Positions 1 through 64,000 of a stretch of DNA of 64,000 nt are shown here, piece after piece. The stretch spans positions 71,038-135,037 of the forward strand of contig CAVSBO010000013.1 of NCBI GenBank assembly GCA_963726195.1. The letters run 5' to 3'. A program made the translations under genes and the position numbers. Every line of letters begins with the position of its first letter. Within the stretch, counting starts at the first letter, position 1. The notes below the pieces were generated by a model. The model made no database searches and had not been told where the DNA came from. It saw nothing but the letters and a program-made list of their open reading frames with translations. Origin of the DNA: Candidatus Thorarchaeota archaeon. Lineage in GTDB: Archaea; Asgardarchaeota; Thorarchaeia; Thorarchaeales; Thorarchaeaceae.

Positions 1-656
1 TAATCGAGAAGCATGAAGAACGACAGATGCTAGGCCTCAGCGCCTTGTACTGCACTCTTGAGATGACCCAAACTGTAACAGGCTTTGTCAAGAAGGAAAC
101 GCTCTCTGGAAGAACCATAAGCAAATCGGAACTGCCTCAACCCTTGGATTATACGTATCCGACCCGTGGGTTTGTTTTCTCAGTGCCAGGACCTGAGCAC
201 GCAATCGATGACTACGCTCACGGGAAGTACAACAGTCTCGGCGGCCCGAAAATGGATCCGGTTGAGCTCTATGGAGGGACATTCCATGCTGTGGAGCACG
301 TCATCATCGAATCGAGCGACATGCTGACTGGTGGTGGAACAAGGGAGATAGGCGGAGTCTCAATGGGTGACTCAGGCATAATATTCGTGTATGACGGCAG
401 CCCCGGCGGCAATGGAGCATCGAAGCTGCTGTTCGGAAGACTTGAGGAAGCGTTTCACAGGGCAGAAACCATTCTGGCAGATTGCGATTGCAAGACCACC
501 GATGGTTGTCCTCTTTGTACATATTCCTACCAATGCGGAAACAACAACCGTCCTTTGTTCAAGCTCGGCGCACTCGAGAGCATAAGACAGGTTCTGAACA
601 AAGCGGAGACAAAGGTCGATGTAGTCGGATACTCGACCTATCAGCCGGTGGTGTAG
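1..656 (+). CDS. DEAD/DEAH-box helicase (Hrq1/MrfA-like), C-terminal DUF1998 Zn-binding domain; 5' truncated by window
   Basis: FHAVEHVII...FVYDGSPGGNG...CDCKTTDGCPLC..SYQCGNNN is the typical DUF1998 signature; frame is open upstream of the ATG at 27. Confidence 0.85.
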   Translation, partial: IEKHEERQMLGLSALYCTLEMTQTVTGFVKKETLSGRTISKSELPQPLDYTYPTRGFVFSVPGPEHAIDDYAHGKYNSLGGPKMDPVELYGGTFHAVEHVIIESSDMLTGGGTREIGGVSMGDSGIIFVYDGSPGGNGASKLLFGRLEEAFHRAETILADCDCKTTDGCPLCTYSYQCGNNNRPLFKLGALESIRQVLNKAETKVDVVGYSTYQPVV

Positions 657-670
657 GGGCGTGAACGTGC

Positions 671-2614
671 GTGACTGAGTTCCTTATCAATCGAGGCCAT
701 GACGGTCCTGCTCGCTTCGGTACCCTTAGGCTGGGGTCATCGACGGTCTTGACACCTGCTTTGGTTGGAGGGACTGGTGCTACTGATCCAGTTCTGAGAT
801 ACTGGACTCTGGACCGCGATCCCCGGCCCGTGTCAGCCCTTGGCATTCTGGCGCTACCTCCTCTCTCAAGCTACAGCGATAGTGTCTTGGGACTGGTCCA
901 AGATGATGATGCGATTCTATTGCCATCTCTGCCTTCTGCGTCGACCTTGGGCGCGGACTTTGCAGCGGCGCTTCTGAATCAGCAGCTAGTTCTTCTCCGG
1001 AATTCAGGAGACAAGATTCAACCATCGAGAGCAATAGTGAGAATACCTTCTCTGCTTAACCCTGACCTTCTTGACTCGATTGTCGGCGAGTTCAGCGAGC
1101 TGGGCGTTCGCAGTGCGGCGTTCGTGTTCAACGGGGAGCTTGGCCCCAATGATCGAGACTCGATACTGCTTCGCGCGAGAATTCCTCGCAACTGGCTGAC
1201 CTTAGCACTCGGAAGAATAGAACCGTATTCTGTTCCTTTGTTCCACTACCTAGGTTTTGACGTAATCGACGCAGGGAGGGCATTGGGCGCAGCGGCTCAG
1301 GCAGTACGACTTTGGCCTAGAGGATACGAAAGTATTCCGCAGTCTGAAGAGCTGAGGTATTGTCCTTGTCATGCATGCTCGTCACAGACGAATCTAGCAA
1401 GTCTTGACAGAGAAACACTTGGGGCCGTTTTGGTGGCACACAACATCGCTCTCTATAGATCATTTCTCTCAGAGAGCATGAACGCGGCACGGTTGGGTCA
1501 GCTACGGTACCTCGTTGAATCTATGACCCACTCAAGCGTGGCATCTGCAGCTTTCCTGAGAATCGTTGACAGAGAACTCTACAACTATGTCGAAGAATTC
1601 ACTAACACAACCGGGAGCGGTGCCTTGGCGCTCATTGGTCCAGAGTCTTACAACTCCCCTGTCGTGAAGCGATTTCGCGAATACGTTGCTTCAAGATATG
1701 TGCCACCTCCCTACAAGAAGCTCATTCTAGTCCTTCCGTGTTCAGCCCGCAAACCGTATTCCGACTCGAAATCGCATAAGCTGTTCAGAGAGGTCATTGA
1801 TGCAAGCTTGGGAGCATCGAGGTTCGCAGTTGCGGAGACCATTCTCACATCGCCGCTTGGAGTTGTCCCGAGAGAGCTTGAACGCACATACCCAGCATCG
1901 GTCTACGATCTTCCAGTGACCGGTGATTGGGACGCAGAGGAAACTGGGATTGCTTCTGATGCGCTTGTCACGCACTTGGCGAAGTTCGACAAATCTGCTG
2001 TGGTAGTCGCGCATGTTTCCGGAGGGTACGAGGATGCTGTCAAGGGTGCTGAATCCAGAACCGAACAAAGCATCATCTACACCACAAGTGGCCAACCAGT
2101 GACGAGCAAGGAATCGTTGGAGTCTCTGAGGGAGACTCTCGAGGAAATGGTCGACGTTCTCTCTCTGAAAGCAGGACACAATCTTGAGAACAGAGAGATT
2201 CTTCGGACAACTGCTGACTTCCAGTTTGGACCAGGCACTGGCGAAGTGCTGATTCCAGATGATGCATCAGTGTGGGGCAAGCCATACAGAATGATTGTCA
2301 GCAGGATCAAGGGAGAACAAACCTGTGCCTATGTGGCTGATTCGGGCGCAATCTCTCTCACTCTCGCAGGTGGACGACTTCTAGCTCCTCTTGACCGGTA
2401 CTGGGTACGGTTTGATGGGAGCCGAATCAAAGGAGGGTCTGTGTTCGCTGTAGCTGTGCTAGGAGCAGATTCGAAGATACGGCCGGGCGATGAGGTCGTG
2501 GTCATCGGAACAAATGACGAAGTTCTGGGAGTAGGTCGTAGTGATATGTCTGGCATTGAGATGTGCGAGTTCGAGAAGGGCTGCGCAGTGTCTGTAAGAC
2601 ATAAGGTGGATTGA
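671..2614 (+). CDS. arcS: Archaeosine synthase subunit alpha (ArcS; TGT-like + PUA)
   Basis: TGT-like N-terminus (DGPARFG, CPCHAC, HN), LPCSARKPYSDSKSH and TSPLGVVPRELE motifs, C-terminal PUA (IRPGDEVVV). Confidence 0.9.
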   Translation: MTEFLINRGHDGPARFGTLRLGSSTVLTPALVGGTGATDPVLRYWTLDRDPRPVSALGILALPPLSSYSDSVLGLVQDDDAILLPSLPSASTLGADFAAALLNQQLVLLRNSGDKIQPSRAIVRIPSLLNPDLLDSIVGEFSELGVRSAAFVFNGELGPNDRDSILLRARIPRNWLTLALGRIEPYSVPLFHYLGFDVIDAGRALGAAAQAVRLWPRGYESIPQSEELRYCPCHACSSQTNLASLDRETLGAVLVAHNIALYRSFLSESMNAARLGQLRYLVESMTHSSVASAAFLRIVDRELYNYVEEFTNTTGSGALALIGPESYNSPVVKRFREYVASRYVPPPYKKLILVLPCSARKPYSDSKSHKLFREVIDASLGASRFAVAETILTSPLGVVPRELERTYPASVYDLPVTGDWDAEETGIASDALVTHLAKFDKSAVVVAHVSGGYEDAVKGAESRTEQSIIYTTSGQPVTSKESLESLRETLEEMVDVLSLKAGHNLENREILRTTADFQFGPGTGEVLIPDDASVWGKPYRMIVSRIKGEQTCAYVADSGAISLTLAGGRLLAPLDRYWVRFDGSRIKGGSVFAVAVLGADSKIRPGDEVVVIGTNDEVLGVGRSDMSGIEMCEFEKGCAVSVRHKVD

Positions 2615-2623
2615 GACTGGTCC

Positions 2624-3724
2624 ATGAGCGATTTTGCGAATGAATTGCATAGGCTCGTTATTGCGGAGACAAGGAGTGCAAGAGAGGCCTCGATTCACAA
2701 GCGCCCTGTTAGACCTGCCATCGTGCCCTCTTCTGCATGGACGACAGAGACTCGTATTTCGTCTGAAACTGGAAAGGCTTTGTCTATCGTGTTTTCCACT
2801 ATAGGATGCGCTCATGCCCGGGGTGCTTTAGGGGGTTGCACTATGTGCAGCTACCTTCTGGACGGTACTCAAAGGTCACCGTCGTCTGAAGAGCTACAAC
2901 AGCAATTCATGAATGCAATGTCGAAACTGGACGCAGAGCACGGCCCGGTCTCTGTGAAGCTCTACACGAGTGGTAGCTTCTTGGACCCGGGTGAGGTTCC
3001 GGTCTCTGCCAGGTCTGCGATACTGGAAATGCTTGCTAGTGACAGCAGAGTACGTGAGGTAGTGCTGGAATCACGCCCTGAGTATGTGTCTCAAGAGGTC
3101 ATGGTCGAGTTGAGAAGGTCTCTAGGAGACATTGAGATTGAACTTGGCATTGGCTTGGAGAGCAGTAACGATCTGATTAGGTCCATATGTGTCAACAAAG
3201 GTTTCTCAGGGGAGGACTTTCATAATGCGGTCGAGATCGCACGGTCAGAAGGCATCGGTGTACGGGCTTATGTTTTGGTAAAGCCTCCTTTCCTGACAGA
3301 GAGGGATGCTCTTCTTGATGCTACACAGACGATTCAGGATGCGGCCTCAATGGGTGTCACAACGATATCCATCAACCCGGTCAATGTGCAGAGCTATACT
3401 CTGGTCGAGAGGCTGTGGTCCAGAGGCGAGTACAGGCCTCCTTGGTTATGGACTGTTGTCGAAGTTCTCAAAAGGTCAAGCAGTTCCATAGGAGATTCAA
3501 TCAGAATCGTATGCGACCCTGTTGCAGCAGGAAGGCTGCGCGGAACACACAACTGCGGGGCTTGTGATGAAAGCATCTCGCATGCTATCAGCAAGTTCTC
3601 TCTGATTCAGGACGCATCTGTTCTTGACGGTCTCAACTGTGGTTGCTTGTCTGTCTGGCATCACGTGCTAGAGCATGAAGACTCATCACTACTGGTTCAT
3701 GACCACACCTCTCTAGGCAAGTGA
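2624..3724 (+). CDS. Archaeosine biosynthesis radical SAM protein RaSEA
   Basis: GCAHARGALGGCTMC, YTSGSFLD, ESRPE, GLES, KPPFLTE, YRPPWLW, HNCGAC; directly downstream of arcS. Confidence 0.9.
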   Translation: MSDFANELHRLVIAETRSAREASIHKRPVRPAIVPSSAWTTETRISSETGKALSIVFSTIGCAHARGALGGCTMCSYLLDGTQRSPSSEELQQQFMNAMSKLDAEHGPVSVKLYTSGSFLDPGEVPVSARSAILEMLASDSRVREVVLESRPEYVSQEVMVELRRSLGDIEIELGIGLESSNDLIRSICVNKGFSGEDFHNAVEIARSEGIGVRAYVLVKPPFLTERDALLDATQTIQDAASMGVTTISINPVNVQSYTLVERLWSRGEYRPPWLWTVVEVLKRSSSSIGDSIRIVCDPVAAGRLRGTHNCGACDESISHAISKFSLIQDASVLDGLNCGCLSVWHHVLEHEDSSLLVHDHTSLGK

Positions 3725-3788
3725 CACGGAAAGTGTTATAGGAACAGAAGGGGAATGTGTCCCGTTCCTGATATGCGAGGTCTGCAAA

Positions 3789-4145
3789 ATGGCAAGATAC
3801 GTCACTCGAGTTTCTGTGTGGTTCAACAGCGAAGGTGCAAGCCCTTCAGTGGTCATAAAGAAGCTTGTGAGTCTTGGATTCATTCCAGTGCGTGGTGCGT
3901 ATGACTTCATCTACAAGCACGAATCGCCTGAGGACATGACGGAATCAGAACTCGGTACCGCCATAATCGAGATTTCTAACGCTCTTCACAAGACTCTTGC
4001 AGGGTTCAAGGTTCTTTATACACTAGACACACACACATTGGACGACGAAGCCGACTACGTCCCTCTCGAGGACATAGATGCAGAACTTGAAGCCACAAGA
4101 AAGGAAATCCAAGAACTGGAAAGGGAAACATCAGAATTGGATTAG
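3789..4145 (+). CDS. Conserved archaeal hypothetical protein with acidic C-terminal coiled coil
   Basis: 118-aa ORF; FNSEGASPS..LGF.PV.GAYDF motif recalled from small archaeal proteins. Confidence 0.6.
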   Translation: MARYVTRVSVWFNSEGASPSVVIKKLVSLGFIPVRGAYDFIYKHESPEDMTESELGTAIIEISNALHKTLAGFKVLYTLDTHTLDDEADYVPLEDIDAELEATRKEIQELERETSELD

Positions 4146-4146
4146 A

Positions 4147-4180
4147 ATGAGCGAGGGGGCAGGAATGCCCCGTCACTCAT
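4147..4180. terminator. Hairpin between convergent genes
   Basis: ATGAG-cga-GGGGCA-ggaa-TGCCCC-gtca-CTCAT; GNRA loop; lies between two converging stop codons. Confidence 0.45.
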
Positions 4181-4192
4181 CATGGAATTGTA

Positions 4193-5977
4193 CTAGTCAG
4201 AAGTCACTTCTGGTTCGCGACGCTGGTACTCGCCTTCTCCTTTGACTACAATGCGGAGAGACTTCTTATCGTTTGGATTCATGCGAGCCCATGTCCAAAC
4301 CAAATCAGTGCCTTCCTTCGCCGGATTCCGCTGTGGCTCTTCCTCTCGAGGCTCAGTCGATACGTAGGTGAAGCCGGTTGGCAGCCAGTCCACGAGCTTC
4401 ACGTTCTCGGTAGTGACTTCACCTTTGTTCTCAACGGCCAAGGTAATTATGTATTCGCCGGTCTTGGAGCCCTTGCTGATTGCCTTCTTCGCTGAGATGC
4501 GGCGCTTGCGATATATCACACCAATCTTGTGGGCAAAGGGCGTACTCATGACCTCGGTGGTCAGTCCTGCGGGGTGAGTGTTGGCCCAGCAGTGAATGGG
4601 ACTGGGGTATTCCTTCTCAGGTCTGTTCCGCCACGCCATAACTGCGTAATTGATTTTCACGCTGTCGCCGGGCTTCAGTTCGCCTATGCTATCCCTCATG
4701 TCAGCGAACTTGAATCTGATTTTATGCGGCTTCTCAGGGTTCTGGTCGTCAGGGGTAATTGTGGCACTGTAGTCTCCAGTGAACTCCTTTCCAGCGATCC
4801 AGACTGTGATATGTTCCTTCTTGGGAGGCATCACATCATCAGGCAGACTATCTTCAACCTCCAGCTGGTCGAGGCGCGCCGAACCGCTGTTCGTAACCTC
4901 GATTGTCACTTCGACAGGTGTCTTGTCAAGACTGCTGACCTCAGGCGGATCGAATGCCTTCGTGTAGGTGATTCTGTAGACCGGGACAGTCTGTGGCAAT
5001 TTGCTCGATGTCCCGATTATCCTCTTCTTGATTGTGCGAATAGGAGTGTACGCAACATCGGGTGCGCATTTCGGGGGGGACTTGCTTTCAACTTGGAACG
5101 CAGATTTCCACACCTCTCTCGGCTTCATTTCAAGACGGGGTGCGGCATCGATCATCTTTTGTCTGTCACCGCCCCGCTCCGGGGTGAGAAACACTACGGC
5201 CTTGTCAAGACGGACTATCAAGTCTGTCTCGTTTGAACACTCAAGAGTGCATTCCCAACGGTTGGGTTCATTCTCAGCTGTCTCTATGCTGCTTTGGAAT
5301 TCTGTGAGTGCGCTTATGTCAGGATTCAGAGCTGATCTTTGCTGATCCTCAGATTTGTAGCTGATGGCGACTTCGCCCGCGTTTTTCTCAGTCACGTCAT
5401 CAACATGACCTACGGCCGAAAGTATCAGCGTAGACTCCTCTTTGGGATAAATCACGAAGTCCTTCCACACAACTTGACGGGTTCCTTCATCAAACTTGGC
5501 TGTGCCAGATTTGACGCTTTCTACTTTCACCTTCGTAAGCTCTGGAGAGATTGTTTTGTTGAACACAATACTGTCAATCTGACCATCTGTTTCGTTCTTG
5601 ATGTGCAGTGTGATCTTGACTGGGTTATCCTTACCATACACGTAAGCCCAGTGCGGGCTCTCAGCGGCCACGCTGCTGCATGTGTCATATGTCTCGCTGA
5701 TTGTGAGGATAGGCGCGTCAACTGTTATGCCATAGCCTGTAGTCCACTTTGCACCAGCATCAATCTCACCGGCTGACAACATCGCGTCCTTGACAGTCGT
5801 GCCGCCTTTGCTGTCGCCCAGGTTGATTCTCACGTTCCATATTCGAGTTTCTGCTGAAACATTCTTTACAGTCAGTACCCCTGATGCTTCCGCTGACTCA
5901 AGTTCGCTCAGCTCACCGAAGCGGCTCTTTTCGCTTTCTTCCAAGTCTATTATCACAGTCTTGCGCTCGCTCATCAA
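4193..5977 (-). CDS. All-beta cytosolic protein, adaptin mu/delta-COP homology (MHD)-like plus DUF11-like Ig repeats
   Basis: 594-aa ORF, no signal peptide; VIIDLEESE...ESAEASGVLTVK and GTAKFDEGTRQVVWK resemble mu-homology strands; VEN.GEV...NVKLVDWLPTGF is DUF11-like. Confidence 0.5.
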   Translation of the reverse strand: MMSERKTVIIDLEESEKSRFGELSELESAEASGVLTVKNVSAETRIWNVRINLGDSKGGTTVKDAMLSAGEIDAGAKWTTGYGITVDAPILTISETYDTCSSVAAESPHWAYVYGKDNPVKITLHIKNETDGQIDSIVFNKTISPELTKVKVESVKSGTAKFDEGTRQVVWKDFVIYPKEESTLILSAVGHVDDVTEKNAGEVAISYKSEDQQRSALNPDISALTEFQSSIETAENEPNRWECTLECSNETDLIVRLDKAVVFLTPERGGDRQKMIDAAPRLEMKPREVWKSAFQVESKSPPKCAPDVAYTPIRTIKKRIIGTSSKLPQTVPVYRITYTKAFDPPEVSSLDKTPVEVTIEVTNSGSARLDQLEVEDSLPDDVMPPKKEHITVWIAGKEFTGDYSATITPDDQNPEKPHKIRFKFADMRDSIGELKPGDSVKINYAVMAWRNRPEKEYPSPIHCWANTHPAGLTTEVMSTPFAHKIGVIYRKRRISAKKAISKGSKTGEYIITLAVENKGEVTTENVKLVDWLPTGFTYVSTEPREEEPQRNPAKEGTDLVWTWARMNPNDKKSLRIVVKGEGEYQRREPEVTSD

Positions 5978-5997
5978 CAGCTCACCTGCCTACATAC

Positions 5998-6693
5998 TCA
6001 TGTTAGTTTGTACCTGAATTCATTGCCTGCGGCCCAATCAATTTCGAGAACTTGTCTCGGTTCCATAAGCATCGGAATGGTAGTACTCGCGAACTGCTCC
6101 AAGTACTTCCGAAACTTCGTATTCTGCTCTGGTGTGGTCGACCTTACCGGAATCCCTATTCTCGGTTTTGCGTCTATGCAGAGGCTGACCGCATCCTTGA
6201 CTCCAAATACCTGACCTTCGCCTATCGGAACTATCATTACATCAGAGTCAATCTGCCCAAACGGGCCTCGAACAACTGTGTCACCTAGGTAGGCGACCTT
6301 CATCCCTGACATTTCAATGTACAATCCTAAGTTCTCTGCCCTTTCTCCTGACTTAGGGTCTGCTCTCTGAAGAGAGTAGGGAATAATCTTCAAACCCGGG
6401 ATTTGATAGGACTCTTCTGGTTTCAACACACGAAGAAGCCAGGGCTTTCCTCCCTGTGACTTTGCCTTTTCAATCGTCTGCTCGTTTCCCAAAATCCAAG
6501 CCTTGGCTCTTGTCGCAATAGCAGTAGCATTACCCATTGCGTCATCGAAGTGGTTAGTTGCCACTACAATCTTCACATCGCTATCTTCGGGCACCGCGGG
6601 TTTGCCGTCCCATATGCCCGGGTTCAGCAGCACGGATGTGTCTTTGGAATCAAGTCTGAACGAAGTGCGACCGAGGTATGTAATCTTGAGCAA
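5998..6693 (-). CDS. Metallo-beta-lactamase fold protein (UPF0173-like), degenerate metal motif
   Basis: LKITYLGRTSF, AYLGDT, DVMIVPIG, PRIGIPV framework; HxHxDH replaced by TNHFDDA. Confidence 0.75.
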   Translation of the reverse strand: MLKITYLGRTSFRLDSKDTSVLLNPGIWDGKPAVPEDSDVKIVVATNHFDDAMGNATAIATRAKAWILGNEQTIEKAKSQGGKPWLLRVLKPEESYQIPGLKIIPYSLQRADPKSGERAENLGLYIEMSGMKVAYLGDTVVRGPFGQIDSDVMIVPIGEGQVFGVKDAVSLCIDAKPRIGIPVRSTTPEQNTKFRKYLEQFASTTIPMLMEPRQVLEIDWAAGNEFRYKLT

Positions 6694-6789
6694 CTGGCCA
6701 CTTCCATTAGTACTGTTACTTGCTGCAAGGTTGGAACTCCTGCAGCTAATGATACTCTAGTTCCTAATCCTTAAAAACAAAATTCGCAT

Positions 6790-6811
6790 TGGTGCTCATT
6801 TCGAAGCACCA
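6790..6811. promoter_or_regulatory. Palindrome, candidate operator in divergent promoter region
   Basis: TGGTGCT-n8-AGCACCA between the divergent MBL and mtrH-like genes. Confidence 0.3.
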
Positions 6812-6930
6812 GCGGCATACTATGAGATTACTTCACAGTCGTGTGCAAAGGTTATTGAGTGCATTGGATTGCGAAGCGACGAGTGCCCCGTTAGCATCAA
6901 CATAATGAATGGATTCCGGAGACCTGCAAC

Positions 6931-7836
6931 ATGTACGAGTACAAATCGCAACAACGTACGATTGAATTCGGGGGCGTGAAGATTGGAGGGATACCGGGCC
7001 TTGCGCCAACAGTCCTGATAGGTTCCATCTTCTATTCGAAAGACAAGTTGGTGCTTGACCCAAAGACTGGTGAAATAGACAAGCCTCAGGCAGATAGAAT
7101 TCTTCTCGAGCTCTCAGACATATCAACCAAGACCGGGCTGCCCAGTATGTTGGATGTTGTAGCTTCGTCATCACCTGCAATGGGGCAATACCTTTCATAC
7201 CTGGCCGACAAAACCAGCATGCCTCTGCTAATCGATGGTTCCGGCTCCCAGGAAGTGAACCTAGCTGGGATAGAGATGGCTCGCGAGAACGGACTGCTTG
7301 ACAGGGTCATGCTTAATTCACTGACACCTGAGACCAGTGACGAAATGTACACGAAGCTGCAGGAGTCTGGGCTAAAGGGCGCAGTCATCCTCACGTTTTC
7401 GAAGGATGCTATGTCCTCGGTCGCAAGGAGAACTGAGCTTGCCGAACAAATCTTGGCCAAGGCCACAAACGCAGGGCTCAGCAATTTGATAATCGATACC
7501 GGAGTAGTAGACCTGCTCACGCTAGGGCTTGCCTGCAAGGCAATGCAGTCAATCAAAGATAGGTTCGGGTACCCAGTAGGTTGCGGTGCGCACAATGCAG
7601 TAAACATGTGGGCTGGCTTGGTTCCGAAATTCGGGAAGGATGCGAAGAACCCAGCCCTTGTAGGGGCAAGTCTTATGCCTGTGGTTCTAGGCGCTGATTT
7701 CGTTCTTTACGGACCCGTGAAACATGCGCCCATTGTCTTTCCATCAGTGGCAATGATTGACACCGCTCTCTCAGGCGTGCTGCTGGAAAAGAAAATCCGA
7801 CCAGACCGACAACATCCTCGCTTCAAGATTGGCTAG
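6931..7836 (+). CDS. mtrH: MtrH-family methyl-corrinoid:pterin methyltransferase
   Basis: GGVKIGG.PG..PTVLIGSIFY, LLIDG, LNS, GCGAHNA, GADFVLYGP motifs. Confidence 0.85.
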   Translation: MYEYKSQQRTIEFGGVKIGGIPGLAPTVLIGSIFYSKDKLVLDPKTGEIDKPQADRILLELSDISTKTGLPSMLDVVASSSPAMGQYLSYLADKTSMPLLIDGSGSQEVNLAGIEMARENGLLDRVMLNSLTPETSDEMYTKLQESGLKGAVILTFSKDAMSSVARRTELAEQILAKATNAGLSNLIIDTGVVDLLTLGLACKAMQSIKDRFGYPVGCGAHNAVNMWAGLVPKFGKDAKNPALVGASLMPVVLGADFVLYGPVKHAPIVFPSVAMIDTALSGVLLEKKIRPDRQHPRFKIG

Positions 7837-7847
7837 GTGAACTGCAA

Positions 7848-9443
7848 TTGCCAAGACCTGTCCTAATGTTTGAACCATCAGGACAAAGAATCTCCATATC
7901 ACAATCCACGACGGTCCTTGATGCTGCACGCAGTCTTGGTCTTCCTGTTGCCACAGATTGCGGGGGTCGCGGCACCTGTGGAAAATGCAGAGTTAAGTTT
8001 CAACCGGCACCTCCTCCGACTCAAAGCGATTTTCAACATCTCTCGAACGACGAAATCGCAGAGGGCATTCGTCTGGCCTGTCAGCATGTGATAGAGACAG
8101 ACACAAGAGTTGTCGTTCCCTATCCAGAAGCACAGGCCAAGATTCTGGTCGGGGGATCCTCCAGGGCCGCGATGCAGAGGTTGGACAAGGGCCGTGCAGG
8201 ACAGTTGGGAGTTGCAATAGACCTGGGGACGACAACAATAGTAGCGTACCTGCTGGACCTTGGAAACGGCGTTCAGATTGAGCAGCAGGCGATGCTCAAC
8301 CCCGAGGTTGCCTATGGGGAGGACGTAATGTCACGCATTGCTTATGCCATGAGTTTGCGGGGAGGGGGCGAGACACTACGCCGATGTGTGCTTCGCGGTA
8401 TCGATGAGCTTGTGGTTCGGCTTCTATCTGCGGGAGGAGTTCAGCCAGACATCGTATCGCGTGTCTCGCTTGTGGGAAACACTGCCATGCACCATCTTCT
8501 CCTAGGATTGAATATCCGCAGTCTCGGTCTTGCACCATACAAGCCAGCAATGCGAAACTCACTCACGAAATCATCGCGAGAAATCGGGCTGCAGTCCGTT
8601 CCTAAGGCCCAGGTATACATTGCACCGAATATTGAAGGCTTCATAGGCAGTGATACGGTTGGTCTGATAGTATCACAGGGTCTCAACTCGGTTGAGGGCA
8701 CCGTACTGGCAATAGACATCGGAACCAATGCGGAGATAGTTCTTTCAGTTCATGGGCGTCTCATGTGTTGTTCAGCAGCGGCCGGTCCTGCGTTTGAGGG
8801 AGCAAGAATCAAGCATGGCATGAGGGGCGAGGAGGGCGCGATAGAGCATGTACATATCAACAATCCCTCGGAGCCTCCGGAACTTTCTGTGATAGGCCTA
8901 GCTCCTCCTCGAGGGGTTTGCGGGTCCGCAATTGTAGACGTTGCTGCAGAACTGTTGAGAACAGGTTTGATTGATCGCACTGGCCGAATGCAAGAATCGA
9001 GAAGGGTTGTCCGTGATGGCGAACATGGTCTTTGCTACATTGTAGCAGAGCCGGGCGAGTCTGGCGCAGACCGGCGTGTTGTGTTCACTCAGGAAGACGT
9101 GAGGCAGGTCCAGCTGGCTAAGGCGGCGATATCTGCTGGTGCCGAGGTTTTGATGGACGAGTATGGCATTACTTCATCTGACATTGATGCACTTCTATTG
9201 GCAGGCGCATTTGGTAACTTCATCCGTCCCGAGAGTGCTCTTGCAATTGGTCTGCTGCCTCCTGTTGCCCTTGAAAGAATAGTACCAGTTGGAAATGCCG
9301 CAGGCGAAGGGGCAAAGAGGCTTCTGTTGTCTTCTAGAGAGAGGACCTTGGCGGAAAAGGTAAGCGCCTCCGCCAAGTATGTCAACCTTGCTGCTCATCC
9401 AGCCTTCGCTCAGAAGTTCTTGGAAGCCACGGTGATAGGCTAG
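7848..9443 (+). CDS. Reductive activator of corrinoid enzymes (RACE; 2Fe-2S + ASKHA/DUF4445)
   Basis: CGGRGTCGKC...RLAC ferredoxin; IDLGTTT, GEDVMSRI, IDIGTNAE, AAGPAFEG, GVCGSA, AGAFG, GNAAGEGA. Confidence 0.9.
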   Translation: MPRPVLMFEPSGQRISISQSTTVLDAARSLGLPVATDCGGRGTCGKCRVKFQPAPPPTQSDFQHLSNDEIAEGIRLACQHVIETDTRVVVPYPEAQAKILVGGSSRAAMQRLDKGRAGQLGVAIDLGTTTIVAYLLDLGNGVQIEQQAMLNPEVAYGEDVMSRIAYAMSLRGGGETLRRCVLRGIDELVVRLLSAGGVQPDIVSRVSLVGNTAMHHLLLGLNIRSLGLAPYKPAMRNSLTKSSREIGLQSVPKAQVYIAPNIEGFIGSDTVGLIVSQGLNSVEGTVLAIDIGTNAEIVLSVHGRLMCCSAAAGPAFEGARIKHGMRGEEGAIEHVHINNPSEPPELSVIGLAPPRGVCGSAIVDVAAELLRTGLIDRTGRMQESRRVVRDGEHGLCYIVAEPGESGADRRVVFTQEDVRQVQLAKAAISAGAEVLMDEYGITSSDIDALLLAGAFGNFIRPESALAIGLLPPVALERIVPVGNAAGEGAKRLLLSSRERTLAEKVSASAKYVNLAAHPAFAQKFLEATVIG

Positions 9444-9693
9444 GTTGGAGACCGCCAGAACCCGCTTTCGTCTGCGATTCTGACGTAAGGTACTAGTCTT
9501 CTTGGCGGGTCTTTGAAGCAGGTATCCACAATGAAAGATATATGCTGCTCAGCTTGCTGAGACTTCCAGTTCAATTAGCGGACAGCCACACAATCAGCTG
9601 GAAACTGCCTTGTCCTCGTTGTGGTGGGCCAGCACAAATGAATCCGGCCCGGGGCTTGGCTAGTCATACTTCGAATACTGAGGCAAGAACGAA

Positions 9694-10320
9694 ATGACCG
9701 ACTTGACAGATGCGATGGCAGACCTTGACGAACAAAAAGTGCTCAAGATTGTGAATGAGCAGATTCGTACGAAGCAGCCCATTCAGATTCTTGATGATCT
9801 AAGACGAGGCTTGGATGTCGTAGGTGACAAATTCTCAAAGAATGAGTATTTTCTGGTTGAGTTGGTGATGTCGGCCGACATATTCAAGAAAGCGATGACG
9901 ATTGTTGAGCCGAAGCTACTAGCAAATCAGCGTGCGGGTGCGAAGGGAAAGGTTGTAATCGGGACTCCCCAAGGCGACATTCACTACATAGGCAAGAACC
10001 TTGTCGTAGCATTCCTCAAGTCCAACGGATTCGAGGTTTACGATTTGGGTGAAGATGTGCCGCCTGACAAGTTTGTTAGCAAGCTCAAGGAGACTGGAGC
10101 GACCATTCTTGCGCTTAGCGGTCTAATCACCACTACACATGACGTCATGCGCACGACGATTGAGGCACTCAAGACCGCGGGCATCAGAAAGAAGGTCAAA
10201 GTAATGATTGGTGGCGGCGACATTAACGAGGAGATAGTGAAATACACAGGTGCCGATGCATTTGGGAAAGATGCCCTTAGCGCCGTAGAGCTCGCGAAAA
10301 AGTTTGCTGCAGGAAAGTGA
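9694..10320 (+). CDS. Corrinoid (B12-binding) methyltransferase protein
   Basis: Four-helix cap domain plus GDIHYIGKNLV (DxHxxG), SGL, VMIGGG. Confidence 0.9.
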   Translation: MTDLTDAMADLDEQKVLKIVNEQIRTKQPIQILDDLRRGLDVVGDKFSKNEYFLVELVMSADIFKKAMTIVEPKLLANQRAGAKGKVVIGTPQGDIHYIGKNLVVAFLKSNGFEVYDLGEDVPPDKFVSKLKETGATILALSGLITTTHDVMRTTIEALKTAGIRKKVKVMIGGGDINEEIVKYTGADAFGKDALSAVELAKKFAAGK

Positions 10321-10445
10321 TCACTGGTCTGTTCTTTCACGATGGTGATTGGCCGCCGAGTGTTACCTTTTTATGAGCAAGGCCGGACTAGAACTCTGTA
10401 GTTGCATATCCGCGGCCAGAGAGCCATTTGCGCAAGAGGGGTCTC

Positions 10446-11744
10446 ATGCTCGAAAGGATTCTTACCGATGAATTCAGGAACCAGCTGAAAGCCACCTTCA
10501 TGGATATTCATAACACTCAGGAGAAGAAGGACGAAGACGAGCTGGCAAAAGACGAGGGAAGACTAAGGCACGAGCTAATTGACACCGTAGAACCATACCG
10601 GTCCAATGTCGTCTTCGACACAGATTATCTGGTCTCTGCAGTCGATGGTTCTGGCTCCAGTGAGCTCGCGACTCTCAATGATGTGAGGGTTCACCTGCTA
10701 AGCACATCGACCGTTGTACTTGATACGAATACGAGAAATGGTGCACCTTTCATATCGATGGACAGAGCGGAGCTGGAGACTGCTCTTGGCCGAGCTCAGC
10801 CACACATGGACTCCTACTGGCACTCTGGCGTGAGAGGAGATGCCAGACAGAAGATGGCGGAGACGCTCGCAGAGATCTACCCTGTCAGTGACATATCCGA
10901 GCTTGTGCTTCCCTTCTTCAGAGACGCGACAAACGGACAGATACAGTCCATCGAGGATCTGTCAGACTCTCGATACAGCAAGCACGCTGAAATGCTACAA
11001 ACCATGGAATCGCTCATTTTCTACGAGCAGTTCCTCACAAATACCCTCGTGCACGACGAACTGCGCAAGGCCTCTGAGTATGCCGCAGCTCGAGCTATCC
11101 TAGCCAGTGAAATCAAGCCGAAGTATGTGTTGTTGGATGGCGCAATGTCCATCTTCTTGCATCAAGTGCGCCAATATCCTTCGCTGCCAACCGGTTTCAT
11201 GTTAAGGGAGTTGTGTTCGCTTGCGCGTGACAAAGATGCCGTGCTGTCCGCTGTGAGCAAAAGCCATACGATACCGGGTGCTCATCGAATTGCGGCGTTG
11301 GCCGAAGATGAGCTCGGCAAAGGTACTAAGTGGTTCTGTCTTCTTCCGGGCCAAGATGATCCTGGAGGAGCTCTGAATATTCTGAAGGATAGGACCTATA
11401 TCCCGCCGTACTTGGCAGTGCCGTATTTGTTCAGTTTCTCTCAGGAGAACCGGCCATCAAGGATTGACTTCGACAGGGTTTGGTGGCTCCAGAACATATT
11501 CGTGGCAGGGAACCCGAAGAAGACGAGACAGAATGAAAAAGCGCTCTTTCGAGATATTGAGTTCATGTCAAGAGATGCACGATGGTATGGTTACCCTGTC
11601 GCTCTCGCGTTGGCACACGAGGAGTGCAAGATAAGCTACGAGGATCTAAGGATTGCTAAGGAGGTAGCTGACGATGTTCTTCAGGAACTGGGAATGGGTT
11701 CTCGTCGAACAGTGTCCTTCAGAGCAGACTACGATTTACTATAG
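10446..11744 (+). CDS. nurA: NurA 5'-3' nuclease
   Basis: AVDGS, LLDG, VSKS, GYPVALALAHEECKI motifs; first gene of the herA-mre11-rad50 operon. Confidence 0.85.
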   Translation: MLERILTDEFRNQLKATFMDIHNTQEKKDEDELAKDEGRLRHELIDTVEPYRSNVVFDTDYLVSAVDGSGSSELATLNDVRVHLLSTSTVVLDTNTRNGAPFISMDRAELETALGRAQPHMDSYWHSGVRGDARQKMAETLAEIYPVSDISELVLPFFRDATNGQIQSIEDLSDSRYSKHAEMLQTMESLIFYEQFLTNTLVHDELRKASEYAAARAILASEIKPKYVLLDGAMSIFLHQVRQYPSLPTGFMLRELCSLARDKDAVLSAVSKSHTIPGAHRIAALAEDELGKGTKWFCLLPGQDDPGGALNILKDRTYIPPYLAVPYLFSFSQENRPSRIDFDRVWWLQNIFVAGNPKKTRQNEKALFRDIEFMSRDARWYGYPVALALAHEECKISYEDLRIAKEVADDVLQELGMGSRRTVSFRADYDLL

Positions 11745-11763
11745 ATAGTTCGAGTGATGTGAT

Positions 11764-13527
11764 ATGACTCTGGACGTGAAAAATCTCGGTGAACTCTATG
11801 GCAAGGTTGCCATAGGAAATCAGGCCATGCTTGGAATAATGGGAAACAACCGCGACGTCAGCGTCGGTGAAATCTTCATGGTATACTCCCAGAGGGACGG
11901 ACATGAGCGAGTGTTCTTCTTCCGTGTCTCGGCTCTCCAGAATTATCTACGACATGTGGACGACATGGCACGCGTAGCTGGTACATTGATGATTGAGGGT
12001 GACGCATACCTATCGGGCATCAAAAGAGACATGCTGCTTGAAGTTGAAGGAAAGATGCTTGGATACGCAGAAGAGAAGGACGGAAAATACATCTTCAAAT
12101 CGCCACGCCGCCTTCCTGACCATCTTGCTGATGTTTACCGACCTGTCCCCGGTGTTTCTGACAAGACCGTAAGGGACATGCTGTCTAGTCAGACAGGAGG
12201 CGAAGTATTCATTGGAGATTTACAAGTCGGCGAGGCAACACTAGACGTCCCAGTGGCGATACCCGCGAAGTTCCTTCCGATGCACATGGGAATCTATGGG
12301 TCTACCGGTTCTGGAAAAAGCAACCTCATGATGGTGATGATTAAGTCCATCTTGGACTCGAATCTTGAAGGAATTCGCAATCCAAATGAAGCTCGTACGC
12401 GTATCTCGGCTTTCTGCATAGACCCCCACGACGAGTTTGCTAAGGGTGTCACAAAGTATGGAATCCAGAACATAGTAGAGGCGATGGATCAAGAAACGAG
12501 GTCGGCAGTCATAGGTGACTTCTACTACCTCACAACGCATCTGAAAGCAACACCGCGGGAAATTCAGCGCTATGCTAGGGAGATTCGTATCCTCTGGGAA
12601 GAGATCCTACCGCATGACCTCTACACAATCATGGACTTCACTCCACAAATGGTGGCCTTCATCGAAGGTCAGCACGCAATGAACGGAGAAAACTGGATAT
12701 CGGCCATCCTCGACATGGTAGACGATCCTGACAACACGCCCAAAGGAACTCTGAATGCTGTCCAGCGCCGTCTCCGTTTCATAGAGCGTTCGCCAATCTT
12801 TGTTCGAAGTGGTTCGTCTATCTTGGATGATGTCTTCGTGGCCATGGAAAGCGGCCGCGTACTGGTGGTCAATACCAGCTTGATGAACGACACGGAGCAG
12901 TTTCTCCTAACGACTGTAGTTGCTCGTTCGGTTTCCGATCTCAGAAGAGCTGCGAAAAGCAGCGGAACGCTGGGCGACTTTGAGACTCAGGGCCAGCTTA
13001 GACTCCCCGGTCCTTTTTTCAACCGTATCAAAGTCAAGGCGAGATCCTTCTACACAAAAGGTGGACAAGGGGACGATTCTGGAGTGCGCGATCCGCGCGA
13101 CATGCCTGTGATTCTCGTGACCGTTGAAGAAGCTCCTTCAATTCTCAACCCCGAACTCATGCAAGGGCAATCAGTATTCAAAGACATCTCTCGTCAAGGG
13201 AGGAAGTTCAACATAGGCCTCGTTGTAGTAAGTCAACAGGTAAGTGTTCTCGACAATGTCATATTGAGTCAAATGAACACTCAGGTCAATCTCAGACTTG
13301 GTAACGAGCATGAGATTCAAGCATGTGTTGACAACGCGAGCATCAACATTTCGGGTATGGAGAATGAGTTCCGTGTCATGGCCAGAGGAGAGGCAATACT
13401 CACAGCATCTTATCGTGAGCTTCCTTTGCCGGTCCGAGTGCCTCTCTTCGATACTGTGTTCGAACGCGACAAGGGCAGGTACAAATCATCGAGGACCGCA
13501 CGTTCGAGCGAGAAACACACACTCTGA
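11764..13527 (+). CDS. herA: HerA helicase/translocase
   Basis: HAS barrel, HMGIYGSTGSGKS, IDPHDEF, VEEA, RQGRKFNIGLVVVSQ. Confidence 0.9.
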   Translation: MTLDVKNLGELYGKVAIGNQAMLGIMGNNRDVSVGEIFMVYSQRDGHERVFFFRVSALQNYLRHVDDMARVAGTLMIEGDAYLSGIKRDMLLEVEGKMLGYAEEKDGKYIFKSPRRLPDHLADVYRPVPGVSDKTVRDMLSSQTGGEVFIGDLQVGEATLDVPVAIPAKFLPMHMGIYGSTGSGKSNLMMVMIKSILDSNLEGIRNPNEARTRISAFCIDPHDEFAKGVTKYGIQNIVEAMDQETRSAVIGDFYYLTTHLKATPREIQRYAREIRILWEEILPHDLYTIMDFTPQMVAFIEGQHAMNGENWISAILDMVDDPDNTPKGTLNAVQRRLRFIERSPIFVRSGSSILDDVFVAMESGRVLVVNTSLMNDTEQFLLTTVVARSVSDLRRAAKSSGTLGDFETQGQLRLPGPFFNRIKVKARSFYTKGGQGDDSGVRDPRDMPVILVTVEEAPSILNPELMQGQSVFKDISRQGRKFNIGLVVVSQQVSVLDNVILSQMNTQVNLRLGNEHEIQACVDNASINISGMENEFRVMARGEAILTASYRELPLPVRVPLFDTVFERDKGRYKSSRTARSSEKHTL

Positions 13528-13538
13528 GGCACTCCTTC

Positions 13539-14849
13539 ATGACGGCACGCATTGCCCACATATCGGACACCCATCTCGGCACGAGACCAAGAGAAGGTGT
13601 CAGGTCAGATATCTGGGCCGTGGAGATGCGGACGCGGGTCATCGAGAATGATTTCTATGAACGCTTCGCAGAGGTCTTTGACAGGATTGCTTCGCTCAAT
13701 CCCCCAGTCGACTTAGTCATTCACTCTGGTGACCTCTATGACTCGCCGTCAGAAGAAAACCCCTCGCAGCCGCCGGTGGTGGCTCAGGAAACCGCACTAT
13801 TAGTTCTAAAGAGCTTCACAGAAAAGACCGGAATCCCTGTTCTGATAATAGAGGGCAACCATGGACTCTACAGGTCGATGGATGTGTCGTTGCTTGATTC
13901 TCTCAGAATGTCGATCTCAGGTCTCAATGTTGCCACACACGTCGACCTCAAGCGAGCGTTCAACAAGAAAGAGCCTCTGAAGTACTCTTACGACAAACTG
14001 GACGTTTTCTGTTTTCCATACATGAGCGCGAGTCTGCTGGAATCCTCTGGTTTGGTGGCCGAATTCAATGATTGGATAATGACAAACCAAGCCCCTAGTA
14101 GTCGGAGACCGTCGGTTGCGGTGGTTCATGGAATGGACAGTGATCGGACGCTCCCTCCTTCTATCCTTAGCATGGGGTACAGCTATGTCGCTCTCGGTCA
14201 CGACCACAAGCAGCACAAGCATTCTGAAAATGCCTGGTACGCCGGATCGACCGAAAGATGGAGGTTTGACGAGGCAGGACATAAGAAGGGTTTCCTCGTA
14301 GTCGACGTGGCAGCAGGCGAACTTCCATCGGTGACCCCTGAGTACATTCAGTTCATTCGTCCAGTATTCAACCGCAGGATGACCACTGAAGACATCGGGA
14401 GCACTGATTCTCTGATTGAGAAAATCGATGCCTGGTTCTCCGAAAAAGGTATGAAAGCTGCCTGGGATTCAACAACTGCAGCAAGGGTTCGATTGGACTT
14501 TCGCGGCTCTTCTCGCGTTGGCAATCTTGACATCATGAATGCAATGGAAGCATACAGGACGAACGTCTTGCAACCGGGGTCCAAGTACAACGTAGTTCAA
14601 CTTACATGGCATACAGGCCTAATGAAATCCGAACAGGGTCTTGTCTCTTATCCTGAAATAGAGTCCGAGTACTTGATTGAAAACCCGGAGGAGGACTTTC
14701 GCACATACTTGGATACAGTGAAGGGGATTGACACGCAGTTCGACCCCGCTCTCCTGACGAAGGTTGCTGTGCGCGCCTTGAAGATGTCTGTAAAGAAGAG
14801 CGATGAGAAACTGACACTTGAGACTCTGTCGGAGGACGAGGGAAAATGA
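13539..14849 (+). CDS. mre11: Mre11 nuclease
   Basis: HISDTHLG, SGDLYD, GNH, VHG, ALGHDH, YAGS.ER metallophosphoesterase motifs. Confidence 0.9.
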   Translation: MTARIAHISDTHLGTRPREGVRSDIWAVEMRTRVIENDFYERFAEVFDRIASLNPPVDLVIHSGDLYDSPSEENPSQPPVVAQETALLVLKSFTEKTGIPVLIIEGNHGLYRSMDVSLLDSLRMSISGLNVATHVDLKRAFNKKEPLKYSYDKLDVFCFPYMSASLLESSGLVAEFNDWIMTNQAPSSRRPSVAVVHGMDSDRTLPPSILSMGYSYVALGHDHKQHKHSENAWYAGSTERWRFDEAGHKKGFLVVDVAAGELPSVTPEYIQFIRPVFNRRMTTEDIGSTDSLIEKIDAWFSEKGMKAAWDSTTAARVRLDFRGSSRVGNLDIMNAMEAYRTNVLQPGSKYNVVQLTWHTGLMKSEQGLVSYPEIESEYLIENPEEDFRTYLDTVKGIDTQFDPALLTKVAVRALKMSVKKSDEKLTLETLSEDEGK

Positions 14850-16943
14850 AGATACTGAGCATCAAACTCAGGAGCTTCAAGCCGTTTCGTAGTCTCGTTC
14901 TCCCTGACGATGCAAGTGATCTTCCGGAAGGATTGATTCTGGTTCGAGGACAGAATTCTACAGGCAAGTCTTCGCTGTTTGAAGCGATACTCTGGGGTCT
15001 ATGGGGAGCAGACGCAGTCAAACTCAACAATGATGAGCTCGTAAGCTTCGGGTCGGCATCGTGCGAAGTCGTTCTCGTTTTCGAGGTCGGTAGCAATCAG
15101 TACAAGATTGTCCGGTCATACGGTCTAGATAAGCGGCTATCTGTCACGCTGTTCGAGAAAGTCAACAGCACTTGGAAACCCATAGCGGACAAGAGCAGTT
15201 CCGTGTCTACGAAGATGGAGGAAATCCTCAACCTACAGCTGAACCAAGCTCTGAACACCCTGCTGGTTCGACAAGGGGAAGTCGCCACGATTGCCAGTGC
15301 CACTCCCTCTGAGCCTGAGGGAGCTTCTCGTCAAGGTGTACAACATCGAGCTTCTGGACAAGATGGAGACCCATCTGGAGAACCTTGAGTCGGATGTTAC
15401 ATCGAAGGTCGAGGCCTTAAGCCAAGACTATGAGCCGCCTGAAAGAATCGAGGAGAGAATCAATGATTGGCAATCGCGAATCAGCGAACGAGAAGAAAGA
15501 CTTGAGGCCAAGAACAGCGAACACGCCGCTTTGTTCTCGCAGGTAGAGTCTTTTCCTGATTCAACTACTCTGTCAGAGGTCCTTGAGCTCAATTCCGAGG
15601 TGGCTGAAAAAGAACGCGAGCATGAGTATGCCATAAGCAGCAGAGATAGGGAGCTTGCTGATGCAGGACTGGTTGACTCGACAGACGTGGTAATCCGGGC
15701 CCGACAAGAGGAGCTTGCAAAGGAATTTGATCGTTTGACTGAACAGCGCAGCAAGATTGAGTCAGAGATCACAGATGCAGATCGAGAGATTGGTGGACTG
15801 ACCCGGGTCGACAAAGACCTCCTCAAGCAGGTGGACACGCTTCAGGGTACTGTGGAGTCCAGTGGGCAAGCAATGAAATGTCCTACATGTGGAAAGCCTC
15901 TGTCAGTGAAAGAGCGCGATCAGTTAGTGTTGCAGTACAGAGCGACATTGAACAAAGATGCATCTCGACGCGATGACTTATCGAAGATGAGGACAAAGCT
16001 GGCCGCGACGATGAGAGCCACCGACGAGAGACTCAATTCCATACCCCGCGCTAGAGAGGCAATGAAACGTCTTTCAGACCGGCAGGCAGCTGTAGATGAG
16101 GCGAAGAGGGCGCTGGAGGAGTCTCAGGGACGGCTGGAAACGTTTCTCAAGGAGCATGATATGCCTCCTCTGGACGATCTTCTCAGCCAGTTCGATGTGA
16201 ACGACTTGCCTGAGCTGCAACGCATCGCGGATGCACGAAGGGCTCAGCTCGAATCTCTGAGTCAAGTGATCGATTCAGAGAAGGCGAATATCGATACCAT
16301 GCTCAGAGACAAGCAAGACCTCGAAACGAGGGCTGCTCGTATGAAAGAGATTGGTGCCGAGATTACAGACTTGAAGAAGCTAGTAGAGCACACGAAGTAC
16401 GTGAGAAGGAATCTTGTAAAGGGATTCATTTCTGACTACGTTGTTCAGAAGCGACTGATTGGGATAATCAGGGCGGCCACCAATCAATACGTTCAGTCAT
16501 TCACCAATGGTCAGTATACTCGTATTGACTTGGTACCAACCCCAGCAATGGCGAAGTCCGGCGCGGGTCTCATGCTGAAGGTTCATGACGATCGCGACAA
16601 TCAGGAGAAGAAGGCTAGCCAGCTCAGCTACGGAGACCGGACCGCTGTAAGTCTTGCGCTGAGACTCGGAATCAGTCGAACCATGAGTAGAATCCGACCG
16701 TTGAAGGACAGTCCCGCATTCTCTCCTCGTGTTCAATGCGTTCTTCTAGATGAACCTCTTGGAGGTCTTGATAGAGAGCGAAGGGCCTCGGTTGTCAAGA
16801 ATCTCACGAGCGAACAAGGCTTCAAGCAGATATTCCTGATTACACACACCGACGTTCAGGGCTTGGAGGGCGTGTCGGTTATCGATGTTGCAAAGAGCGG
16901 ACTTGGGAGCACGGCAACACTCCATACCGCATCGGAGTCGTAG
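14846..16943 (+). CDS. rad50: Rad50 ATPase (one +1 indel near 15314)
   Basis: GQNSTGKSS Walker A, RQGE Q-loop, CPTCG zinc hook, LSYGD signature, LLDEP, ITH; ORFs 14846-15388 and 15291-16943 join as ATPSE|LRELL. Confidence 0.9.
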
Positions 16944-16994
16944 GAAAGCATTCGGAGAACAAGTATATGAGAGAGCTCAGATGACCGCGTATCT

Positions 16995-18764
16995 ATGCGC
17001 TTGGCGGAACTCGCACCGCGTCTTCTGAAAGCCCTTCTTGTTCAAGTCATTGTATTCGGTGTTCTTTACGCCTCTGCAGTAGCCTGGGCACTGGTCTTCG
17101 GTGTTGCTGCGCAAGCATATGTTCCTCAGGCAATCGTTCTCTACGTGGGCTTTGCTGTTTTGACTCTCTTCTTCAGGCGTTCTGTGGCCGAGTATTTGCC
17201 GCTACTACTGGTGCTCCATTTCGGCATGCTAGTATGGGCCACCGTCTTCAATGCTGCAGTGGTCGACTATCTTTCCGGCGGGGCATGGAACAGCAGAGGC
17301 GTGTGGCTGGGCGACCAATCGATTGACTTCTTCGGCCTCACAGCTCAGCTTCGGTTCGAAGGATACACCGATTACAGCTTCTTCTATGTCCATTGGGGTC
17401 ACAATATGCTGAATGGGGTAATGCCCTACTGTGATGCATTCGGTTACCTAGGTCTGCATGGAATCGTGAACAGAAATGGACTGTACATATTTCCCCCGCT
17501 GTATGCGTATCTCTATGCGGCTGGCATAGCGATTCCTGTCGATGATTGGGGAATTGGATTGTTGATTGCTTGTTTTGGGTACTTGACTGCGCTGCCTGTC
17601 TATGGTCTTGGGCGCGAGTTATCGAACAACAGACATATCGGAGAAGTCGCGGCTCTGACCTACCTACTGAGCCCCTCTGTCCTTTATCACATTGATTATG
17701 TCTGGTTGAACCCGTCACCGTTCTATTTCTTCTTCTTTGCAGGGTTCTACATGTTGGTACGAGGCAAACGGCATACCGGCACGATTCTAATTGTGACTGC
17801 CGCCTTGTTCAAGCAGACGGCTTGGTTCTTCGGAATTCCGCTAGTTGTGTACCTGCTTGTAAGACCTCGAGGTACCATGCAAGTCAATTCTCCTGACCAG
17901 AGGCGTCTTCTAGACTCTCTTCGCAGGATACCAAGGAGAATCCTCGAGGCACTCGATTTGCACGGCTTCTTGTTCAGCGTTGTGATAGTTGTCGTGTTCG
18001 TCGCAGCCGTGATGTTTCCTTTTCTCTTGGCTCAGCCGTATACTCTGCTATACATTGGTCTCGCCTCTGGAGGGTTCAAACTGGAATCTTACACTAGTCT
18101 ACCGATGTACGGGAGTCCCATGCGGCTGCAGGTCTTGCCCTTGGTAGCCTATCTTTCCCTGCCCGCAGCCAACCAGTCTGAGCCACTAGGCATTTTTCTC
18201 TTGTGGCTGACCCAGACTCTTGACAACCTTGTCTTCAATGATTTTCTTCTGATTCTTGGAGTAGTGACTTTCGGTGGCCTGATGTTGCTCGAACCTAGGC
18301 GTATCGGACGCGAAAAGCAGTACCTCAGGCGTCTGCTCTACCTAACAATGCTGATGATGCTCTGGGTAAATCTCGCTGGTCCCCGAGGAGTGTACAAGTA
18401 CTACTTCACTATATTCGCGCCATTCTTCTCGCTCTTCTCTTCTACCCGGATTGTTGAGAGTAAGGAAGAGCATGTACCATTCTCGTGGTCAATGCTCTGG
18501 CTACCAGCCTCGATGAGTGCCATGATCCTCATTCCAAGCCGCGATGTGTACCTGTTCGCGGTTATTCTGATCTTCGTAGGATATCTGCTTGTTCATCACA
18601 TCGGAACGTTTTGGTACATGTTCACAGCCCCTGTCCGGTACGTTTCGAACAGAGTTGGCCGAAAGATGCATCCGATAGTCTCTAGAGCATCCTCTTTGCT
18701 CAGCAGACTTAGAAACCGCGGTGCAGAATCGGAACTCAGCGGAGGAATCTCCCATGATGTCTGA
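16995..18764 (+). CDS. GT-C fold polytopic glycosyltransferase (GT87/PIG-M-like)
   Basis: Many TM helices; EGYTDY, YIFPPLY, YLLSP, ALFKQ, PRGVYKYY motifs. Confidence 0.65.
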   Translation: MRLAELAPRLLKALLVQVIVFGVLYASAVAWALVFGVAAQAYVPQAIVLYVGFAVLTLFFRRSVAEYLPLLLVLHFGMLVWATVFNAAVVDYLSGGAWNSRGVWLGDQSIDFFGLTAQLRFEGYTDYSFFYVHWGHNMLNGVMPYCDAFGYLGLHGIVNRNGLYIFPPLYAYLYAAGIAIPVDDWGIGLLIACFGYLTALPVYGLGRELSNNRHIGEVAALTYLLSPSVLYHIDYVWLNPSPFYFFFFAGFYMLVRGKRHTGTILIVTAALFKQTAWFFGIPLVVYLLVRPRGTMQVNSPDQRRLLDSLRRIPRRILEALDLHGFLFSVVIVVVFVAAVMFPFLLAQPYTLLYIGLASGGFKLESYTSLPMYGSPMRLQVLPLVAYLSLPAANQSEPLGIFLLWLTQTLDNLVFNDFLLILGVVTFGGLMLLEPRRIGREKQYLRRLLYLTMLMMLWVNLAGPRGVYKYYFTIFAPFFSLFSSTRIVESKEEHVPFSWSMLWLPASMSAMILIPSRDVYLFAVILIFVGYLLVHHIGTFWYMFTAPVRYVSNRVGRKMHPIVSRASSLLSRLRNRGAESELSGGISHDV

Positions 18765-20274
18765 ACGTGTCAGCCAGGTTCCACGTAAGCTTGCCTCACT
18801 CTTACTTAGTTACAAGATTTTTCTCGTAATACTAATCTCAGCATTCCTTGTTTGGGCTTGGCTATTCAATCTGGCCACTATGGATTTCCTAGCAAATGGG
18901 CTCAGGCCTTTTCGATCGGCGTGGAATGGATACGGGCAGCTCAACATAGGGGGATTGACAATCCCCTTGAACTTCGAAGGTTGGGCTGATTACGACTACT
19001 ACTACGTCAGTTGGGCCAACCAGTTTCTCACAGGGATTCAGCCCTATACAGTCGCATTTGAGTATCAAAACATCGGGGGAACAGTATACGACATTCCGTA
19101 CTTCTTTCCCCCGCTCTTTGTGTACCTATGCGTGCTTGGCAGGATGTTACCTATTCAACCGTTTGGCATCGGGTTTGTCATCGCCGCGTTTGGCTATCTG
19201 ACAGCTTTGCCAGTCTATGGGATTGGAAAGAATCTTGCCGACAACGCGCACGTAGGCGAAATTGCGGCAGCAACGTATCTGTTCAACCCAATAATCCTGT
19301 ATCACACTGTAATGGATTGGTTGAACCCTGCCCCGTTCGTTTTCTTTGTCGTGCTTTCCTTCTATCTCATAATTACTGGTCACAGGATTTCAGGTGTTCT
19401 CGCAATGGTGACAGCAGCGCTGTTCAAACAGACGGCGTTCGTGCTGGCCCTTCCTCTCATCTGCTTTTTCCTAAGGAGACCTCCTCAGGAGGGTACAGCC
19501 GCTGAAGTCCAGAGCAATGAGGATGAAAAGAAGTCTCTTCTTAGCGATAAGCTCGATTTGCGAAGCCTCGCAAGAATCATTGCCATTGTTCTCATCTATG
19601 CGACGGCCCTTTCCATTCCCTACCTGCTGAATCCTCTGAACTACGTATACTACATCTTTCAGCGCCCCGGAGCTTTCCTACTAACTGACCTAACCACGCC
19701 ACCCGGCGACGGACTGCCGATGACTCTGGCAGTTGTTCTCATCGTGATGCATGCTCCACAGTGGTTAATCCAAGGAGTAAATCTCATGACGTACTACTCT
19801 GTCGGTCTCATTCTGGGGCTACTGCCCATTTTCGTGCAGATGCTAATTGAGGTGAAGGACGACCGCAATCTCAAAGGATATTGGCGCAGGATGCTATTCC
19901 TCACATTGCTCCTTATGTTGTGGGTCCACTTATTCTCGCCGAGAGGAATCTACAAGTACTACTTGGTCGCATTGGTGCCCTTCTTCTCAATCCTTTCCTC
20001 GACGAGTATGTGCACGAGAGAGTCTGGTCGAATTCACATCTCACTTCCGATGCTGGTGAACCCGTTCTTGCTGAGTGTCCTGATTATTGTACCAGACAGA
20101 ACCGTGTACATGCTTTTCCTAGTTTTCATTTTCCTAGGATACCTTTTCTATCGGCAGTTGGGCTTCGCTTATGGGCATGTTGCAGGAACCTTCAGACGCG
20201 GCGTTGGTTCCTTAATGCATGTGCGCGGGCATTCGGAGCCTCCAATTCTCCCGCGAACTCAAGGAGGCAGTTGA
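18754..20274 (+). CDS. GT-C fold polytopic glycosyltransferase, tandem paralogue
   Basis: Shares EGWADY, YFFPPLF, FGYLTALPVYG, HVGEIAA.TYL, ALFKQTA, PRGIYKYY with the upstream gene. Confidence 0.65.
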   Translation: MMSERVSQVPRKLASLLLSYKIFLVILISAFLVWAWLFNLATMDFLANGLRPFRSAWNGYGQLNIGGLTIPLNFEGWADYDYYYVSWANQFLTGIQPYTVAFEYQNIGGTVYDIPYFFPPLFVYLCVLGRMLPIQPFGIGFVIAAFGYLTALPVYGIGKNLADNAHVGEIAAATYLFNPIILYHTVMDWLNPAPFVFFVVLSFYLIITGHRISGVLAMVTAALFKQTAFVLALPLICFFLRRPPQEGTAAEVQSNEDEKKSLLSDKLDLRSLARIIAIVLIYATALSIPYLLNPLNYVYYIFQRPGAFLLTDLTTPPGDGLPMTLAVVLIVMHAPQWLIQGVNLMTYYSVGLILGLLPIFVQMLIEVKDDRNLKGYWRRMLFLTLLLMLWVHLFSPRGIYKYYLVALVPFFSILSSTSMCTRESGRIHISLPMLVNPFLLSVLIIVPDRTVYMLFLVFIFLGYLFYRQLGFAYGHVAGTFRRGVGSLMHVRGHSEPPILPRTQGGS

Positions 20275-21465
20275 CTAGGAAAGGGCCTTGTCTAGTTCCT
20301 CTTTCTTCTCAGCAAGTCTTCTATCTAGGCTAGCGAGGCGTTCATCTAGTTTCCCAACCTGCTCGTCATAGCTCTCTTTCGACATAGTACCTGAGGCAAG
20401 TTTCTGTTCTATGTAATCCCTCAGCTGCTTTACGGAGTTAGTCTCCTTCTGAATGGAATCAATGTCTGCTGTGATCTCGTCGATTCTGTTCTCTTCTTCG
20501 GACTGGAACTGCTTAGTTGGCACCATGAGACCGAGCTGTTGTTGTGTCTTCCCGGCGAAATCCTGGAACTGGCCCCTCAAACCCTCAATGCTCTTTTCAA
20601 TTCTAGCCGTGTTCTCAGCCAGTCTTGCTATATCCTTTTGCAGGTCGATCACTGCGTTTGCAAGCCGTCGGAGCGTCGTGTTAGTCTCGGTTTCAAAAGC
20701 GGCCTGTGCGCCTTCCGCAACTACCGGGCTTTCTTCTTCTGCCTTGGCTTGTGCAGCCACGACATCGCTGGGCTTTGTCAAACGATCTTGTCTGCTAAGC
20801 CAATTGAAACAGTTGAGCGCAAAAGCAGTGTTTCCCTCGTTCTTCAGGCCCCCTCCCCTCCGAAACACCTCGTAGCTTCCGATGCCGATGACTCTGCCTC
20901 TTTCGTAATCTGCAACGGCTATGACCGGTTGGTTTGTCGGCTCTGCAGCTCCAGACGTCGTTGCTACAGCTTCTGCTTTTCCCGAGAGTCTTAGGGTGCA
21001 TGAAGAAGGCAGCAGGATGTTGCCAACGTTTTCAGTCAAGGGATGTGATACAAGTCCTGTTATGACAAGCAGCGTTGGAAGACCCGCGTTGTCTCTTTCA
21101 TCCTTCACTGCCGTATTTTCGAATTCGATTCCGAAGTTCTTTGACAACAAGCTCATGTTATTCATGAGCCCCTTGTCGCCGCCGGAAAGCGAGAGTAGCA
21201 TCAATCCACCCCCATCCTGAACGAACTTCTTGAGCGCGTCAATCTCAGCGGGTCTGAGCTTGGACCCGTTAGGGCAGGCAAATACAAGAGCGTCGATCCC
21301 TTCCAGCTTCTTCGCCATTATCATGTACTCAGTATATGGCTCAACGTCATAGTCGTTATCTTTGAGAAGCTGACCAAGCTGTGAATAAGTTGTATCTAAG
21401 CGCCCTCTCTCATTTTGAGTCTGGTCAAATGCGATTCGCTTTCTTCTGTTGCTCAAGTTGTACAC
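20275..21465 (-). CDS. GIFT-domain (IFT52/GldG-like) protein with C-terminal coiled coil
   Basis: IAFDQTQNE...ALVFACP...AEIDALKKFVQDGGGLMLL..SGGD...NMSLLSKNFGIEFENTAV; no signal peptide. Confidence 0.65.
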   Translation of the reverse strand: MYNLSNRRKRIAFDQTQNERGRLDTTYSQLGQLLKDNDYDVEPYTEYMIMAKKLEGIDALVFACPNGSKLRPAEIDALKKFVQDGGGLMLLSLSGGDKGLMNNMSLLSKNFGIEFENTAVKDERDNAGLPTLLVITGLVSHPLTENVGNILLPSSCTLRLSGKAEAVATTSGAAEPTNQPVIAVADYERGRVIGIGSYEVFRRGGGLKNEGNTAFALNCFNWLSRQDRLTKPSDVVAAQAKAEEESPVVAEGAQAAFETETNTTLRRLANAVIDLQKDIARLAENTARIEKSIEGLRGQFQDFAGKTQQQLGLMVPTKQFQSEEENRIDEITADIDSIQKETNSVKQLRDYIEQKLASGTMSKESYDEQVGKLDERLASLDRRLAEKKEELDKALS

Positions 21466-21576
21466 CTCGCACTGCTGTCCGTATCGATTACGATGGCCAA
21501 TGACTAATGAGACTTGTGCTGGTGGGCTGACACTAGTGCGAACAGTTTATCATTCGGTTTGGGCAAATTCGCTCCC

Positions 21577-22008
21577 ATGAGTAGTCCAAAGGACTGTCTG
21601 TTCTGCAAGATTGTCAAAGGGGAAGTCCCCGCATCTATCGTCTTTCAGGATGAGGTTTGTCTTGCCTTCATGGACATATATCCAGTCAGTCGAGGGCACT
21701 GTCTGTTGATTCCCAAGAAGCATTTCACGAACTTGCTAGATGTCGATTTGGACGTGCTCTCACATCTTGCTCGACGGCTGGCTGAGTTGACTCGCAAGGT
21801 TCAGTCAGGTTTGAAGCCAGAGGGCATATTGAACGCGGCTGCCAATGGCCCGGGTGCAGGTCAGGATATTCCGCACCTCCATTTTCACATAATACCACGC
21901 AACAAGGGTGACGAATTCGGATTCCATTTCCCTGAAGGTTACAGGGAGAAGATGGCTGACAGGGCACAACTCGACAAGCTGGCAAAGACTATCCGCGATG
22001 CCAAATGA
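21577..22008 (+). CDS. HIT family hydrolase
   Basis: DCLFCKIV, GHCLLIPKKH, AGQDIPHLHFHIIPR. Confidence 0.93.
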   Translation: MSSPKDCLFCKIVKGEVPASIVFQDEVCLAFMDIYPVSRGHCLLIPKKHFTNLLDVDLDVLSHLARRLAELTRKVQSGLKPEGILNAAANGPGAGQDIPHLHFHIIPRNKGDEFGFHFPEGYREKMADRAQLDKLAKTIRDAK

Positions 22009-22040
22009 GTCATCTGCTACGATATTCGCGAATTCACTCA

Positions 22041-22472
22041 TCAGATATTCATCAGATTCAGTCCAGTCGCGCTGTCCTTCTCCTTCGTGACATCTTCAGC
22101 CGCTTCAATGAGAAAGAGCTCCATTGTAATGGATATCTGACATCCCTTGCGCACATGCCCGCCATAGCAGTTCCCGCTATCATCTGCGACACTCATGTGC
22201 AAGTGAACCATGGGCTTTCCTTCGTTCATGCACACATTGCCTATGCATGATACGATCTCGAGGTCCTTGTCGATGCTCATTTCTTTGTAAGTGCGTGTAG
22301 CTCTGTCAAAGAATGCTAGTCTGGCCTTAGACAATGCACCAACGGCGCTCAATGATGCAGTTCTGATTCCGTGGCTTGCGGCCACCTTCTCGACGGTTTC
22401 AAGGACATCCTCGCCGGGTTCGAGGCGTGCAATCAACATCCGTCTTGGCTTAGTAGGCAGCGATCGAACCAT
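22041..22472 (-). CDS. PPC/DUF296 domain protein
   Basis: ARLEPGED, AVGAL, EIVSCIGN, VHLHMSV, YGGH, MELF. Confidence 0.88.
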   Translation of the reverse strand: MVRSLPTKPRRMLIARLEPGEDVLETVEKVAASHGIRTASLSAVGALSKARLAFFDRATRTYKEMSIDKDLEIVSCIGNVCMNEGKPMVHLHMSVADDSGNCYGGHVRKGCQISITMELFLIEAAEDVTKEKDSATGLNLMNI

Positions 22473-22583
22473 GCTTTTGCGATAGTCCGTGAGTCTTTTG
22501 AAGGACTCGGCTCGGCGAATCAAGCCGCCTTGAGAAGCGCTTATCAATGGCGTTCAATCAATGAGTCATGCGAGAGAACGAAG

Positions 22584-25421
22584 TTGGTTAAGGAAAAGAA
22601 GCCAGCTTGCGGAGACCAGTCCTCCGTCGAGGATTTTCTCGGCTCCGAACCAGAATGCCAACGGACCGAAGACCCGAAGCCAGAGCCTTCAAGGCAGGAG
22701 TCTCAAGTCACGGATGATGACCCGCCAGCTCGTCAGAAGCCTATTGCCAGTGCACCTTTGGCCGAAGATGAGATCGAGTCCGAGGAAGAAAAATACGCCG
22801 AAGCTGTGGAACAGCCCGAAGTGGAGACTGCTGAGGAAACAGAAGTTGTCGTTGAGATAAAGGTCGGCGATCGAGACACACCTCGAGACCTGCCGCCATC
22901 ATTCCTGCTATCAATAGACTATGCTGGTCAGCAGAAGAAAGCCGTGGCGCGCTTGTACGAAAGCAACTCGAAGCAGTTGTTCTTCTGGTTTGACAATAGG
23001 GGCCACTTGCCCTACTGCTATACGGATCTTCCCCGCCAAGCAGTGAATAGGATGGATCGTGTCGGCAAGAGCCCTGGCTTCGTTCGAACTGAATCTGTCC
23101 AGATGCTCGATTTGCTTCAAGATCAGCCAAGGGATATGACGAAGGTAATTGCTGACGACCCACTCAGCATTGGTGGTCGGCCTGGCTCCATAAGAGAACA
23201 GCTCGTGAAAGACGGGGTAAGTCATGCTTGGGAAGCAAACATACGTTATCGGAACTGTTACACCTATGATACTCGCGTTGTGCCGGGGCTTGTCTACAAG
23301 ATTGAGAACAGCGACCTAATCCCCTGTCCGCCCAAGATGGACAGCAAACTGATTGACGAGTACAAGAGAATTGTTCAGGATGAGAAAGGCCTTGACGCCA
23401 TGATTTCCGAATATGCTCCAATGTTCTTCACTGAGGTACCTGATATCAAGCGTGTGGCAGTAGATATCGAGGTATACACTCCAGTCAAGAACAGGGTTCC
23501 TGACGCGGCGACTGCACGTTACGAAATCATAGCAATTAGCTTCTCAGACAACGAGGGTTACAGCAAATGCTTCCTGTTGAACCGCAAGGATCACCCGGAA
23601 GGAACGAAGGACAAAGACTTCCCGGCGAAGCTGGATGTAGTCCCCTTCGACAGAGAAGTCGATATGCTCATGGAAGCTTTCAAGATGATTGATACCTATC
23701 CTATCGTTCTGACATTCGTAGGCGATGCCTTTGACCTCAATTACATGTACCATCGAGCCGAGCGTCTTGGTATTGACGTGAAGAGACAGTGCCCCATAAC
23801 ACTAGGCAAGGACGTGGCTTTGCTCAAGAGGGGCATCCATGTTGACCTCTATCGGTTCCTAAAGAACCCATCAATCAGGCTATACGCGCTATCGGGAGCC
23901 TACGAACAGAACAATCTTGACTCAGTAGCAAAGGGATTGCTCGGCGTGGGGAAGTCAGCCTAAGTGCCGATATATCGAGCATCCCATACTATGAGCTGGC
24001 TCACTACTGCTGGCAAGATGCCGATGTCACTCTGAGGATTACACAGTACGAGAACAACCTCTTGCTAAGACTGATTGTGCTACTGATGCGTATTTCACGT
24101 CTTTCGATGGAAGATGTAACTCGACAGGGAATATCCTCGTGGATTCAATCGCTCTTCAGACAGGAACACAGGAGCAGAGGATGTTCTCATTCCCCGCCAA
24201 ATCGATATCGAACAGGCGAAGTCATCCGAAGCGCAGACTGCGGCAGTCATCAAGGACAAGAGGTTCAAGGGCGCGATTGTTATCGACCCAGTCGCTGGGG
24301 TTCACTTCAACACAGTGGTGCTTGACTTTGCCAGTCTATATCCTACGATAATGAAGTACCACAATATCAGCTATGAAACCGTGGATTGCCCCCATGAGGA
24401 ATGCAAGAACGCGACTGACAACAGAGTTCCGGAGACCAACCACTGGATTTGCAAGAAGCGTCGCGGAATGATTAGTCAGACGATAGGCTTCTTCAGGGAT
24501 ACCAGAGTGAAGTGGTTCAAGGCCAGAAGTAAAGACAAGACCATCGATGAGAAAACGAGAAACTGGTATTCGGTGGTCGAGAAGGCTCTGAAAGTATTCG
24601 TTAACGCCTCGTACGGAGTAACAGGAGCTGAGCATTTCGAATTATTCTGTATGCCAGCGGCAGAGAGCGTTACGGCATATGGCCGCGATGCAATAATGAG
24701 GACGAAGGCGAAGGCGGAGTCGATGGGAATCAACGTGCTCTACGGTGATACCGACTCTCTTTTCATGGACAACCCAACCAAGGAACAGCAGGAGCAGCTA
24801 ATTCAATGGTCTCGCAAGGAGCTAGGCATTGACCTCGAAGTTGACAAGACGTACAAGTATGTGGCCCTCTCGGGACGAAAGAAGAATTACATCGGCGTTT
24901 TCAAGTCAGGCGCCGTTGAGGTCAAGGGTCTTACCGGCAAGAAGCGCAACACACCCGATTTTGCTCAGAGCGCGTTTAGGCATATGCTTGAGGTGCTGAG
25001 CCGCGTTGACAGTCCCGACGGTTTCGAAACCGCGAAGGCGCAGATTCGCGAGATTGTCAACCAAGTCATTGACAGATTGGAAGGAAGAGGAGAACCTTAC
25101 ACTCCTGACGAAGTAGCTTTCAGAGTTCAGATAACCAAGCCGCTTGAGCAATATGGAAAGACGAAACCGCAACACGTCCGCGCAGCACTCATTCTGAGGA
25201 ACGCGGGGTATGATGTCCCCGCCGGCACGATTGTAACCTACATTAAGACAAAGGGTGAGGACGGCGTTCTGCCTGTTGAGCTTGCACAAGGAGCAAGCTA
25301 CTGGTTGGACAAGGAGAAGTATGTAGAGACACTGCACTCCGTGTTCGAACAGGTATTGGACTCTATCGGGCTTGAGTTTGAAGAGCTGATGGGTTTCACC
25401 ACTCTTGATCAGTTCTTCTGA
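22584..25421 (+). CDS. polB1: Family B DNA polymerase, PolB1 type (indels near 23953 and 24185)
   Basis: Exonuclease DIE and FVGDAFD; VLDFASLYP, KVFVNASYG, YGDTDS, KKNY, KGL.GKKR; PolB1-type N-terminus LLSIDY...HLPYC; the three frames join into one protein. Confidence 0.92.
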
Positions 25422-25661
25422 ATGCTTCCAGTGCCGAGTTGGTGCTCGCAACAGCATGAAGTAAAATCTCCACATCAGAATCCTCAGGGGCTTCGACATT
25501 TTGCTCAGCCATAGGAGGCAAATGCAGTTTCCTTGCGTCTGAGCCTTCTGCCAAAACCAAATGGCCACTGAAGTCCGACCAAGAAACTCTTAATATACAC
25601 AACAGGCCTAGGGCTATGGGACAACTGACAGCCAGACTACTATTGATGGGGCCGCGATGAA

Positions 25662-26696
25662 ATGAAGGTGAACTTTCGAGAGCTGTTCATGGAAAGGATG
25701 GGTATCCTTCTCCAACCAGAGGACGTTGAGACAACTGCGAAGGATTTTCTTTCGAGCTATGCATCTTACATGAAGGAAGTTGGACTAGTCGCAAAGGACC
25801 CAAATGGCAAGACGCTTTACGCAAGCAAGACTGCTCCAGTAGATGATAAGTACCCTCAGTTCTTCGAGCAGTGGGTGAGTCTCACACACGCCCTTGGAAT
25901 TGATTCCTCGGTCTCCATGGACTTCTACACTGATGGCTGGTTCGCGCGCGATCCGAAGTATCAGACAGTTGGTTTCAAGGGTCAAGCATTGACACATCAA
26001 ATCTGCCCCAACCGAGAGGAGTTCTGGCAATATGGAGCAGAAATCATCAGGGAGCTAGGTGCGTACCCGATAGATGAGATTCTGCTTTTCGGTGCCGGAT
26101 ATGTTCGAGACGAGTTCTGTTTCTGCGAGCGATGCAAGAAGGAATTCGCTCCGATGGTTGACCAAGAACCCAAACGTCTCACCTATTCCTACATTTCTGA
26201 GAATCCTGATTATCTTGCCAAGTGGCATCAATGGCGCACCGAGAAAGTCAATCGAGGTCTACAGGCTCTTCAGGACGCGGCTCGTGAGGTTGACAAGAAG
26301 GCTAACAGGTCCAAGCCATTGAAAATTGCTGTTGAGGTCTTAATCGATCCCGAGTCAGGCCTATCCGAAGGCGCCGCGAAAAAATGCGGCTATGACTACG
26401 CGAAGATAGGGCAGATAACTGGCAACGTGCTCATCAATCTCTTTCCATGGTCTCCTCAGCTACCAAGGAAGGGAACGAAGCAGTACAATGACTTGATTGA
26501 GTCTCTCTACTTTACCAACGATTTGAAGCGTCGGGGCGGTAGAGCATCACTGTTTCGATGGGGCATGAAGACGCTTGACCAATTCCGGGAGCTCAAGGTC
26601 TTTGGCAAGGACGCTGGAATAGACAGGCTTGTCGTGTCTTTGCACTATCCGAGTGACTACTCCGTTCGACGTGAAAGTGCCATATCGACCTACTAG
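25662..26696 (+). CDS. Hypothetical TIM-barrel, glycoside-hydrolase-like protein with Cys cluster
   Basis: ICPNREE, FCFCERCKKEF and W..WR motifs typical of GH-like barrels; TATA-like CTTAATATA near 25589. Confidence 0.5.
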   Translation: MKVNFRELFMERMGILLQPEDVETTAKDFLSSYASYMKEVGLVAKDPNGKTLYASKTAPVDDKYPQFFEQWVSLTHALGIDSSVSMDFYTDGWFARDPKYQTVGFKGQALTHQICPNREEFWQYGAEIIRELGAYPIDEILLFGAGYVRDEFCFCERCKKEFAPMVDQEPKRLTYSYISENPDYLAKWHQWRTEKVNRGLQALQDAAREVDKKANRSKPLKIAVEVLIDPESGLSEGAAKKCGYDYAKIGQITGNVLINLFPWSPQLPRKGTKQYNDLIESLYFTNDLKRRGGRASLFRWGMKTLDQFRELKVFGKDAGIDRLVVSLHYPSDYSVRRESAISTY

Positions 26697-26709
26697 AACG
26701 CTCTCCGCC

Positions 26710-27599
26710 TTAACGCGTTGAACCGCAGTAGGGACATACTCTCGTCCCCTCCCTCAAGCTCCTGCCGCAGGAGAAGCAGAAGTTTCTCCTTGATTCCTCA
26801 CTCCGAGCATCATCTACGAAGGGGCTGAGTTCACCCTGAGCAAACAAGCTCCCCAGGCCTTCGACTGAGTCCCCGGAACAGTTCCGACAAGCAGCGTCCG
26901 AAGACTTGTCGCGGCTGGCGGGTCGCCGCTGATCACTTCGGTTGTCCTGTTCATCATCATCATTGAATGGCCCATTTGTCCGTCCTTCTGAGAATGGGCT
27001 CGTTTGCTGCTCAGAAGGGTAAGTCTGACCGGATGACCAGTGGTCGGAATTACGAGACTGAACTTGGCTAGCTCTGTTTGACTGCAAAGATCTATCTAGG
27101 GTTTCGAAGTCCCCCCTGTAATCATCGGAACCGTGGTCCCAGGCGGGCGACTGCCGGTTACTACTTCCGGATTTCACATCATTTCGCTCATCGTAGTCCT
27201 CATGGGACGACAGTCCTCTTGAGACTTCGACGAACTGAGTGTGAGATTCTGCCTTTAGCCGCTGATAGTCTTCCTGTGTCAAACCGAGCATTTCGAGTGC
27301 TCTGTCTCTGTCGGCGCACCTCTTTGATAGGGGGCAGCAGTATGCTAGACTGGCATGGCAGAGGGACGCCATGGCTCTCTCTTGGCGCGACTTGAATATC
27401 GGTGTGATTCTCCGATTTCCAAACATGAGTGAGTCTCCAACGGCCTTCAGACTGAGTGTATCCACTCTGTGCCAATGCCTCGACAATCTCTTTCGCCGGG
27501 TAGGCCTTGCCTTCTATTATTACGTAGCCTTCTGCCTTGTCTAACTTCACGGGCCGCTCAGTGCCTCTGTCATCGTAGCTATCGTCGTATCTCGTCCAA
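26710..27599 (-). CDS. Cys-cluster (methanogenesis marker 9-like) protein with low-complexity linker and C-terminal zinc ribbon (indels near 27593 and 27455)
   Basis: CHASLAYCCPLSKRCADRDRALEMLGLTQEDYQRLK; C-terminal FCFSCG..CPYCG; SD GAGGTG before TTG at 27599. Confidence 0.55.
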
Positions 27600-27837
27600 G
27601 GCCACCTCAGGTCGATGTTTCTAACCTGAAGAGAGGGCGCAGCAATACAACCCTGAGTATTACCGGCGTAACTCCAGCTCGTGCATCCATTATAGACAGC
27701 TACTTCACCGTGAAATCGGCATAGCCAGCATCACTAGACATCGGAAAGTATATTATCTCCGGAAAGGGATAATCCTAGCAATAGAGGACTAAGTGGTCCA
27801 CCACCTGTTCATTGTCCTCTGTTAGGAATGATATACC

Positions 27838-28209
27838 ATGGGATGCAAGGCAGAAGGAACTGCCCAGGGCTACACTGTCCTAGGCGGCATAGTCTTGTTG
27901 ATTCTTGCTATCAATGACTTACGTAGCGGAATAGCTCAAGCCATTGGCGGCAGCTTCAATGGCACGATAACTGTCGTTCTGGCAATAGTCCTGATTCTGT
28001 TAGTGATCCTTTCGTTTGATGCATGCGGATTCACACATATTACATTGCATCGCAGAAGTGGGCTCTTGCTCGCGATATTTGGGCTTGTTGCTATCATCAT
28101 AGTCATACGCGGCCTAAGCTTTGATATCATAGGCTGGCTGATGAATGTGGGAACCCTAGCCGGTTTCATGATACTAATAGCAGGCATCTTGATCATGGTG
28201 AACAAGTAG
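27838..28209 (+). CDS. Small 4-TM membrane protein
   Basis: Four hydrophobic segments. Confidence 0.7.
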   Translation: MGCKAEGTAQGYTVLGGIVLLILAINDLRSGIAQAIGGSFNGTITVVLAIVLILLVILSFDACGFTHITLHRRSGLLLAIFGLVAIIIVIRGLSFDIIGWLMNVGTLAGFMILIAGILIMVNK

Positions 28210-28227
28210 ACTGAGGTGAAAAGAAAT

Positions 28228-28569
28228 ATGGCAAGGAAGAGTCAAGCCTACAAGATAGGTCAGCTTTTCGTTCTCCTTGGAGGAATAGTAGGGCTCCTGT
28301 TTGGGATAATGGACATTCTCAATTTCGCCAACCCCTTGTCAGGGTACTTCCCGACAATCTCCCTGGGGTTGACAGGAATTATCATCGGAATAGTCCTCAT
28401 AATCCTATCACTAGCCGTGTTGGCTACAAGTGGCGCAGTCGACATCAAAGCCCTCAAGTTCGGAAACAACTGGGTTGTTCTACTGATTCTCGGCATTTTG
28501 ATGTACATATTTGCTGGTGGCATTGGAGCAATCCTTGTGATCTTGGGCGCAATTCTGATGTTGCTGTAG
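28228..28569 (+). CDS. Small membrane protein, probable paralogue of upstream gene
   Basis: SD GAGGTGA; hydrophobic segments (LLGGIV ... ILGAIL). Confidence 0.7.
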   Translation: MARKSQAYKIGQLFVLLGGIVGLLFGIMDILNFANPLSGYFPTISLGLTGIIIGIVLIILSLAVLATSGAVDIKALKFGNNWVVLLILGILMYIFAGGIGAILVILGAILMLL

Positions 28570-28605
28570 AGCCCAACTGGTCAATAGGACCGCCTAGCAT
28601 ATGAC

Positions 28606-28646
28606 CGGCAGGCGTGCTCGTGCAGCCTGCCGCTGTCACTTCTTTT
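28606..28646 (+). terminator. Hairpin plus T-rich tract
   Basis: CGGCAGGC-n11-GCCTGCCG followed by cttctttt after the membrane gene pair. Confidence 0.4.
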
Positions 28647-28772
28647 GTCTAAGCATCGAACAGTCAAAGGTCTAGTTCAACGAAGACCAGGCCCGCTGCC
28701 AAGTATTCTCATAGCAAGTTAGATAACTGCTTCGTACTTGGGCCAGCTTGCCCGAATTGGGGAGGAATCATT

Positions 28773-30203
28773 ATGGACGACAAGCACATCCAGATTCTAA
28801 AGGAATTGGGCTTCAGCGATGTCAGCTCAAAGACAATGACCAATGAGTACTGGAAGAAAAGGGCCGCTGAGGCTCTTGCCATCACGACTCAGGAGAGAGA
28901 CGTTTATGGCTGCCTTGATCATACTCGTGGAGACGGCGTGAGGATTTATGACGTTGAAGGCACAGAGTACCTCGATGTCACGGGTGGAGTCGCAGTTCGT
29001 GCCTTCGGACTGAGATACAAGCCATTCCTGGATTTTGAAGCTAGCATCAGTGATGTTGTGACCGAGTTTCCGGGGATGGATTTTGACGCCATTCCACAGA
29101 CTCTGCTTGCGGAGAGGGTAGCAAAGCTGACTCCGGGCACATTCAAGAAACGGGTCGTTTTTACAACTTCAGGAGCACGCGCTGTTGAGGGCTGTATGAA
29201 ATCAGCAATGGATCTATCTAGTCGGCGCAGATTCGTAGCATTCAGACCTGCGTTTCATGGTCGAACAGGTTATGCACTAGCATTGACTGCCTCGAATTCA
29301 AGGCACAAGTCAGGCTTTCCTCAAGGAGTTGACGTCACTAGGGTCCCTTACCCGTACTGCTATCGCTGTCCTTACGGCCAGCAGGTTGAGAGCTGCAACC
29401 TCGAGTGTGTTGAAGGTCTTAGGTACGCTCTCCAGGTCGAGGGCGACGATGTTGCAATGACCGTGATGGAGCCAATCTGCGGTGAAGGTGGGCTGATTGT
29501 GCCTCCGGCCAAGGCCGTGAAAGGTATGTACGATGTCACGAAAGAGGTCGGTGCCTATTTCATGTCTGATGAAGTGCAGGCCGGAATGGGTCGGACGGGT
29601 AAGTGGTGTGCTATTGAGAACCATAGTGTGGTTCCTGATTTCGTCTCAATCGCCAAGGCGTTGGGCGGTGGGTATCCCGTGGGCGCGTCAATAGGACCTG
29701 CTCCGATGTTCACAGCTGAATCTCGGCACTCGGAGACGTTCTCTGCTGAGCCCAAGCTCTCGTTGCTTGCTCTTTGGATAATCAAGCACATGGAAGATGG
29801 CGGTTTTCTCAAGAAGAATGCAGAGAATGGTGCGTATCTCATGAAGCGTCTCAACGAACTGAAAGACAAGTATGAGGTTGTTGGTGACGTACGCGGAATT
29901 GGCCTGATGGTTGGTGTCGAGTTCGTGAAGAGCAAGAAGACCAAGGAGAAGGCAAAGGAGCTCAGAGACCGCGTTGTCAAGAATGCGGTCCAGAAGCAGA
30001 AGCTCTGGATTCTTGGTGCAGGCCAGAACTGCGTGAGATTCACTCCTAGCTACATCATAACCAAAGCCAATATCGATGATGCTGTCGATAGATTCGGCAA
30101 GGCCATAGCAGCAAGTTCAGCTAGTATGAATAGACTTCCGGAAGAGAGCGGCCAGTTTAGTCTTCAGCGGGCCGCTGCCCTCTTTCCTGAAAGAGATAGG
30201 TGA
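28773..30203 (+). CDS. Class III PLP aminotransferase (GabT/ornithine aminotransferase-like)
   Basis: DVEGTEYLD, SGARAVE, FHGRT, EPICGEGG, DEVQAGMGRTG, AKALGGG, VRGIGLMVGVEF; the last ~30 aa may be read-through from an indel. Confidence 0.9.
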   Translation: MDDKHIQILKELGFSDVSSKTMTNEYWKKRAAEALAITTQERDVYGCLDHTRGDGVRIYDVEGTEYLDVTGGVAVRAFGLRYKPFLDFEASISDVVTEFPGMDFDAIPQTLLAERVAKLTPGTFKKRVVFTTSGARAVEGCMKSAMDLSSRRRFVAFRPAFHGRTGYALALTASNSRHKSGFPQGVDVTRVPYPYCYRCPYGQQVESCNLECVEGLRYALQVEGDDVAMTVMEPICGEGGLIVPPAKAVKGMYDVTKEVGAYFMSDEVQAGMGRTGKWCAIENHSVVPDFVSIAKALGGGYPVGASIGPAPMFTAESRHSETFSAEPKLSLLALWIIKHMEDGGFLKKNAENGAYLMKRLNELKDKYEVVGDVRGIGLMVGVEFVKSKKTKEKAKELRDRVVKNAVQKQKLWILGAGQNCVRFTPSYIITKANIDDAVDRFGKAIAASSASMNRLPEESGQFSLQRAAALFPERDR

Positions 30204-30213
30204 AGAACAGACT

Positions 30214-31422
30214 TTGGGACCAGAAGAGCAAGTTGCATTCAGGGACTTGATCGACTTCCCTTCCACAACCTATGCTGCTTTCGGGCTCTACAGGTACCCG
30301 GCTAAGTTCATTCCTCAAGTCATAGCATACGTTCTGAAGAACTACGCACACGCCGGGGCGAAGGTGTTTGACCCGTTCGCCGGCTATGGTACGGTGGGTG
30401 TGGTGTCCCGATTATACGATTGTGACTACGAGTTGTGGGACCTTAACCCAATCATAGAAGTCCTTCATCGCGTGACAATGCTAGAGCCGCGAGAGATTCC
30501 TGTCAAAGAACTCATAGAGAAGATGGTTTCTTCAGAGGAGGAGTTCGTGCCCGACTGGTCCAAGTTCGGATATTGGTTTCCTCCCGAATTCGTACCTACC
30601 CTGACAAGAGCATGGGGATTCTACCATTCACTGGATGACGAGTACACAAGACTGCTGCTCACAATACCCCTTCTCAGGGCAAGCAGAAAGTTCTCTTTTG
30701 ATGACATGGGAAGAATGAAGTTATCTAGATCACCGAAGTCGAAAGAGAGGATTGGACATTTAATTGCAGGAGACTGGAAGACAAGATTCTATGAAACGGT
30801 TAGACTGGAAACCAAGAACGTTCTTCAGAGACTTAAGGAGTATCAGAGTCTCGCTCCAAAGATGACCAAGTCTGTTGTCAAGGGAGGCATAGACACACTC
30901 ACCGCCGGTCTTGAAGAGGAAAAGGACATCCTCATTACCTCGCCTCCTTACCTACAGTCGCAAGAGTACATACGTCAAGCCAAGATGGATCTCTTCTGGT
31001 TGGGACATTCTGAAACGGAAATCAAGAAGCTCAGCACGCTTGAGATTCCATACAGAAATGTACCTCCAACACCGGTGAAGTCGGCCACCTTCTCAGCCAT
31101 CCGCAGGGAAATTGGAGAAGAGCGCATAAAGAAGGTTTACGACCGGTATTTTTACGGCATACTGGGAGCACTCAGTCGCTTGCAGGAGAAGATAGCGTCT
31201 CGACTCTTCCTCTTTGTAGGAAGGTCCAGTCTTAGAGGGCGTTCCATACCAATAGACTCGATTTTCGCAGAGCACTTCACGCAGATGGGTTGGGTTCATG
31301 AAAAGACTCTGATTGACACGATAGTGGCACGTAGAGTCTTCTCCTACGGTGTGAATCCAGCAACCAACATCGAAGACAAGAGAACGGCTACAGAGAACCT
31401 GGTCATTCTCAGAAGACCTTAG
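30214..31422 (+). CDS. Solitary amino-DNA methyltransferase (probably m4C, alpha-type motif order)
   Basis: YRYPAKFIPQ, VFDPFAGYGT (motif I) well before ITSPPY (motif IV). Confidence 0.8.
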   Translation: MGPEEQVAFRDLIDFPSTTYAAFGLYRYPAKFIPQVIAYVLKNYAHAGAKVFDPFAGYGTVGVVSRLYDCDYELWDLNPIIEVLHRVTMLEPREIPVKELIEKMVSSEEEFVPDWSKFGYWFPPEFVPTLTRAWGFYHSLDDEYTRLLLTIPLLRASRKFSFDDMGRMKLSRSPKSKERIGHLIAGDWKTRFYETVRLETKNVLQRLKEYQSLAPKMTKSVVKGGIDTLTAGLEEEKDILITSPPYLQSQEYIRQAKMDLFWLGHSETEIKKLSTLEIPYRNVPPTPVKSATFSAIRREIGEERIKKVYDRYFYGILGALSRLQEKIASRLFLFVGRSSLRGRSIPIDSIFAEHFTQMGWVHEKTLIDTIVARRVFSYGVNPATNIEDKRTATENLVILRRP

Positions 31423-31564
31423 AAGGGAAAAGCTGTGGCCTCGTGATGCCAATGCTTATCAGGGGAAGGCGTTTCGTTCCGGCCAGAACTACGAAGGAGG
31501 TAGTCAGGCAAAATGGCAATAACCCAATGGGGGAATCGCGTTTGCGCGCCAGTCGATACTAGCT

Positions 31565-31771
31565 TTGCCTCCCTCTGCGAAGTTCGTCTATGTGCTTCTT
31601 AAGAGCCGGCACCGATTGTCCCGGCAGGATTTGATTTCGGAGACCTACATGCCGCCGAGAACCGTTAACTATGGAATTAGTCGGCTAAAGGCATTAGGTC
31701 TCATTCAGGAAGAGAAGCATGGCGACGATGCGCGGGAGAAGGTCTATGTGCTGGTCTCGGCGCCGGTGTGA
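31565..31771 (+). CDS. Small winged-helix DNA-binding protein
   Basis: LPPSAKFVY.LL...RTVNYGISRL...DARE.VY is a common archaeal wHTH family; true start probably slightly upstream. Confidence 0.75.
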   Translation: MPPSAKFVYVLLKSRHRLSRQDLISETYMPPRTVNYGISRLKALGLIQEEKHGDDAREKVYVLVSAPV

Positions 31772-31813
31772 TTTCCGCCCAAGAATCTGCGTCGACTAAG
31801 TGACAACCAAAGG

Positions 31814-31852
31814 TACTGCAGGCAACTGCAGTATCTCCCTTTCTTTCAGTTT
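31814..31852 (+). terminator. GNRA hairpin plus pyrimidine tract
   Basis: TACTGCAG-GCAA-CTGCAGTA followed by tctccctttctttc. Confidence 0.5.
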
Positions 31853-31938
31853 ATCCAAAAGCCTCATAATCGCGATACAGTGACTCGGATTGGCCAACTC
31901 TCAACATGGTGCAGTTGAGCATGGCCAGATGATGAGCG

Positions 31939-33328
31939 ATGAGCGATCCGGTAAGAGACGAAGGTAACTCAGACTTCTATGCAAGGCTGGGAGTCGAACC
32001 GATGGGCAAAGAAGGGCGCACTCATTTCAGCAACGAACTGACGCCGGACATTGCTGGAAAGGATGTCGTGCTAGTCGGATGGGTTCACATACTTCGCGAC
32101 AAAGGTAAGCTCAAGTTCCTCATCCTTAGAGATGAACATGGCACTGCTCAGGTTACAATATCGCAGGAGAAGGTTCCTGTAGATGTGTTTGCCCTTTCCG
32201 GACAGCTAAAACCTGAGTCAGTCATCGCTGTCAAGGGCAGAGTTGTGAAAGCTGGACAGGTCGATAGGGGAGTCGAAGTCGTACCGAGTGGAATACGTTT
32301 GATAAACACTGCAGAGCGGCTTCCTATAGACATTGTCGAGGGAAAGGTCGACATTGACCTGGAGACCCGTCTCAACAACCGCATTCTGGATTTACGAAAG
32401 CCAAGAGTGAGTGCCATTTTCCACGTGCAGCATTGTCTGGTGAAATCGGCTAGAGAGTATCTGCTCAAGAATGGATTCATCGAGATACATACCCCCAAGC
32501 TTGTGGCCGAGGCCACTGAAGGGGGTGCAAACCTCTTTGAAGTCAAGTACTTCGAGAAAAAGGCGTACCTCGCGCAAAGTCCCCAGTTCTACAAGCAGCT
32601 CATGCTTCTAGCAGGATTCGGAAGAGTCTATGAAGTCGGGCCTGTATTTCGGGCTGAAAAACACAACACACGTCGTCACGTCAACGAATACACGTCATTC
32701 GATTTCGAGATGTCTTGGATCAGCGGCGTTGAAGATGTCATGAAGATGGAAGAGAAAATGCTCGAGTACGCGATTAAGCAGACAGTAAAGGAAGCGTCTG
32801 CCGAACTCGAGTTGCTTGGTCTGAAGGTCCAAGTACCCAAGGTGCCATTCAAGAGAATCAAGCATGCTGAAGCGATTGATCTGGTGAACGAGACGGGCAA
32901 GCAGCTGATCTTACGAGGACGACCTTGACCCGGATTGTGAACGAATTCTGGGCGACATCTTTCCGGAGAAGTACGGCACGGACATGGTATTCATAACCCA
33001 TTACCCGCTATCGCTCAGGCCTGCCTATACAATGCCTAGTCTTACTGACGAGGGGAAGACAGAGAGCTTCGACCTTACCTACAAGGGCATGGAGATTACT
33101 ACAGGCGGCCAGCGCATACATCTGTACAATCTTCTGGTTGAACGATTCAAAGAGAAAGGCTTCGACCCGGAGCATTTTGCGTTTTACCTCGACCCGTTCA
33201 GGTATGGAGTTCCCCCGCATGGAGGACTGGGCCTCGGAGTAGAGCGGTTGACGATGCAAGTCCTCGGAATCGAAAATGTGAGGGAAGCCACTCTATTCCC
33301 AAGAGACCGTGACAGACTGACTCCTTAG
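31939..33328 (+). CDS. aspS: Aspartyl-tRNA synthetase, archaeal type (indel near 32908)
   Basis: OB fold GWVH..RD.G, TRLNNRILDLR, YLAQSPQFYKQ, FRAE, GGQR, PPHGG.GLGVERL, LFPRD. Confidence 0.95.
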
Positions 33329-33395
33329 TGCAGTCACTATAATACTCTCACTTAAAGCAGAAATCGCGGCAACCTACAGTGGCCCAGCGGCATCC

Positions 33396-34162
33396 ATGTC
33401 AATTCCAAAAAGGTGCCAAACAATGGACGAACCACTGCAATCCGAGCTCTTTGCATCAATCGCTACACTGGACCAGCTCAAGAAAATGTACGACATGGGT
33501 GTTATTGATATCAGATCGTACGAAAGGGAGTCCGAAGCATTGATTGCAGAGGTTCGGAACTGCATCGAACAGATGCGCCGGACCGGCCTCGACATAGGGA
33601 GTTTCGTCGGTCAGGCTCGGAGTATCAGAGTCTTTTCCTGATGCATCAAGCATGTTGGGTCTGCATGGGCGAGCCAATAAGCAACCAATCGGAGGGATGA
33701 CGGCCGATCAGTACTATGACTACATCGGGCTTGCTATCCTTGATGTGGCTACTGCAAACTCGTCGAAGGGTTTGATGGGACTTGCGGAACTCATTGTTGA
33801 GGTCGTTCGGTTGTTGCCGGAGCTGAAGTCTGTCAGCTACAATGACGTGATTGAAGCTGTAAACCGAGTGTTCTCAGCACGGATTGATACCCGGCATCCG
33901 AACGCTCAGGGGAGGAGTCAAGGTCGTTGAGCTACGACCATTGGAGCTCCGCCGTGACCAAGCGGACGTGATCAATGCTGCTGCAACCAAAGGCTACATC
34001 TCCGTGGAAGAGCTCATGATGCAGCTCAAATGGTCCGAAGACCACGCCCGTCAAGTGCTTTCCAGTTTGGTCGACGCTGGTATGGCAGTGGCAGACATAC
34101 GGTTCTCCACAGGCGGTCGTTATTACTTCCCGGGCCTAAGGCCAAGGGATAGTACCGTATAG
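33396..34162 (+). CDS. Vps28-like N-terminal hairpin fused to ESCRT-II Vps22/Vps36 (EAP30) winged helices (indels near 33612 and 33871)
   Basis: SELFASIATLDQLKKMY..GVID..SY...LI (Vps28-like); QYYDYIGLAILDV...GLMGLAEL...VSYNDV..AV...PLEL..DQ..V...KGYISVEEL...LKWS..A..L..L...GMAVAD...YYFPG (EAP30). Confidence 0.75.
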
Positions 34163-34210
34163 AAAGGCATACTCATTTTCAGTCATTGACTTTGACTGAG
34201 TTAGGATTCT

Positions 34211-34924
34211 TCACACCGCTACCACTATCGCGCCTTTCTTGGAGTCCACCCACTTTGCCATTTTCCTGTCAACCATTATCTCCAAGATGCGATGCAAGTC
34301 TCTTTCGGGAAGCTTCGAAAAGTCTTGCGCAGTTTCCTGTACAATGATTGACTGCACGTCCAGACGTAGTTTGCCTGTTTGGATAGCCCAGGCACGTATC
34401 ATATCTGCCCATTCTTCAAGAGGTCGCCAGTACACCCGAAGCTGCCTTCTCTTTTCGTCCAACCACTCGCCAACATCATTCTCAACTAACCAGTCCCCTA
34501 TCAGCCTGAACGCTTCTACCTTTCCAAGTATGTCGCTGAACGGTCTTTCCTTGATGAAGGTCGATACTGACAGAACGTGAATACTCCCAGACTCAGTCCA
34601 TACAATCAGGAACTCGGCCCATTCTTTCTCCCACGATTCTTTGTCTTCTTCTCTGGGTGGGATGCTATACATCCATCCTGACTGTTTTGGGCCGCCCCAA
34701 GATGGCGTAACAAGAACGGTAGCTTGTACGGGTACCGACTCCGGCGCGGATTCAGTCAGAGTAGATTCGAGTCCTTGAGATAGTGAAGTTTCTTCAGCTC
34801 CGGCTTCTACGACATCAACGAGAGCGTTAGTCTTCGTTGTTTCGTCCTCAGCAGAAGCCTCAGTTGCTCGTTTGGGAGCTGCCTTCTGTCGTTCCTTCTC
34901 TTTCCGGCGTTCCTTGACTTCCAA
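34211..34924 (-). CDS. vps25: ESCRT-II Vps25 homologue with disordered N-terminal extension
   Basis: WMYSIPP, W..EW..FL, GEWLD......VYWRPLEEWADMI..W, F..L...L..IL; co-transcribed with vps4. Confidence 0.85.
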   Translation of the reverse strand: MEVKERRKEKERQKAAPKRATEASAEDETTKTNALVDVVEAGAEETSLSQGLESTLTESAPESVPVQATVLVTPSWGGPKQSGWMYSIPPREEDKESWEKEWAEFLIVWTESGSIHVLSVSTFIKERPFSDILGKVEAFRLIGDWLVENDVGEWLDEKRRQLRVYWRPLEEWADMIRAWAIQTGKLRLDVQSIIVQETAQDFSKLPERDLHRILEIMVDRKMAKWVDSKKGAIVVAV

Positions 34925-34927
34925 AAC

Positions 34928-36157
34928 CTAAGATGCCTCCCCCCATTCGATGTACTTCCTTACGTCTTCTGGTGGCGTGCCGGGTCCAATGCTCTCGATG
35001 GCCCGCAGAAAGTCCGCTCTGGAGACCGGGCGGAGTTCGGATACTGTGCCATCACGATCTGTTTCTTCTCCGCGCTGTAAATCCCTTATTGGCTCCATCG
35101 CAGCCTCTCGACATACCACAGTGATGTCCCGGCCACTGTAGCCCTCGGTCAGGTCAGCGAGCTCTTCGAAGTCGACCTCAGAAGACATGCTGACTCCCTC
35201 CATCTGGATTTCGAATATCCTTCTCCTTGAGGCTTTCCCTGGCAGCGGGATAAGGATCTTCTTCTCGAATCTCGACCTAAGAGCGAAATCCAGTTCCCAT
35301 GGAAGGTTCGTAGCGCCAATGACAGTTACCCTTTCGTCAGGTTGGCTTGTGAGTCCCTGTAGTTCTGTCAACAACTGAGTCTTGAGGCGTCTCTCGCCCC
35401 CGACGTCGTGGCCTGTCCTCGAAACGCCCACTGAATCAAGCTCATCCATGAAGATTATAGAAGGCTGATTCTTTCTCGCCATTTCGAATAGAGTCATGAC
35501 GAGCTTCTCAGACTCGCCCAGCCACTTGCTCACTATGTTTGCAGCGGAGACATTGAAGAACGTTGCATGCACTTCAGATGCCACAGCTCTTGCAATGAGG
35601 GTCTTGCCACATCCAGAGGGTCCATAGAACAGGATGCCCTTCCACGGTTGCCTTGATTTTCCTTTGAAGAGTTCAGGGTGCTTCATTGGTGTTATTATGG
35701 CTTCTTGGATTGCTTGCTTCGCGTCTTCCAGTCCCGCAACCTCAGACATTTTCGAGTCGGGCCGTTGGGCGATGATTGTGTCAGCGATAATTCCCTGAAG
35801 GTATCTCGCATCTTCATTATCATCATCTGTTTCCTGAAATCCTCGACTGGCTGAAGTCGGTTCGCGTCTCTCAACTGGACGTGTGGCAGGCTTGCTTGGA
35901 ACTGACGGTCGGTCTACCTGTCTCGTCTTGATGCCTGAGATGTATCTTACCCGATCCACGCACTCTTCGGCCCTGCTCAGGTAGTGTTTCTGCAATGACG
36001 GAAGGGATGAGGAATTGGAGAGCCTGATGAGTATCATGCTCACTTTGAGATAATAATGAGATGCCTCTTTCTGCAGTCCCTTCCTGTCGAGCTCTATGGC
36101 CTTTTCGAGTAGAGCCTTGACTCCGAGGTCAAGGCGGTCCGCGTCTGTTCCTGACAT
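34928..36157 (-). CDS. vps4: Vps4 AAA+ ATPase with N-terminal MIT domain
   Basis: MIT (KAIELD...A..YY...YLSRAE); VAGLEDAKQAIQEAII.P, PWKGILFYGPSGCGKT, SKWLGESEK, FMDELD, GATNLPWELD, EGYSG.DI. Confidence 0.93.
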   Translation of the reverse strand: MSGTDADRLDLGVKALLEKAIELDRKGLQKEASHYYLKVSMILIRLSNSSSLPSLQKHYLSRAEECVDRVRYISGIKTRQVDRPSVPSKPATRPVERREPTSASRGFQETDDDNEDARYLQGIIADTIIAQRPDSKMSEVAGLEDAKQAIQEAIITPMKHPELFKGKSRQPWKGILFYGPSGCGKTLIARAVASEVHATFFNVSAANIVSKWLGESEKLVMTLFEMARKNQPSIIFMDELDSVGVSRTGHDVGGERRLKTQLLTELQGLTSQPDERVTVIGATNLPWELDFALRSRFEKKILIPLPGKASRRRIFEIQMEGVSMSSEVDFEELADLTEGYSGRDITVVCREAAMEPIRDLQRGEETDRDGTVSELRPVSRADFLRAIESIGPGTPPEDVRKYIEWGEAS

Positions 36158-36305
36158 TCGAGTCCGGGAGTCAAGTGTGACTGAATGGTTAAGAGTTTCT
36201 GTGTTTCCCTGCGTGATACTGTTCCGACTCTTCTATGCGTCCAGAATACGCGTTTGCTACGAAGGCTTAAAGGCGCAGGCCTCGCAGGACCTATGAAGTT
36301 CATTA

Positions 36306-36938
36306 TTGGACATGGTGAGGTCGTTGGGTACGGCGAAGAAGGCTATGACTTGGGGCCGCAGAAAGCCAGACGTCGCAGAGGTGACCAGTCAGCTAAGAAT
36401 CTTGGGCAAGGAGCTCGAGCGAGAAAGAAACCGGCTCGAGAAGCAGGAAGTTGAAACCAAGACAAGGGCTGTGCGAGCCCGAAAGGATGGCCACATGGAT
36501 GGTTACAAGACTTACGCAACAGAGATGATACGCTTTAGGAAATCCGCCTTGTCTATTGACAAATCGCGGCTTCATCTTCTGAGGTTTCTTTCATCCATCA
36601 TTCACGCTCAGTCCGCTGCCAAGACAAACTTGGTTGTTGAAAAGGTCGCCAAGATTCTGGGGCTTTTTGTTGATGCCAGAGACTCTGCCAAGCTTGTTCG
36701 GAACCTCGACGAAATCACTCGACGGTTGGACGCGATCGAAATCGAGGGGTCCATATCGGACGAGACCTTCGACTCTATGAAAGACAGCAAGGTGACATCG
36801 GAGGAGCTAGCCGCAGCAATGCAGGAAATTGACGCGGCGGCTGGTGCTGAGGAAGCTGCTTCTCGGGCGGGCCCCGCTACCGAGGCTGAGAGACTCGAAG
36901 AGGAGATCAAGTCGCTAGAGAAGGAGCTGGGAGTTTAG
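36306..36938 (+). CDS. ESCRT-III subunit (Vps2/24/46, CHMP1-like class)
   Basis: Basic N-terminal helices (LERERNRLEKQE..K..A..A.KDG..D..K.YA.EMIR.RK), acidic C-half, MIM1-like ERLEEEIKSL tail; divergent from vps4. Confidence 0.85.
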   Translation: MDMVRSLGTAKKAMTWGRRKPDVAEVTSQLRILGKELERERNRLEKQEVETKTRAVRARKDGHMDGYKTYATEMIRFRKSALSIDKSRLHLLRFLSSIIHAQSAAKTNLVVEKVAKILGLFVDARDSAKLVRNLDEITRRLDAIEIEGSISDETFDSMKDSKVTSEELAAAMQEIDAAAGAEEAASRAGPATEAERLEEEIKSLEKELGV

Positions 36939-36939
36939 T

Positions 36940-38511
36940 CTAGCGCCCTAAGCCTTGACTTCTCCCAGAAGCCGTATCCAGTCGTTTTCTTGTCTCAAAT
37001 GAGTCTCGCATCAGCCCCTTGTATCGTCTAATGAAGTCCTCGGGGACCAACTGACCATTCCTCAACAGACGAACCGTTTCTTTTGCGGCATCGTCGATTG
37101 CCATAGCATCTCTTCTGAGTCCTATCATCTCGGAAGAGTCAGGGGCCTTCGAAGGTACTCCATCTGCACCGAACAAGCCACCCAAGTCTGGGCCAATCCT
37201 ATCACGGTATTGCATAGGCAACGTTCGTGCATCATTGCCTGCAATGCCTCCGAAGGGGTAGTAGGAAGATGATCTTTGGTCGAATGTTCTGTATGCTCCA
37301 GATGACATTGACCCAGCTTCTGGTTTTCCACCCGCATAGAGCAGGGAATAAGCAAGTTCCTCAACCTTTAGCCTAACGTCACTGATGTTCACATCGGTCT
37401 GTCCAAGTTTTCTTGTTCGCTGTAGGTCTGATTGCATGTACTTGTCGAAACTCTTGGCAATCTCCACGTAGTCTGGGAGAACACTCTCAGTTTGCTCACT
37501 ACATGATATCTTGATGTCCCCCTGTTTCATTCTGAGGACTACCCTTCTCCTCAGCCTGCCATCTTCCTCGATGCTCTTCATGTATGCTAGAGGAACATCA
37601 AACACGATGTCTGTCTTCTTACGCAATCTTCCGGTTTCAGCTATGAAGACGAATCTCTTGTTGGTAATGTATAGGGTTCCATTTGCCTTGTCATTCTTCA
37701 CGAAGTCGCTGCCTGCAATCCTTATGTCTGGAAGAGCACACACCGGCAACTCGTTGACAGATAGTTCGGCAGTCTCATAGAAACCCGAGAATTGCTTCCT
37801 GTAATAATCCAGTCCGTCCAGCTGTTGTTCGATGTCTACCAGACTCAGTCTCGACTCCTCGATTGCATCGTCGACGTTCTTCTTGTACTGGCCGACGAGT
37901 TGAGTGACTCGATTCGTGACGCCGCCCACGAAGGGGAATTGATCAGCTGACCAAGCGGCGGAATCAAGGAGTCCCTTTGTTTCGGCAACCATTTGCCTTG
38001 AGACTATCTCCGCCTGACTTGTGACTCTGTTCTTGATAGCTGGGAGTTCCATCTCAATGTTCTCAATCTTCTCCTCAAGCCAGCGATAGTGGAGAAAGTT
38101 TGCCATTCTCAGAGAAACCAGAAGTCTCTTGGCTGAGGTCAGTTGATTGGTGAAGTCCCGCAAGCGTGTGTATCCATAGTGGAGAGTCATTATTGCTCGG
38201 CGCAGGTCTTGAGCAAGTGCCTTCCTTTTCTCCTCGATAGGTGTCGTGCGTGTGGAGTGGCACCTAGGGCAGATTTCTTCTAGTCGCTTGCCAACACTGA
38301 GCTCGTGAGAGCCACATTCTGGGCATTTCTCAAACTTCTCGCCTGGCGCGGGCGTTCCAAGGCCGTGATGACAATTGCTGCAGACGTAGTGTTCGCTTGA
38401 CTTGGTCTTCAGGCAATCCAAGCACAGTACTTCTCCACAATCCTCACAGAGGTGCGTCGCTCTGTTCGCCTTGCAGACTTTGCATAGATGGGTAGACGGT
38501 TCGTTGCTCAA
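36940..38511 (-). CDS. Zn-finger + coiled-coil + PH/GRAM-like + Vps23 steadiness-box protein (ESCRT-I-like)
   Basis: Six CxxC pairs; GTLYITNKRFVF..VPL..MKSIE (PH/GRAM); C-terminal AIDDA.....LLRNGQL..EDFIRRYK.L.R..F (steadiness box); SD GGAGG before TTG at 38511. Confidence 0.7.
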   Translation of the reverse strand: MSNEPSTHLCKVCKANRATHLCEDCGEVLCLDCLKTKSSEHYVCSNCHHGLGTPAPGEKFEKCPECGSHELSVGKRLEEICPRCHSTRTTPIEEKRKALAQDLRRAIMTLHYGYTRLRDFTNQLTSAKRLLVSLRMANFLHYRWLEEKIENIEMELPAIKNRVTSQAEIVSRQMVAETKGLLDSAAWSADQFPFVGGVTNRVTQLVGQYKKNVDDAIEESRLSLVDIEQQLDGLDYYRKQFSGFYETAELSVNELPVCALPDIRIAGSDFVKNDKANGTLYITNKRFVFIAETGRLRKKTDIVFDVPLAYMKSIEEDGRLRRRVVLRMKQGDIKISCSEQTESVLPDYVEIAKSFDKYMQSDLQRTRKLGQTDVNISDVRLKVEELAYSLLYAGGKPEAGSMSSGAYRTFDQRSSSYYPFGGIAGNDARTLPMQYRDRIGPDLGGLFGADGVPSKAPDSSEMIGLRRDAMAIDDAAKETVRLLRNGQLVPEDFIRRYKGLMRDSFETRKRLDTASGRSQGLGR

Positions 38512-38708
38512 CGGGATGCCTCCGAACATCTGGGTTCGAGTTATGCAATAGAGCGTCCTGAATAATTGGCTATGTATCACACAAGTATTAGTCAATCCAA
38601 GTCGCTTTGAGGCAGGTTGGTACAACTGTCTGGCCACTTGCAGCAGCTTGTTTTGTCCGGATTGGTTATATCACGTAAAGCGCGCTCGAATCACGGGAAG
38701 AACCGGAC

Positions 38709-40094
38709 ATGGAGAACCTTGCGCAGGCTGCAATTGAGGCTGCTCTGAAGGCCGGAGCCGCTTTTGCAGACATCAGGATAGAAAACACAGTTACTACGAT
38801 TATTGAGCTTGACGACGGAGTCACGAAGCGCTCGATGGCTTCTCAATTGAAGGGGGCAGGGATTAGAGCGTTCTTCGACGGGGCATGGGCGTTCGGTCAG
38901 ACCACGGACCTCACCCCTGCTGGCATGCGAAGCACGGCAGTCTCTGTCGCTAAGATGGCTATCGCCACACATGGCAGAGTTGCGGAGAAGTTCAGTATTG
39001 ATGGACCTGCTTTCAAAGACAGTATGCCTCTCAAGGTGAAGCGCCCGTTCCAGGATGTGCCAGTCGAAGAAAAGGTTGCATTCGTTAAGACGATAGATGA
39101 ACAGGCTCGAGGCTATGACAAGAGGATAGTGAATGTTCGGACATCGTATGGCGACCTGTGGACGGAGCTTTACGTAGTCAATTCTCTGGGCACGAGTGTC
39201 TACATCGAGAACTCATTGCCGCGCCTTTCCTGTGCAGTCACGGCCAAGGACGGATCCAACAGACAGCGAGCATTCAAGTCAGTGGGGGCAAAGGGCGGCT
39301 TTGAAGAGATGGAAACCGAGCGTGCTCAAGCGGTTGGTGAAGAGTCTTCCAAGCTGGCGGTTGAACTGCTGTCTTCTGTTGCTGCAAGGGGCGGAGTGCA
39401 TGACGTCATCATGGATCCGGTTTTCAATGGAGTGATGGTGCATGAAGCGTTTGGTCATGCATGTGAGGCAGACAATTGGCCAGCTCACACGACGGTGCTA
39501 GAGGACAAGATGGGAAAGGTCGTGGGACCTGAGCACCTCAACCTGACTGATGATCCGACGCTTGAGGGCATGCGTGGTTCGTTCCCGTATGATTGGGAAG
39601 GAACCAAGACCAGAAAGAGGCATCTTGTCAAGCGTGGCGTTCTTTCAGAGCTACTGCATAGCATTGAGTCTTCTAGCAGGCTCAGCATGGAACCAAACGG
39701 TGCAGCAAGAGCCCAATCTTTCACGAGTGAACCGATTCCTCGGATGAGCAATACATTCATGGAGCCTGGTGATTGGGGAGTTGACGAGCTAGTCTCAGAC
39801 ACACGTCAAGGAATCTTGCTCTGCGACTTCAACTACGGTTACACAGAACCATCAAAGGGGCAGTTCATGTTTCAGGCGAGCTATGGTTACCTCATAGAAG
39901 GTGGAGAGGCCGGACAGATGGTTCGTGATGTATCGATTGCAGGGCAGATTCTTGAGGTGCTTCCGAAGATAGACGCCGTAGCGAATGATTTCAAGTTGGA
40001 AGCAGGCAGTTGCGGCAAGGGCGGTCAGTGGGTTCCGGATATGAGTGGCGGGCCGCATGCCCGCATACGTGCGGTCCCCGTAGGAGGCATGTAG
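38709..40094 (+). CDS. tldD: TldD metalloprotease
   Basis: FADIRIE, HEAFGHACEAD, DDPT, DWEG, PRMSNT, CGKGGQ..P. Confidence 0.92.
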   Translation: MENLAQAAIEAALKAGAAFADIRIENTVTTIIELDDGVTKRSMASQLKGAGIRAFFDGAWAFGQTTDLTPAGMRSTAVSVAKMAIATHGRVAEKFSIDGPAFKDSMPLKVKRPFQDVPVEEKVAFVKTIDEQARGYDKRIVNVRTSYGDLWTELYVVNSLGTSVYIENSLPRLSCAVTAKDGSNRQRAFKSVGAKGGFEEMETERAQAVGEESSKLAVELLSSVAARGGVHDVIMDPVFNGVMVHEAFGHACEADNWPAHTTVLEDKMGKVVGPEHLNLTDDPTLEGMRGSFPYDWEGTKTRKRHLVKRGVLSELLHSIESSSRLSMEPNGAARAQSFTSEPIPRMSNTFMEPGDWGVDELVSDTRQGILLCDFNYGYTEPSKGQFMFQASYGYLIEGGEAGQMVRDVSIAGQILEVLPKIDAVANDFKLEAGSCGKGGQWVPDMSGGPHARIRAVPVGGM

Positions 40095-40095
40095 T

Positions 40096-41445
40096 ATGAC
40101 ACAGCAACTCACAGAGCTAGCGGAAAGAACAGTCAAAGCCGCAGAACGGCTTGGTGCTGAACAGGCTGAGGTGTATGTTGGCTCGGCGCGGTCTTTCTCG
40201 ATTTACGTTGAGAACAATGCAATCAAGAGTGCAGCCGAAAGAAGAGACGCTGGATGCGGCATACGATGCGTGTTTGGAAAGAAGATAGGCTTCGCTTACG
40301 TGACCACGCTCGACGTTCACGACATCGAGAATGCTGTACGCAGGTCCGTTGCTTTGGCAAAGGCATCGGTCGCTGACCCCGACTTCGTGAGTCTGCCTAC
40401 TCCTGAGTCACATTACCCGGTTGTCAAGGGTTTGTTTGACAAGGCCATTGAAGGTTTGGATGCTGAAGAAGCTGCTGACCTAATTGCAAGATGCGTGGAT
40501 GCTGCGAAAGAGCCCGTGCAGAAAAGGCAGTACGCGATTCAGGCTGATCTGAGTGCTTCTTCGGGAAGCAGGGCAATCGCCAATTCTCTCGGAATATCAC
40601 TGTCAGGCAAATCGACTTCTGCGATAATAGATAGCGACGTGACAATCAAAGAGGAGGGAGACCAGACATCAAGCGCTGAGTACCAGGTCTCACGTGCGCT
40701 GAACGGGATAGACCCCGAATGGGTAGGCAGGACTTCCTCAGAGAACGCATTGCAGAACCTCGGAGCCAAGACAATCGAAGGAGGCGAGATGTCGGTGATT
40801 CTGACCCCTCTTGCAGCAAGTGTGGTCATCGGATCGGGTTTTGCAGGCGCCATCAATGCGGAGGAAGTCCAACAGGGGCGCTCCTACATTTCAGATGCAA
40901 TTGGTTCAGAGATTGCTTCGGACAAACTTCGCATTTTGGATGATGGTTTGCTCATGGGTGGACTAGGATCACGAGCATTCGACGCAGAAGGCGCTCTCTC
41001 TCAACGGACCGAGGTGTTGAAGGGTGGCGTGCTGAAGAGTTTACTTCATAGTTCCTATACTGCCAACAAGGATCGAGTTCCCAACACGGGCAATGCCTCT
41101 CGACCCTCGTATGCTGGCATACCGATGATTGCAACTACCAACTTCGTGGTTGAGCCAGATCGCGGCACGCTCGAGGACCTAGTTTCGGAAGTGAAGAAGG
41201 GTGTTCTTTGCAGGAGCACGGATGACCGGCCAAATATGACCACAGGCGATCTGAGCGCTATGGTGATGGAGGGTTTCTACATTGAGGACGGTGAGATTCG
41301 AAAAGGAGTCAAGAGCACGCTCATAGGTATCAACATGCGCGACCTGCTCAAGAGGGTTAGCCGTGTCGGTGCTGATACAAGAGCCACCATGTCCATGGTT
41401 ACACCCTCCATAGTCATTGACTCCGCCAGAATAACCTCCGGGTAA
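40096..41445 (+). CDS. tldE: TldE/PmbA partner subunit
   Basis: GAEQAEVY, FDAEG, TGNA.R, TGDLS, no HExxxH; follows tldD. Confidence 0.9.
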   Translation: MTQQLTELAERTVKAAERLGAEQAEVYVGSARSFSIYVENNAIKSAAERRDAGCGIRCVFGKKIGFAYVTTLDVHDIENAVRRSVALAKASVADPDFVSLPTPESHYPVVKGLFDKAIEGLDAEEAADLIARCVDAAKEPVQKRQYAIQADLSASSGSRAIANSLGISLSGKSTSAIIDSDVTIKEEGDQTSSAEYQVSRALNGIDPEWVGRTSSENALQNLGAKTIEGGEMSVILTPLAASVVIGSGFAGAINAEEVQQGRSYISDAIGSEIASDKLRILDDGLLMGGLGSRAFDAEGALSQRTEVLKGGVLKSLLHSSYTANKDRVPNTGNASRPSYAGIPMIATTNFVVEPDRGTLEDLVSEVKKGVLCRSTDDRPNMTTGDLSAMVMEGFYIEDGEIRKGVKSTLIGINMRDLLKRVSRVGADTRATMSMVTPSIVIDSARITSG

Positions 41446-41446
41446 G

Positions 41447-43471
41447 CTACATACGTTCGACAGCATGTATCCCAAGTATTCTCAAACAGTTCGCCATGGT
41501 CGTTCTGAATGCTTTCACGAGTTCCAGCCGCGCTGCTGCTATTGCAGGCTCCGCCTTGAGTACGGGGCACGAGTCATAGAACTTGCTGAAGAGGTTTGCC
41601 AGACCGTAGCCATAGGAAGCAATCTTGTTCGAGTAGAAGCTCGTTCCCCATGTGGTTTTCCTTAAGCTCTTAACGGTCTCAAGAATCTCTTCCGGAAACA
41701 TCGCTACCGCTTTTGCCAGGGCAAATTCACTTGCCGACGATACCAATGTGAGATCGACTTCTCCTTGAGCGTCCTCTGAGGCTTTCTCAATAATCCTCAT
41801 GGCTCTCGCGTGTGAGTACTGGAGATACGGAGCGGCGTCTCCATCAAAGTCGAGTGCTTCGCTCCATCTGAAGGTTATCTTCCTGTCTGGAGAGGCCTTC
41901 AACAGCATGTATCTAACAGCCCCCGTTCCAACCTGGTGCGCTACTTGTCCCTTGAATTCATCGGTTTCGTCCGGGTTTCTCTTTGCCACTTCATCGCATG
42001 CCAGCTCAACTGCCTTATCGAGAATCTCATCTACTGTGTATCCAATCCATGTCCCTTTCCTTCCGGAGAAATCAGTATCCTCAAGGCCTACGAATTCATA
42101 GGCCACATGATGAGAGTTCTCACTCTGGGTCTTGTAGCCCAATAGATCAAGAATCGTGTAGATGAGTCTCTGGGGTTGGGCCTGTGAAGAACCTATCACG
42201 TTGAATACAACATCGAACTTTCCTATGTTCTTCTTCTTGCCCTTCAGAGATGTTCTGAGGACTTCCTTGCCATTGGGCTGCTCATCAAAGACTTGGTATC
42301 GGAAGGGATCTTGGACTATCCCGAATTTCCACATCTGAAGTGCCACATCAGCGCCTGTGTAGGTCCTTGTCCCGTCTGACCTGAACAATACCTTGTAGGG
42401 TTCCTTCATATCCTTGAATTCGTCGATGGTGTCCAGTTTGACGACAATGCATCCTGCTTTGTCTCCTTCATCGAGCCTGACGACGTTGTCACATCCCAGC
42501 ATCATGTCTTTGGCCGCCTCAAGCAGACCGCTGTGTGCAATGTCGCTTTCCCAGACTTGGTAATCATGATAGATGCCTAACCTGTAAGCCGTCTGGCATT
42601 GGGCTAAGAGACAGTTCGTTACCATGCCGATGCTTCTCTTCGAAGCTTCCGAGTCTGGGTATTCAAGCTGTCTCGCAATTTCCCGTATTTCGCGCTCCAC
42701 TTCCTCATCTGTTTCGAACGCTTTCTGGACATCAACGTATAGGCGTCCGAGATAGTGATCGTACTTGGTGTCTGTGGGATTCTCTGCATCATGAAGATGC
42801 TTCCACGTTCGCAGTGCGATTTCCAGCATTGGATTGTTTATGTAGTCAATTCTTTCATCATAATGATCGTAGTTGGTGTCTGTGGGTTTCTTTGTATCAT
42901 ACAGCAGCTTCCACGCTAGCTGTGCAATCTGCAACCCTAGGTTGTTTATGTAGTCAATTCTTGCGACGTCGTATCCCACGATCTCCAGCACGTTGCCAAG
43001 CATATCGCCGAGCACTGCATTTCTCGCGTGTCCGATGTGCCAGGGTTTGGACGGGTTGACTGCAGGAAACTCAATCAATGCCCGCCGACCCTTGTACGCA
43101 GTGGTTCGGCCATAGTCGTCGCCCAGCTGGTTCACAGCTTCGATTGCTATCTTCGCAAACTGACCGCGATTCAAGAAGAGATTCACATAGGGCCCCTGCG
43201 ACTCGGCGTGCTCAAAGACTGGCATTGCCTCCAGGCGTGCCGTGATCTTCTCAACGATTTCGTTTGCGATTTGTGCGGGGTTCTTCCTGAGCTGTTTGGC
43301 AAGCTGAAATGCTATCGTTGAGGCAATATCACCAAGAGCCGGGTCCGGTGGAATCTCGATTGATTCTCGCACTCTCGCGTCATCAATCTGCGTCACTTCA
43401 ACGAGAAGCGAGATGGCGAGCTCTTTGGTTGCGTCCCACGGATTCTTGAACTGCCCATCACTGGTTGCCAT
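41447..43471 (-). CDS. argS: Arginyl-tRNA synthetase with 36-aa internal duplication
   Basis: NPSKPWHIGHARN (HIGH), RSDGT.TY, FSGRKG, PYLQYSHAR, FY..CPVL, C-terminal ERM. Confidence 0.95.
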   Translation of the reverse strand: MATSDGQFKNPWDATKELAISLLVEVTQIDDARVRESIEIPPDPALGDIASTIAFQLAKQLRKNPAQIANEIVEKITARLEAMPVFEHAESQGPYVNLFLNRGQFAKIAIEAVNQLGDDYGRTTAYKGRRALIEFPAVNPSKPWHIGHARNAVLGDMLGNVLEIVGYDVARIDYINNLGLQIAQLAWKLLYDTKKPTDTNYDHYDERIDYINNPMLEIALRTWKHLHDAENPTDTKYDHYLGRLYVDVQKAFETDEEVEREIREIARQLEYPDSEASKRSIGMVTNCLLAQCQTAYRLGIYHDYQVWESDIAHSGLLEAAKDMMLGCDNVVRLDEGDKAGCIVVKLDTIDEFKDMKEPYKVLFRSDGTRTYTGADVALQMWKFGIVQDPFRYQVFDEQPNGKEVLRTSLKGKKKNIGKFDVVFNVIGSSQAQPQRLIYTILDLLGYKTQSENSHHVAYEFVGLEDTDFSGRKGTWIGYTVDEILDKAVELACDEVAKRNPDETDEFKGQVAHQVGTGAVRYMLLKASPDRKITFRWSEALDFDGDAAPYLQYSHARAMRIIEKASEDAQGEVDLTLVSSASEFALAKAVAMFPEEILETVKSLRKTTWGTSFYSNKIASYGYGLANLFSKFYDSCPVLKAEPAIAAARLELVKAFRTTMANCLRILGIHAVERM
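42752..42962. repeat. Diverged 108-bp tandem duplication inside argS
   Basis: atagtgatcgtacttggtgtctgtggg...tgtttatgtagtcaattctt recurs with a period of 108 nt. Confidence 0.9.
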
Positions 43472-43837
43472 TCAGTCACTCAGCTCTTGCCACTCGAGAC
43501 CCGCATTCATTCATAAACACAGCGCTGCATTCGGTCGCTGTCCGCTCCATAGCAGCTAGGCGACCATGACTCATGGTCGTCGGTCAAACTCTGAACCGCA
43601 CATTGGGAGCTTCAAAGGTCTGTCAGACTGTGCATATCGATAAAAGAGCAATCTATCAAAAATCTTAGCATAACATTATAACCATTCACCTTGAGCGACA
43701 GCATACGCTCCCGGCAGGGAGTGCATTCACACGCCCGCGCCCAACATGTGTTCGTTCATGCGCCGTGAAGGGACACTTCAGAGGTAACCCCGATAGCTCT
43801 GACAGCGCAGCTACCTCATGGAGGTGACTGCACGGAG

Positions 43838-44800
43838 ATGATTGGACTGGAAGACAGACCATCCAAGACAAAGAAACATGGAGAGCGCATGGGTACCCAA
43901 ACTTACGTTTGTTCTGCTTGTAGTTCTCGTGACATGTTCATTGATTACACGCGTGGGGAAGTAATCTGTTCTAACTGCGGCCTCGTTATATCTGACCGGT
44001 CGATCGATCAGGGCCCGGAGTGGAGAGCCTTCACTGCTGATGAGCAAAGCGCTCGCCAGAGAGTCGGAGGTCCTACCGACTGGAGCAAGTTCGATCAGGG
44101 GCTGACGACCATAATAGGTCGACAAAATGTCGATGCTTCAGGCAGGAAGCTCAGTTCCACGCGGAGGGCACAGATACACAGACTGCGGAAGTGGCAAATC
44201 CGAACCAAGGTGCACTCATCCGATAAGCGGAATCTCGCTGTTGCGATGACAGAACTTCACAGGATAAGCTCCCAGCTAAGCATACCGTACTCAATCCGTG
44301 AGACCGCTGCAGTAATCTACAGGAAGGCTTTGCGGAAGCGTCTCACGCGCGGAAGAACCATTCTTGGTATGATTGCGGCTTCTCTGTATCTGGCCTGCCG
44401 GGTTCACAAGGTACCTCGTCCTCTGGAAGAGATCACAGAGCAGATCCACATCACGCGAAAAGAGCTGAGCCTCTGTGTGAGATTGATACTCCGTTATCTG
44501 AACCTCAAGGTCCCTCACAGTAATCCGATAGAGTTCGTCCATCGATTTGGTACAGAACTGGACCTTCCTGGCGAGGCCAAGAAGAAAGCGATAGACATCT
44601 TGGAGTTAGCCAAAGCCGAGAGACTCACCATTGGGAAGGACCCGAAAGGGATGGCCGCCGCAGCAATCTACGTCGCGAGTATCTTGACAGGATCACGAAG
44701 AACTCAGCTTGAGATAGCAAGAACTGCAAGGGTAACTGAAGTCACGGTTCGCAATAGGTACAAAGAGCTAGTCGCCAAGCTCGGTCTCGAAACCGTCTAG
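43838..44800 (+). CDS. tfb: Transcription initiation factor TFB
   Basis: Zn ribbon CSAC..CSNCG, GPEWRAF, two cyclin repeats, GKDPKG.AAA, VTEVTVRNRYKEL; SD GGAGGTGA. Confidence 0.95.
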   Translation: MIGLEDRPSKTKKHGERMGTQTYVCSACSSRDMFIDYTRGEVICSNCGLVISDRSIDQGPEWRAFTADEQSARQRVGGPTDWSKFDQGLTTIIGRQNVDASGRKLSSTRRAQIHRLRKWQIRTKVHSSDKRNLAVAMTELHRISSQLSIPYSIRETAAVIYRKALRKRLTRGRTILGMIAASLYLACRVHKVPRPLEEITEQIHITRKELSLCVRLILRYLNLKVPHSNPIEFVHRFGTELDLPGEAKKKAIDILELAKAERLTIGKDPKGMAAAAIYVASILTGSRRTQLEIARTARVTEVTVRNRYKELVAKLGLETV

Positions 44801-45001
44801 GGACGAAGAGACTTAGTGTATCCGCCATGAGATGTACGAGCCAGTGTCAGGTTCATCGTGATTGGTCAAAGCTCTCGCGAGTCTGTGCAGAGCCGGAGTC
44901 CGCGTTCCAGTGTGTGACGATAGCATAGCATCCGCAAACGCATCCCGCATAGGCTTATTTCCGGTGGCTGGTTGGCGTACCAGAGGGAGCTTAGGACACT
45001 C

Positions 45002-45836
45002 ATGTCAGACCGGCGTTCCATTCACGGCATCTGGTTGATTGAACGCGACACGGGCAGGAATCTGATAGCGCGGGCGTATACCGGTGTGTCCATAGAAATG
45101 GACCTGATTGCACCATTTCTGTCGGCCACTCACACTTTCATCAATCGCGCAGCGAACGAGACCCTGAGGACAATAGACACCGATACGCACAGATACGTGT
45201 GGGCAGCCAATGATGAGCTGCTGTTTGTAATGGCGGTCTCCAAGAGTGCCCGAACCGGACACATGCGCTTTCTTCTCGATTACGCATTGAATGAGTTTAT
45301 GCACAATGAAGTCCCTGAGGGGACGGACCTTACCACCTTGTTGAAGCAGTGGGAAGGAAACCCCAACAGCTTCGAGCGATTTGCCAGCTTCATGGATGAG
45401 CTGGTTTCTCAGTATGAAAAGTCGGGAGAAAGTCTCGTGGCTGGAAAGACCATGGACTGTCTCGAAGTCTACAACCATCTGTTCAGAGCGCTCATGGAGG
45501 TCAAGGTCGACAAGAGGACCCGCAAGAGGATAGTAGACCAAATCAAGACGCGGCTGACAGCCGCTTGTGGAAGCACACCCCTTCTTGTCGGTGGTTCCTG
45601 TCGATGAGGCTGGTGTCGAGGTGCTCAACATCGATGTGTACAGTGTAGAGTACAAGCCCCTCAGAATTGCGCTCGAGAGTATGCTGCAGGCAGTTGCCGA
45701 GGTGATAAGGAGTGTTGCTGGTGAAGAACTGTATCGGAATATGGTCTTCGACCACGCGATGCCCTATGTCAAGAACGACATCGAACGCCTCGAGACCTAT
45801 GCGATTCTTGACGATGTCGTACGCTACTTGTTCTAG
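45002..45836 (+). CDS. Longin-like domain protein with helical C-terminal domain (indel near 45557)
   Basis: IHGIWLIERDTGRNL..R.Y...DLIAPFLSA..TF.....L..I.....Y......LLFVM..S pattern of longin folds; the two ORFs join. Confidence 0.65.
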
Positions 45837-45891
45837 GTTTTCGGGCGTGCCACTCATGCACCTGCGCAAGAAGCTCTTAGGGAGTGAGCGT

Positions 45892-47229
45892 CTATCTCGA
45901 CAACATGATTACTTCACGCTGCATAATCTGCCCTCTCTTTCTCTCAGGCAGACGAGGACGATTAGTCTTGATACCTGTCTTTTCGTCAAGCAATGCCTTG
46001 TTCATGATCGAACCCTTGAGCAAGAGTGGTATCACGCTGAAATCTGTCTTGCTCAAGAGACGCCCGAGGTCAACTCTGACTATTCCATCTCTCGAGTTTA
46101 TTACCGGAAGTGTCATACCTATTCTTCCATTGACCTTTAGGCAAGACCCGATGCTCGATATGGCATCGCGGTACAGAGTCGATAATTCCCTGATTGACTT
46201 CTCTGCCTCTCGCTTGCCGGGCTGCTCCGAGTAAGCTGGACCCAGATGTGGTTCGAAGGCAGCGGCATCGACCTTCGACTGCACCAGCGTTGCGGCTTCC
46301 CGAGCATCGCCCTTGATCATCTCGTACTTCAACTTGCGGCCCAGTTCGTTCTCTAACCATTTCATGTTGTTCTTGCTGCCTTCGACTGCTTTCGCGTCAG
46401 TATCTATGCCCACGCAACTCATGCCAAGAAGAGCTGCTTCCATTAGAATCGTGCCCGAGCCGCAGAACGGGTCCAGTATTGTATCTCCCGCCTTTGCACC
46501 GGCAAGGTTGAGGAGTGTTCTACAAATCTTGGGGCTAGTACTTATTTCCGCAGAGACATAGGGTCTGGTCTCGTCCCTGCGCTGTTGCGAGATTGAGTCG
46601 TAGGCTGCAACGGTCTTTCCAATGTACAGGCTCTTCTGAGTGAAGACCGCCAATATCTCGGCATTCGGAGAATCAAGAAGGCCGTACTTTACGAGTGTTT
46701 GCGGCCAGAGAGCAGTATTCAGTCGATCCGGTTTCCTTTTGTCCGGTCCTTCATAAACAAAGTAGTCCACCTTCTTTGCTCCTAATGTCGCCAGCCTTTC
46801 CTTTACCTCCTCGTCCAAAGCTATGGTGAAGCGTTTCAGGTTTACGGAGGTGTCATTCCACATCGGATACGTGCTCATGCCAAATCTGATTCTCTGATCG
46901 CCAACGGTCTTCCAAACATCGGATATCCAAGGACAGCCAAGCAGTTTCTTCCTGTCCTTCTGGATAATCCTCCCTTTTGTGGGAAAAGCGGCCTTTGCCA
47001 TGCCGTGATCGTACGCAGCGACAGCTCTGCCAGTTTTGAAGCACCCACCAAGTGCAGACTGAATACCCGTCAGTTGTTCGTCATTCACATCGTCAGCAAT
47101 GCCTAGAATCACTGCCTTTCTTGAGAAATCCTTGACCCCTGCCTTGAAACCCTGGTCCTCAAGATGTACCAACAGCTCCGCTATACTAAGGAGCCAGTTG
47201 GAACCGAGAATGAATATGTATTCTTTCAA
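45892..47229 (-). CDS. tRNA m2G10-type methyltransferase (Trm11/TrmG10-like)
   Basis: RRD..RP, SPKICRTLLNL, ILDPFCGSGT, GID, GDA, EPHLG. Confidence 0.75.
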   Translation of the reverse strand: MKEYIFILGSNWLLSIAELLVHLEDQGFKAGVKDFSRKAVILGIADDVNDEQLTGIQSALGGCFKTGRAVAAYDHGMAKAAFPTKGRIIQKDRKKLLGCPWISDVWKTVGDQRIRFGMSTYPMWNDTSVNLKRFTIALDEEVKERLATLGAKKVDYFVYEGPDKRKPDRLNTALWPQTLVKYGLLDSPNAEILAVFTQKSLYIGKTVAAYDSISQQRRDETRPYVSAEISTSPKICRTLLNLAGAKAGDTILDPFCGSGTILMEAALLGMSCVGIDTDAKAVEGSKNNMKWLENELGRKLKYEMIKGDAREAATLVQSKVDAAAFEPHLGPAYSEQPGKREAEKSIRELSTLYRDAISSIGSCLKVNGRIGMTLPVINSRDGIVRVDLGRLLSKTDFSVIPLLLKGSIMNKALLDEKTGIKTNRPRLPERKRGQIMQREVIMLSR

Positions 47230-47320
47230 GACTTGGACTTCTCCAATTCCTCCAGCAGGAGCTTCGTGTAGATTGCGCCAAGGATAGGTTCGGGCGTCTC
47301 CGATATGAACGTGGGCTTGT
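47222..47320 (-). repeat. Orphan copy of nfo 3' end (att-like direct repeat 1)
   Basis: 99 bp, 10 mismatches to 51054-51152; encodes KPTFISETPEPILGAIYTKLLLEELEKSKS*, whose stop overlaps the trm11 TTG start. Confidence 0.9.
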
Positions 47321-47325
47321 GCCGT

Positions 47326-47670
47326 TCATTTTAAGTTGAACAAACTAGGATTTTTGTCCTTTGTCCTCTCAGGAACGGCACTGAGATTGTGAACATCGAT
47401 TATGTTTCGGGCGGCGTTGATGTCTGCGTGGATGTGCAAGCCGCAGGCCGGGCAATAGAAGTACTCTCCGCCCTTCTCCTCCACCTCGGAGTTCCTGCCG
47501 TGAACCCTGAGACCTTTCTGTCTGCAAACGTGGCAGGTTTGAGAGGTCCACGCAGGGTTCACTGTCCACACGCTGTGGGATGAGTGACCAAGGGACTGCC
47601 TTTCGTACCTAATCGTGTCAATCACTTGTCCCCACAGGTTGGCAGTGAGGGCCCACGAGAGACCCTTGTA
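47326..47670 (-). pseudogene. tnpB: TnpB C-terminal remnant
   Basis: VNPAWTSQTCHVC...YFYCPACGLHIHADINAARNI (Zn ribbon + RuvC III); RuvC I/II missing. Confidence 0.8.
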
Positions 47671-47917
47671 CCCGGCCGGGGCTTGGTACACAGTCGCAGT
47701 AGCCGGATGGTTCAGACAGTATGACATATTCAGCCCGGACCAGCAGCCAGGACGGAGGTATCTGGACATTTACTACGTGCAGAATGGGGCGGTAGTGAGT
47801 AGCTACGGCATACTAGACTATACGGACGGTACGAACTGGGTTTACCGTCGGGTCCTGTTCAATCTTCCATTCATGTGGGGCACAACAACAGACTTGCTTC
47901 GTGATTGGAAGAGGTAA
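47670..47917 (+). pseudogene. C-terminal fragment of an unknown aromatic-rich protein
   Basis: Open frame without a credible start, abutting the TnpB remnant. Confidence 0.3.
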
Positions 47918-48529
47918 TTCATGGGTTAGTGACTATGAACTGACAGCAGAATGGTGCAATGTCCAGATAACAATCGGGTTATCTTACTAGAGTCCTGATA
48001 GCGCCATCTTTGAGATAGCTCAAGTGCCACAAGAACGCCGACAGCTCCCATCGGTCCAACGATTCTTTCGGGGATGATGGGAGCTTCGGGCCTTTTTTTG
48101 GAGCACTCTTTCAGGGTGCTGGACAACCCCTGTGTACAGGTCCCTCGAACCTGACCGAGTTGCAGTTCATCGCCAGGCAGATACGTTTGGATACAGGGGT
48201 GCCTTTCCGCCCAAAGATGGCGGGGGCCTTCAAACTCATGAAATCGAGTTTGCATCTTCTTCACCTCGACCTCAGATTCGTCCCAGCCGGCACAAACTCC
48301 TGTGACAGAATGTCCATATCTGTACAGCCTCATGACAGCCGCTCCGTACGGTACACGGCTCTATGCTATCCTGATGGTGCAGCCATGTTTTCTAGAAACG
48401 TATGTCTGCTCTAGAACTCACTCAAGGGCGCACCGAAACTAGACTAATATTCAGTTGTCGTCCACGCTTGGTCGAAAAGAAGTGACAATTATGGGGAGCT
48501 CACACTTCCAAGTTTTAGATGAAAACCGT

Positions 48530-49750
48530 ATGGTGGGCATCTCAACTGCGGCCATGGTAGCTCTTGGTTTGATGCTGCCGATGTTTGCAGGTGTGGCTTC
48601 GGCTTACGTTTCTCATCCTGCATCGTTCGTGGGCGTGCCAATCCAAGACACCATTTTCGCAAACATAACTGACAAAAAGCCAGATTCGGCGATGCTGCCG
48701 GGGGGTGTCATCCACAAGACGCAAGACACTATCGAGATCAGCAAACCAGACTACTCCCGTCTTCCAAGTGTCAATCTCACAGAGGCAATTGAAAGCGCTC
48801 GCGCTTTCTTGCGGGGTGTCTCTTATCTCTCAGCCCTGTCTTTCGAGTTCAACTCCAGCCAACCTCCGGAGAACCACCTCTGGCCACTCAAGTTCTCAGC
48901 GGCAAATTACATTGTTTACGTTGAGGTGAATTCAATCTCGGGACGTGTTGTGGGATTTTCGTGGGATTGGGTTGGGAATTCACCCGTTCCGTACATCAAG
49001 GATGTCAATAAGACTCAGACACTCAATGCACAAGCAGTAGATGAAAAAGCAGTAGAGTTCCTAAAAGCTATGAATTACACTCTTTCACCCTTCTGTAGGG
49101 TCCTCGGTCCGACTCTGGGACCCAGCGCTGCCTTTCCGAATTATGGTCGTCTGCCGTATGGAATGTCATCATACTTCACGCTGTTGTTCTACAACGTCAT
49201 GAATAATACATTCGTTCCAGACAACGTGGTCTCGTTAGACCTTGACATAGAAACCGGTGACATATTGGGATTCTGCTACATCTGGACGTATATCAAATCA
49301 ATTCCCGTAGAAGGTATCATCAGTGCTTCAACGGCGGAACGCGTTGCCCTAGCTGTCTGTGCATTCTACTACACCGACATTCAGGTCACTTCAAGTATGT
49401 TGGTTCTTGAGAACTGGGGAAGGTTCTGGGGAGAAAACGTGACCGATTTGTCATATCGACTAGCATGGGTTGTTCTCGGCACTTACTCGACCGGTTCCTC
49501 TGTGCCCAATCCATACCCCATTTCGTGCAAGCTCTACGTAGAAGTTAACCCGTTGAGTGGCACCGTGTATGCTGGTCCTCCATTTGTCCAGTATTGGAGC
49601 GGACCTAATGGTGGGCCTATCACACAGCCCGCTGGAGTCGCGATGGTGTACGATGTCTGGGTACTGGCTCTCGCCCTCATGATTGCCGCCCTATCATTTG
49701 TCTTTGTGAAGAAACTCGTTCCGAGTATGCCAGCCGCGAGTGTAGGCTGA
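48530..49750 (+). CDS. Secreted, C-terminally anchored surface protein with PepSY/YcdB-like repeats
   Basis: Signal peptide (..AGVASA), repeated EAIESARAFL / VEVNSISGRVV / LDLDIETGDIL / VEVNPLSGTV units, many NxS/T sequons, C-terminal TM. Confidence 0.6.
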   Translation: MVGISTAAMVALGLMLPMFAGVASAYVSHPASFVGVPIQDTIFANITDKKPDSAMLPGGVIHKTQDTIEISKPDYSRLPSVNLTEAIESARAFLRGVSYLSALSFEFNSSQPPENHLWPLKFSAANYIVYVEVNSISGRVVGFSWDWVGNSPVPYIKDVNKTQTLNAQAVDEKAVEFLKAMNYTLSPFCRVLGPTLGPSAAFPNYGRLPYGMSSYFTLLFYNVMNNTFVPDNVVSLDLDIETGDILGFCYIWTYIKSIPVEGIISASTAERVALAVCAFYYTDIQVTSSMLVLENWGRFWGENVTDLSYRLAWVVLGTYSTGSSVPNPYPISCKLYVEVNPLSGTVYAGPPFVQYWSGPNGGPITQPAGVAMVYDVWVLALALMIAALSFVFVKKLVPSMPAASVG

Positions 49751-49899
49751 TTCCGACGCATGCAAACCGAAGCGAGCGTGTTGATAGTGCGGGATATTAC
49801 TCACCCTCACATTGGTAAGTCGCGGCTGGAGCGTTGTGAACTGCCGGTCGCGATGCCTTTATTGCGAAAGACTAGGTTTGTTCTCAAGACGAGGTGGGC

Positions 49900-50376
49900 A
49901 TGGTTTTGAGCGGTGGCACAGAAGACAAGAATAACGAGGGCCCGGAACCTGAGGACCTTGCAAGTCAACTCAATGGAAATACCCTCGTAGTCTACTGGTT
50001 CATGCTCCGCAACAGCAAGCCATACAGTGCTCGAGAGATTCAGAGAAAGACAGGGATTTCCAGCTCGAGTCTTGCCCTTCATCATCTCAACAAGCTGATC
50101 AGCTTGGGTCTAGTTGGAACGGATAGTGAAGGTCGCTACGTTATATCACGCAGAATACGGCCCGGTCTGCTCAGTTTGTTTGTTGGTTCAGGTAGGTTGT
50201 TCATACCCAGGTTTGTGTTCTATTCTGTCTTTACGACGGTTCTCTTGCTCTCTAGTCTGTTCCTCTTTCTGACGCATCTCGATACAGCGAGCATACTTCT
50301 TATCATGAGCCTGTCAATTGTCAGTCTGATGCTCTGGGTCGAAACTGTAAGACTTTGGAAAGTGCAGCCTATTTAG
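49900..50376 (+). CDS. Membrane-anchored winged-helix transcription regulator (wHTH + 2 TM)
   Basis: GNTLVVYWFML...SAREIQRKTGISSSSLALHHLNKL..LGLV....G.Y, then FIPR and two TM helices; SD GAGGTG. Confidence 0.75.
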   Translation: MVLSGGTEDKNNEGPEPEDLASQLNGNTLVVYWFMLRNSKPYSAREIQRKTGISSSSLALHHLNKLISLGLVGTDSEGRYVISRRIRPGLLSLFVGSGRLFIPRFVFYSVFTTVLLLSSLFLFLTHLDTASILLIMSLSIVSLMLWVETVRLWKVQPI

Positions 50377-50424
50377 CAGGAACACTCCTCGCACGCACAC
50401 GAAGAAGCACACAGAAAAGAAGGG

Positions 50425-50673
50425 TTGAGGGATTTTCAAAATCATGTGCGGAAATACAACTGGTGGGGTTCTACACGCGAAGAGCTGTCATTGACCACCC
50501 CCGGAAACTGGCGGCGCGATGTGAAAGAAGCTGTGAACAGACTTATGGAAAGTGTCAATATCGAAGTTGTGAGGCGGTACCGGTACATGATCACAAAGAA
50601 GGAGATTGACCAAAGAATCCAGCTTGAGAGGCTCTTTGAAGCAAGATTCCCTGACTCTGATGTTCTGAAGTGA
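50425..50673 (+). pseudogene. Short ORF or gene fragment, unknown
   Basis: 82-aa open frame inside the island. Confidence 0.3.
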
Positions 50674-50702
50674 GACAAGCACTGAATCCGTTAAGCGTCT
50701 CA

Positions 50703-51000
50703 TTATAGGAGTGCTAGTGCGAGCGGTTTCATCCAGATTCTCGCAGGTTGCAGGGACCGCAGATTAGCTGAAGATTCTCCCATACTGTCAATCCTCCGGC
50801 GGCAACAGATACTATGTGATCCCCATGCAACTGATGAAAGTCCGAGGGCCTCGGGAAAAGCTTTGAGCAGAGGGGGCAGTGAAACTCCCCTCTCCATAGG
50901 ACGAGAGAGGAACCTTCCCCACTTTGTGTCAATCCACTTCTCAACCCTTTGAGCAAAGATATACTGGGGAACCTCGGGAATCTCGTTCTCAGGGAATGAG
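50703..51000 (-). pseudogene. HNH endonuclease remnant
   Basis: CPLC...HGDHIVSVAAGGLTVWENLQLICGPCN; upstream part frameshifted or absent. Confidence 0.7.
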
Positions 51001-51053
51001 GAATTGAATCGCAGGGTCTTTAGCAATCGGAGTGCTGGCAATCATAGCAATAG

Positions 51054-51152
51054 TCTTTCAAGACTGAGACTTCTCCAGTTCTTCCAGCAGGAGCTTCGCG
51101 TAGAGTGCGCCGAGAATAGGTTCGGGCGTCTCCGATATGAACGTGGGTTTAT
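51054..51152 (-). repeat. nfo 3' end, direct repeat 2 (functional copy)
   Basis: Matches 47222-47320 at an offset of 3832. Confidence 0.9.
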
Positions 51153-51912
51153 ACCCTGTCTCCCTAACAATTTCCATGAGTGGCAGAATATCGGGGCCCC
51201 AACTTTCTCCCAAGGGCCTATGAGCCTTCTCGCCAGCGGATGTGAACTCAATCCCGCTCACATGAAAATGCATATTGTCTACAAACCTGCTGCCAAGGGC
51301 GCGTTCGAACGTTCCCAATACCTCGAGGTAGCTCTTCTTGTCGCTCATGCCTCCCTGCGTTATCGCGTGCAGGTGAGCCCAGTCTATTGTCGGTATCAGT
51401 CCTTCGACATCATTACACAACTCCACCAGCTCATCAATTGAACCGAAGACTCCAAGCTTCCCAGCAGTCTCTGGAGCCAGCATGACTCCTCCGGTTTGAT
51501 GCCCTATTGTTTCCCAAACCTCCAGCAGACTACTCTTCACGATAGGGTAGGCTTCCTCAGGTGTTAGCCCACTGTACCCGCCCACGTGAAAAACGATTCG
51601 GGTGACATTCATTAGTGGTGCGAATTTTAACGACTTGACGAGCCTTTCAATGGAGTTCTGCCTTGTCTGTTTGCTCTTTGAGACCAGACTGATGTAGTAT
51701 GCCGCATGCATGCTCATCACAATCCCGCATTCCTTTGCAGCCGTGCCGAGCCTCTTAGCGGCATCCTCGCTCATTCTTAGACCGTAAACAGCAGCGTACT
51801 CAAGCGCATCTAGACCCGCATCTCGTATCATGTTGAACGCCTTACGGGGATTGCCGCTCGTGTCCGAAGGATATCCCGCAGGGCCAAAGTGTATCTCTGC
51901 CGAACTAGTCAC
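51058..51912 (-). CDS. nfo: Endonuclease IV (archaeal AP endonuclease)
   Basis: FGPAG, HAAYYISL, VFH.G, PETAGK...FGS, DWAH, HFH.SGIE....GE..H, ISETP. Confidence 0.9.
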   Translation of the reverse strand: MTSSAEIHFGPAGYPSDTSGNPRKAFNMIRDAGLDALEYAAVYGLRMSEDAAKRLGTAAKECGIVMSMHAAYYISLVSKSKQTRQNSIERLVKSLKFAPLMNVTRIVFHVGGYSGLTPEEAYPIVKSSLLEVWETIGHQTGGVMLAPETAGKLGVFGSIDELVELCNDVEGLIPTIDWAHLHAITQGGMSDKKSYLEVLGTFERALGSRFVDNMHFHVSGIEFTSAGEKAHRPLGESWGPDILPLMEIVRETGYKPTFISETPEPILGALYAKLLLEELEKSQS

Positions 51913-51946
51913 CTCCAGAATCGTGCTCTATTTGTACAGTCCTTTG

Positions 51947-53333
51947 TGCTCGGAACCAGTCATGACGTCATTTCCTTGCGGCAACGTGAGCACTTTATCT
52001 GAGTGGGCTTTCGAAACAACAGGGGGTTCCGAACAGTTAGTGGATTTAATATCATTTGGCACGACACATAGAGAGGTAATTGACTGCGCTGAATGGCCGA
52101 CCGAGGTCGTGAGAACACGAGAATTACGCGGGCCTACAAGACAGAGCTGGAACCCAACAGCGCCCAGCGTTCGGCCATGCTCAAGCACGCCAGGACAGCG
52201 AGGTTCGCGTACAACTGGGGGCTCGCTCGCCGAACTGAGGAATACGGCAAGACAGGATCTTCATCGAACGCTATCCAGCTGCACAGGCAGTTGAACGCCT
52301 TGAAGAAGACAGAGTTCCCATGGATGTACGAGGTCTCCAAGTGCGCACCGCAAGAGGCCCTCCGAGACCTCGATAGGGCGTACAAGAACTTCTTCGAGGG
52401 GCGAGCGAAATATCCGAAGTTCAAGCACAGAAAGCTCGGTGCAGGCAGTTTCAGGCTCACAGGATCAATCAGGGTGTTCAAGGACTCCGTGCAGTTGCCC
52501 CGGATCGGCATGGTCAGACTCAAGGAGAGAGGCTATCTCCCAATTGAGAGAGTCCACGTGCTGTCCGCGACTATTTCAGAAAGGGCAGGAAAATGGTTCG
52601 TGAGCCTTCATGTAGAGAAAGAGATCGAGGTCAGGAATAATACTGGACCTGTGGTAGGGGTTGACGTTGGTATCTCGAATCTCGCCACTGTCAGTGACGG
52701 TACTATCATTTCAAATCCGAAACCTCTGTTGCGCTTCGAGAGAAAGAAGAAACGAATCCAGAGGTTTCTTGCAAGGAAGAAGAAAGGAAGCAATAACCGG
52801 GTCCATACGACAATGCGGTTGGCCCGGCTCGAACTCAGGATTGCTAACATCCGGAGAGACGCCCACCACAAAGCCACAACGATGCTGGCGAGAACCAAGT
52901 CTGTCATCGGTGTGGAAAGCCTCAATATGGCGGGACTACTGAAGAACCATCGCGTCGCAAAGCATCTCGCGGATGCAGGCATAGGAGAGTTCCTTGGCCA
53001 GCTGAAGTACAAGACGGTATGGAATGGAAGCACAGTCGTGGAGGCTGACCAGTTCTTCCCGTCCACGAAACGATGTTCCAGCTGCGGTGCAGTCAAGGAC
53101 GAGATGCTGCTTTCTGAGAGAACATACAAGTGCGAGAGTTGTGGTTTCGAGGCCGACCGTGACCTGAACGCTGCAATTAATCTGGCTTCAGTCGCCGCCA
53201 GTTGGGCGGAGACTCAAAACGCCTGCGAGAGCGGAGAGGTCCATGCCTCTACTGGAGGCAGGTGCTCCGCGATGAAGCAGGAACCGAACACTGTTTGGGA
53301 CGGTGTCCCAAATGGGTAAGTTTCGGACAACGG
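51947..53333 (+). mobile_element. Solo-tnpB insertion sequence (no tnpA in element); left end approximate
   Basis: tnpB between nfo and DGGGPS; right end ...GGGTAAGTTTCGGACAACGG; imperfect inverted repeat 51947-52035 upstream. Confidence 0.55.
52093..53319 (+). CDS. tnpB: TnpB RNA-guided nuclease (IS605/IS607-type OrfB), intact
   Basis: RAYKTEL HTH, ARFAYNW, YPKFK, RuvC VGVDVG / GVESL / DRDLNAAINL, CSSCG..CESCG Zn ribbon. Confidence 0.95.
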   Translation: MADRGRENTRITRAYKTELEPNSAQRSAMLKHARTARFAYNWGLARRTEEYGKTGSSSNAIQLHRQLNALKKTEFPWMYEVSKCAPQEALRDLDRAYKNFFEGRAKYPKFKHRKLGAGSFRLTGSIRVFKDSVQLPRIGMVRLKERGYLPIERVHVLSATISERAGKWFVSLHVEKEIEVRNNTGPVVGVDVGISNLATVSDGTIISNPKPLLRFERKKKRIQRFLARKKKGSNNRVHTTMRLARLELRIANIRRDAHHKATTMLARTKSVIGVESLNMAGLLKNHRVAKHLADAGIGEFLGQLKYKTVWNGSTVVEADQFFPSTKRCSSCGAVKDEMLLSERTYKCESCGFEADRDLNAAINLASVAASWAETQNACESGEVHASTGGRCSAMKQEPNTVWDGVPNG

Positions 53334-53350
53334 CTTATGACCTGTTCTCC
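53190..53350 (+). ncRNA. Predicted omega-RNA (scaffold overlapping tnpB 3' end, plus flanking guide)
   Basis: Hairpin TTTGGGAC-ggt-GTCCCAAA (53294-53312) with outer CCGAAC/TTTCGG; omega-RNA position known for TnpB; boundaries inferred. Confidence 0.55.
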
Positions 53351-53402
53351 GGAAAGCTTTAATCATCGCCTCCGCTGGAGAACTGAACGGACAGAAAACA
53401 GG

Positions 53403-54344
53403 ATGTCAGAGAACGCGACTACGGCCAGAGCTCAGAAGCGGCGAATTGATGCAAAGGCATTCTTGTCCATAATCCGACCTCAGAACTGCATCATTGGCGG
53501 GCTCACTGTCGTTGCCGGTGTGGCCATCGCATACCAAACGCACCCAGTCGGGACATCGATAATGTCCTACCTCTTCCTGATTATCTTCGGATATGCCACC
53601 TACTTCTTCGTGGCAGCAGGTGGCAATGTTGTAAATGACATCTACGATGTAGAGGTTGACAAAATTAATCGTCCTCACAGGGCACTCCCCAGCGGCCGGA
53701 TGACTGTGAATCAGGCTTGGGCGTATGTAGGCGTATTGAGTGCTCTGGGCGTTTTCTTTGCTTGGCTGAATGGCAGCATTGGCACTCTGATAGTGATGTT
53801 CTTTGAGAGCGCCGGGTATGCTTATGCTGCTAAAGTGAAGGCTCTTGGTCTCGCGGGCAATCTCATGGTCGCCTTTTCTTTCGCATTCGGTGTGATCTAC
53901 GGGTCATTCATCTATGCAGAGCGAATCAAAATGTACACGTATATGCCCATCCCTTCACTGCTGTTCTTCCTTACTGCATTCATGATACTCCAAGCCAGAG
54001 AGACGATAAAGGGAGCAGAGGATGTTGAGGGCGATGCCATGAGAAATGTCCGAACCATAGCTCGGGTATATGGTTACCATGCCGCTGCCGGAATTCAGGC
54101 CGTGCTAAATCTGATTGGCGTCTTGTGCTACTACTTGGTCTGGTATTTGGGCTACGCAAGTTATGATCTCAAGTATCTGCTCTACCTCGGGGCAGCTATA
54201 GTAATCGCTGCGGCGATCGTCCCTATCACAGGGCCAAGCAACAAGAAGAGACTCGTAATCGGTAGTACATTGGACAAAGTGGGCGCACTGGTCGGGCTGG
54301 TTGCATTCGTGATAATCCCGTTCTATGCAATCATTTGGCTATAG
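53403..54344 (+). CDS. UbiA-family geranylgeranylglycerol-phosphate geranylgeranyltransferase (DGGGPS)
   Basis: IRPQNC, NDIYDVEVDKINRPHRALPSG, GNLMVA, RETIKGAEDVEGD. Confidence 0.88.
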   Translation: MSENATTARAQKRRIDAKAFLSIIRPQNCIIGGLTVVAGVAIAYQTHPVGTSIMSYLFLIIFGYATYFFVAAGGNVVNDIYDVEVDKINRPHRALPSGRMTVNQAWAYVGVLSALGVFFAWLNGSIGTLIVMFFESAGYAYAAKVKALGLAGNLMVAFSFAFGVIYGSFIYAERIKMYTYMPIPSLLFFLTAFMILQARETIKGAEDVEGDAMRNVRTIARVYGYHAAAGIQAVLNLIGVLCYYLVWYLGYASYDLKYLLYLGAAIVIAAAIVPITGPSNKKRLVIGSTLDKVGALVGLVAFVIIPFYAIIWL

Positions 54345-55180
54345 CTAGTGAGCCTGCCAGAACGTCCAGCCAAGAACTATCATGCATGTTAGCGAGATTA
54401 GAACGGCCCATATCGTTGATGTATCGTGTGCTTCTCTTATGCCAAACGTCAATAGGAAGCCCACCCAGACGAAGGCAGCGGTTGTCATATAATCTAGGAT
54501 GAGCCAAATGCCCGATGAGTACACAGACCCTATCACTGCCGCCCATGCTGTCACGTTTTGTATATCGTATGATGGCATGACTGCCAGGACAACCAAGAAT
54601 CCGAGAACTCTGAACAGTAGCACCGGCATCATGCTATAGCCCACTATGGAAACTGTCTTAGCCATGCGGCCAGTGCCGCCCGCGATCTTGAATGCAAGAT
54701 GGGCGAACAGTGATCCCACAAACAGATAGACAAATCCAATCATAATGTTGGGCAACATACTCACCATCGCGGTTGCATAGAACATGCTCCCGGCTGATGA
54801 GTCCAAGACAGATACCGTCGCAGTAGCCCCCGAGGTTGCATTGGTCACAACCACAACCGTGAACCGGGACGATATGGCCAAGAAGAGACCCATAATCACA
54901 AAGGCGTTCATTATCACTATTAGGAGGGGTCCTGCACCATCGGGTCGCTGCCCGATGTCACGGTACGTCGGTGCGGGTCTTCTAATCACTCCCCAAAGCC
55001 GCTCAAAGGTTCCCATTGCACGGACTTCCGGCGCCTGAGGTCTCTTCAACAACGGCAAGACTCTCTCTAGAGCTTCTTCAGAAATGACTTGTCTGCAGAC
55101 AGGGCACACCGTGGCGTCTGCAGGCACAGGCGAGTCGCAGTACTCGCATCGTCTGACCGTGGCCGATTCCTTCTCTAGAG
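54345..55180 (-). CDS. Yip1-domain membrane protein with N-terminal zinc ribbon (start codon unclear)
   Basis: In-frame CEYC..CPVC upstream of the GTG; VIRRP..TY....PDGAGPL, VGYSMMP, five TMs. Confidence 0.7.
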
Positions 55181-55261
55181 ATGTGTGTAGAAACCGACCG
55201 CTCGTATCTATTTAAGCGATTTCTGATTGTTTGTGCTGCCTTCTCACTTCTGTGGCAGGCA

Positions 55262-55858
55262 TCACCACATCTTGAAGTGACCGTAAACTCCGGTTGGATA
55301 AACGACAATAAAGGGCACCAGTGCATCCCAGAGACTCTGGATTGCGTTGAGAATCAAAGCATAGGTGATAATGAAGTCCTGCGTGAGGTAGGGAGATATC
55401 AGGAGGGGAACGATGACCAGATTGAGGGGAATCATTAGAAGAAGCCTCACGAGGAAGGCCACTGCCATCAAGATAATGTAGTTCCCGTAATGTTGTGCGA
55501 GGAACAGGCCGCCGAGTCCCTTCCCCAACCTTCGCACGCCAAGCCATGGCACAACTATCATCGGTGCTGTGGCTAGGAATTTGAATATTGGTCCGATGCC
55601 AGTCGGGTCGAAGAAAAACAGACAGAGAGTGCCCAACGTGGTGCTAAGCATCCCAACTCCAATGCCCCCTATCAAGAACGCAATAATCCAAAAGAGCGAT
55701 ACGGGATCAAAGAGCGCAATTCCCCAGCCAGGAATTCTCGGAAGCATCGAGGCAATCGGAGAAACTGCCGCTGAAAGGGCTGCGAAGACGGCAGCTACAG
55801 CTAACCGCTCGACTCTATGGTGCTCCGCAGAAACACCGATGAGTTCCATGTCTGCCAT
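55262..55858 (-). CDS. ECF transporter S-component-like membrane protein
   Basis: AAVFAALS..., FDP.SL, LIGG..G, GP..KFLAT, PLN, LN.IQ. Confidence 0.6.
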   Translation of the reverse strand: MADMELIGVSAEHHRVERLAVAAVFAALSAAVSPIASMLPRIPGWGIALFDPVSLFWIIAFLIGGIGVGMLSTTLGTLCLFFFDPTGIGPIFKFLATAPMIVVPWLGVRRLGKGLGGLFLAQHYGNYIILMAVAFLVRLLLMIPLNLVIVPLLISPYLTQDFIITYALILNAIQSLWDALVPFIVVYPTGVYGHFKMW

Positions 55859-55973
55859 ATCGTGCTCTATTTCAGATTCCTCCTATGCATAGGGCTGAAC
55901 AATGTGAAATTGCGCCACATGTCAGAGGCCTTGTTCTTTCCTTAAGTAGATTACTCAGTGGCTAACCGCTTAC

Positions 55974-56441
55974 TCAATCATAAGTAGGGTTGTTAGGGGG
56001 CGGAGTCCGTGTGAATTTGGTCTCTTCCTGCACACGGTCCTCTGTCCCCTTCATTCGAACACGGCCCACCATCTGCAAGAGTTTCCGAGTTGGTTCCAGC
56101 CAGTCCGGGTTTATTCGCCATTCCGCCCAGTCGAGTCCTGATGACAAGGAGGCCCTGCTGAGTATCAACCTCGACGATACAAGTTCGTTCATTCCTTCGA
56201 GTATGGTTCCGATTGTCACGGCTCCTATGATGGATCGGACCTGACGCGCAACTCTAAGGAGGTCCCCAGTTGTGACCCAGCCCCCGTCTTCGATCAGGAC
56301 TCTAAGTATTCTAGAGCGTACGGGATCGGACTCAATAGTCCTCTTCAGCGGTGCCAGATTAATGGGTGGCGTGGGTCTGTTGGGCCCAGGCGTGTCCCAC
56401 GAACCGGAGTCTGGATCACCAATGAAGGGGCTAAAGTCCAT
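55974..56441 (-). CDS. Hypothetical winged-helix protein
   Basis: DPVRSRILRVL...GWVTT.DL...WRINP; Pro-rich termini. Confidence 0.5.
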   Translation of the reverse strand: MDFSPFIGDPDSGSWDTPGPNRPTPPINLAPLKRTIESDPVRSRILRVLIEDGGWVTTGDLLRVARQVRSIIGAVTIGTILEGMNELVSSRLILSRASLSSGLDWAEWRINPDWLEPTRKLLQMVGRVRMKGTEDRVQEETKFTRTPPPNNPTYD

Positions 56442-56566
56442 GTTCTGCCAACACCAACACCACTAGCTGGCCCAGAGGATTTGAACCGCAGTATTATCGG
56501 ATATGTCTCGAGTGTGCGCGAACAATGCACAACCCTTATTTTCTGTCTGACACCAGCACGGTTGGA

Positions 56567-56959
56567 ATGAAGACTCGAGATCCACTGGATGACCTCTTCA
56601 CGAAGACGCTCCAGAAACCCTCAGACCTGCTGTGCTGTGCATTTGGCTTGCATGATAGCGAGATAGATGCCTACTTCTCACTTCTATCTGAACCCAAGAC
56701 GGTTGAATCGATATCTTCCCTAATTGGTCGTGACCGCAGCACAGTTCAGCGAATCCTGAGCAAGCTCCGTAAGAAGGGTCTCATAGAACGTGAGGCGAAG
56801 CATATCGAGAAGGGTGGATACTACTACGTGTACAAGGCTGTCTCCACCGAGACCGTGAGGAAACAAATGCTGACGCAACTTGAGAAATGGTACAACGAAA
56901 CCAGAAGGTTCTTGTCGTCAGGCTGGCCGCAGAAGACCGAGCGAACGTCGACCTCTTGA
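56567..56959 (+). CDS. TrmB-like HTH transcriptional regulator
   Basis: LLCCAFGL...E..AY..LL...RDRSTVQR.L..L...GLI.R......GGYYYVY. Confidence 0.85.
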   Translation: MKTRDPLDDLFTKTLQKPSDLLCCAFGLHDSEIDAYFSLLSEPKTVESISSLIGRDRSTVQRILSKLRKKGLIEREAKHIEKGGYYYVYKAVSTETVRKQMLTQLEKWYNETRRFLSSGWPQKTERTSTS

Positions 56960-56969
56960 GGCACCGGAA

Positions 56970-57545
56970 ATGTCATCAACGCCGGTTCGGAACAGCACAG
57001 TCACGATCACATGCATGGCGATGATAGCGGCACTGGGAATCGCGACACGCTTCCTCATCCGCATACCAGTCATCCCGAATCTGGTTGAACTCACGCCGGG
57101 CTTTCTATTCTCTGAGCTAAGCGGAATAGTAGGAGGTCTTGCCGGGGGAGTACTGGTAGGCGCCACTATTGGAATAGGCGGAGCAGTAGCCGGAGGCGAG
57201 GTCCCACTCATGCCCATGATCGGTAACATCTTTCTGGGCATTGGAACCGGCTATGCGATTCATTTCGCCAAGGATCGCGACAGTTACAAATATGCGCTAA
57301 TGGTCATCTTGGGCGGCGGCATCATTGGTGGTTTCGTGCCTGACATGTCGGTCTTTCTTCCCCTCACCGAATCAATGCAAGCCGCACTAGTAGCAGCATT
57401 GGCAGACACATTTCAAGGGCTAATCTGGGCACCCGTCGCCTTGTTCGTAGAGCGAGTCATTGTTAGGCCCCTGCTCGGACACTATCTGTATGCTTATCCC
57501 CAGCAATTGACTCTGGAAAACAGTGAGCGTGATGAGAATGCCTGA
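56970..57545 (+). CDS. ECF S-component-like membrane protein
   Basis: AMIAALG....IRIP, Gly-rich TM helices; stop overlaps the hypB start. Confidence 0.6.
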   Translation: MSSTPVRNSTVTITCMAMIAALGIATRFLIRIPVIPNLVELTPGFLFSELSGIVGGLAGGVLVGATIGIGGAVAGGEVPLMPMIGNIFLGIGTGYAIHFAKDRDSYKYALMVILGGGIIGGFVPDMSVFLPLTESMQAALVAALADTFQGLIWAPVALFVERVIVRPLLGHYLYAYPQQLTLENSERDENA

Positions 57546-58188
57546 CAAGACAGTATCGATCGACGTGCAGAAGGACCTTTTCGGGGCGAACAAGAGTGCA
57601 GCTGCCTTCAATGCTGACGAATTCAGGAAGCACGGTATTCGAGCCTTCGATGTCATGGGCTCCGTAGGTAGCGGGAAAACACTCTTCATTGAAGCAATGT
57701 GTGACAAGCTCTCAGGCCGGCACAAAATTCTCATGGTTGCTGGCGACTTGGCCACCAGAATCGATGCTGACAGAGTTGCAGCTCATGGTATAGATACTGT
57801 TCAGATTAACACTGGCACTGCCTGCCACCTTGATGCGAGAATGGTTCGATACGCTCTGAAAGATGTCGACCTCTCGAATTACGAGGTTGTTTTCATCGAG
57901 AATGTTGGCAATCTCATCTGCCCTGCTGGTTATTCATTGGGTGTCGAAAAGAGGATAGTCATCCTTGGAATCACAGAAGGCCCTTACATGGTTCGCAAGC
58001 ATCCACTCACGATCAAGAGGGCTGATGTCATTGTAATAAACAAGGTAGACCTTGCTGACGTGTTAGACTTCGATATTGATGCTATGGTTCGTGACGTTCA
58101 TGAAGTAGACTCAGAGCTTCCTGTGTACCCAGTGAGTTCGAAGACGGGCCAAGGCGTTGACGAAGTAATAGAAGGCTTGGAACTCTAA
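57538..58188 (+). CDS. hypB: Hydrogenase nickel-insertion GTPase HypB
   Basis: GSVGSGKT, GD.....DA, INTG.ACHLD, ENVGNLICPA, TEG, KHP, NKVD. Confidence 0.93.
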   Translation: MPDKTVSIDVQKDLFGANKSAAAFNADEFRKHGIRAFDVMGSVGSGKTLFIEAMCDKLSGRHKILMVAGDLATRIDADRVAAHGIDTVQINTGTACHLDARMVRYALKDVDLSNYEVVFIENVGNLICPAGYSLGVEKRIVILGITEGPYMVRKHPLTIKRADVIVINKVDLADVLDFDIDAMVRDVHEVDSELPVYPVSSKTGQGVDEVIEGLEL

Positions 58189-58871
58189 GAGCCAGCCTGA
58201 GACTCCAATTGCTTCGATAGTGCCTTCCGCACTCCTTCTATGTGTCCCGCTCCCAAGACTGCGACAATCTTTCCCTTGACATCATTGAGTATAGTGCAGA
58301 GTGCGTTCGCCACGTACTTATCTCTCTCGTCAATCAGGGCGTTGCTCAGATTGGGAAACTCGGTTCTGAATTCACCAATCACCGCAGTTATCGCACCCTC
58401 TTCCTTTAGCGTCGTCATGAGATCTTCAGCATCGCCACCTTGTATGTCGTCTGAAGCCCCGGGAATCATGTTAACCATCCTATAGACCTCATCTAGAGGC
58501 ACTGACATGATGGCCTGCATCGTTGCTTGAATGGGTCTGTCTACAAGGGCTATCTTTGCACCGAGCTTACGTCCCTCCTCAATAGCCGCAAGCATCTCGG
58601 CGCCGACATCAGAGCCTGTCACGTTGCCGAGTCTCTTTTCCAGGAGAGTGATCTGCTGGAATAGATCCTGAACCACGTGACCGGTAGAGGATTGGTTAGC
58701 CATTTCCTGTTCCGTCAGCGGGTGCAAGAGCTGCTGGTACCTATCACGATCCAGCTCCACAGCAACCACATCTGGTTTTGTCTCTTTCACGGTCTTCCTG
58801 ACATGTTTGACGCTGTCAACATCAGTATGAATGACTCCAACAAGTAATACTCTGTCAGGGATTCCTTTCAA
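58185..58871 (-). CDS. TraB/PrgY family protein
   Basis: VGVIH, PDVVAVELD..R, GAEM, LVDRPIQ.T, LIDERD, VAVLGAGH..G. Confidence 0.88.
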   Translation of the reverse strand: MKGIPDRVLLVGVIHTDVDSVKHVRKTVKETKPDVVAVELDRDRYQQLLHPLTEQEMANQSSTGHVVQDLFQQITLLEKRLGNVTGSDVGAEMLAAIEEGRKLGAKIALVDRPIQATMQAIMSVPLDEVYRMVNMIPGASDDIQGGDAEDLMTTLKEEGAITAVIGEFRTEFPNLSNALIDERDKYVANALCTILNDVKGKIVAVLGAGHIEGVRKALSKQLESQAGS

Positions 58872-58932
58872 TTTCAGAACCTGCGCTAGTATCAGGGAAT
58901 CCAACCTTTTATGTTTCGTTTCAGACACACAT

Positions 58933-59349
58933 TCAGCTCGGGGGAGGGGCAAAAGTGATCTGGATTGTGCCCGAGACTATTTTGACTTCCATTCTGTATG
59001 TGCCCGGACTGATAGGAGTCGGCATAATCACGATGCCGTGAGCATAAGAGCTGGTCCAGACGGTGGGCTCTTGAGTGCCTTTTTGAAACGATACCGTTAG
59101 AGCATTTCCGGTTGCACTTATGGTAACACCATTGGGAACATAGACTTGAGACATCACGTTCTCCACAATTCCCAGGTCAACACGGCTCGTGGCATTCTGC
59201 ACCTCCTGCGCAAACGTTGTGGCGAGCTCGAAATCTGAAGCCGCATTGACCGTGTCGATTGCATAGAGGAGAACAGGCACACCTACCATCACGGCAGTGC
59301 TCAAGCCGACCGCGATAAGCATCATCTTCTCTAGAGAACGCGATACCAT
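58933..59349 (-). CDS. Pilin-like protein (class III signal-peptide-like)
   Basis: MVSR|SLE followed by a hydrophobic helix and a beta-rich C-domain. Confidence 0.45.
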   Translation of the reverse strand: MVSRSLEKMMLIAVGLSTAVMVGVPVLLYAIDTVNAASDFELATTFAQEVQNATSRVDLGIVENVMSQVYVPNGVTISATGNALTVSFQKGTQEPTVWTSSYAHGIVIMPTPISPGTYRMEVKIVSGTIQITFAPPPS

Positions 59350-59408
59350 GGTTTCTGGTCCTGCAGTTCCCCCAATAAAGGAATCCAAAACTCACTCTGC
59401 ACGTGTCG

Positions 59409-59426
59409 AGCTCATTTCAATGAGCT
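59409..59426. promoter_or_regulatory. Palindrome upstream of selB
   Basis: AGCTCATT-tc-AATGAGCT about 20 nt upstream of a TTTTAA TATA-like box. Confidence 0.35.
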
Positions 59427-59474
59427 GAACGGTCTCTCGGTGAAGGTTTTAACCCGCCGCGTTCGGAGCATACA

Positions 59475-60881
59475 ATGAGCCTGACGATGGAGAGCTTGGT
59501 CCCGATTCATGTTGGTCTGGTGGGTCACATTGACCATGGCAAGACACAGCTCGCTAGAGCCCTGAGCCAGAAGGTCTCTACGGCAGGCCTTGACAAGCAC
59601 CCACAATCTCAGGAACGGGGCATAACCATAGACTTGGGCTTCACGATGTTTGTGCTCGACAGATATCTTGTAACTCTGGTGGACTCGCCGGGTCATGCAG
59701 ACCTCTTCCGTAGTGTTGTTGCAGGAGCAGGGATTATCGATGCAGCTCTGGTAGTCGTTGCGGCGGACGAGGGCCCCAAGGTGCAGACAGGTGAGCATCT
59801 CTTGTTGCTTGAGTCAATGGGCGTAGACACCATCATAGTTGTCATTACGAAAACAGACATTGCTGACGAAAAACAGCAGACGGTTGTGGAGGACCGTATG
59901 AAATCCATTGTTGGCGATATGTCCTTCAGAAAGGTCAAGTTTGTCAGAGTCTCCGCACTGACCGGCCAAGGTATTGACACGCTTCGAGATGTAATGCTGC
60001 GCACGATAGTTCCGAAGGAGAGACAGAAAGAAGGGTCGTTCCTCATGCCTATTGACCACGCCTTTTCAGTGAAGGGCCATGGCACGGTTGTCACAGGCAC
60101 TATCTTGAGAGGCCAACTTCAGACCGACGACACCCTCGAGCTTGTCCCTCAGGGGGTGAATGGGAAAGTGAGAACAATCCAGACCTTTGGTGAATCGCGC
60201 AGTCATGCTGGCGCAGGCGACAGAGTCGGAATCAATATCCCGAATCTCTCCGACCAAGTAGTCAGTCGAGGTGATTACCTGTGCAAGCCCGGCTCTCTCG
60301 ACAAGACTACCGGGTTGACTCTATCCTTTCGAGCTAATCCGTTATATCGTGGTCGTCTCGCCAAGAGAATGATTGTAAGTGCGACAGTGGGCATGCCCAC
60401 CGTTACGGCTGAGATAATGCCATTTGAAATAGAGGATGGTGCAAAGGTGATAGTAGATGAGGCCAGTGGCGCAGTATCAAACGTTGCGCTGCTACTTCAG
60501 AAGGAGATTGCCGCCGAGGTTGGCATGAGGGTGGTCTTAATGCGCACTGATTTGTCTCCCACACAAATGCGTATTGTTGGCTCTGGCCAAGTTATCGAAG
60601 TACCTAGCAGTATCGTGCTGAGCAAGAGGAAGACACGCTCTGGCAAGGTAATTCGTGTCAGACAGAACGATGTGCTGGTGGAAGGTCTTGCTTCCTCAAA
60701 GGAGCGGGCCGAGTCTTTTGCTGGATTGTCGGTCCGGACCGCAACGGGGCGCAAGGGCCAGCTCGGACAACCTTTCGGCACGCGCGGGGTCATGACGGCT
60801 GTGTTCGACGGTCCTGTGGCCAATGCTGAGCAGGTAATGTACGAAAGACTCGTTGAGGAGGAGTACCACTTTGGACATTGA
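59475..60881 (+). CDS. selB: Selenocysteine-specific elongation factor, archaeal type
   Basis: GHIDHGKT, ERGITIDLGF, DSPGH, QTGEH, TKTD, IDHAF..KG.GTV.TG, C-terminal G....PFG..G domain; clustered with SepSecS, tRNA-Sec and PSTK. Confidence 0.92.
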   Translation: MSLTMESLVPIHVGLVGHIDHGKTQLARALSQKVSTAGLDKHPQSQERGITIDLGFTMFVLDRYLVTLVDSPGHADLFRSVVAGAGIIDAALVVVAADEGPKVQTGEHLLLLESMGVDTIIVVITKTDIADEKQQTVVEDRMKSIVGDMSFRKVKFVRVSALTGQGIDTLRDVMLRTIVPKERQKEGSFLMPIDHAFSVKGHGTVVTGTILRGQLQTDDTLELVPQGVNGKVRTIQTFGESRSHAGAGDRVGINIPNLSDQVVSRGDYLCKPGSLDKTTGLTLSFRANPLYRGRLAKRMIVSATVGMPTVTAEIMPFEIEDGAKVIVDEASGAVSNVALLLQKEIAAEVGMRVVLMRTDLSPTQMRIVGSGQVIEVPSSIVLSKRKTRSGKVIRVRQNDVLVEGLASSKERAESFAGLSVRTATGRKGQLGQPFGTRGVMTAVFDGPVANAEQVMYERLVEEEYHFGH

Positions 60882-62197
60882 ACGGAAGTTGATGGATCTT
60901 GTACCCGAAAGCATGGCGGAGAGAGGCAAAGTAACTCTTGAAGCTCTCTTGGCGCCAGTTAGAGATGTACTGAACCGTAGGACTTTCCCTGAGAAGCCTC
61001 TTTCTGACTTCCAAGTCGATCTCATGCTGCAGTTGCTGTCGTCAATGGATTCAGACAAGGACCCGGCCGCTGCAAGAGTAGGTGAGAGAGAAGGCAGAAC
61101 TGCCTCTCCGCTTCTGTTCTCGTCTGTCGGCTGGATTCAATCATGGTGTGGGGCGCAGCGGTCATATTACTGCACCGCAGCCAAAAGCAATAGGAGCATC
61201 ACTCATGCAGCAGGTCGCTGACAGTGTAGCCGTCGATGCGATTCGCAAGCTTGGTCTTGACAACATACATCACGGACTCGTGACTCCCCTCTCGACGGGC
61301 ATGAGCATTGCTCTGGTTATGGCAGCCCTAAGGCGGGAGACCGGGGCCCGGAAGGTATTGTATCCACGGATTGACCATCTTTCTCCGAGCAGGGGCATAG
61401 CGTTTGCAGGGCTCGAAGAGGTTCGGGTTCCAACACTTCTTGTCGGAGATGCGGTTCGCGCAGACCTCGGCGAACTGGAGCGACTCATGTCAAAGCACAA
61501 GTCATCGGTAGTGATGCTAACCACGACCTTCTTTCCCCCACGCGAGTCTGACCCTGTAAAGGAAGTTGCGAAGCTATGCGCTGACAGGGGCTCACCTCTG
61601 GTGATTAACAATGCCTACGGCGTGCAATCTGAAGAGACAATGCGGAGCATCCGATCTGCCATTGATGCAGGTCGGGTTGATGCAGTCGTCCAGAGCAGTG
61701 ACAAGAATTTCCTATCTCCTGTCGGCGGTTCGATTGTTGTCTCTCCGAGCAAGGACTTTGTAGACTGGGCTGCAGAGACCTATGCCGGGCGTGCAACTGC
61801 TGCCCCGATATTGCAGACACTGGCGGCCCTTCTCGTGACCGGGGCCGAGAGGTATGAGCAGCTCAGACGTGAGCAGACAGCTAACCGTCTTCTGCTTCAG
61901 GAGAGCTTGGAGAGTCTCGCGGCGGAGGTAGGCCAGCGAGTCCTGTCAGTCAAGAACCCTGTGTCATGCGCGATGACCATAGATGGGTTGGATGCCGAGA
62001 ACCTTGGCGCCAAGCTCTACAACCTCAGAGTGACTGGCCCGAGAGCGATAAGCAAGGGCGCACAAGGGTCCTGTATCGAGAATTACCCTCACAGCTACAT
62101 AGTCATGAACGCGGCCATCGGTGCGAACCGAAAGGACGTTGAGGATGCCACCATTAAGCTCAATAGGGTCATAAGCAGTCCTTCTCCAGAGCTCTGA
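60871..62197 (+). CDS. spcS: O-phosphoseryl-tRNA(Sec) selenium transferase SepSecS (indel near 61116)
   Basis: MDSDKDP...VGEREGR, FNHGVGRSG....QPKA.G.S, P.STGMS, INNAYG, GRVDAVVQS.DKN. Confidence 0.92.
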
Positions 62198-62212
62198 AGG
62201 GAGGGCACCCCG

Positions 62213-62863
62213 ATGGATAAGATCGATGATAGATTCAAGGCATCAAAGACGATTCCTTACAACATCGCAGAGCCTTCTATCGTTTTCAGGATTGCATGGT
62301 ACGTTGTAACATCTCAGCCTGGCACTCTTCTAAGTGAATACAGCGAAGCTGAGAGTCCAGTCTTCAAGGGCAATGTCAGTTTTACTACTACAACGGGCGG
62401 TGTCAAAGCAAGACTCCAAGTCTCTGTGGATGACTCTAAGAAGTCAATTGAGTTGACCGCATTCGGGGGAAACCAAGAGGTCATGACTCGCTACGTAAAT
62501 GATTTGGCCGGCGCCTTGGATTCATCCTTGCGCAAGTACCGCGGCATTGCTGATAAGGACAAGAGTAAGCTCCGCAGGGCTCTTTTGGCCAAGACATGCT
62601 GGGACCGAGTGGTCTACGGGGTGTTGAGCAAGTCCCCTCTCAGTGAAATCTACGTCAACCTTTCCCACGGACGCGAAATGATGGTACAGGCCACGGAAGG
62701 CGAGGCGGTTCACCCTCTCACTCTTACAACTGAAGCTTGGCTCACAAGAATCGAGTCTCTTCCGCGAGACAAGACTCTGCCGGCTGATATTGCAACCGAA
62801 CTCGCGAAAAGAACCATTGAGTGGAAGAAGGAGACCAATTCTGTTATTTCTCGATACCTCTAG
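62213..62863 (+). CDS. Hypothetical protein inside the Sec cluster
   Basis: 216-aa ORF with SD GGAGG; alpha/beta N-domain and helical C-domain. Confidence 0.75.
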   Translation: MDKIDDRFKASKTIPYNIAEPSIVFRIAWYVVTSQPGTLLSEYSEAESPVFKGNVSFTTTTGGVKARLQVSVDDSKKSIELTAFGGNQEVMTRYVNDLAGALDSSLRKYRGIADKDKSKLRRALLAKTCWDRVVYGVLSKSPLSEIYVNLSHGREMMVQATEGEAVHPLTLTTEAWLTRIESLPRDKTLPADIATELAKRTIEWKKETNSVISRYL

Positions 62864-62967
62864 GATGAACGCCTTTCTGTGCCGCACGGTGCACAATTGA
62901 GACCTGCATTCTTTCACTGTTCCTGTAGGACAAAGGACATATGGCCTCTCTCGGTGGTGTTTCTCAA

Positions 62968-63058
62968 GGCCTCCCATAGGGCCGGTGGTCTGGCTCCGTG
63001 GGCTTCAAACCCATGATCGTGCAAGCGATAAGAGTTCGATTCTCTTGGGGGGCCGCCA
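62968..63058 (+). tRNA. selC: tRNA-Sec (UCA)
   Basis: 9-bp acceptor GGCCTCCCA/TGGGGGGCC, 7-bp D stem GGGCCGG-tggt-CTGGCTC, 6-bp anticodon stem CGTGGG-ctTCAaa-CCCATG, variable arm ATCGT-gcaa-GCGAT, 4-bp T stem AGAG-ttcgatt-CTCT, G73 + CCA. Confidence 0.97.
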
Positions 63059-63087
63059 TTGCCTGCGGAATCATCATCTCAACGGCA

Positions 63088-63843
63088 CTACGAGGACGAG
63101 AGCCGCTTTAGTTCAGCTGTGACACGGTCTCTTGCTTCCTCTGGTGTCGCGTTCCTCTTCCTCGATTCCGCAAGTATCGTTCTCCGAATTCTGTGCACTC
63201 TCGGATCGTTCCTGTACGATTCGAACTCATTCAGGAACGAAGCAACTGCCTGCCTTGTAGCAATATCCAGGTTGTCCGCTTCGGGTTCGTGGTCTCCAGT
63301 GGTCTCTTCGTAAGTTGTTTCCTGTTCGCGAATCGCCTTAGCAATCTTTGGAGCCGCGTCCTCGGACTTGGTCCGAGATAAATCCACAACTGCAACTGGT
63401 CTGTCCCATTCGTACTTGGATCCAGGCGGTTCGAAGTTGCGTGCAATCTTGAGGAGAACACCTTCAGGAAGTGGATTTGCTCTTGACTGATTCCATTTCA
63501 GGGCAACTTCAAGCGGGGTGCAAACATGGACTACAGCGAAAGCGCATCGGCTTTCCTTCGCAATGGCATAGAGCTCATGGCGCATGCTGCTGTAGTAGTT
63601 TGTGTCGTCATGGATGACAGATAAGCCTCTGGAGAGGATGCTCGTCGTGCTCTCAAGTGCAGCTTGCCTGACCCTATGCTCATTCTCCGGCTCGAATCTT
63701 GAATAGTACTCTTGGTCGCGCCATCGGTCGGAACTCACAATCTCGACCTTTGAGCGCGGCTTCAGGCTTTTTCTAATCTGCTCTGCAAGAGTTGTCTTTC
63801 CAGAAGCCGGCAATCCGCACAGAGCAAGCAGGAATTCTGTCAT
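63088..63843 (-). CDS. pstK: O-phosphoseryl-tRNA(Sec) kinase
   Basis: LCGLPASGKTT, SDRWR, DDTNYYSSMR, ..N..R, FEPPGSKYEWD.P; adjacent to tRNA-Sec; SD GGAG. Confidence 0.9.
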   Translation of the reverse strand: MTEFLLALCGLPASGKTTLAEQIRKSLKPRSKVEIVSSDRWRDQEYYSRFEPENEHRVRQAALESTTSILSRGLSVIHDDTNYYSSMRHELYAIAKESRCAFAVVHVCTPLEVALKWNQSRANPLPEGVLLKIARNFEPPGSKYEWDRPVAVVDLSRTKSEDAAPKIAKAIREQETTYEETTGDHEPEADNLDIATRQAVASFLNEFESYRNDPRVHRIRRTILAESRKRNATPEEARDRVTAELKRLSSS

Positions 63844-63928
63844 CTGACTACTCCTATTCCTCACAGTTCGCGCAGAAGAATGATTCCCCCGCCAGTTCAT
63901 GCGGAACTTGGGGTAACCGACGGCATCA

Positions 63929-64000
63929 CTAAGGCCTGATTGTAATCTGCAGACTCTGTGCAAGGTCCTTGTAGCGGTTCCTCACAGTTACTTCAGTGAC
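63929..64000 (-). CDS. tfb: Second TFB paralogue, C-terminal end only
   Basis: Minus strand reads VTEVTVRNRYKDLAQSLQITIRP*. Confidence 0.85.
   Translation of the reverse strand, partial: VTEVTVRNRYKDLAQSLQITIRP

Follow-up and report, generated by a model that had tools for sequence, protein, structure and literature searches.

ESCRT gene cluster of Thorarchaeota

How might an ESCRT machinery select membranes or cargo in an archaeon that carries no ubiquitin? This question is raised by a compact gene cluster in the 64,000-nucleotide stretch of a Candidatus Thorarchaeota genome analysed here (hereafter, the window). A first-pass annotation, made from the letters of the window, had described five adjacent ESCRT genes in mixed orientation and interpreted them as a rewired, UEV-free ESCRT-I/II system. 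The arrangement was borne out by the ORF listing and Pfam searches, and all of the domain calls held in profile comparisons, i.e. the Vps28 N-domain on Vps22, Vps25, MIT-Vps4, ESCRT-III, and the Zn, PH, and steadiness-box (SB) modules on one chain. The genes and domains are as follows.

33423..34162, + strand: Vps28-N-domain::Vps22 fusion gene (true product, 245 aa)
33423..33679, + strand: Vps28 N-terminal (steadiness-box-type) helical hairpin and short helices of the fusion (hhalign, AF2)
34211..34924, - strand: Vps25 (ESCRT-II) gene (Pfam PF05871, E 6e-12)
34928..36157, - strand: Vps4 gene, with MIT, AAA, and Vps4_C (Pfam)
36306..36938, + strand: ESCRT-III gene, assigned to class IIIB (Pfam Snf7, E 3e-7)
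36940..38529, - strand: Zn-finger/coiled-coil/PH/SB (Zn-CC-PH-SB) gene (529 aa, ATG at 38529)
36952..37134, - strand: Vps23/TSG101-type SB helical hairpin, residues 466-526 (profile against PDB, AF2)
37453..37746, - strand: PH/GRAM/GLUE-like beta-sandwich and C-terminal helix, residues 262-359 (Foldseek, weak Pfam)
37789..38238, - strand: segment of the Zn-CC-PH-SB protein (AF2 secondary structure, pLDDT ~85 to 96)
38239..38493, - strand: Zn module (twelve invariant Cys, six CxxC pairs)

The synteny survey proposed in the first-pass annotation placed the fusion and Zn-CC-PH-SB genes, which form the two ends of the cluster, on one contig and 3.2-5.3 kb apart in 17/17 family genomes, i.e. in every family genome in which both end genes could be placed. 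Because the end genes stay close in all of these genomes, the cluster is not a chance arrangement; it is the standard, conserved five-gene ESCRT cluster of Thorarchaeota, an Asgard lineage without a eukaryote-type ubiquitin system.

The three inner genes encode the ESCRT-II subunit Vps25, Vps4, and an ESCRT-III protein. The Vps25 and Vps4 genes are co-directional and separated by 3 nt. Vps25 contains two winged helices (7pb9_A, 'Tandem WH domains of Vps25', E 1.1e-28), preceded by an acidic N-terminal region of ~75 aa that is probably disordered. In Vps4, the Pfam match to AAA is strong (E 8.6e-40) and those to MIT and Vps4_C are sub-threshold; the protein forms one continuous alignment with residues 16-364 of human VPS4B (E 1.8e-80). 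The ESCRT-III protein is assigned by its sequence matches to class IIIB (Vps2/24/46, CHMP1/2/3), its PDB matches including CHMP1B (E 2.8e-5), the Heimdallarchaeota ESCRT-IIIB 9ftl_A (E 6.3e-5), CHMP3, and CHMP2A. Its C-terminal amphipathic tail, as read from the sequence, has a MIM1-like L-x3-I-x2-L spacing that falls short of the full consensus. The genome carries a second ESCRT-III gene, which shows a break of the same kind as that in the fusion gene described below.

Frame breaks in the fusion gene

As assembled, the fusion gene consists of three ORFs in three frames (33396-33641, 33652-33930, and 33884-34162), and alignment with two congeners located two 1-nt insertions, at ~33619-33622 and at 33871. 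Two frameshifts could be the mark of a true pseudogene, in which case the ESCRT-I/II bridge would be broken in this organism, and this reading is highly improbable. A public-run contig (record 13 of X3) matches the window with zero mismatch over 465 nt and is missing the base at 33871, and public-run contigs from a near-identical strain (X1 and X2) have one base fewer at 33619/33622. As these short-read contigs of the same population do not carry the extra bases, the frameshifts are attributed to assembly indels rather than to pseudogenisation. Breaks of the same type in the essential, adjoining AspRS gene and in the second ESCRT-III gene also argue against decay of the fusion gene, as does full conservation of the coding sequence downstream of each shift. 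In the AspRS gene, the disruption results from an extra base of the window at 32907, where a further public-run contig with zero mismatch (record 16 of X4) has one base fewer. Intact 245-aa orthologues of the fusion protein exist (G002, G001, and protein P0001), and P0001 differs from the read-through of the window at three residues and at the frameshift junction only. The window carries a caution on assembly quality.

Vps28-N::Vps22 fusion protein

Residues 1-85 of the fusion protein match positions 13-106 of canonical Asgard Vps28 (hhalign 98.3%, E 2.5e-14), and residues 87-244 match Asgard Vps22 (99.8%). In the AF2 model (pLDDT 80.5), two helices (residues 3-24 and 30-54) are predicted at ~90, and human and yeast Vps22 rank first in a Foldseek search with this model. 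The profile of the fusion family also gives weak matches to yeast Vps28 N-domain chains (E 0.12-0.2). The gene had initially been called a Vps28-Vps22/36 fusion: the Vps28 N-domain and Vps22 parts of this call stand, whereas the Vps36 part does not, the family profile matching SNF8 at E 1.8e-19 and Vps36 at E 0.8. The AF2 model of the fusion contains no PH domain.

In eukaryotes, ESCRT-I and ESCRT-II are linked non-covalently through the Vps28 C-domain. This C-terminal four-helix bundle is absent from the fusion, in which the Vps28 match stops at position 106; no member of the family matches PF03997 above the cut-off, and a stand-alone homologue of the Vps28 C-domain was found in 0/25 genomes (24 of the family and one of the same order). 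Given a fusion without the Vps28 C-domain, the proposal of a covalent ESCRT-I/II link is a fair reading. A 411-aa protein considered as a candidate for the C-domain was rejected (hhalign 0.5%).

Among 151 Asgard genomes, full-length matches to the fusion are confined to families f1 (26/26) and f2 (1/1); the fusion is present in all 27 genomes of the ubiquitin-less families and in none of the ~120 others sampled. In two other Asgard families, the N-terminus of Vps22 yielded no Vps28 match.

Zn-CC-PH-SB protein

The protein encoded at the other end of the cluster was examined in an alignment of 25 orthologues and modelled with AF2 (pLDDT 80). The twelve invariant Cys residues of its Zn module (C16, 19, 28, 31, 36, 39, 50, 53, 69, 72, 87, and 90) resemble a cross-brace of the RING/B-box type with a Zn ribbon behind it, and the family profile matches the RNF4 RING (E 1.4e-4) and, more weakly, PHD, FYVE, and B-box domains. 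Judged by Foldseek on the predicted structure, the PH domain most resembles the GLUE domain of Vps36 (single-domain matches to EAP45/Vps36 GLUE 2hth_B, TMt 0.59, and 2dx5_A, TMt 0.65), with the MTMR2 GRAM-PH domain also matched; Pfam matches of this region to GRAM and Vps36_ESCRT-II are weak, and its basic clusters (R292, R303, K304, R325, and R327) are conserved. Behind a disordered linker (residues 401-461), the SB hairpin is modelled as two helices (466-490 and 496-526) at pLDDT >90, and here the family profile matches the yeast Vps23 core (2p22_A, E 1.2e-5; 2f66_A, 8.3e-5; 2caz_A, 9.8e-5) and TSG101 (6vme_B, 1.6e-3).

Pfam detected no UEV/UQ_con match in this protein, nor was one found in the genome; the protein is therefore Vps23-like in its stalk and SB only and is not a Vps23 orthologue. 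Nor does it have the layout of Vps36, i.e. a GLUE-like PH domain with winged helices, since an EAP30 region is absent. Homologues were also identified in ubiquitin-bearing Asgards, namely in seven families of the sample, and a UEV match was obtained for six of these seven; in one such genome (G025) the gene lies ~4 kb from those for UEV-Vps23 and Vps28. The first-pass view that PH and Zn modules had been moved to a Vps23-like chain is accordingly correct as to layout, but not as a Thorarchaeota-specific redistribution of Vps36 parts. The same applies to the term 'rewired': the domain layout is indeed unusual, but the chain in question also occurs in ubiquitin-bearing Asgards.

Ubiquitin and other possible tags

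No gene for ubiquitin, E2, UEV, canonical Vps28, or a separate Vps28 C-domain was found in the genome (88.9% complete), near the cluster or elsewhere, consistent with the initial observation that the neighbourhood contains no ubiquitin, E1, E2, or UEV gene. The search was extended to 24 family genomes and one genome of the same order, many of them 95-98% complete, with 15 other Asgard genomes as positive controls. Ubiquitin was detected in 0/25 family and order genomes and in 13/15 controls; E2 gave only two sub-threshold matches in the former and was present in 13/15 of the latter; UEV was found in 0/24 family genomes, 0/1 same-order genome, and 11/15 controls; and canonical Vps28 above the curated cut-off was found in 0/24 family genomes and 11/15 controls. 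Away from the cluster, the genome does contain six beta-grasp genes of the ThiS/MoaD type and a single E1-like gene of the ThiF type.

The incompleteness of the assembly could mean that ubiquitin, E2, and UEV genes sit in the unassembled 11% of the genome, but there is very little chance of this: none was found above threshold in the 25 related genomes, the same searches detect these genes in most other Asgard families, and the same absence is reported in two papers. The absence of ubiquitin, E2, and UEV holds across the lineage, but selection 'without ubiquitin', as originally proposed, leaves room for a tag of the ThiS/MoaD type. In such a scheme, cargo would be marked by a SAMP/Urm1-like tag using the single E1-like enzyme and no E2, and the Zn-CC-PH-SB protein would recognise the tag through its GLUE-like PH domain or its Zn module. 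The presence of the required genes and the structural proximity of the PH domain to the ubiquitin-binding EAP45/Vps36 GLUE domain are in keeping with this scheme, which we nevertheless consider unlikely, as all of these genes lie apart from the cluster and, to judge from the control genomes, most prokaryotes use ThiS/MoaD proteins as ordinary sulfur carriers.

Proposed mechanism and evolution

The data are best explained, with good probability, by a ubiquitin-free Thorarchaeota ESCRT cluster in which the SB protein would be joined to Vps22/Vps25 through a Vps28-type hairpin. The Zn-CC-PH-SB protein would bind the membrane via its GLUE/GRAM-like PH domain, and perhaps via the Zn module too, and its Vps23-type SB hairpin would pack on the Vps28-type hairpin of Vps22 in the manner of the ESCRT-I headpiece of eukaryotes. 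Such packing would directly connect the Vps22/Vps25 module, which is ESCRT-II-like, with an ESCRT-I-like adaptor; Vps25 would nucleate ESCRT-III, and MIT-Vps4 would recycle the ESCRT-III polymer via the MIM-like tail. The eukaryotic ESCRT-I headpiece comprises three hairpins (Vps23, Vps28, and Vps37), and two (Vps23-type and Vps28-type) were identified here. A second EAP30-domain protein of ~800 aa is conserved in the family and could be part of ESCRT-II as well; the minimal three-chain supercomplex suggested initially is thus unproven.

The most likely history is that this lineage gave up the ubiquitin/E2/UEV module as well as the Vps28 C-domain and retained the pan-Asgard Zn-CC-PH-SB protein. 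More tentatively, the Vps28 N-domain may have moved to Vps22 in the Thorarchaeal order at the time when the order lost ubiquitin, E2, UEV, and the C-domain of Vps28, which would have produced a covalently bridged, ubiquitin-independent ESCRT-I/II adaptor with the Zn-CC-PH-SB protein as the sole upstream selector.

A different role, possible though doubtful, is that the cluster sorts no cargo and encodes a membrane-scission machine that would divide cells, bud off vesicles or protrusions, or repair membranes. The Zn-CC-PH-SB protein would then be just an adaptor at the membrane site, comparable to CdvA in its recruitment of CdvB, which we likewise hold to be possible rather than probable. ESCRT-III and Vps4 of TACK archaea function in this manner according to PMC10936438, SB hairpins are related to CdvA in the preprint by Lu et al., and no ubiquitin cargo-recognition module was found in the genome or family. 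On the other hand, other Asgards have the Zn-CC-PH-SB family alongside the ubiquitin/UEV sorting module, which suggests a role in a sorting pathway. A scission function also overlaps with the adaptor mechanism preferred here and does not exclude it.

Comparison with described systems

The architecture is already known, i.e. published and partly tested, as described in PMC10936438 and in PMC9192718 with its supplement. The Zn-CC-PH-SB protein corresponds to asCOG cog.011556 'Znr_CC_PH_SB' of Makarova et al. 2024 (PMC10936438), predicted there to belong probably to ESCRT-I, with its PH domain bound to the membrane, and is drawn as RING-CC-PH-SB in Supplementary Fig. 8 of Hatano et al. 2022 (PMC9192718). 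In the latter, ThorAB25_08990|SB and ThorAB25_09030|Vps22, of which the SB and fusion proteins of the window are orthologues, were used in yeast two-hybrid assays, and an SB-protein interaction, Vps22 self-interaction, and contacts of ESCRT-I/II with ESCRT-III are reported, the text giving the two-hybrid result for Thorarchaeota in summary form. An SB-fused Vps22 ('Vps22#') is listed as asCOG cog.002769 in PMC10936438. Both Vps22# and the fusion described here have a helical hairpin at the N-terminus and, after it, the tandem winged helices of Vps22; here, the hairpin is identified specifically as the Vps28 N-domain (98.3%). This Vps28-type identity of the Thorarchaeal Vps22 'SB' and the strict co-occurrence of the fusion with the ubiquitin-less state may be new, no explicit statement of either having been found in the passages of PMC10936438 and PMC9192718.

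Compared with eukaryotic ESCRT-I/II (Vps23-Vps28-Vps37-Mvb12 and Vps22-Vps36-2xVps25), the cluster shares a homologous Vps23-type SB, Vps28 N-domain, Vps22/Vps25 winged helices, and GLUE-like PH domain, with ESCRT-III and Vps4 downstream in both. In contrast, UEV, Vps37, Mvb12, and Vps36 were undetected in the Thorarchaeal system and ubiquitin is lacking; the Vps28 N-domain is joined to Vps22, so that a Vps28 C-domain is lacking; and the PH and Zn modules are carried by the SB chain rather than by Vps36. In the clusters of Odin-, Heimdall-, Loki-, and Helarchaeota, as presented in PMC9192718, Vps22, Vps25, Vps4, and ESCRT-III genes are clustered as they are here, and the Zn-CC-PH-SB gene is also found in many ubiquitin-bearing Asgards. 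Unlike that of Thorarchaeota, the clusters of ubiquitin-bearing Asgards contain genes for ubiquitin, E1/E2, UEV-Vps23, full-length Vps28, and sometimes a separate Vps28 C-domain.

Thorarchaeota thus represent a natural experiment, in which an ESCRT-I/II/III/Vps4 system has homologues of eukaryotic parts in a lineage that lacks ubiquitin. The way in which this system chooses membrane or cargo would reveal what ESCRT-I/II did before, or without, ubiquitin, and matters for how endosomal sorting arose in eukaryotes. Since the literature already makes this point and orthologues have already been cloned, the window adds one more member, the assembly caution, and a small refinement, namely what the Vps28-N::Vps22 fusion is and where it occurs. 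Relative to cog.011556, the Zn-CC-PH-SB protein has the same module order (Zn fingers, coiled coil, PH, and C-terminal SB) and differs in nothing substantive, the copy in the window being 529 aa long and from a freshwater or peat Thorarchaeon. In agreement with the names of the homologues, the nearest named contigs to the window are those of Candidatus Thorarchaeota OWC5 and OWC3.

Organization of the ESCRT gene cluster

Five adjacent ESCRT genes are encoded in the window, as in the first-pass annotation of a five-gene ESCRT locus, and all five are present apart from breaks introduced by the assembly. The genes and their neighbours on one side are as follows.

33423-34162, + strand, Vps28-N::Vps22 fusion gene, with a weak N-terminal match to the Pfam VPS28 model followed by EAP30
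34211-34924, - strand, Vps25 gene (PF05871, E 6e-12)
34928-36157, - strand, Vps4 gene (AAA, E 8.6e-40; MIT and Vps4_C sub-threshold)
36306-36938, + strand, ESCRT-III gene of the Snf7 family
36940-38529, - strand, gene for the large Zn-CC-PH-SB protein (SB, steadiness box), which has a Zn finger and weakly matches GRAM and Vps36-GLUE
38709-41445, tandem TldD/PmbA-family metallopeptidase genes, directly adjoining the cluster
41447-43471, ArgRS gene, on the strand opposite to the TldD/PmbA pair, which precedes it

The Vps25 and Vps4 genes run in the same direction with a gap of 3 nt, the Vps4 and ESCRT-III genes are divergent, and the two outermost genes (fusion and large protein) are convergent with their neighbours. 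The flanking genes have housekeeping functions (AspRS, an aminotransferase, the TldD/PmbA pair, and ArgRS); no link to ESCRT is evident for the TldD/PmbA pair and ArgRS. In all 17 genomes of the window's Thorarchaeal family in which both were placed, the first and last genes of the cluster share a contig and are separated by 3.2-5.3 kb. A match to an archaeal Vps25 structure (E 1.1e-28) was obtained for Vps25, the alignment of Vps4 with VPS4B runs from end to end, and the ESCRT-III protein belongs to the IIIB class.

This architecture is already known from the literature, an outcome that the first-pass annotation had itself named as refuting its interpretation; that interpretation is supported in part. 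In Makarova et al. 2024 (PMC10936438), the SB-fused Vps22 is described as cog.002769 ('Vps22#') and Znr_CC_PH_SB as cog.011556, the latter being called a likely ESCRT-I component whose PH domain is membrane-associated and whose presence is probably ancestral among Asgards. The sequence supplement of Hatano et al. 2022 (PMC9192718) contains ThorAB25_08990|SB, 09020|Vps25, and 09030|Vps22, which were used in yeast two-hybrid assays and are plainly orthologues of the window genes; their locus numbers would fit membership of the same cluster. The modules RING, CC, PH, and SB are named in the legend of Supplementary Fig. 8 of that paper.

Assembly indels

The fusion gene is split in the assembly into three ORFs in three frames, and alignment with two congeners revealed two single-base insertions, at ~33622 and 33871. 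The base at 33871 is missing from a 465-nt contig of public sequencing run X3 with 0 mismatches to the window. The base at 33619/33622 is missing from contigs of runs X1 and X2, which represent a near-identical strain; 33196-33600 lies outside the contigs of X3 and X4, and the ~33620 insertion is contradicted by near-identical strain contigs only, not by identical ones. Because the public-run contigs are free of the extra bases, the fusion gene is broken in the assembly only. Orthologues of 245 aa are intact in congeners. A further protein, P0001, encoded on an independent 13-kb contig, departs from the window read-through at the frameshift junction and at 3 other residues, and was used as a stand-in for the fusion protein. 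The adjacent, essential AspRS gene (31939-33328) also lies in two frames owing to one surplus base near 32907, which is missing from a contig of run X4 (record 16, 0 mismatches) and from the X1 and X2 contigs; this break is likewise an assembly indel. Three indels within 2.4 kb suggest an unpolished long-read assembly in which many genes are falsely broken. The window's own genome (G000) contains a second Snf7-family ESCRT-III gene with no linkage to the cluster (L024:1447-2150; contig C3, ~747858-748560), which is split in the same way: a stop follows 129 aa, and another frame then carries a typical acidic, MIM-like C-terminus. This break is probably a further assembly indel.

The Vps28-N::Vps22 fusion protein

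The family profile of the fusion matches human SNF8/Vps22 at E 1.8e-19 but Vps36 only at E 0.8. In profile-profile comparisons, residues 1-85 correspond to positions 13-106 of canonical Asgard Vps28 (98.3% probability, E 2.5e-14), and canonical Asgard Vps22 aligns with residues 87-244 only, its own N-terminus showing no resemblance to Vps28. In the AF2 model (pLDDT 80.5), a hairpin (3-54) is followed by short helices and a linker, then by one helix and a pair of winged helices. Vps22 chains rank at the top of its Foldseek matches, and the C-terminal bundle of Vps28 is absent from the fusion.

Among 151 Asgard genomes, full-length matches are confined to the family of the window (26/26) and to a second family of the same order (1/1). 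Elsewhere, the Vps22 part alone matches, save for a few paralogues in which the match starts at approximately residue 35-43. The intact protein falls into >120 clusters, nearly all labelled Thorarchaeota, and the closest named contigs are those of Candidatus Thorarchaeota OWC5 and OWC3. Two small additions to the published description result: judged by the profile comparisons, the hairpin of Thorarchaeal Vps22 corresponds specifically to the Vps28 N-domain, and the fusion is confined, within the sample searched, to an order lacking ubiquitin.

Ubiquitin-system genes and Vps28

No UEV, E2, or ubiquitin gene was found in the window's own genome (2.9 Mb, 19 contigs, 88.9% complete), the sole ubiquitin match having an E value of 0.76. 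Identical searches were applied to 40 relatives, excluding this genome, i.e. 24 of the same family, one of the second family, and 15 other Asgards. UEV and ubiquitin were each detected in 0/25 genomes of the two families, compared with 11/15 and 13/15 other Asgard genomes, respectively, and E2 gave only two sub-threshold matches in the two families vs 13/15 in the others. The absence of all three, claimed at first pass for the neighbourhood of the locus, extends to the genome as assembled, and the searches of the lineage agree. Ubiquitin is described as seemingly missing from Thorarchaeota by Hatano et al. 2022 (PMC9192718), and UEV-Vps23 as missing from Loki- and Thorarchaeia in a preprint by Lu et al. 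As in most prokaryotes, the genome contains an E1-like gene of the ThiF type (one copy) and ThiS/MoaD genes (six).

Full-length Vps28 above the cut-off was found in 0/24 relatives of the same family vs 11/15 other Asgard genomes, and the single match in the second family sits within the fusion orthologue. A stand-alone Vps28 C-domain was detected in none of the 25 genomes of the two families; several families among the 15 others have one. An NCBIfam search yielded nothing useful for the ESCRT-I/II proteins.

The Zn-CC-PH-SB protein and the proposed mechanism

In an alignment of 25 sequences, the large protein has 12 invariant Cys residues (residues 16-90). Its AF2 model (pLDDT 80) shows three long helices (98-247), a PH fold (262-359), a disordered linker (401-461), and a helical hairpin (466-526). 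By profile, the Zn module matches the RNF4 RING (E 1.4e-4), and the matches over the hairpin are to core chains of yeast Vps23 (E 1.2e-5 to 9.8e-5) and to TSG101 (E 1.6e-3). In single-domain Foldseek matches, the PH domain, in which basic clusters are conserved, most resembles the GLUE domain of EAP45/Vps36 (TMt 0.59-0.65) and the MTMR2 GRAM-PH domain.

Besides 24/24 family genomes, seven ubiquitin-bearing families have the protein, and a UEV match was obtained in six of these seven. On one contig of a ubiquitin-bearing Asgard genome (L069, G025:C44:5772-9296, and G025:C44:1605-2672), the genes for Zn-CC-PH-SB, ESCRT-III, UEV-Vps23, Vps28, Vps22, and, encoded separately, a 104-aa Vps28 C-domain occur within ~8 kb, forming a fuller version of the Thorarchaeal cluster in which Zn-CC-PH-SB is ~4 kb from UEV-Vps23, both Vps28 genes, and Vps22. 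Because it occurs in those seven families and close to UEV-Vps23, the PH/Zn/SB chain is a long-established component of Asgards rather than a Thorarchaeal stand-in for UEV-Vps23. The view that ESCRT-I/II was rewired in a UEV-free lineage is only partly supported: the fusion does track the ubiquitin-less lineage, and this chain does not.

In the mechanism that we propose, the PH domain, with its conserved basic clusters, would bring the large protein to the membrane, and the protein's Vps23-type hairpin would pack on the Vps28-type hairpin borne by Vps22, a peptide bond replacing the eukaryotic contact between the Vps28 C-terminal domain and Vps36. Vps22, reported in PMC9192718 to self-associate in Thorarchaeota, may then recruit ESCRT-III together with Vps25, and Vps4 would recycle the ESCRT-III polymer.

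Other candidates in the genome

A protein of 750-850 aa (L019:1399-3456; G000:C3:709817-710251) combines a large N-terminal part with an EAP30 double winged helix of Vps22 type at its C-terminus. It is kept in the Thorarchaeal family and order (orthologue L095:1252-3645 in the congener G002), and shorter EAP30-containing proteins (~605 aa) were matched in one other family. This ~800-aa protein may be an additional ESCRT-II-like subunit and weakens the earlier proposal of a minimal three-chain supercomplex.

A 185-aa protein (L016:1477-2034; G000:C3, ~159610-160167) carries a C-terminal 'YEKGRIDRDEY' hairpin motif resembling the Vps28/SB hairpin (hhalign, 27% to the Vps28 hairpin; GvpG match sub-threshold) and could be a free-standing steadiness-box protein. 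A 411-aa all-helical protein (L015:841-2073; G000:C3:845462-846694), kept in most Asgard families, was rejected as a stand-alone Vps28. Its weak PF03997 match (model positions 10-185) recurs in four relatives, but hhalign gives 0.5% against canonical Asgard Vps28, the family profile reaches the Xenopus Vps28 C-domain (2j9w) only at E 0.025, and other Asgards have this family alongside canonical Vps28. A match to EAP30 in a frame of 1221 aa (L020:1459-3333; G000:C10) was rejected as spurious, being due to the winged helix of an MCM helicase whose gene contains an intein with a LAGLIDADG domain.

Follow-up and report, generated by a model that had tools for sequence, protein, structure and literature searches.

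Three consecutive open reading frames on the + strand of the window (the whole 64,000-nt stretch of DNA analysed here, to which plain positions refer) are very likely the pieces of one gene, a Thorarchaeal 'Vps22' in which the N-terminal helices have been replaced by the N-terminal domain of Vps28, and the frameshifts between them single-base insertion errors. The SB (steadiness box)-Vps22 fusion architecture of Thorarchaeota has already been published (Makarova et al., 2024, mBio, PMC10936438, text and Table S3).

Structure of the Fusion Gene

The three frames span 33396-33641, 33652-33930 and 33884-34162, and in the ORF listing of the window each is shifted by +1 relative to the preceding one. 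Reading through both extra-base sites gives a protein of 245 residues without any further defect. The read-through sequence (P0001) is valid for residues 1–242. Translation most likely begins with ATG 33423 (MDEPLQ...) instead of 33396, because the frame of the congener G002 has a stop codon just upstream and the orthologues all begin seven residues before the conserved ELYASIATLDQLKK motif. The initial annotation had already restored a single protein (~255 aa) by removing two bases, which agrees with our result. It placed the second break exactly, at 33871, while its position for the first (33612) was about 8 nt too early. The gene is composed as follows.

33423..34162, + strand: whole SB(Vps28-N)-Vps22 gene, 245 codons plus stop, with two extra bases inside that are almost certainly spurious; read-through 98% identical to the intact public protein P0002; intact orthologues have 245–267 aa
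33423..33663, + strand: Vps28 N-terminal-like domain (steadiness-box hairpin and FPDA helix), residues 1–80; from hhalign, PDB matches and the AF2 model
33619..33620, + strand: first of the extra bases; GG in the window where contig L058 (99.46% identical) has one G; equivalent position in the alignment to congener G002, 33622
33664..33702, + strand: variable linker, residues 81–93; pLDDT below 50 at residues 82–90, alignment columns poorly conserved
33703..33940, + strand: leading helix and first winged helix, residues 94–172; EAP30 profile from position 83 on, hhalign against Asgard Vps22, AF2 secondary structure
33871..33872, + strand: second of the extra bases; TT in the window, single T in relatives
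33941..34138, + strand: second winged helix, residues 173–238; EAP30 positions 151–218, 28.7 bits; best Foldseek matches human and yeast Vps22

One Gene in Related Genomes

The first and last pieces were searched in 41 genomes, the source genome and 40 relatives. The same family is represented by 24 genomes, most of which have the N- and C-terminal matches within a single open frame of 246–320 aa; contig-end fragments and one genome that gave no match to the N-terminal piece are the exceptions. A sister family from the same order likewise has a single open frame, which in G025 encodes 265 aa. When a large protein collection was searched, full-length proteins of 245–277 aa were found in more than 120 clusters. 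Those that are named are mostly 'Candidatus Thorarchaeota archaeon' hypothetical proteins or 'EAP30/Vps36 family' proteins, and the full-length matches include the orthologues from Thorarchaeota AB_25 (OLS30571.1) and SMTZ1-45, both in one 90% cluster. The genome searches and the contig L058 described below thus bear out the initial annotation in treating the pieces as one gene rather than several: relatives encode a single ORF and not two separate genes.

Origin of the Frameshifts

A public contig that is independent of the window's assembly (L058; Logan, SRR18214449) could be aligned to the window across 9.9 kb with 99.46% identity, 53 substitutions and five 1-nt indels. Relative to this contig, the window has extra bases at 27451 (A), 32907 (G, in AspRS), 33619 (G) and 33871 (T), and lacks one base, a C at 30116, where an aminotransferase gene is close to its 3′ end. 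The fusion gene is an intact ORF of 245 aa in L058, with 98% identity between its protein and the read-through of the window, and the AspRS gene is an intact ORF of 462 aa. Comparison with the congener G002 over ~55 kb revealed five net frameshifts in four genes, every one of them a +1 single-base insertion in the window. The neighbouring AspRS gene is organised as follows.

31939..33328, + strand: AspRS gene in two frames, with an extra G at 32907/32908; intact with 462 aa in L058 and 463 aa in G002

Since this neighbour is split in the same way, the breaks appear to be a property of the assembly and not a feature of the ESCRT gene. Two more genes are broken by single-base insertions relative to G002, at ~15314 and ~45556, and their G002 orthologues have 710 and 283 aa, respectively. 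Elsewhere in the genome, a class-II aaRS paralogue with ~31–35% identity to AspRS (G000:C3:32631-33912) is also split in two frames (3 to 1, +1).

The dN/dS of the fusion gene relative to G002 is 0.04 overall, 0.07 after the first break and 0.007 after the second, with dS near 1.1. The low values downstream of the breaks (0.007–0.07) indicate that the restored frame has been kept by selection. The completeness of the genome is 88.9% although it consists of only 19 contigs, which would fit many markers being broken by indels. Genome-wide, ORF junctions of +1 type number 420 vs. 351 of −1 type, a modest excess that is confounded by natural gene overlaps.

The two breaks are almost certainly assembly errors, as judged from the intact fusion ORF and intact AspRS in L058, the more than 120 clusters of full-length proteins and the overall dN/dS. 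That the frameshifts are real seems unlikely. They would then mark either a freshly inactivated ESCRT-II pseudogene, or a stand-alone Vps28-N mini-protein of 81 aa expressed together with the remaining fragments. The stops are indeed present in the sequence as given, and one of the five indels relative to L058 is a deletion, so that the indels are of mixed kind. Yet the essential AspRS next door is split alike, and the sole other match to it, the one on C3, is distant and itself split. As many as five 1-nt indels accompany only 53 substitutions in 9.9 kb against the near-identical contig, and both the purifying dN/dS values beyond the breaks and the low completeness despite few contigs point the same way. 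Programmed ribosomal frameshifting that restores the protein at both sites would account for two shifts in one direction, both being +1, but it is an extremely improbable explanation, as the shifted sites have no sequence motif in common and are missing from L058 and from all relatives.

The assembly appears to carry frequent single-base insertions: in the one region for which a near-identical contig was available, about five 1-nt indels were counted per 10 kb. Caution is therefore advisable wherever 'split' or 'fused' genes are described for this genome. A large protein with C-terminal EAP30-like winged helices (G000:C3:709778-711847; L039 2279-4348, − strand) has a frame of 689 aa vs. 777–878 aa in relatives of the family, and the frame that overlaps it on the upstream side (L039 4140-4658) hints at a further +1 frameshift. 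This protein may be a relative of cog.002441, the second Asgard-specific wH family of Makarova et al.

The N-Terminal Domain Is of Vps28 Type

The first piece matches positions 2–59 of the Pfam VPS28 profile (E 5e-4), with a score of 20.3 bits that lies under the cut-off of 24.5. The orthologue in G025 scores 26.9 bits, above the cut-off, and has a weak match to Vps23_core as well. Profile-profile comparison by hhalign of the N-domain alignment against nine stand-alone Asgard Vps28 proteins gave 99.1% (E 9e-19, 36% identity over 80 columns), with residues 4–83 aligned to Vps28 residues 20–99, including the ELYAxIATLD helix and the FP.A motif. As a control, the N-domain was compared with the corresponding helices of nine Asgard Vps22 proteins; the value of 0.08% means that there is no similarity. 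In a profile search of the PDB, the top four matches were all N-domains of yeast Vps28 from the ESCRT-I core (2F6M, 2P22, 2F66, and 2CAZ; E 0.007–0.013).

The AF2 model of the G002 orthologue (pLDDT 79) has the two hairpin helices at residues 3–24 and 30–54, followed by short helices up to residue 78. A linker of low confidence (residues 82–90) leads on to a further helix and two winged helices. The C-terminal four-helix bundle of Vps28 is absent from the fusion protein: the Pfam match covers profile positions 2–61 of 188, and the remainder is made up of winged helices.

Helical hairpins are simple folds, and the Vps28 likeness might in principle be compositional, the region being no more than a generic helical hairpin or coiled coil. 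The sub-threshold Pfam match of the window piece would agree with this, as would the weak VPS28 match (E 0.016) of a coiled-coil protein (411 aa) from this genome. We consider this explanation very improbable in view of the profile-profile result with its common ELYAxIATLD and FP.A motifs, the near-zero control against Vps22 N-termini and the PDB search with Vps28 in all top four places. An HHpred value of 99% has also been published for the corresponding domain (PMC10936438 Table S3), where residues 1–70 of the Thorarchaeota Vps22 KXH75178.1 are assigned to PF03997 (VPS28 N-terminal domain, SB).

The C-Terminal Part Consists of Vps22 Winged Helices

Pfam analysis assigned EAP30 positions 83–146 to the second piece and positions 151–218 to the third, the latter with 28.7 bits and thus over the cut-off of 26.8. 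The intact orthologue of G002 covers positions 83–218 with 49.6 bits. When the full-length protein was compared with Asgard Vps22 by hhalign, the match reached 99.9% and was limited to residues 97–243. The best Foldseek match was human EAP30/Vps22 (3CUQ_A, 2e-9), along with 2ZME_A and yeast Vps22 (1U5T_A), and Vps36 ranked below these.

The N-terminal helical region of Vps22 (profile positions ~1–82) is absent, as the Thorarchaeal match begins at position 83 vs. 6–215 for the Vps22 of G030 from another Asgard family. No GLUE domain is found in the fusion protein. It is therefore a Vps28 N-domain joined to a Vps22 winged-helix core, without the Vps28 C-terminal bundle, the Vps22 N-terminal helices or GLUE.

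This domain order is the one that the initial annotation had proposed. It described a Vps28-like N-terminal hairpin reaching through the FPDA motif, a short linker and tandem EAP30 winged helices, with the N-terminal helix of Vps22 and the GLUE domain of Vps36 missing. Each of these elements was recovered here: the hairpin by hhalign and the PDB search, with strong profile-level similarity to Vps28; the linker by the low-confidence residues of the model; the winged helices by EAP30, hhalign and Foldseek; and the absence of the Vps22 helices by the late start of the EAP30 match, a GLUE domain being absent as well.

Distribution and Origin of the Fusion

Among the 14 Asgard families sampled, the Vps28-type head on Vps22 was observed only in the Thorarchaeal order, a restriction that refines the published picture. 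In the eight other families sampled for this comparison, the N-domain query instead matches bona fide full-length Vps28 proteins of 207–297 aa or, in one case (G028), a UEV-Vps23-Vps28 fusion of 489 aa. This frame (L033 610-2076) has a UEV/Vps23-like N-terminus and a full Vps28 match, and resembles the published fusion of Heimdallarchaeota.

UEV-Vps23, Vps28 and Vps22 are encoded by adjacent co-directional genes in other Asgard families. For seven of these genomes the sequence beyond the Vps28 gene was available, and there a separate Vps22 gene of ~250 aa follows immediately in the same direction. The boundaries of the fusion fall near residue 100 in both Vps28 and Vps22. Gene order and domain boundaries fit a single event, probably a deletion that joined a vps28 gene to the vps22 gene following it in the same direction. 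Such a deletion would remove the C-terminal bundle of Vps28 and the N-terminal helices of Vps22.

A search of the genome with PF03997 for a separate Vps28 found just the fusion gene and a weak match in a 411-aa protein, and across the family's 24 genomes the same query gave no above-threshold match to a full-length Vps28. The 411-aa protein, a coiled-coil protein (C3:845459-846694; L038 960-2195, − strand), was considered as a candidate Vps28 (E 0.006–0.016, profile positions 10–185) and rejected, its match being probably compositional and a very divergent Vps28-like protein the less likely reading. Similar weak VPS28 matches occur in proteins of ~415–450 aa in several relatives.

Neighboring ESCRT Genes and a Predicted Partner

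The genes next to the fusion gene encode further ESCRT components.

34211..34924, − strand: Vps25 (ESCRT-II); PF05871, E 6e-12
34928..36157, − strand: Vps4 AAA ATPase; AAA and AAA_lid_3, weak MIT and Vps4_C matches
36306..36938, + strand: ESCRT-III (Snf7 family); PF03357, 30.7 bits
36940..38637, − strand: Znr_PH_CC_SB protein (zinc ribbons, GRAM/PH-like, coiled coil, C-terminal steadiness box); Pfam hints

The Vps25 gene is convergent with the fusion gene and only 49 nt downstream of it. The open frame of the Znr_PH_CC_SB protein, a family described in PMC10936438, is 565–576 aa long in the window vs. 518–573 aa in relatives, and its start had previously been annotated at 38511. Its C-terminus was matched in 16 out of 16 genomes of the family searched, and wherever both coordinates are comparable the gene shares a contig with the fusion gene, ~3 kb apart. 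The C-terminal hairpin is strongly conserved in the alignment.

A complex of the fused N-domain with the C-terminal 85 residues of Znr_PH_CC_SB (36943-37197) was predicted from the proteins of the congener G002 with custom alignments. The prediction reached an ipSAE of 0.77, vs. 0.01 for the best of three controls. The mark applied to ipSAE is reached by 58 of 80 solved complexes and by 2 of 110 mismatched pairs. At least 98% of the contacts recur between runs, and the pLDDT of the partner is at least 72. The predicted interface involves residues 3–40 of the fusion protein and residues 42–71 of the partner, which are the most conserved parts of each chain. On the partner side it is formed by a conserved LVPEDFIRRY(K/R)xLMRD helix.

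Because the solved Vps23-Vps28 headpiece is similar, the pass speaks for likeness and is no proof of binding. It may reflect resemblance to that headpiece and not binding of this particular copy. We found no report of this specific interface in the literature consulted. The predicted hairpin-Znr_PH_CC_SB interface represents a testable addition.

A Possible Merged ESCRT-I/II Assembly

In the eukaryotic ESCRT-I headpiece, Vps28 packs against Vps23, and the C-terminal four-helix bundle of Vps28 contacts ESCRT-II. The fused Vps28-type hairpin of the Thorarchaeal protein might pack in a similar way on the C-terminal steadiness box of the adjacent Znr_PH_CC_SB, as Vps28 does on Vps23, and the peptide linker would stand in for the non-covalent contact between the Vps28 CTD and Vps36 of eukaryotes. 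Together with the neighbouring Vps25, the two winged helices would form the core of ESCRT-II, and Vps25 in turn would recruit ESCRT-III and Vps4. The outcome would be a UEV-free, merged ESCRT-I/II assembly in which a chain could run from Znr_PH_CC_SB at the membrane or cargo end over SB-Vps22 and Vps25 to ESCRT-III and Vps4. A 'covalent ESCRT-I to ESCRT-II bridge', as the initial annotation put it, would be a reasonable reading of the function.

The Thorarchaeal lineage has been reported without ubiquitin and UEV-Vps23. A fuller proposal is that Thorarchaeia have a ubiquitin- and UEV-independent merged ESCRT-I/II complex, in which the hairpin and the membrane adaptor Znr_PH_CC_SB form a headpiece-like bundle, and that the fusion was a single event at the root of the order, caused by loss of the sequence between neighbouring vps28 and vps22. 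We regard this combined proposal as evenly poised between right and wrong. The fusion bears on the modular assembly of the eukaryotic sorting pathway, a point already made in the literature.

Comparison With Known Systems

Asgard proteins of the Vps22 family (cog.002769) fused to SB have been described by Makarova et al. (2024). The Thorarchaeota Vps22# of this asCOG has the same organisation as the protein studied here, with SB or Vps28 N-domain (residues 1–70) followed by two winged helices, and it has the same neighborhood of SB protein, ESCRT-III, Vps4, Vps25 and Vps22. The window copy shows no biological difference from it but carries two extra bases that apparently derive from the assembly. 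The orthologues ThorAB25_09030 ('Vps22') and ThorAB25_08990 ('SB') were used in yeast two-hybrid assays by Hatano et al. (2022, PMC9192718), who reported self-interaction of Thorarchaeal Vps22 and the lack of ubiquitin genes in Thorarchaeota. As to two-hybrid interaction between the Thorarchaeal SB protein and Vps22, the wording of that paper is ambiguous. The sequence of ThorAB25_09030 in their supplement contains the same motifs as the fusion protein.

The fusion protein has the tandem winged helices (EAP30 83–218; Foldseek E 2e-9) and the adjacency to Vps25 in common with the Vps22/EAP30 of eukaryotes and other Asgard archaea (PF04157; 3CUQ_A and 1U5T_A). Canonical Vps22 and Vps36 have an N-terminal helical region (profile positions 1–82), whereas the fusion has a Vps28-type hairpin at this place. 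This N-terminal hairpin, including the FP.A helix, is homologous to that of Vps28 (PF03997; yeast ESCRT-I core 2F66, 2F6M, 2P22, and 2CAZ). Where Vps28 continues into its C-terminal four-helix bundle, the hairpin of the fusion is instead tied directly, through the peptide chain, to the winged helices of Vps22. The UEV-Vps23-Vps28 fusion of Heimdallarchaeota (Hatano et al., 2022) likewise combines Asgard ESCRT-I modules in one chain. The Heimdallarchaeotal protein stays within ESCRT-I and keeps the UEV, whereas the Thorarchaeal one joins ESCRT-I to ESCRT-II.

Follow-up and report, generated by a model that had tools for sequence, protein, structure and literature searches.

A Thorarchaeial Znr_CC_PH_SB protein, a candidate ESCRT-I-like adaptor encoded among ESCRT genes

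Results and discussion

The window analysed here, a stretch of 64,000 nucleotides from a Candidatus Thorarchaeota archaeon, carries a gene that encodes a genuine and conserved protein of the ESCRT system (Table 1). We estimate at about 0.75 the probability that this protein belongs to the Asgard-specific family Znr_CC_PH_SB (asCOG cog.011556) as its Thorarchaeial orthologue, most likely an ESCRT-I-like adaptor in an ESCRT pathway devoid of ubiquitin. The family, its architecture and the adaptor hypothesis have already been published (2022-2024), and the window adds one more orthologue. Makarova et al. (2024, mBio; PMC10936438) described Znr_CC_PH_SB, also called Znr_PH_CC_SB, and proposed that it belongs to ESCRT-I and binds membranes through its PH domain. 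Hatano et al. (2022, Nat Commun; PMC9192718) had studied this protein under the label 'SB': they cloned the orthologue of Thor AB_25 (ThorAB25_08990|SB), described as a 'freestanding steadiness box protein', and assayed it by yeast two-hybrid. This assay gave hints of an SB-Vps28 interaction for Loki and Thor proteins, and an SB-Vps22 interaction for Loki (PMC9192718). The adaptor role put forward in the initial annotation is both supported by our analysis and a published inference. Since Thorarchaeota reportedly have neither ubiquitin nor UEV (Hatano et al. 2022; PMC9192718), this protein is the best candidate for the membrane or cargo selector of an ancestral ubiquitin-independent ESCRT. Furthermore, by pairing of its hairpin with a Vps28N-Vps22 fusion, it is a candidate for connecting the ESCRT-I-like module with ESCRT-II. 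Such a link and such cargo selection bear on the origin of the eukaryotic system, a hypothesis that is already in the literature.

Table 1. Features of the gene and of its ESCRT neighbours (window coordinates)
Feature	Residues	Position	Strand	Basis or remark
Whole gene, Thorarchaeial Znr_CC_PH_SB / 'SB' protein	529 aa	36940..38529	-	
Zn-binding module	13-97	38239..38493	-	six CxxC pairs, three predicted Zn sites
Three long helices, 'coiled-coil' region	98-142, 149-184, 195-247	37789..38238	-	AlphaFold2, pLDDT about 85-95
PH domain, GRAM/GLUE/bacterial-PH type	about 248-365	37435..37788	-	VIA, Foldseek, Pfam
Short helices after the PH domain	366-401	37327..37434	-	AlphaFold2 model
Disordered Gly/Pro/Ser-rich linker	402-462	37144..37326	-	pLDDT < 50
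Vps23-type steadiness box (helical hairpin)	helices 466-490 and 496-520	36964..37143	-	profile A2, Pfam family matches
Snf7 (ESCRT-III)		36306..36938	+	convergent, ends 2 bp from the target stop; Pfam Snf7 E 3e-7
Vps4 AAA ATPase		34928..36157	-	Pfam
Vps25-like ESCRT-II subunit		34211..34924	-	Pfam ESCRT-II E 6e-12
Vps28(N-hairpin)-Vps22 fusion gene		33396..34162	+	three ORFs in the assembly; VPS28 and EAP30 matches

Gene and protein architecture

The initial annotation delimited the gene as 36940-38511. Its end is borne out by the stop codon of the minus-strand ORF at 36940-36942. Position 38511 corresponds to a TTG codon, and an in-frame ATG lies at 38529. Since the residues 'GG.QL[ST]E' found upstream of the TTG are conserved in several homologues, translation more probably starts at this ATG, which gives 529 aa. 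All the motifs cited in that annotation are present in the translation, and the domain order that it proposed (Zn module, helices, PH domain, linker, Vps23-type steadiness box) holds. The AlphaFold2 model (pLDDT 77.9) places the Zn module, the long helices and the C-terminal hairpin as given in Table 1, with a beta-sandwich and helix at residues 262-359 and a disordered stretch at 401-462. The linker varies in length and sequence among homologues and contains one short semi-conserved helix (residues 447-453; alignment columns 440-545).

Family distribution and ties to published members

The family profile (A1) finds full-length matches in 73 of the 76 genomes from the same family, with E-values down to 1e-269. 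Homologues are found in 208 of the 301 genomes of the phylum, and 123 clusters at 50% identity were recovered among 1.84 billion proteins. Profile A1 also matches the Loki-type proteins of 660-740 aa at about 1e-22. The tie to the published members relies on these profile matches, on synteny at a Loki-type locus (L037) and on the C-terminus of one homologue (L017). The L037 gene order is peptidase C69 - L35Ae - homologue - MetE - GNAT - Snf7 and, the GNAT gene aside, Lokiarchaeum GC14_75 shows this order at its published cog.011556 gene. Over its last 80 residues, the L017 homologue does not differ from the C-terminal end of ThorAB25_08990|SB (Hatano Supplementary Data; PMC9192718). Moreover, the gene numbering of AB_25 mirrors the window (08990 SB, 09000 ESCRT3A, 09020 Vps25, 09030 Vps22).

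The window protein has every feature by which Znr_CC_PH_SB is recognized, i.e. three Zn modules (six CxxC pairs), long helices, a PH domain, a steadiness box and homology to the published family. Its architecture is identical to that of cog.011556 (three Zn-binding modules, coiled coil, PH, C-terminal steadiness box), a group restricted to Asgard and encoded close to ESCRT genes, and there is no substantive difference between them. Thor proteins (about 500-570 aa) are shorter than Loki types (about 650-740 aa) because their linker is shorter. ThorAB25_08990 is an orthologue of the same family but from another genus, about 55% identical (as estimated from homologues of the AB_25 clade) and set in the same five-gene order; it has been cloned and assayed by yeast two-hybrid, whereas the window copy is known from its sequence alone. 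RING, CC, PH and 23-SB are among the domain symbols explained in the legend to the ESCRT-I schematics of Hatano et al. 2022 (PMC9192718).

Conserved neighbourhood of ESCRT genes

Neighbourhoods were read from the loci of homologues using tblastn and Pfam. In all 24 Thor loci, the gene is tail-to-tail with Snf7, at a distance of 8-191 bp. Three other Thor genera, and four loci from other Asgard families, have the whole Vps22-Vps25-Vps4-Snf7-target cluster. Linkage to ESCRT genes is thus conserved; the initial annotation had proposed linkage to vps4 as a check. At loci L025-L027 and L032 and at the Loki-type L037, no ESCRT neighbour other than Snf7 was found, and in Loki-type genomes the gene lies near one Snf7 only and not near the whole cluster. 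In the window, the first of the three ORFs of the Vps28-Vps22 gene matches positions 2-59 of the VPS28 profile (E 5e-4), while the next two match EAP30.

The C-terminal hairpin

The motif 'AIDDA...LLRNGQL..EDFIRRYK' lies at the C-terminus, in a hairpin that had been described as resembling a steadiness box. Profile comparisons identify this hairpin as a steadiness box of Vps23 type. The four best matches of the hairpin profile (A2) in the whole PDB are all yeast Vps23 or human TSG101 (Vps23 2f66_A, 2e-8; 2p22_A, 2.8e-8; TSG101 6vme_B, 6e-8; 2caz_A, 9.4e-8), the next one being five orders of magnitude weaker (3.7e-3). Furthermore, Pfam Vps23_core matches 16 of 21 C-termini of the family (best 3.2e-7). 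The window's own C-terminus reaches Vps23_core at E 0.015-0.023 (15.7 bits for a cut-off of 26.8 bits), and since it lies below this cut-off, it is assigned by way of the family profile.

The last point could be taken to favour a generic SHOCT-like or coiled-coil hairpin in a protein unrelated to ESCRT, as could a match to SHOCT (PF09851) in one of the 21 C-termini (E 0.007). However, the specificity of profile A2 for Vps23/TSG101, the frequency of Vps23_core in the family and the conserved linkage to ESCRT genes effectively refute this reading, whose probability is close to nil.

The steadiness box is thus homologous to that of Vps23/TSG101, according to the profile (E 2e-8 to 9e-8), but the proteins are not orthologues. 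The window protein has neither a UEV domain nor a Pro-rich region before a stalk. Instead, zinc fingers and a PH domain replace the ubiquitin reader, and the PH domain and a disordered linker of 60 residues stand between the helices and the hairpin. In TSG101, the stalk follows a Pro-rich linker and continues without a break into the steadiness box (summarised in PMC10936438). The resemblance to the TSG101 order that the initial annotation pointed out is therefore only loose, since here the linker stands between PH domain and steadiness box. In Vps23 the helices adjoin the steadiness box directly; here the two are apart, so that an ESCRT-I-like stalk is not established. A canonical Vps23 orthologue was rejected for lack of a UEV and of a contiguous stalk. 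The absence of UEV noted earlier was confirmed, with no match at E <= 1 in the protein or in the genome (88.9% complete). Likewise, searches of this 88.9% complete genome found no ubiquitin, no E2 and no other Vps23_core.

Two other weak matches to the steadiness box occur in the genome, one in a UPF0182 membrane protein and the other in a GvpG-like ORF of 107 aa beside transporters. Neither lies in an ESCRT context, and both are probably coiled-coil noise.

The PH domain

The central domain is a PH domain of the GRAM/GLUE/bacterial-PH subgroup, with no clear preference for GLUE. Structural comparison with VIA gave MTMR2 PH-GRAM (Z 12.9, rmsd 2.8 over 107 residues), Lam6 (Z 12.1) and the GLUE domain of EAP45 (Z 11.6, rmsd 3.6 over 107 residues), the difference between 12.9 for GRAM and 11.6 for GLUE being within noise. 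Among the compact structural matches, EAP45 GLUE ranks with the best, and its sequence identity (19%) is the highest. With Foldseek, GLUE 2hth_B was matched at E 2.4e-4. DH-PH matches given by Foldseek and VIA were disregarded, as these long alignments (rmsd 5-19 Å) merely involve helices beside the PH domain. In Pfam searches with the PH segments of 21 members, bPH_3 was found in 17 (best 2.4e-7), GRAM in 14 and Vps36_ESCRT-II in nine (best 1.4e-5). The window's own PH domain lies below the cut-off for Pfam GLUE (PF11605; E 0.019-0.032). Therefore, of the 'GLUE/GRAM-like' label given initially, notably on the basis of the GLUE-pattern stretch 'GTLYITNKRFVF' (residues 284-295), the PH fold of the GRAM/GLUE subgroup stands, whereas a GLUE-specific domain is not upheld, GRAM and bacterial PH matching as well or better. 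The surface of the domain is predicted to be basic, residues R303, R325, R327, K328 and R329 being invariant or nearly so in Thor.

It had also been suggested that this domain is a possible source of GLUE. On this view, the PH domain of the Znr_CC_PH_SB family would be ancestral to the GLUE domain of eukaryotic Vps36, making the protein a proto-Vps36. Besides the EAP45 and Vps36_ESCRT-II matches, two observations speak for this: no full-length Vps36 has been reported in Asgard (Hatano et al. 2022; PMC9192718), and in one lineage (P0147/P0243/P0244, Promethearchaeota archaeon isolate H2M.186) a Znr-CC-PH-EAP30 fusion shares the domain plan of Vps36. However, GRAM and bPH_3 match at least equally, and searches with the PH profile give Vps36 no better than E 0.19-1.0. 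The fusion is present in just one of the 123 representative clusters, and a scan of ten full-length representatives of the family in which no steadiness box was detected gave no further EAP30 fusion. Moreover, the winged helices of the fusion match Vps22/Snf8 better (about 1e-6) than Vps36 (5e-4) and share 37% identity with the separate Vps22 that this genome also encodes, which suggests that the fusion is recent and independent. The suggested origin of GLUE thus finds no support, since the domain is equally close to GRAM and bacterial PH and the sole PH-EAP30 fusion is a lineage-specific Vps22 paralogue; descent of Vps36 from such a protein seems quite improbable. What Vps36/EAP45 and the window protein have in common is a PH fold of the GRAM-like subgroup in a zinc-finger-bearing ESCRT protein. 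The zinc fingers of Vps36 are inserted in the PH domain, whereas those of the window protein are N-terminal. Vps36 carries EAP30 winged helices, which the window protein lacks, its C-terminus being the steadiness box.

The N-terminal zinc module and helices

The Zn-binding module contains the pairs C16/19, C28/31, C36/39, C50/53, C69/72 and C87/90, and none of these 12 cysteines varies among 22 sequences drawn from many Asgard families. The initial annotation called it B-box-like. At the sequence level, this is supported in homologues only: Pfam zf-B_box matches 17 of 29 homologues (best 7.9e-6), while the window protein gave no B-box match in Pfam at E <= 0.1 but a zf-FPG_IleRS match at residues 66-90 (E 1e-4). 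The N-terminal profile matches the RNF4 RING (5e-8), the TRIM2 B-box (4.7e-5) and also TRIM21. In contrast, the fold search favours zinc ribbons. With the N-terminal AlphaFold2 model, in which zinc is not modelled, Foldseek found nothing below E 1e-3; its best matches are MCM-type zinc ribbons (E 0.025, not significant), and it aligns RING domains only at an rmsd of about 14 Å. The helical region that follows is the best-conserved part of the Thor alignment.

A zinc module followed by long helices is the order of TRIM proteins, and a 'RING' appears among the domain symbols in the legend of the ESCRT-I schematics of Hatano et al. 2022 (PMC9192718). Together with the profile and zf-B_box matches, this would suit a TRIM-like B-box/coiled-coil scaffold or a RING-type E3 ligase modifying ESCRT cargo. 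However, Cys-rich profiles inflate similarity, RING domains superpose poorly on the model, and the window protein itself has no B-box match. Moreover, the genome yielded no ubiquitin, E2 or UEV, in agreement with the absence of ubiquitin reported for Thorarchaeota. Such a function is therefore highly improbable.

Proposed role in the ESCRT pathway

In the adaptor reading that we prefer, the steadiness-box hairpin would pack on the Vps28-type N-terminal hairpin fused to the neighbouring Vps22, and the two would make a small headpiece of ESCRT-I type in direct connection with ESCRT-II (Vps22/Vps25). ESCRT-II would then nucleate Snf7 polymers, which Vps4 would recycle. The basic surface of the PH domain may hold the complex on the acidic membrane surface. 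The zinc module and the helical bundle may recognize cargo or a partner, or self-associate, in place of the ubiquitin-binding UEV. By analogy with Vps23, the steadiness box probably docks a Vps28-type hairpin, and the presence of a Vps28-N hairpin on the neighbouring Vps22 counts for this model. The lineage that fuses Znr-CC-PH covalently to Vps22-type winged helices brings support of the Rosetta-stone kind. The position of the gene beside a single Snf7 in Loki-type genomes speaks against the model.

On a broader view, Znr-CC-PH could be, in function, the archaeal precursor of the head with which ESCRT-II reads membranes and cargo, i.e. of the GLUE domain and zinc-finger part of Vps36. It would reach Vps22 non-covalently in most Asgard, by pairing of the steadiness box with the Vps28-type hairpin, and covalently in at least one lineage, the eukaryotic GLUE descending from this Asgard PH domain. 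This scenario as a whole is unlikely.

CdvA recruits CdvB in Crenarchaeota. By a similar mechanism, the PH domain could bind the membrane and the protein recruit the adjacent Snf7 directly, bypassing ESCRT-II. Indeed, the linkage to Snf7 is the tightest and most widespread one, and in some loci the sole one found with an ESCRT gene. In addition, Pfam CdvA matches three of the 21 C-terminal hairpins, and the steadiness box has been related to the CdvA hairpin (Makarova et al. 2024, PMC10936438; Lu 2023). However, profile comparison puts the hairpin far nearer to Vps23/TSG101 than to anything else, and Vps22, three genes away, carries a Vps28-type hairpin as partner. The target and Snf7 are convergent and hence not co-transcribed, which also counts against direct recruitment. 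We thus consider it rather unlikely and retain the adaptor reading. Crenarchaeal CdvA is likewise a membrane-associated recruiter, and its helical hairpin has been related to the steadiness box in the literature, but its PRC barrel and E3B peptide are not evident in the window protein, whose hairpin is much closer to that of Vps23.

Gene and protein family

The steadiness-box (SB) gene had initially been given a TTG codon (38511) as its upper end. There is an ATG in the same frame 18 nt further upstream and, since the residues 'GG.QL[ST]E' encoded between the two codons are kept in several homologues, the ATG was taken as the start. Every motif quoted in the initial annotation is found in the protein: six CxxC pairs (C16/19, 28/31, 36/39, 50/53, 69/72, 87/90), GTLYITNKRFVF (residues 284-295), a stretch rich in Gly/Pro/Ser seen in the translation and a C-terminal AIDDA...LLRNGQL..EDFIRRYK. 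The protein was modelled by AlphaFold2 on the full-length family alignment, with a mean pLDDT of 77.9. In Thorarchaeota orthologues, the disordered linker varies except for one short helix-forming motif, [FY][RK][DE]xLE....R (alignment columns ~497-512), a candidate short linear motif for docking.

Coordinates of the features of the SB protein, its ESCRT neighbours and related loci
Feature	Location	Strand	Basis
SB gene (529 aa)	36940-38529	-	stop codon 36940-36942, ATG 38529
Zinc module, rich in beta-hairpins	residues 13-97		AlphaFold2 model
Three long helices	residues 98-142, 149-184, 195-247		AlphaFold2 model
Seven-stranded sandwich with capping helix	residues 262-359		AlphaFold2 model
Short helices	residues 361-401		AlphaFold2 model
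Stretch at pLDDT <50	residues 401-462		AlphaFold2 model
Linker motif	~37168-37200, residues ~444-454	-	AlphaFold2 helix 447-453
Helical hairpin, confident	residues 466-490 / 496-520		AlphaFold2 model
Snf7 (convergent with SB gene)	36306-36938	+	Pfam
Vps4	34928-36157	-	Pfam
Vps25-like ESCRT-II subunit	34211-34924	-	Pfam
Vps28N-Vps22 fusion gene, read as three overlapping/adjacent ORFs in the assembly	33396-34162	+	Pfam
Znr-CC-PH-EAP30 fusion protein (601 aa)	L035:9401-11206 (= P0147; G053:C138; JBHLPL010000001.1, 'Promethearchaeota archaeon isolate H2M.186')	+	Pfam
Weak steadiness-box match L051	G000:C5:77664-77876		profile search
Weak steadiness-box match L052	G000:C15:74311-74475		profile search

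A word-indexed search with the SB protein retrieved 165 homologues; the 120 matches listed share 49-99% identity with it and bear no annotation beyond unnamed or hypothetical, and nearly all named homologues are labelled 'Candidatus Thorarchaeota archaeon'. Furthermore, an exhaustive HMMER search of 1.84 billion proteins with a full-length profile of 29 sequences found 123 matching clusters at 50% identity. The profile matched 73 of 76 genomes of the window's family and 208 of 301 in the phylum, some families having few or zero matches (e.g. 0/21, 1/28 and 0/4 genomes). Judged from these searches, the SB protein family is Asgard-specific, conserved but patchy.

This family has been described by Makarova et al. 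2024 (PMC10936438) as Znr_CC_PH_SB (asCOG cog.011556), with a coiled coil and a PH domain between three Zn ribbons and a steadiness box. They report it as absent from eukaryotes, regard it as likely ancestral in Asgard and as a 'likely ESCRT-I component', and, from the parallel with Vps36, describe its PH domain as 'expected to be membrane associated'. The supplementary table of that study places the Lokiarchaeum GC14_75 member between L35Ae and MetE, near Vps20, and we found the same gene order at L037, a locus matched by the full-length profile. Moreover, the Supplementary Data of Hatano et al. 2022 (PMC9192718) list 'ThorAB25_08990|SB', which shares all of its C-terminal 80 residues with the homologue at locus L017, and the AB_25 gene numbering agrees with the window's ESCRT cluster. 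The window carries an ordinary orthologue from a known family; the protein has been published before and, in part, tested.

A Vps23-type C-terminal hairpin

For 21 family members drawn from many Asgard families, the C-terminal 80 residues were aligned and the resulting profile was run against every PDB sequence. Its top four matches were yeast Vps23 (2f66_A, 2e-8; 2p22_A, 2.8e-8; 2caz_A, 9.4e-8) and human TSG101 (6vme_B, 6e-8); the fifth-ranked was unrelated (3.7e-3) and Vps37B came at 0.27. Among the 21 single C-termini, Pfam recognized Vps23_core in 16 (best 3.2e-7), CdvA in three and SHOCT in one. Since the window's own C-terminus alone is sub-threshold for Vps23_core (E 0.015-0.023), the Vps23-type assignment is based on the family profile; across the window's genome, this hairpin is the best Vps23_core match anywhere. 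The hairpin was therefore rightly read as steadiness-box-like, and a generic SHOCT-like hairpin is effectively ruled out.

The steadiness-box profile also gave two weak matches elsewhere in the window's genome (L051 and L052; E 6.5e-6 and 1.9e-5), one in a UPF0182-family membrane protein and the other in a 107-aa GvpG-like ORF flanked by genes for a Mem_trans transporter and a ZnuA-like protein. They have no ESCRT context and are probably coiled-coil noise.

PH domain and the proposed origin of GLUE

The best compact Foldseek matches of the PH domain were EAP45 GLUE (2hth_B, E 2.4e-4; 2dx5_A), MTMR2 PH-GRAM, Lam6 and the yeast Vps36 PH. VIA-align ranked MTMR2 (Z 12.9, rmsd 2.8 over 107 residues) before Lam6 (12.1), BBS5 (11.7), EAP45 GLUE (11.6, 19% identity) and ordinary PH domains (~11). 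In 21 PH segments, Pfam found bPH_3 (17/21, best 2.4e-7), GRAM (14/21, best 2.2e-5) and Vps36_ESCRT-II (9/21, best 1.4e-5). The PH profile had seven weak matches in all among PDB sequences (E 0.016-1.0): the bacterial PH-domain proteins 3dcx and 3hsa, BBS5 twice, yeast and mouse Vps36, and MTMR6. Therefore, 'GLUE/GRAM-like' is an accurate label, the domain being about as close to GRAM and bacterial PH domains as to GLUE.

In the fusion protein of locus L035 and its relatives P0243 and P0244, EAP30 winged helices replace the steadiness box after Znr-CC-PH (Pfam: EAP30 1.8e-11; Vps36_ESCRT-II 1.8e-4), a domain plan similar to that of Vps36, a protein for which Hatano et al. 2022 (PMC9192718) found no homologue among Asgard archaea. 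Its neighbours encode a stand-alone Vps22, a canonical VPS28, Snf7 and a longin-Arf GTPase. On sequence comparison, this protein is best read as a probably independent, recent fusion and not an ancestral one, because it is rare (one of 123 representative clusters, plus these two close relatives), its winged helices resemble Vps22/Snf8 (~1e-6) more than Vps36 (5e-4), and they share 37% identity with the same genome's stand-alone Vps22. Hence, it is a useful 'Rosetta stone', indicating that the Znr-CC-PH module works with ESCRT-II, and not evidence of ancestry. The observations of the initial annotation are confirmed and its interpretation largely stands. The proposal that the protein is a possible source of the GLUE domain is not supported: the PH domain matches GRAM and bacterial PH domains at least as well as GLUE, and the Vps36-like fusion is lineage-confined with Vps22-like winged helices.

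Zinc module

All 12 cysteines of the zinc module are invariant across the family. At the sequence level, the module resembles B-box and RING domains: zf-B_box matches 17 of 29 homologues (the window protein has no match at E <= 0.1), and the N-terminal profile matches RNF4 RING (5e-8) and TRIM2 B-box (4.7e-5). Residues 1-100 were modelled separately by AlphaFold2 (pLDDT 81.4). A fold search with this model gave zero matches below E 1e-3; the best partial matches were MCM-type zinc ribbons, and RING domains aligned only at rmsd ~14 A. Zinc ribbons is the term used by Makarova et al. (PMC10936438), and a RING finger is among the domain symbols in the legend of Hatano's ESCRT-I schematics (PMC9192718).

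ESCRT neighbourhood and putative role

Linkage to ESCRT genes is conserved in relatives. Snf7 lies tail-to-tail, 8-191 bp from the 3' end of the SB gene, in 24 of 24 further loci of the window's family, whose genomes are related and not independent. The whole Vps22-Vps25-Vps4-Snf7-SB cluster is kept in three more Thorarchaeota genera and in four loci of other Asgard families; in other families, Snf7 is the sole ESCRT gene kept near the SB homologue. No ESCRT neighbour was found by tblastn at Loki-type loci; at one of them (L037), Pfam finds a Snf7 gene ~1.7 kb from the SB homologue. In the split Vps28N-Vps22 gene, ORF 1 matches the VPS28 N-terminal hairpin and ORFs 2 and 3 match EAP30/Vps22; the gene is unbroken in three relatives (L042-L044).

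Most likely, the partner of the Vps23-type hairpin is the Vps28-type hairpin that is fused to Vps22; such pairing would connect an ESCRT-I-like adaptor straight to ESCRT-II and, beyond it, to Snf7 and Vps4. Yeast two-hybrid assays gave hints that the steadiness-box proteins of Loki and Thor interact with Vps28, and Vps22 interacts with the Loki one (Hatano et al. 2022, PMC9192718). The main rival is that the protein, like CdvA, recruits the adjacent Snf7 directly, as would fit Hatano's remark on bypass interactions and the several lineages in which Snf7 alone is linked. The PH domain, in which R303, R325 and R327 are invariant within Thorarchaeota and K328 and R329 nearly so, probably binds an acidic membrane surface. 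The zinc module and helices would read cargo or partners in place of a ubiquitin-reading UEV domain. Searches of the window's genome (88.9% complete) for UEV, ubiquitin and E2 found none, and Thorarchaeota are seemingly without ubiquitin (Hatano et al. 2022, PMC9192718).

Outside the ESCRT cluster, a 423-aa open frame (L047, G000:C3:846122-846682, - strand) matches VPS28 weakly over nearly the whole profile (positions 10-185; E 0.0064, below cut-off) and may be a divergent Vps28-like or Vps28-C multidomain protein. Upstream of the SB gene and divergent from it lies an ordinary tandem TldD/PmbA metallopeptidase pair (38709-41445, + strand), for which tblastn showed no linkage to ESCRT genes in relatives. 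In addition, a class II Asp/Asn/Lys-type tRNA synthetase gene (31939-33328, + strand) is in two ORFs of 329 and 114 aa, spanning tRNA-synt_2 positions 2-169 and 193-307; a frameshift, an assembly error or a small insertion could be the cause.

Follow-up and report, generated by a model that had tools for sequence, protein, structure and literature searches.

Some integrative islands at protein-coding genes carry a replacement for the 3' end of their target, as exemplified by e14 and phi21 at icd, and in islands of this type a diverged, mostly synonymous replacement of 100-200 bp keeps the gene open while the native end is displaced. In fungal mitochondria, mobile endonuclease ORFs bring a foreign C-terminus, as described for atp6 of Allomyces macrogynus and for atp6, atp9, cox2 and nad3 of Glomus (PMC3630166). 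In an IS607 element that has been studied (10.1101/2023.11.20.567912), TAM and insertion motif coincide and CGG closes the scaffold; the element accepts mismatched cores, and its TnpB causes homing to the empty site. Restorative homing of the IS607/OMEGA kind (PMC13565253), intronless homing and the fungal foreign-C-terminus elements are all known; in a partial search of the literature we found no published description of an RNA-guided version of a homing element with a foreign C-terminus. Here we analyse an archaeal locus at which such a combination had been proposed from the sequence alone.

Anatomy of the nfo locus

The window, that is, the entire stretch of 64,000 nucleotides that was analysed, corresponds to C13:71038-135037 of the genome of a Candidatus Thorarchaeota archaeon, and the closest named relatives of its proteins belong to Thorarchaeia. 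On the minus strand, an intact nfo gene is followed by a 3.7-kb insert, a tnpB remnant, an orphan 3' end of nfo and a methyltransferase gene (Table 1). The intact gene, whose cluster members are named deoxyribonuclease-4, consists of a host 5' part and a foreign 3' end. The orphan adjoins the transposon right end directly at 47321, as the sequence-only reading had noticed, and forms with the intact gene a direct repeat of 105 nt (89% identity, spacing 3832 bp). Its stop overlaps the TTG of the methyltransferase gene, and since nfo runs into the methyltransferase gene across this native junction in 29 of 29 relatives, the orphan is the native end and the upstream copy the newcomer.

Table 1. 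Features of the nfo locus (window positions) and of three further inserts in the same genome (contig positions)
Feature	Position	Strand	Remarks
Intact nfo, endonuclease IV-like TIM barrel, 284 aa	51058..51912	-	Pfam AP_endonuc_2, E 3e-26
Hot spot of private third-position changes, -19 to +6	51148..51172	-	covers seed and consensus AG-GG-T site (51157-51153)
Foreign replacement 3' end of nfo	51051..51172	-	reaches ~4 codons into methyltransferase start
Gene fragment	50891..50990	-	blastn: 80% identical gene in repeated segment on contigs C8 and C14
Cargo, ArsR-like winged-helix and membrane protein, 158 aa	49900..50376	+	common in Thorarchaeia
Cargo, predicted secreted or membrane protein, 419 aa	48491..49750	+	homologues at 47% and 38%, also in G002
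Broken 3' part of secreted repeat-domain gene	47690..48170	+	tblastn to C-terminal repeats of S8 peptidase in L058
tnpB 3' remnant, about 121 aa	47326..~47690	-	Pfam Cas12f1-like_TNB, E 1e-15
Transposon right end and predicted omega-RNA 3' stem	47322..47383	-	terminates in GG core (47323-47322)
Predicted 20-nt guide, beginning of displaced nfo fragment	47302..47321	-	
Displaced native nfo 3' end (orphan)	47219..47321	-	host type except 47295 and 47286
TIGR01177/Trm11-like methyltransferase, native downstream neighbour of nfo	45892..47229	-	
argF-like 3' end, TnpB-free insert	C3:475569-484655		
pycB-like 5' end, TnpB-free insert	C4:62937-69268		
DUF35-like 3' end, TnpB-free insert	C4:102521-107248		

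The empty allele (L051) is represented by a peat contig that lacks exactly 3832 bp and stems from a population with 99% identity in the flanking genes; this allele and three further close ones all read GGC TAC AAG at the insertion site. When compared with L051, the restored copy differs at 20 of 122 nt in the patch 51172-51051, as against 4 of 397 nt upstream (P 3e-10). The patch begins 19 nt upstream of the predicted guide, and 5 of its differences change an amino acid, so that the restored gene is not the recoded self copy of the sequence-only reading but carries a foreign patch. Two of the amino-acid changes (IS to VR) match G002, and the closest known allele differs from the patch at 13 positions. 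Counted from 47321, the part from +7 to +103 is close to that of a sister lineage (6 differences over 97 nt with respect to L053); the part from -19 to +6 is unlike that of every relative. These 25 nt hold 6 of the 14 genome-private sites of nfo, all of them third codon positions, and a codon scan supports the clustering of private changes at the insertion point (P about 5e-5). No pattern match to a donor of the patch was obtained in GTDB contigs, and no donor-type protein is among the top nfo matches.

The orphan differs from L051 at 3 positions, none of them between 47285 and 47219, and its markers 47295 and 47286 carry the base of the restored copy. Six markers on the left (-19 to -1) and these two on the right (+27 and +36) form short, conversion-like tracts, and such tracts fit co-conversion as well as an attachment-type crossover combined with repeat conversion.

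Within the insert, the fragment of the secreted repeat-domain gene is joined head-to-head with the tnpB remnant at about 47678-47690. Divergent copies of the cargo are present in two sequencing runs (X1 and X2), where the match ends at 47678 and indels occur in the region of the tnpB/cargo joint. Cargo copies that are 91-96% alike are found in peat runs in which the core genes are 99% alike, and the pair formed by the ArsR-like and the 419-aa cargo genes occurs elsewhere with no TnpB detected (L046, L056 and L058). Elsewhere in the window, an unrelated, intact-looking 408-aa TnpB gene is inserted just upstream of nfo (52093-53319, plus strand); it has several copies in the genome at 78-87% identity and is missing at that place in a peat strain. 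A 108-bp tandem duplication (42752-42962; 81% identical) lies within a 674-aa ORF at 41447-43471.

The IS607-type family and its predicted guide

The family to which the transposon end at 47322 belongs has 24 right ends in this genome and 76 in total, the flanks of which are unrelated. In this genome most of these ends are those of 190-bp MITEs, and elements of 4-8 kb with cargo and a TnpB of ~720 aa occur as well. The serine transposase of the element on C3 matches the NCBIfam model IS607 (NF033518) with 174 bits (cut-off 110), and the TnpB family occurs in 41 of 86 Thorarchaeia-family genomes. The right ends are conserved up to a GG core, whose second base is G in 54, A in 13, C in 6 and T in 3 of the 76 ends; the following base, a pyrimidine in 72 of 76 ends, is paired within the terminal stem; from +2 onwards the sequence is random. 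Twenty-one of the 24 right ends of this genome end in GG, and left ends start with GG. The inverted repeat in which the tnpB remnant had been said to end is borne out: a GCCGTT/AACGG stem (fold z -2.25) closes at 47321-47322 and is conserved, with a sharp boundary, across the 76 right ends, with few compensatory changes, so that the structure is supported mainly by conservation. All 12 curated left junctions read G-GG, and the family target is G-GG-T. The longer form AG-GG-T is supported by three empty sites, namely a contig (C9) on which a MITE site is empty and two in-frame reconstructions of split genes, all scarless and devoid of a target duplication. Family members also interrupt genes for an SDR protein and a DNA methyltransferase, and no replacement end accompanies them there.

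The copy next to nfo has decayed, as proposed before. What is left of tnpB encodes just the zinc finger and RuvC-III; the D of RuvC-I and the E of RuvC-II are gone, and judged by these residues its TnpB is catalytically dead; tnpA is absent as well, and a left-end HMM finds no left end within 47323-51200. An intact 722-aa TnpB with the RuvC D-E-D triad is encoded on C16. The closest paralogue of the remnant in the genome (C13:52647-54815, L034; 82% identical) is a frameshifted tnpB of ~720 aa flanked by genes for a parvulin and a ribbon-helix-helix protein; it lacks a recognisable left end, and its predicted guide would cover the parvulin ribosome-binding site.

Several further family members deserve mention in their own right. 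Three IS607-type elements of 7.6-8.2 kb with a TnpB of ~720 aa (L031-L033; C16:21557-29170, C8:106585-114215 and C3:854967-863118) each carry a divergent cargo gene of 1200-1700 aa which is not assigned to a family. One MITE site is found both filled and empty within the same assembly (C10:39218 and C9:515), which suggests a strain mixture or recent movement. In a subgroup (L152, L153, L154, L194, L200 and L208), similarity extends beyond the usual core (…GTGGCT…AGC), and the true right end may lie further out.

At nfo, the element ends with the GG core at 47323-47322, and base 47321 is derived from the target. The predicted guide starts at 47321 or 47320, since 47321, albeit target-derived, is nearly always a pyrimidine in the family and is paired in the stem. 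The claim that this guide would match the empty nfo allele proved correct in substance: the agreement with real empty alleles (L051, L053-55, L164, L167 and G002) is 19 of 20, and the single mismatch is the orphan's own T to C change at +1, which turns a Tyr codon into His. We considered a 1-nt deletion at the joint (insertion at CC-GG-C) and dropped it, as a reading free of indels needs one substitution and fits the family: the core GC would have been resolved to GG, followed by T to C at +1, and 22 of the 76 ends have a second core base other than G.

With the restored copy, the predicted guide shares 17 of 20 bases, with mismatches at +1, +3 and +6. The sequence-only reading, which had counted two seed changes, was therefore right that the seed differs, and the mismatches do lie inside the significant cluster of private third-position changes, but there are three of them and that at +1 is the change of the orphan. 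The 'long perfect match' beyond the seed is indeed continuous, yet limited to 32 nt (+7 to +38), after which differences resume. With 3 of 7 positions changed in the seed and 5 of 19 in the stretch upstream (P 0.64; register shifted by one base), the seed is no more changed than its surroundings, and the cluster hence spans the site rather than the seed alone. Among 46 distinct nfo alleles, 11 are at most one mismatch from the guide, so the protospacer is well conserved.

The TAM can be predicted from the insertion sites by analogy with the studied IS607 element (10.1101/2023.11.20.567912). At the target, the restored allele reads A-G-G-G, which is the consensus, and the conspecific empty allele C-G-G-C; among the 46 distinct alleles, GGG is offered by 6, only one of which has a perfect protospacer. 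The protospacer would thus favour the empty allele, and the predicted TAM the restored one. Moreover, as the family inserts at unrelated sites, identity of guide and flank is automatic: the guide equals the right flank at every insertion and is therefore not evidence of targeting.

Origin of the restored gene

Recurrence at nfo with a recoded replacement had been expected if the locus were a homing island, and we find none. The C-terminus of nfo is single in all 74 other genomes of the family, the same search recovering both copies in this genome; nfo adjoins the methyltransferase gene, with no island, in 39 of 39 informative metagenome loci; the close nfo alleles that were retrieved are likewise free of the island; a pattern spanning the right end and nfo has 0 matches in JGI metagenomes; and the flank is duplicated upstream at 0 of 51 other element ends, 40 of which have at least 5 kb of upstream sequence (a positive control was run). 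The apparent duplicated flank at L188 was dismissed, as it starts at +130 and by eye resembles a tRNA attachment site. At L188 itself (G067:C69), 130 nt separate a family right end from an apparent tRNA gene that is partly duplicated 3.9 kb upstream, and the tnpB remnant there looks by eye as though it sits inside a tRNA-targeted island. Insertion of homologues at unrelated sites had been named beforehand as the sign of a chance insertion into an already orphaned repeat, and this is largely the picture obtained, since the homologues occupy unrelated sites and none of them is found again at nfo or has a replacement flank.

At least three other inserts of this genome lie between diverged duplicated gene ends, and neither a TnpB nor an integrase is found near them (Table 1). 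At the argF-like island, 6 of the first 27 nt differ compared with 6 of 85 thereafter (P 0.037), which is weaker than at nfo; as this cluster occurs where there is no TnpB, such clusters need no guide. The upstream argF-like copy has a 1-nt frameshift at the start of the repeat. A genome search yields no integrase at the nfo island or the argF-like island; the only tyrosine integrase is on C17, and no large serine recombinase was found in this genome, which is 89% complete. A cognate integrase could have been removed by deletion.

Based on this evidence, we favour, with a probability of about 0.55, the combination of a replacement-end island with an ordinary IS607 insertion that later decayed. 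A cargo island would have entered the 3' end of nfo and brought a diverged replacement which kept the gene whole, the native end being displaced 3.8 kb downstream. A member of the abundant IS607-type family would have inserted via its serine transposase into the native nfo sequence, at a near-consensus target (G-GC-T) with the core mismatch tolerated, and one later deletion, reaching from a cargo gene into tnpB, would have cost the element its left end, tnpA and five-sixths of tnpB on the 5' side. The guide of an expressed omega-RNA would have become nfo because the element inserted there, as holds for any IS607 at any site. The seed mismatches would for the most part reflect how the replacement allele had diverged naturally, and as long as a TnpB remained active, be it in cis or in trans, they would have persisted and may have been selected for. 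The TnpB-free islands of the same genome, the cargo module found elsewhere with no TnpB detected, and the five amino-acid changes of the patch, two of them as in G002, argue for this explanation. Against it, the element must have hit a fragment of ~120 bp within about 20 nt of the crossover (by our estimate, <1% per island end), the island is devoid of an integrase, the hot spot of private changes is centred on the insertion point, and the two donor-type markers in the orphan require an extra conversion event.

It is tempting to speculate instead that the locus is a true homing island, in which an IS607 TnpB has turned into a free-standing RNA-guided homing nuclease for cargo, although we regard this as unlikely. 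A TnpB devoid of its left end would have cut the empty nfo alleles of relatives at about +15 to +21, where a TnpB cut is generally expected, and repair would have copied the island in, the replacement end keeping the gene working and the seed region being locked in a cut-resistant state. The stretch from -19 to +6 would always be inherited from the element, because homogenisation of the seed would mean self-cleavage and the part further upstream has no template in the orphan; the rest of the replacement would be refreshed from successive hosts, and the nuclease would have been lost after the last transfer. Such homing explains the whole polymorphism at once, and the marker pattern most neatly: the private hot spot at -19 to +6, the likeness of +7 to +103 to the sister lineage (L053), and donor markers that reach only to +36 in the orphan but start at -19 in nfo, like co-conversion tracts around the predicted cut. 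Also in keeping with it are the conserved protospacer, cargo copies less alike than the core genes of the same runs, a tnpB remnant with no close paralogue in this genome (75% at best), and the homing driven by an IS607 TnpB in E. coli assays (10.1101/2023.11.20.567912). What remains of the original proposal are thus the empty alleles, the seed mismatches and the decay. Conversely, there is no recurrence in genomes, metagenome loci or pattern searches, the consensus G-GG-T target is on the restored allele and missing from the conspecific empty one, GGG and a perfect protospacer rarely coincide, the TnpB-free argF-like island of similar layout has a similar if weaker cluster, and no active enzyme resides at the locus. 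Since the likeness is in layout only and the recurrence test failed, we do not class the locus as a homing element.

Between homing and the favoured combination lies a one-off rescue with selection for a resistant allele, a course of events we consider doubtful. An IS607 insertion would have knocked out nfo, and foreign DNA would have restored it, entering on the left through homologous recombination and on the right through an illegitimate joint within tnpB; an allele would have withstood the residual guide, supplied in cis or in trans by an intact TnpB of the family, only if its seed was mismatched, and no spread would have followed. This makes the adjacency causal, explains the missing left end and active site by the single joint at 47678-47690, and finds a potential partner in the intact TnpB on C16. 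As the restored allele has the consensus target, the seed mismatches would be needed if the guide were still served. However, the incoming DNA needs a second joint at methyltransferase codon 4 and would hence already have been an island, a simple double crossover would have deleted the IS entirely, and the two donor markers of the orphan still require conversion. Two further ideas were rejected: the restored copy as a left-end junction, which leaves the upstream differences unexplained, and integration of a circle by a single crossover, which requires the same two markers in both parents.

Finally, a chimeric assembly of two strains in this metagenome-assembled genome appears highly improbable. 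It would accord with the empty allele in a 99% identical population, and the joint between right end and orphan is unbridged among the contig pieces listed for four runs. Yet the joints have only few bases in common, island pieces recur with 0-1 differences in two studies, one contig extends over the tnpB/cargo joint by 15-27 nt, and the transition from right end to nfo falls precisely on a core of the family type. The restored patch is uncovered in X1 and X2, which we did not count as absence since contigs drop rare variants.

Implications and relation to known systems

If homing were true, a housekeeping nuclease of a transposon could become a site-specific drive for unrelated cargo with the host gene unharmed, which would join OMEGA restorative homing with replacement-end homing elements, provide a testable route for the spread of islands in Asgard archaea that needs no integrases, and amount to a naturally occurring, RNA-guided equivalent of 'cleave and rescue' homing, which may be a strategy used repeatedly by Asgard archaea. 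If the ordinary explanation holds, the locus still documents cleanly in what way an accident could give rise to such a system. Independently, the analysis reveals an IS607 family widespread in Thorarchaeia, which has MITEs, cargo and a TnpB of ~720 aa, and a genome that holds several replacement-end islands devoid of integrases.

The family shares with CboIStron and other IS607 TnpB-omega-RNA elements (10.1101/2023.11.20.567912; PMC13565253) the serine transposase, the GG core and the G-rich target, as well as a scaffold that ends in CGG and has a non-G at -3, which would avoid self-cutting, a guide taken from the right flank and tolerance of non-matching cores. Unlike these elements, it has a TnpB of about 720 aa, full elements of 4-8 kb with cargo and many 190-bp MITEs, and no group I intron was noticed in it; the copy at nfo, which lacks the left end, tnpA and the active site, is confronted with a repaired version of its own target. 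Islands of the e14/phi21 type differ in that neither the nfo nor the argF-like island has an integrase. In the intronless homing of T4 Seg and Mob endonucleases (PMC13565253), self is likewise told from non-self by polymorphism in a conserved neighbour gene, and flanking markers are co-converted; there, however, neither a duplicated gene end nor a guide RNA is involved, and spread has been demonstrated, which is not the case at nfo. The Allomyces and Glomus elements use protein-guided enzymes of the LAGLIDADG or GIY-YIG kind; their mobility is backed by biochemistry and they occur repeatedly (PMC3630166), whereas the nuclease at nfo would be RNA-guided and is dead, and the locus is a singleton. 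In layout, these fungal elements are nonetheless matched by the nfo locus in (i) a host 5' part, (ii) a foreign replacement 3' end in frame, (iii) an endonuclease, and (iv) a displaced native end nearly identical to that of a sister taxon (PMC3630166).
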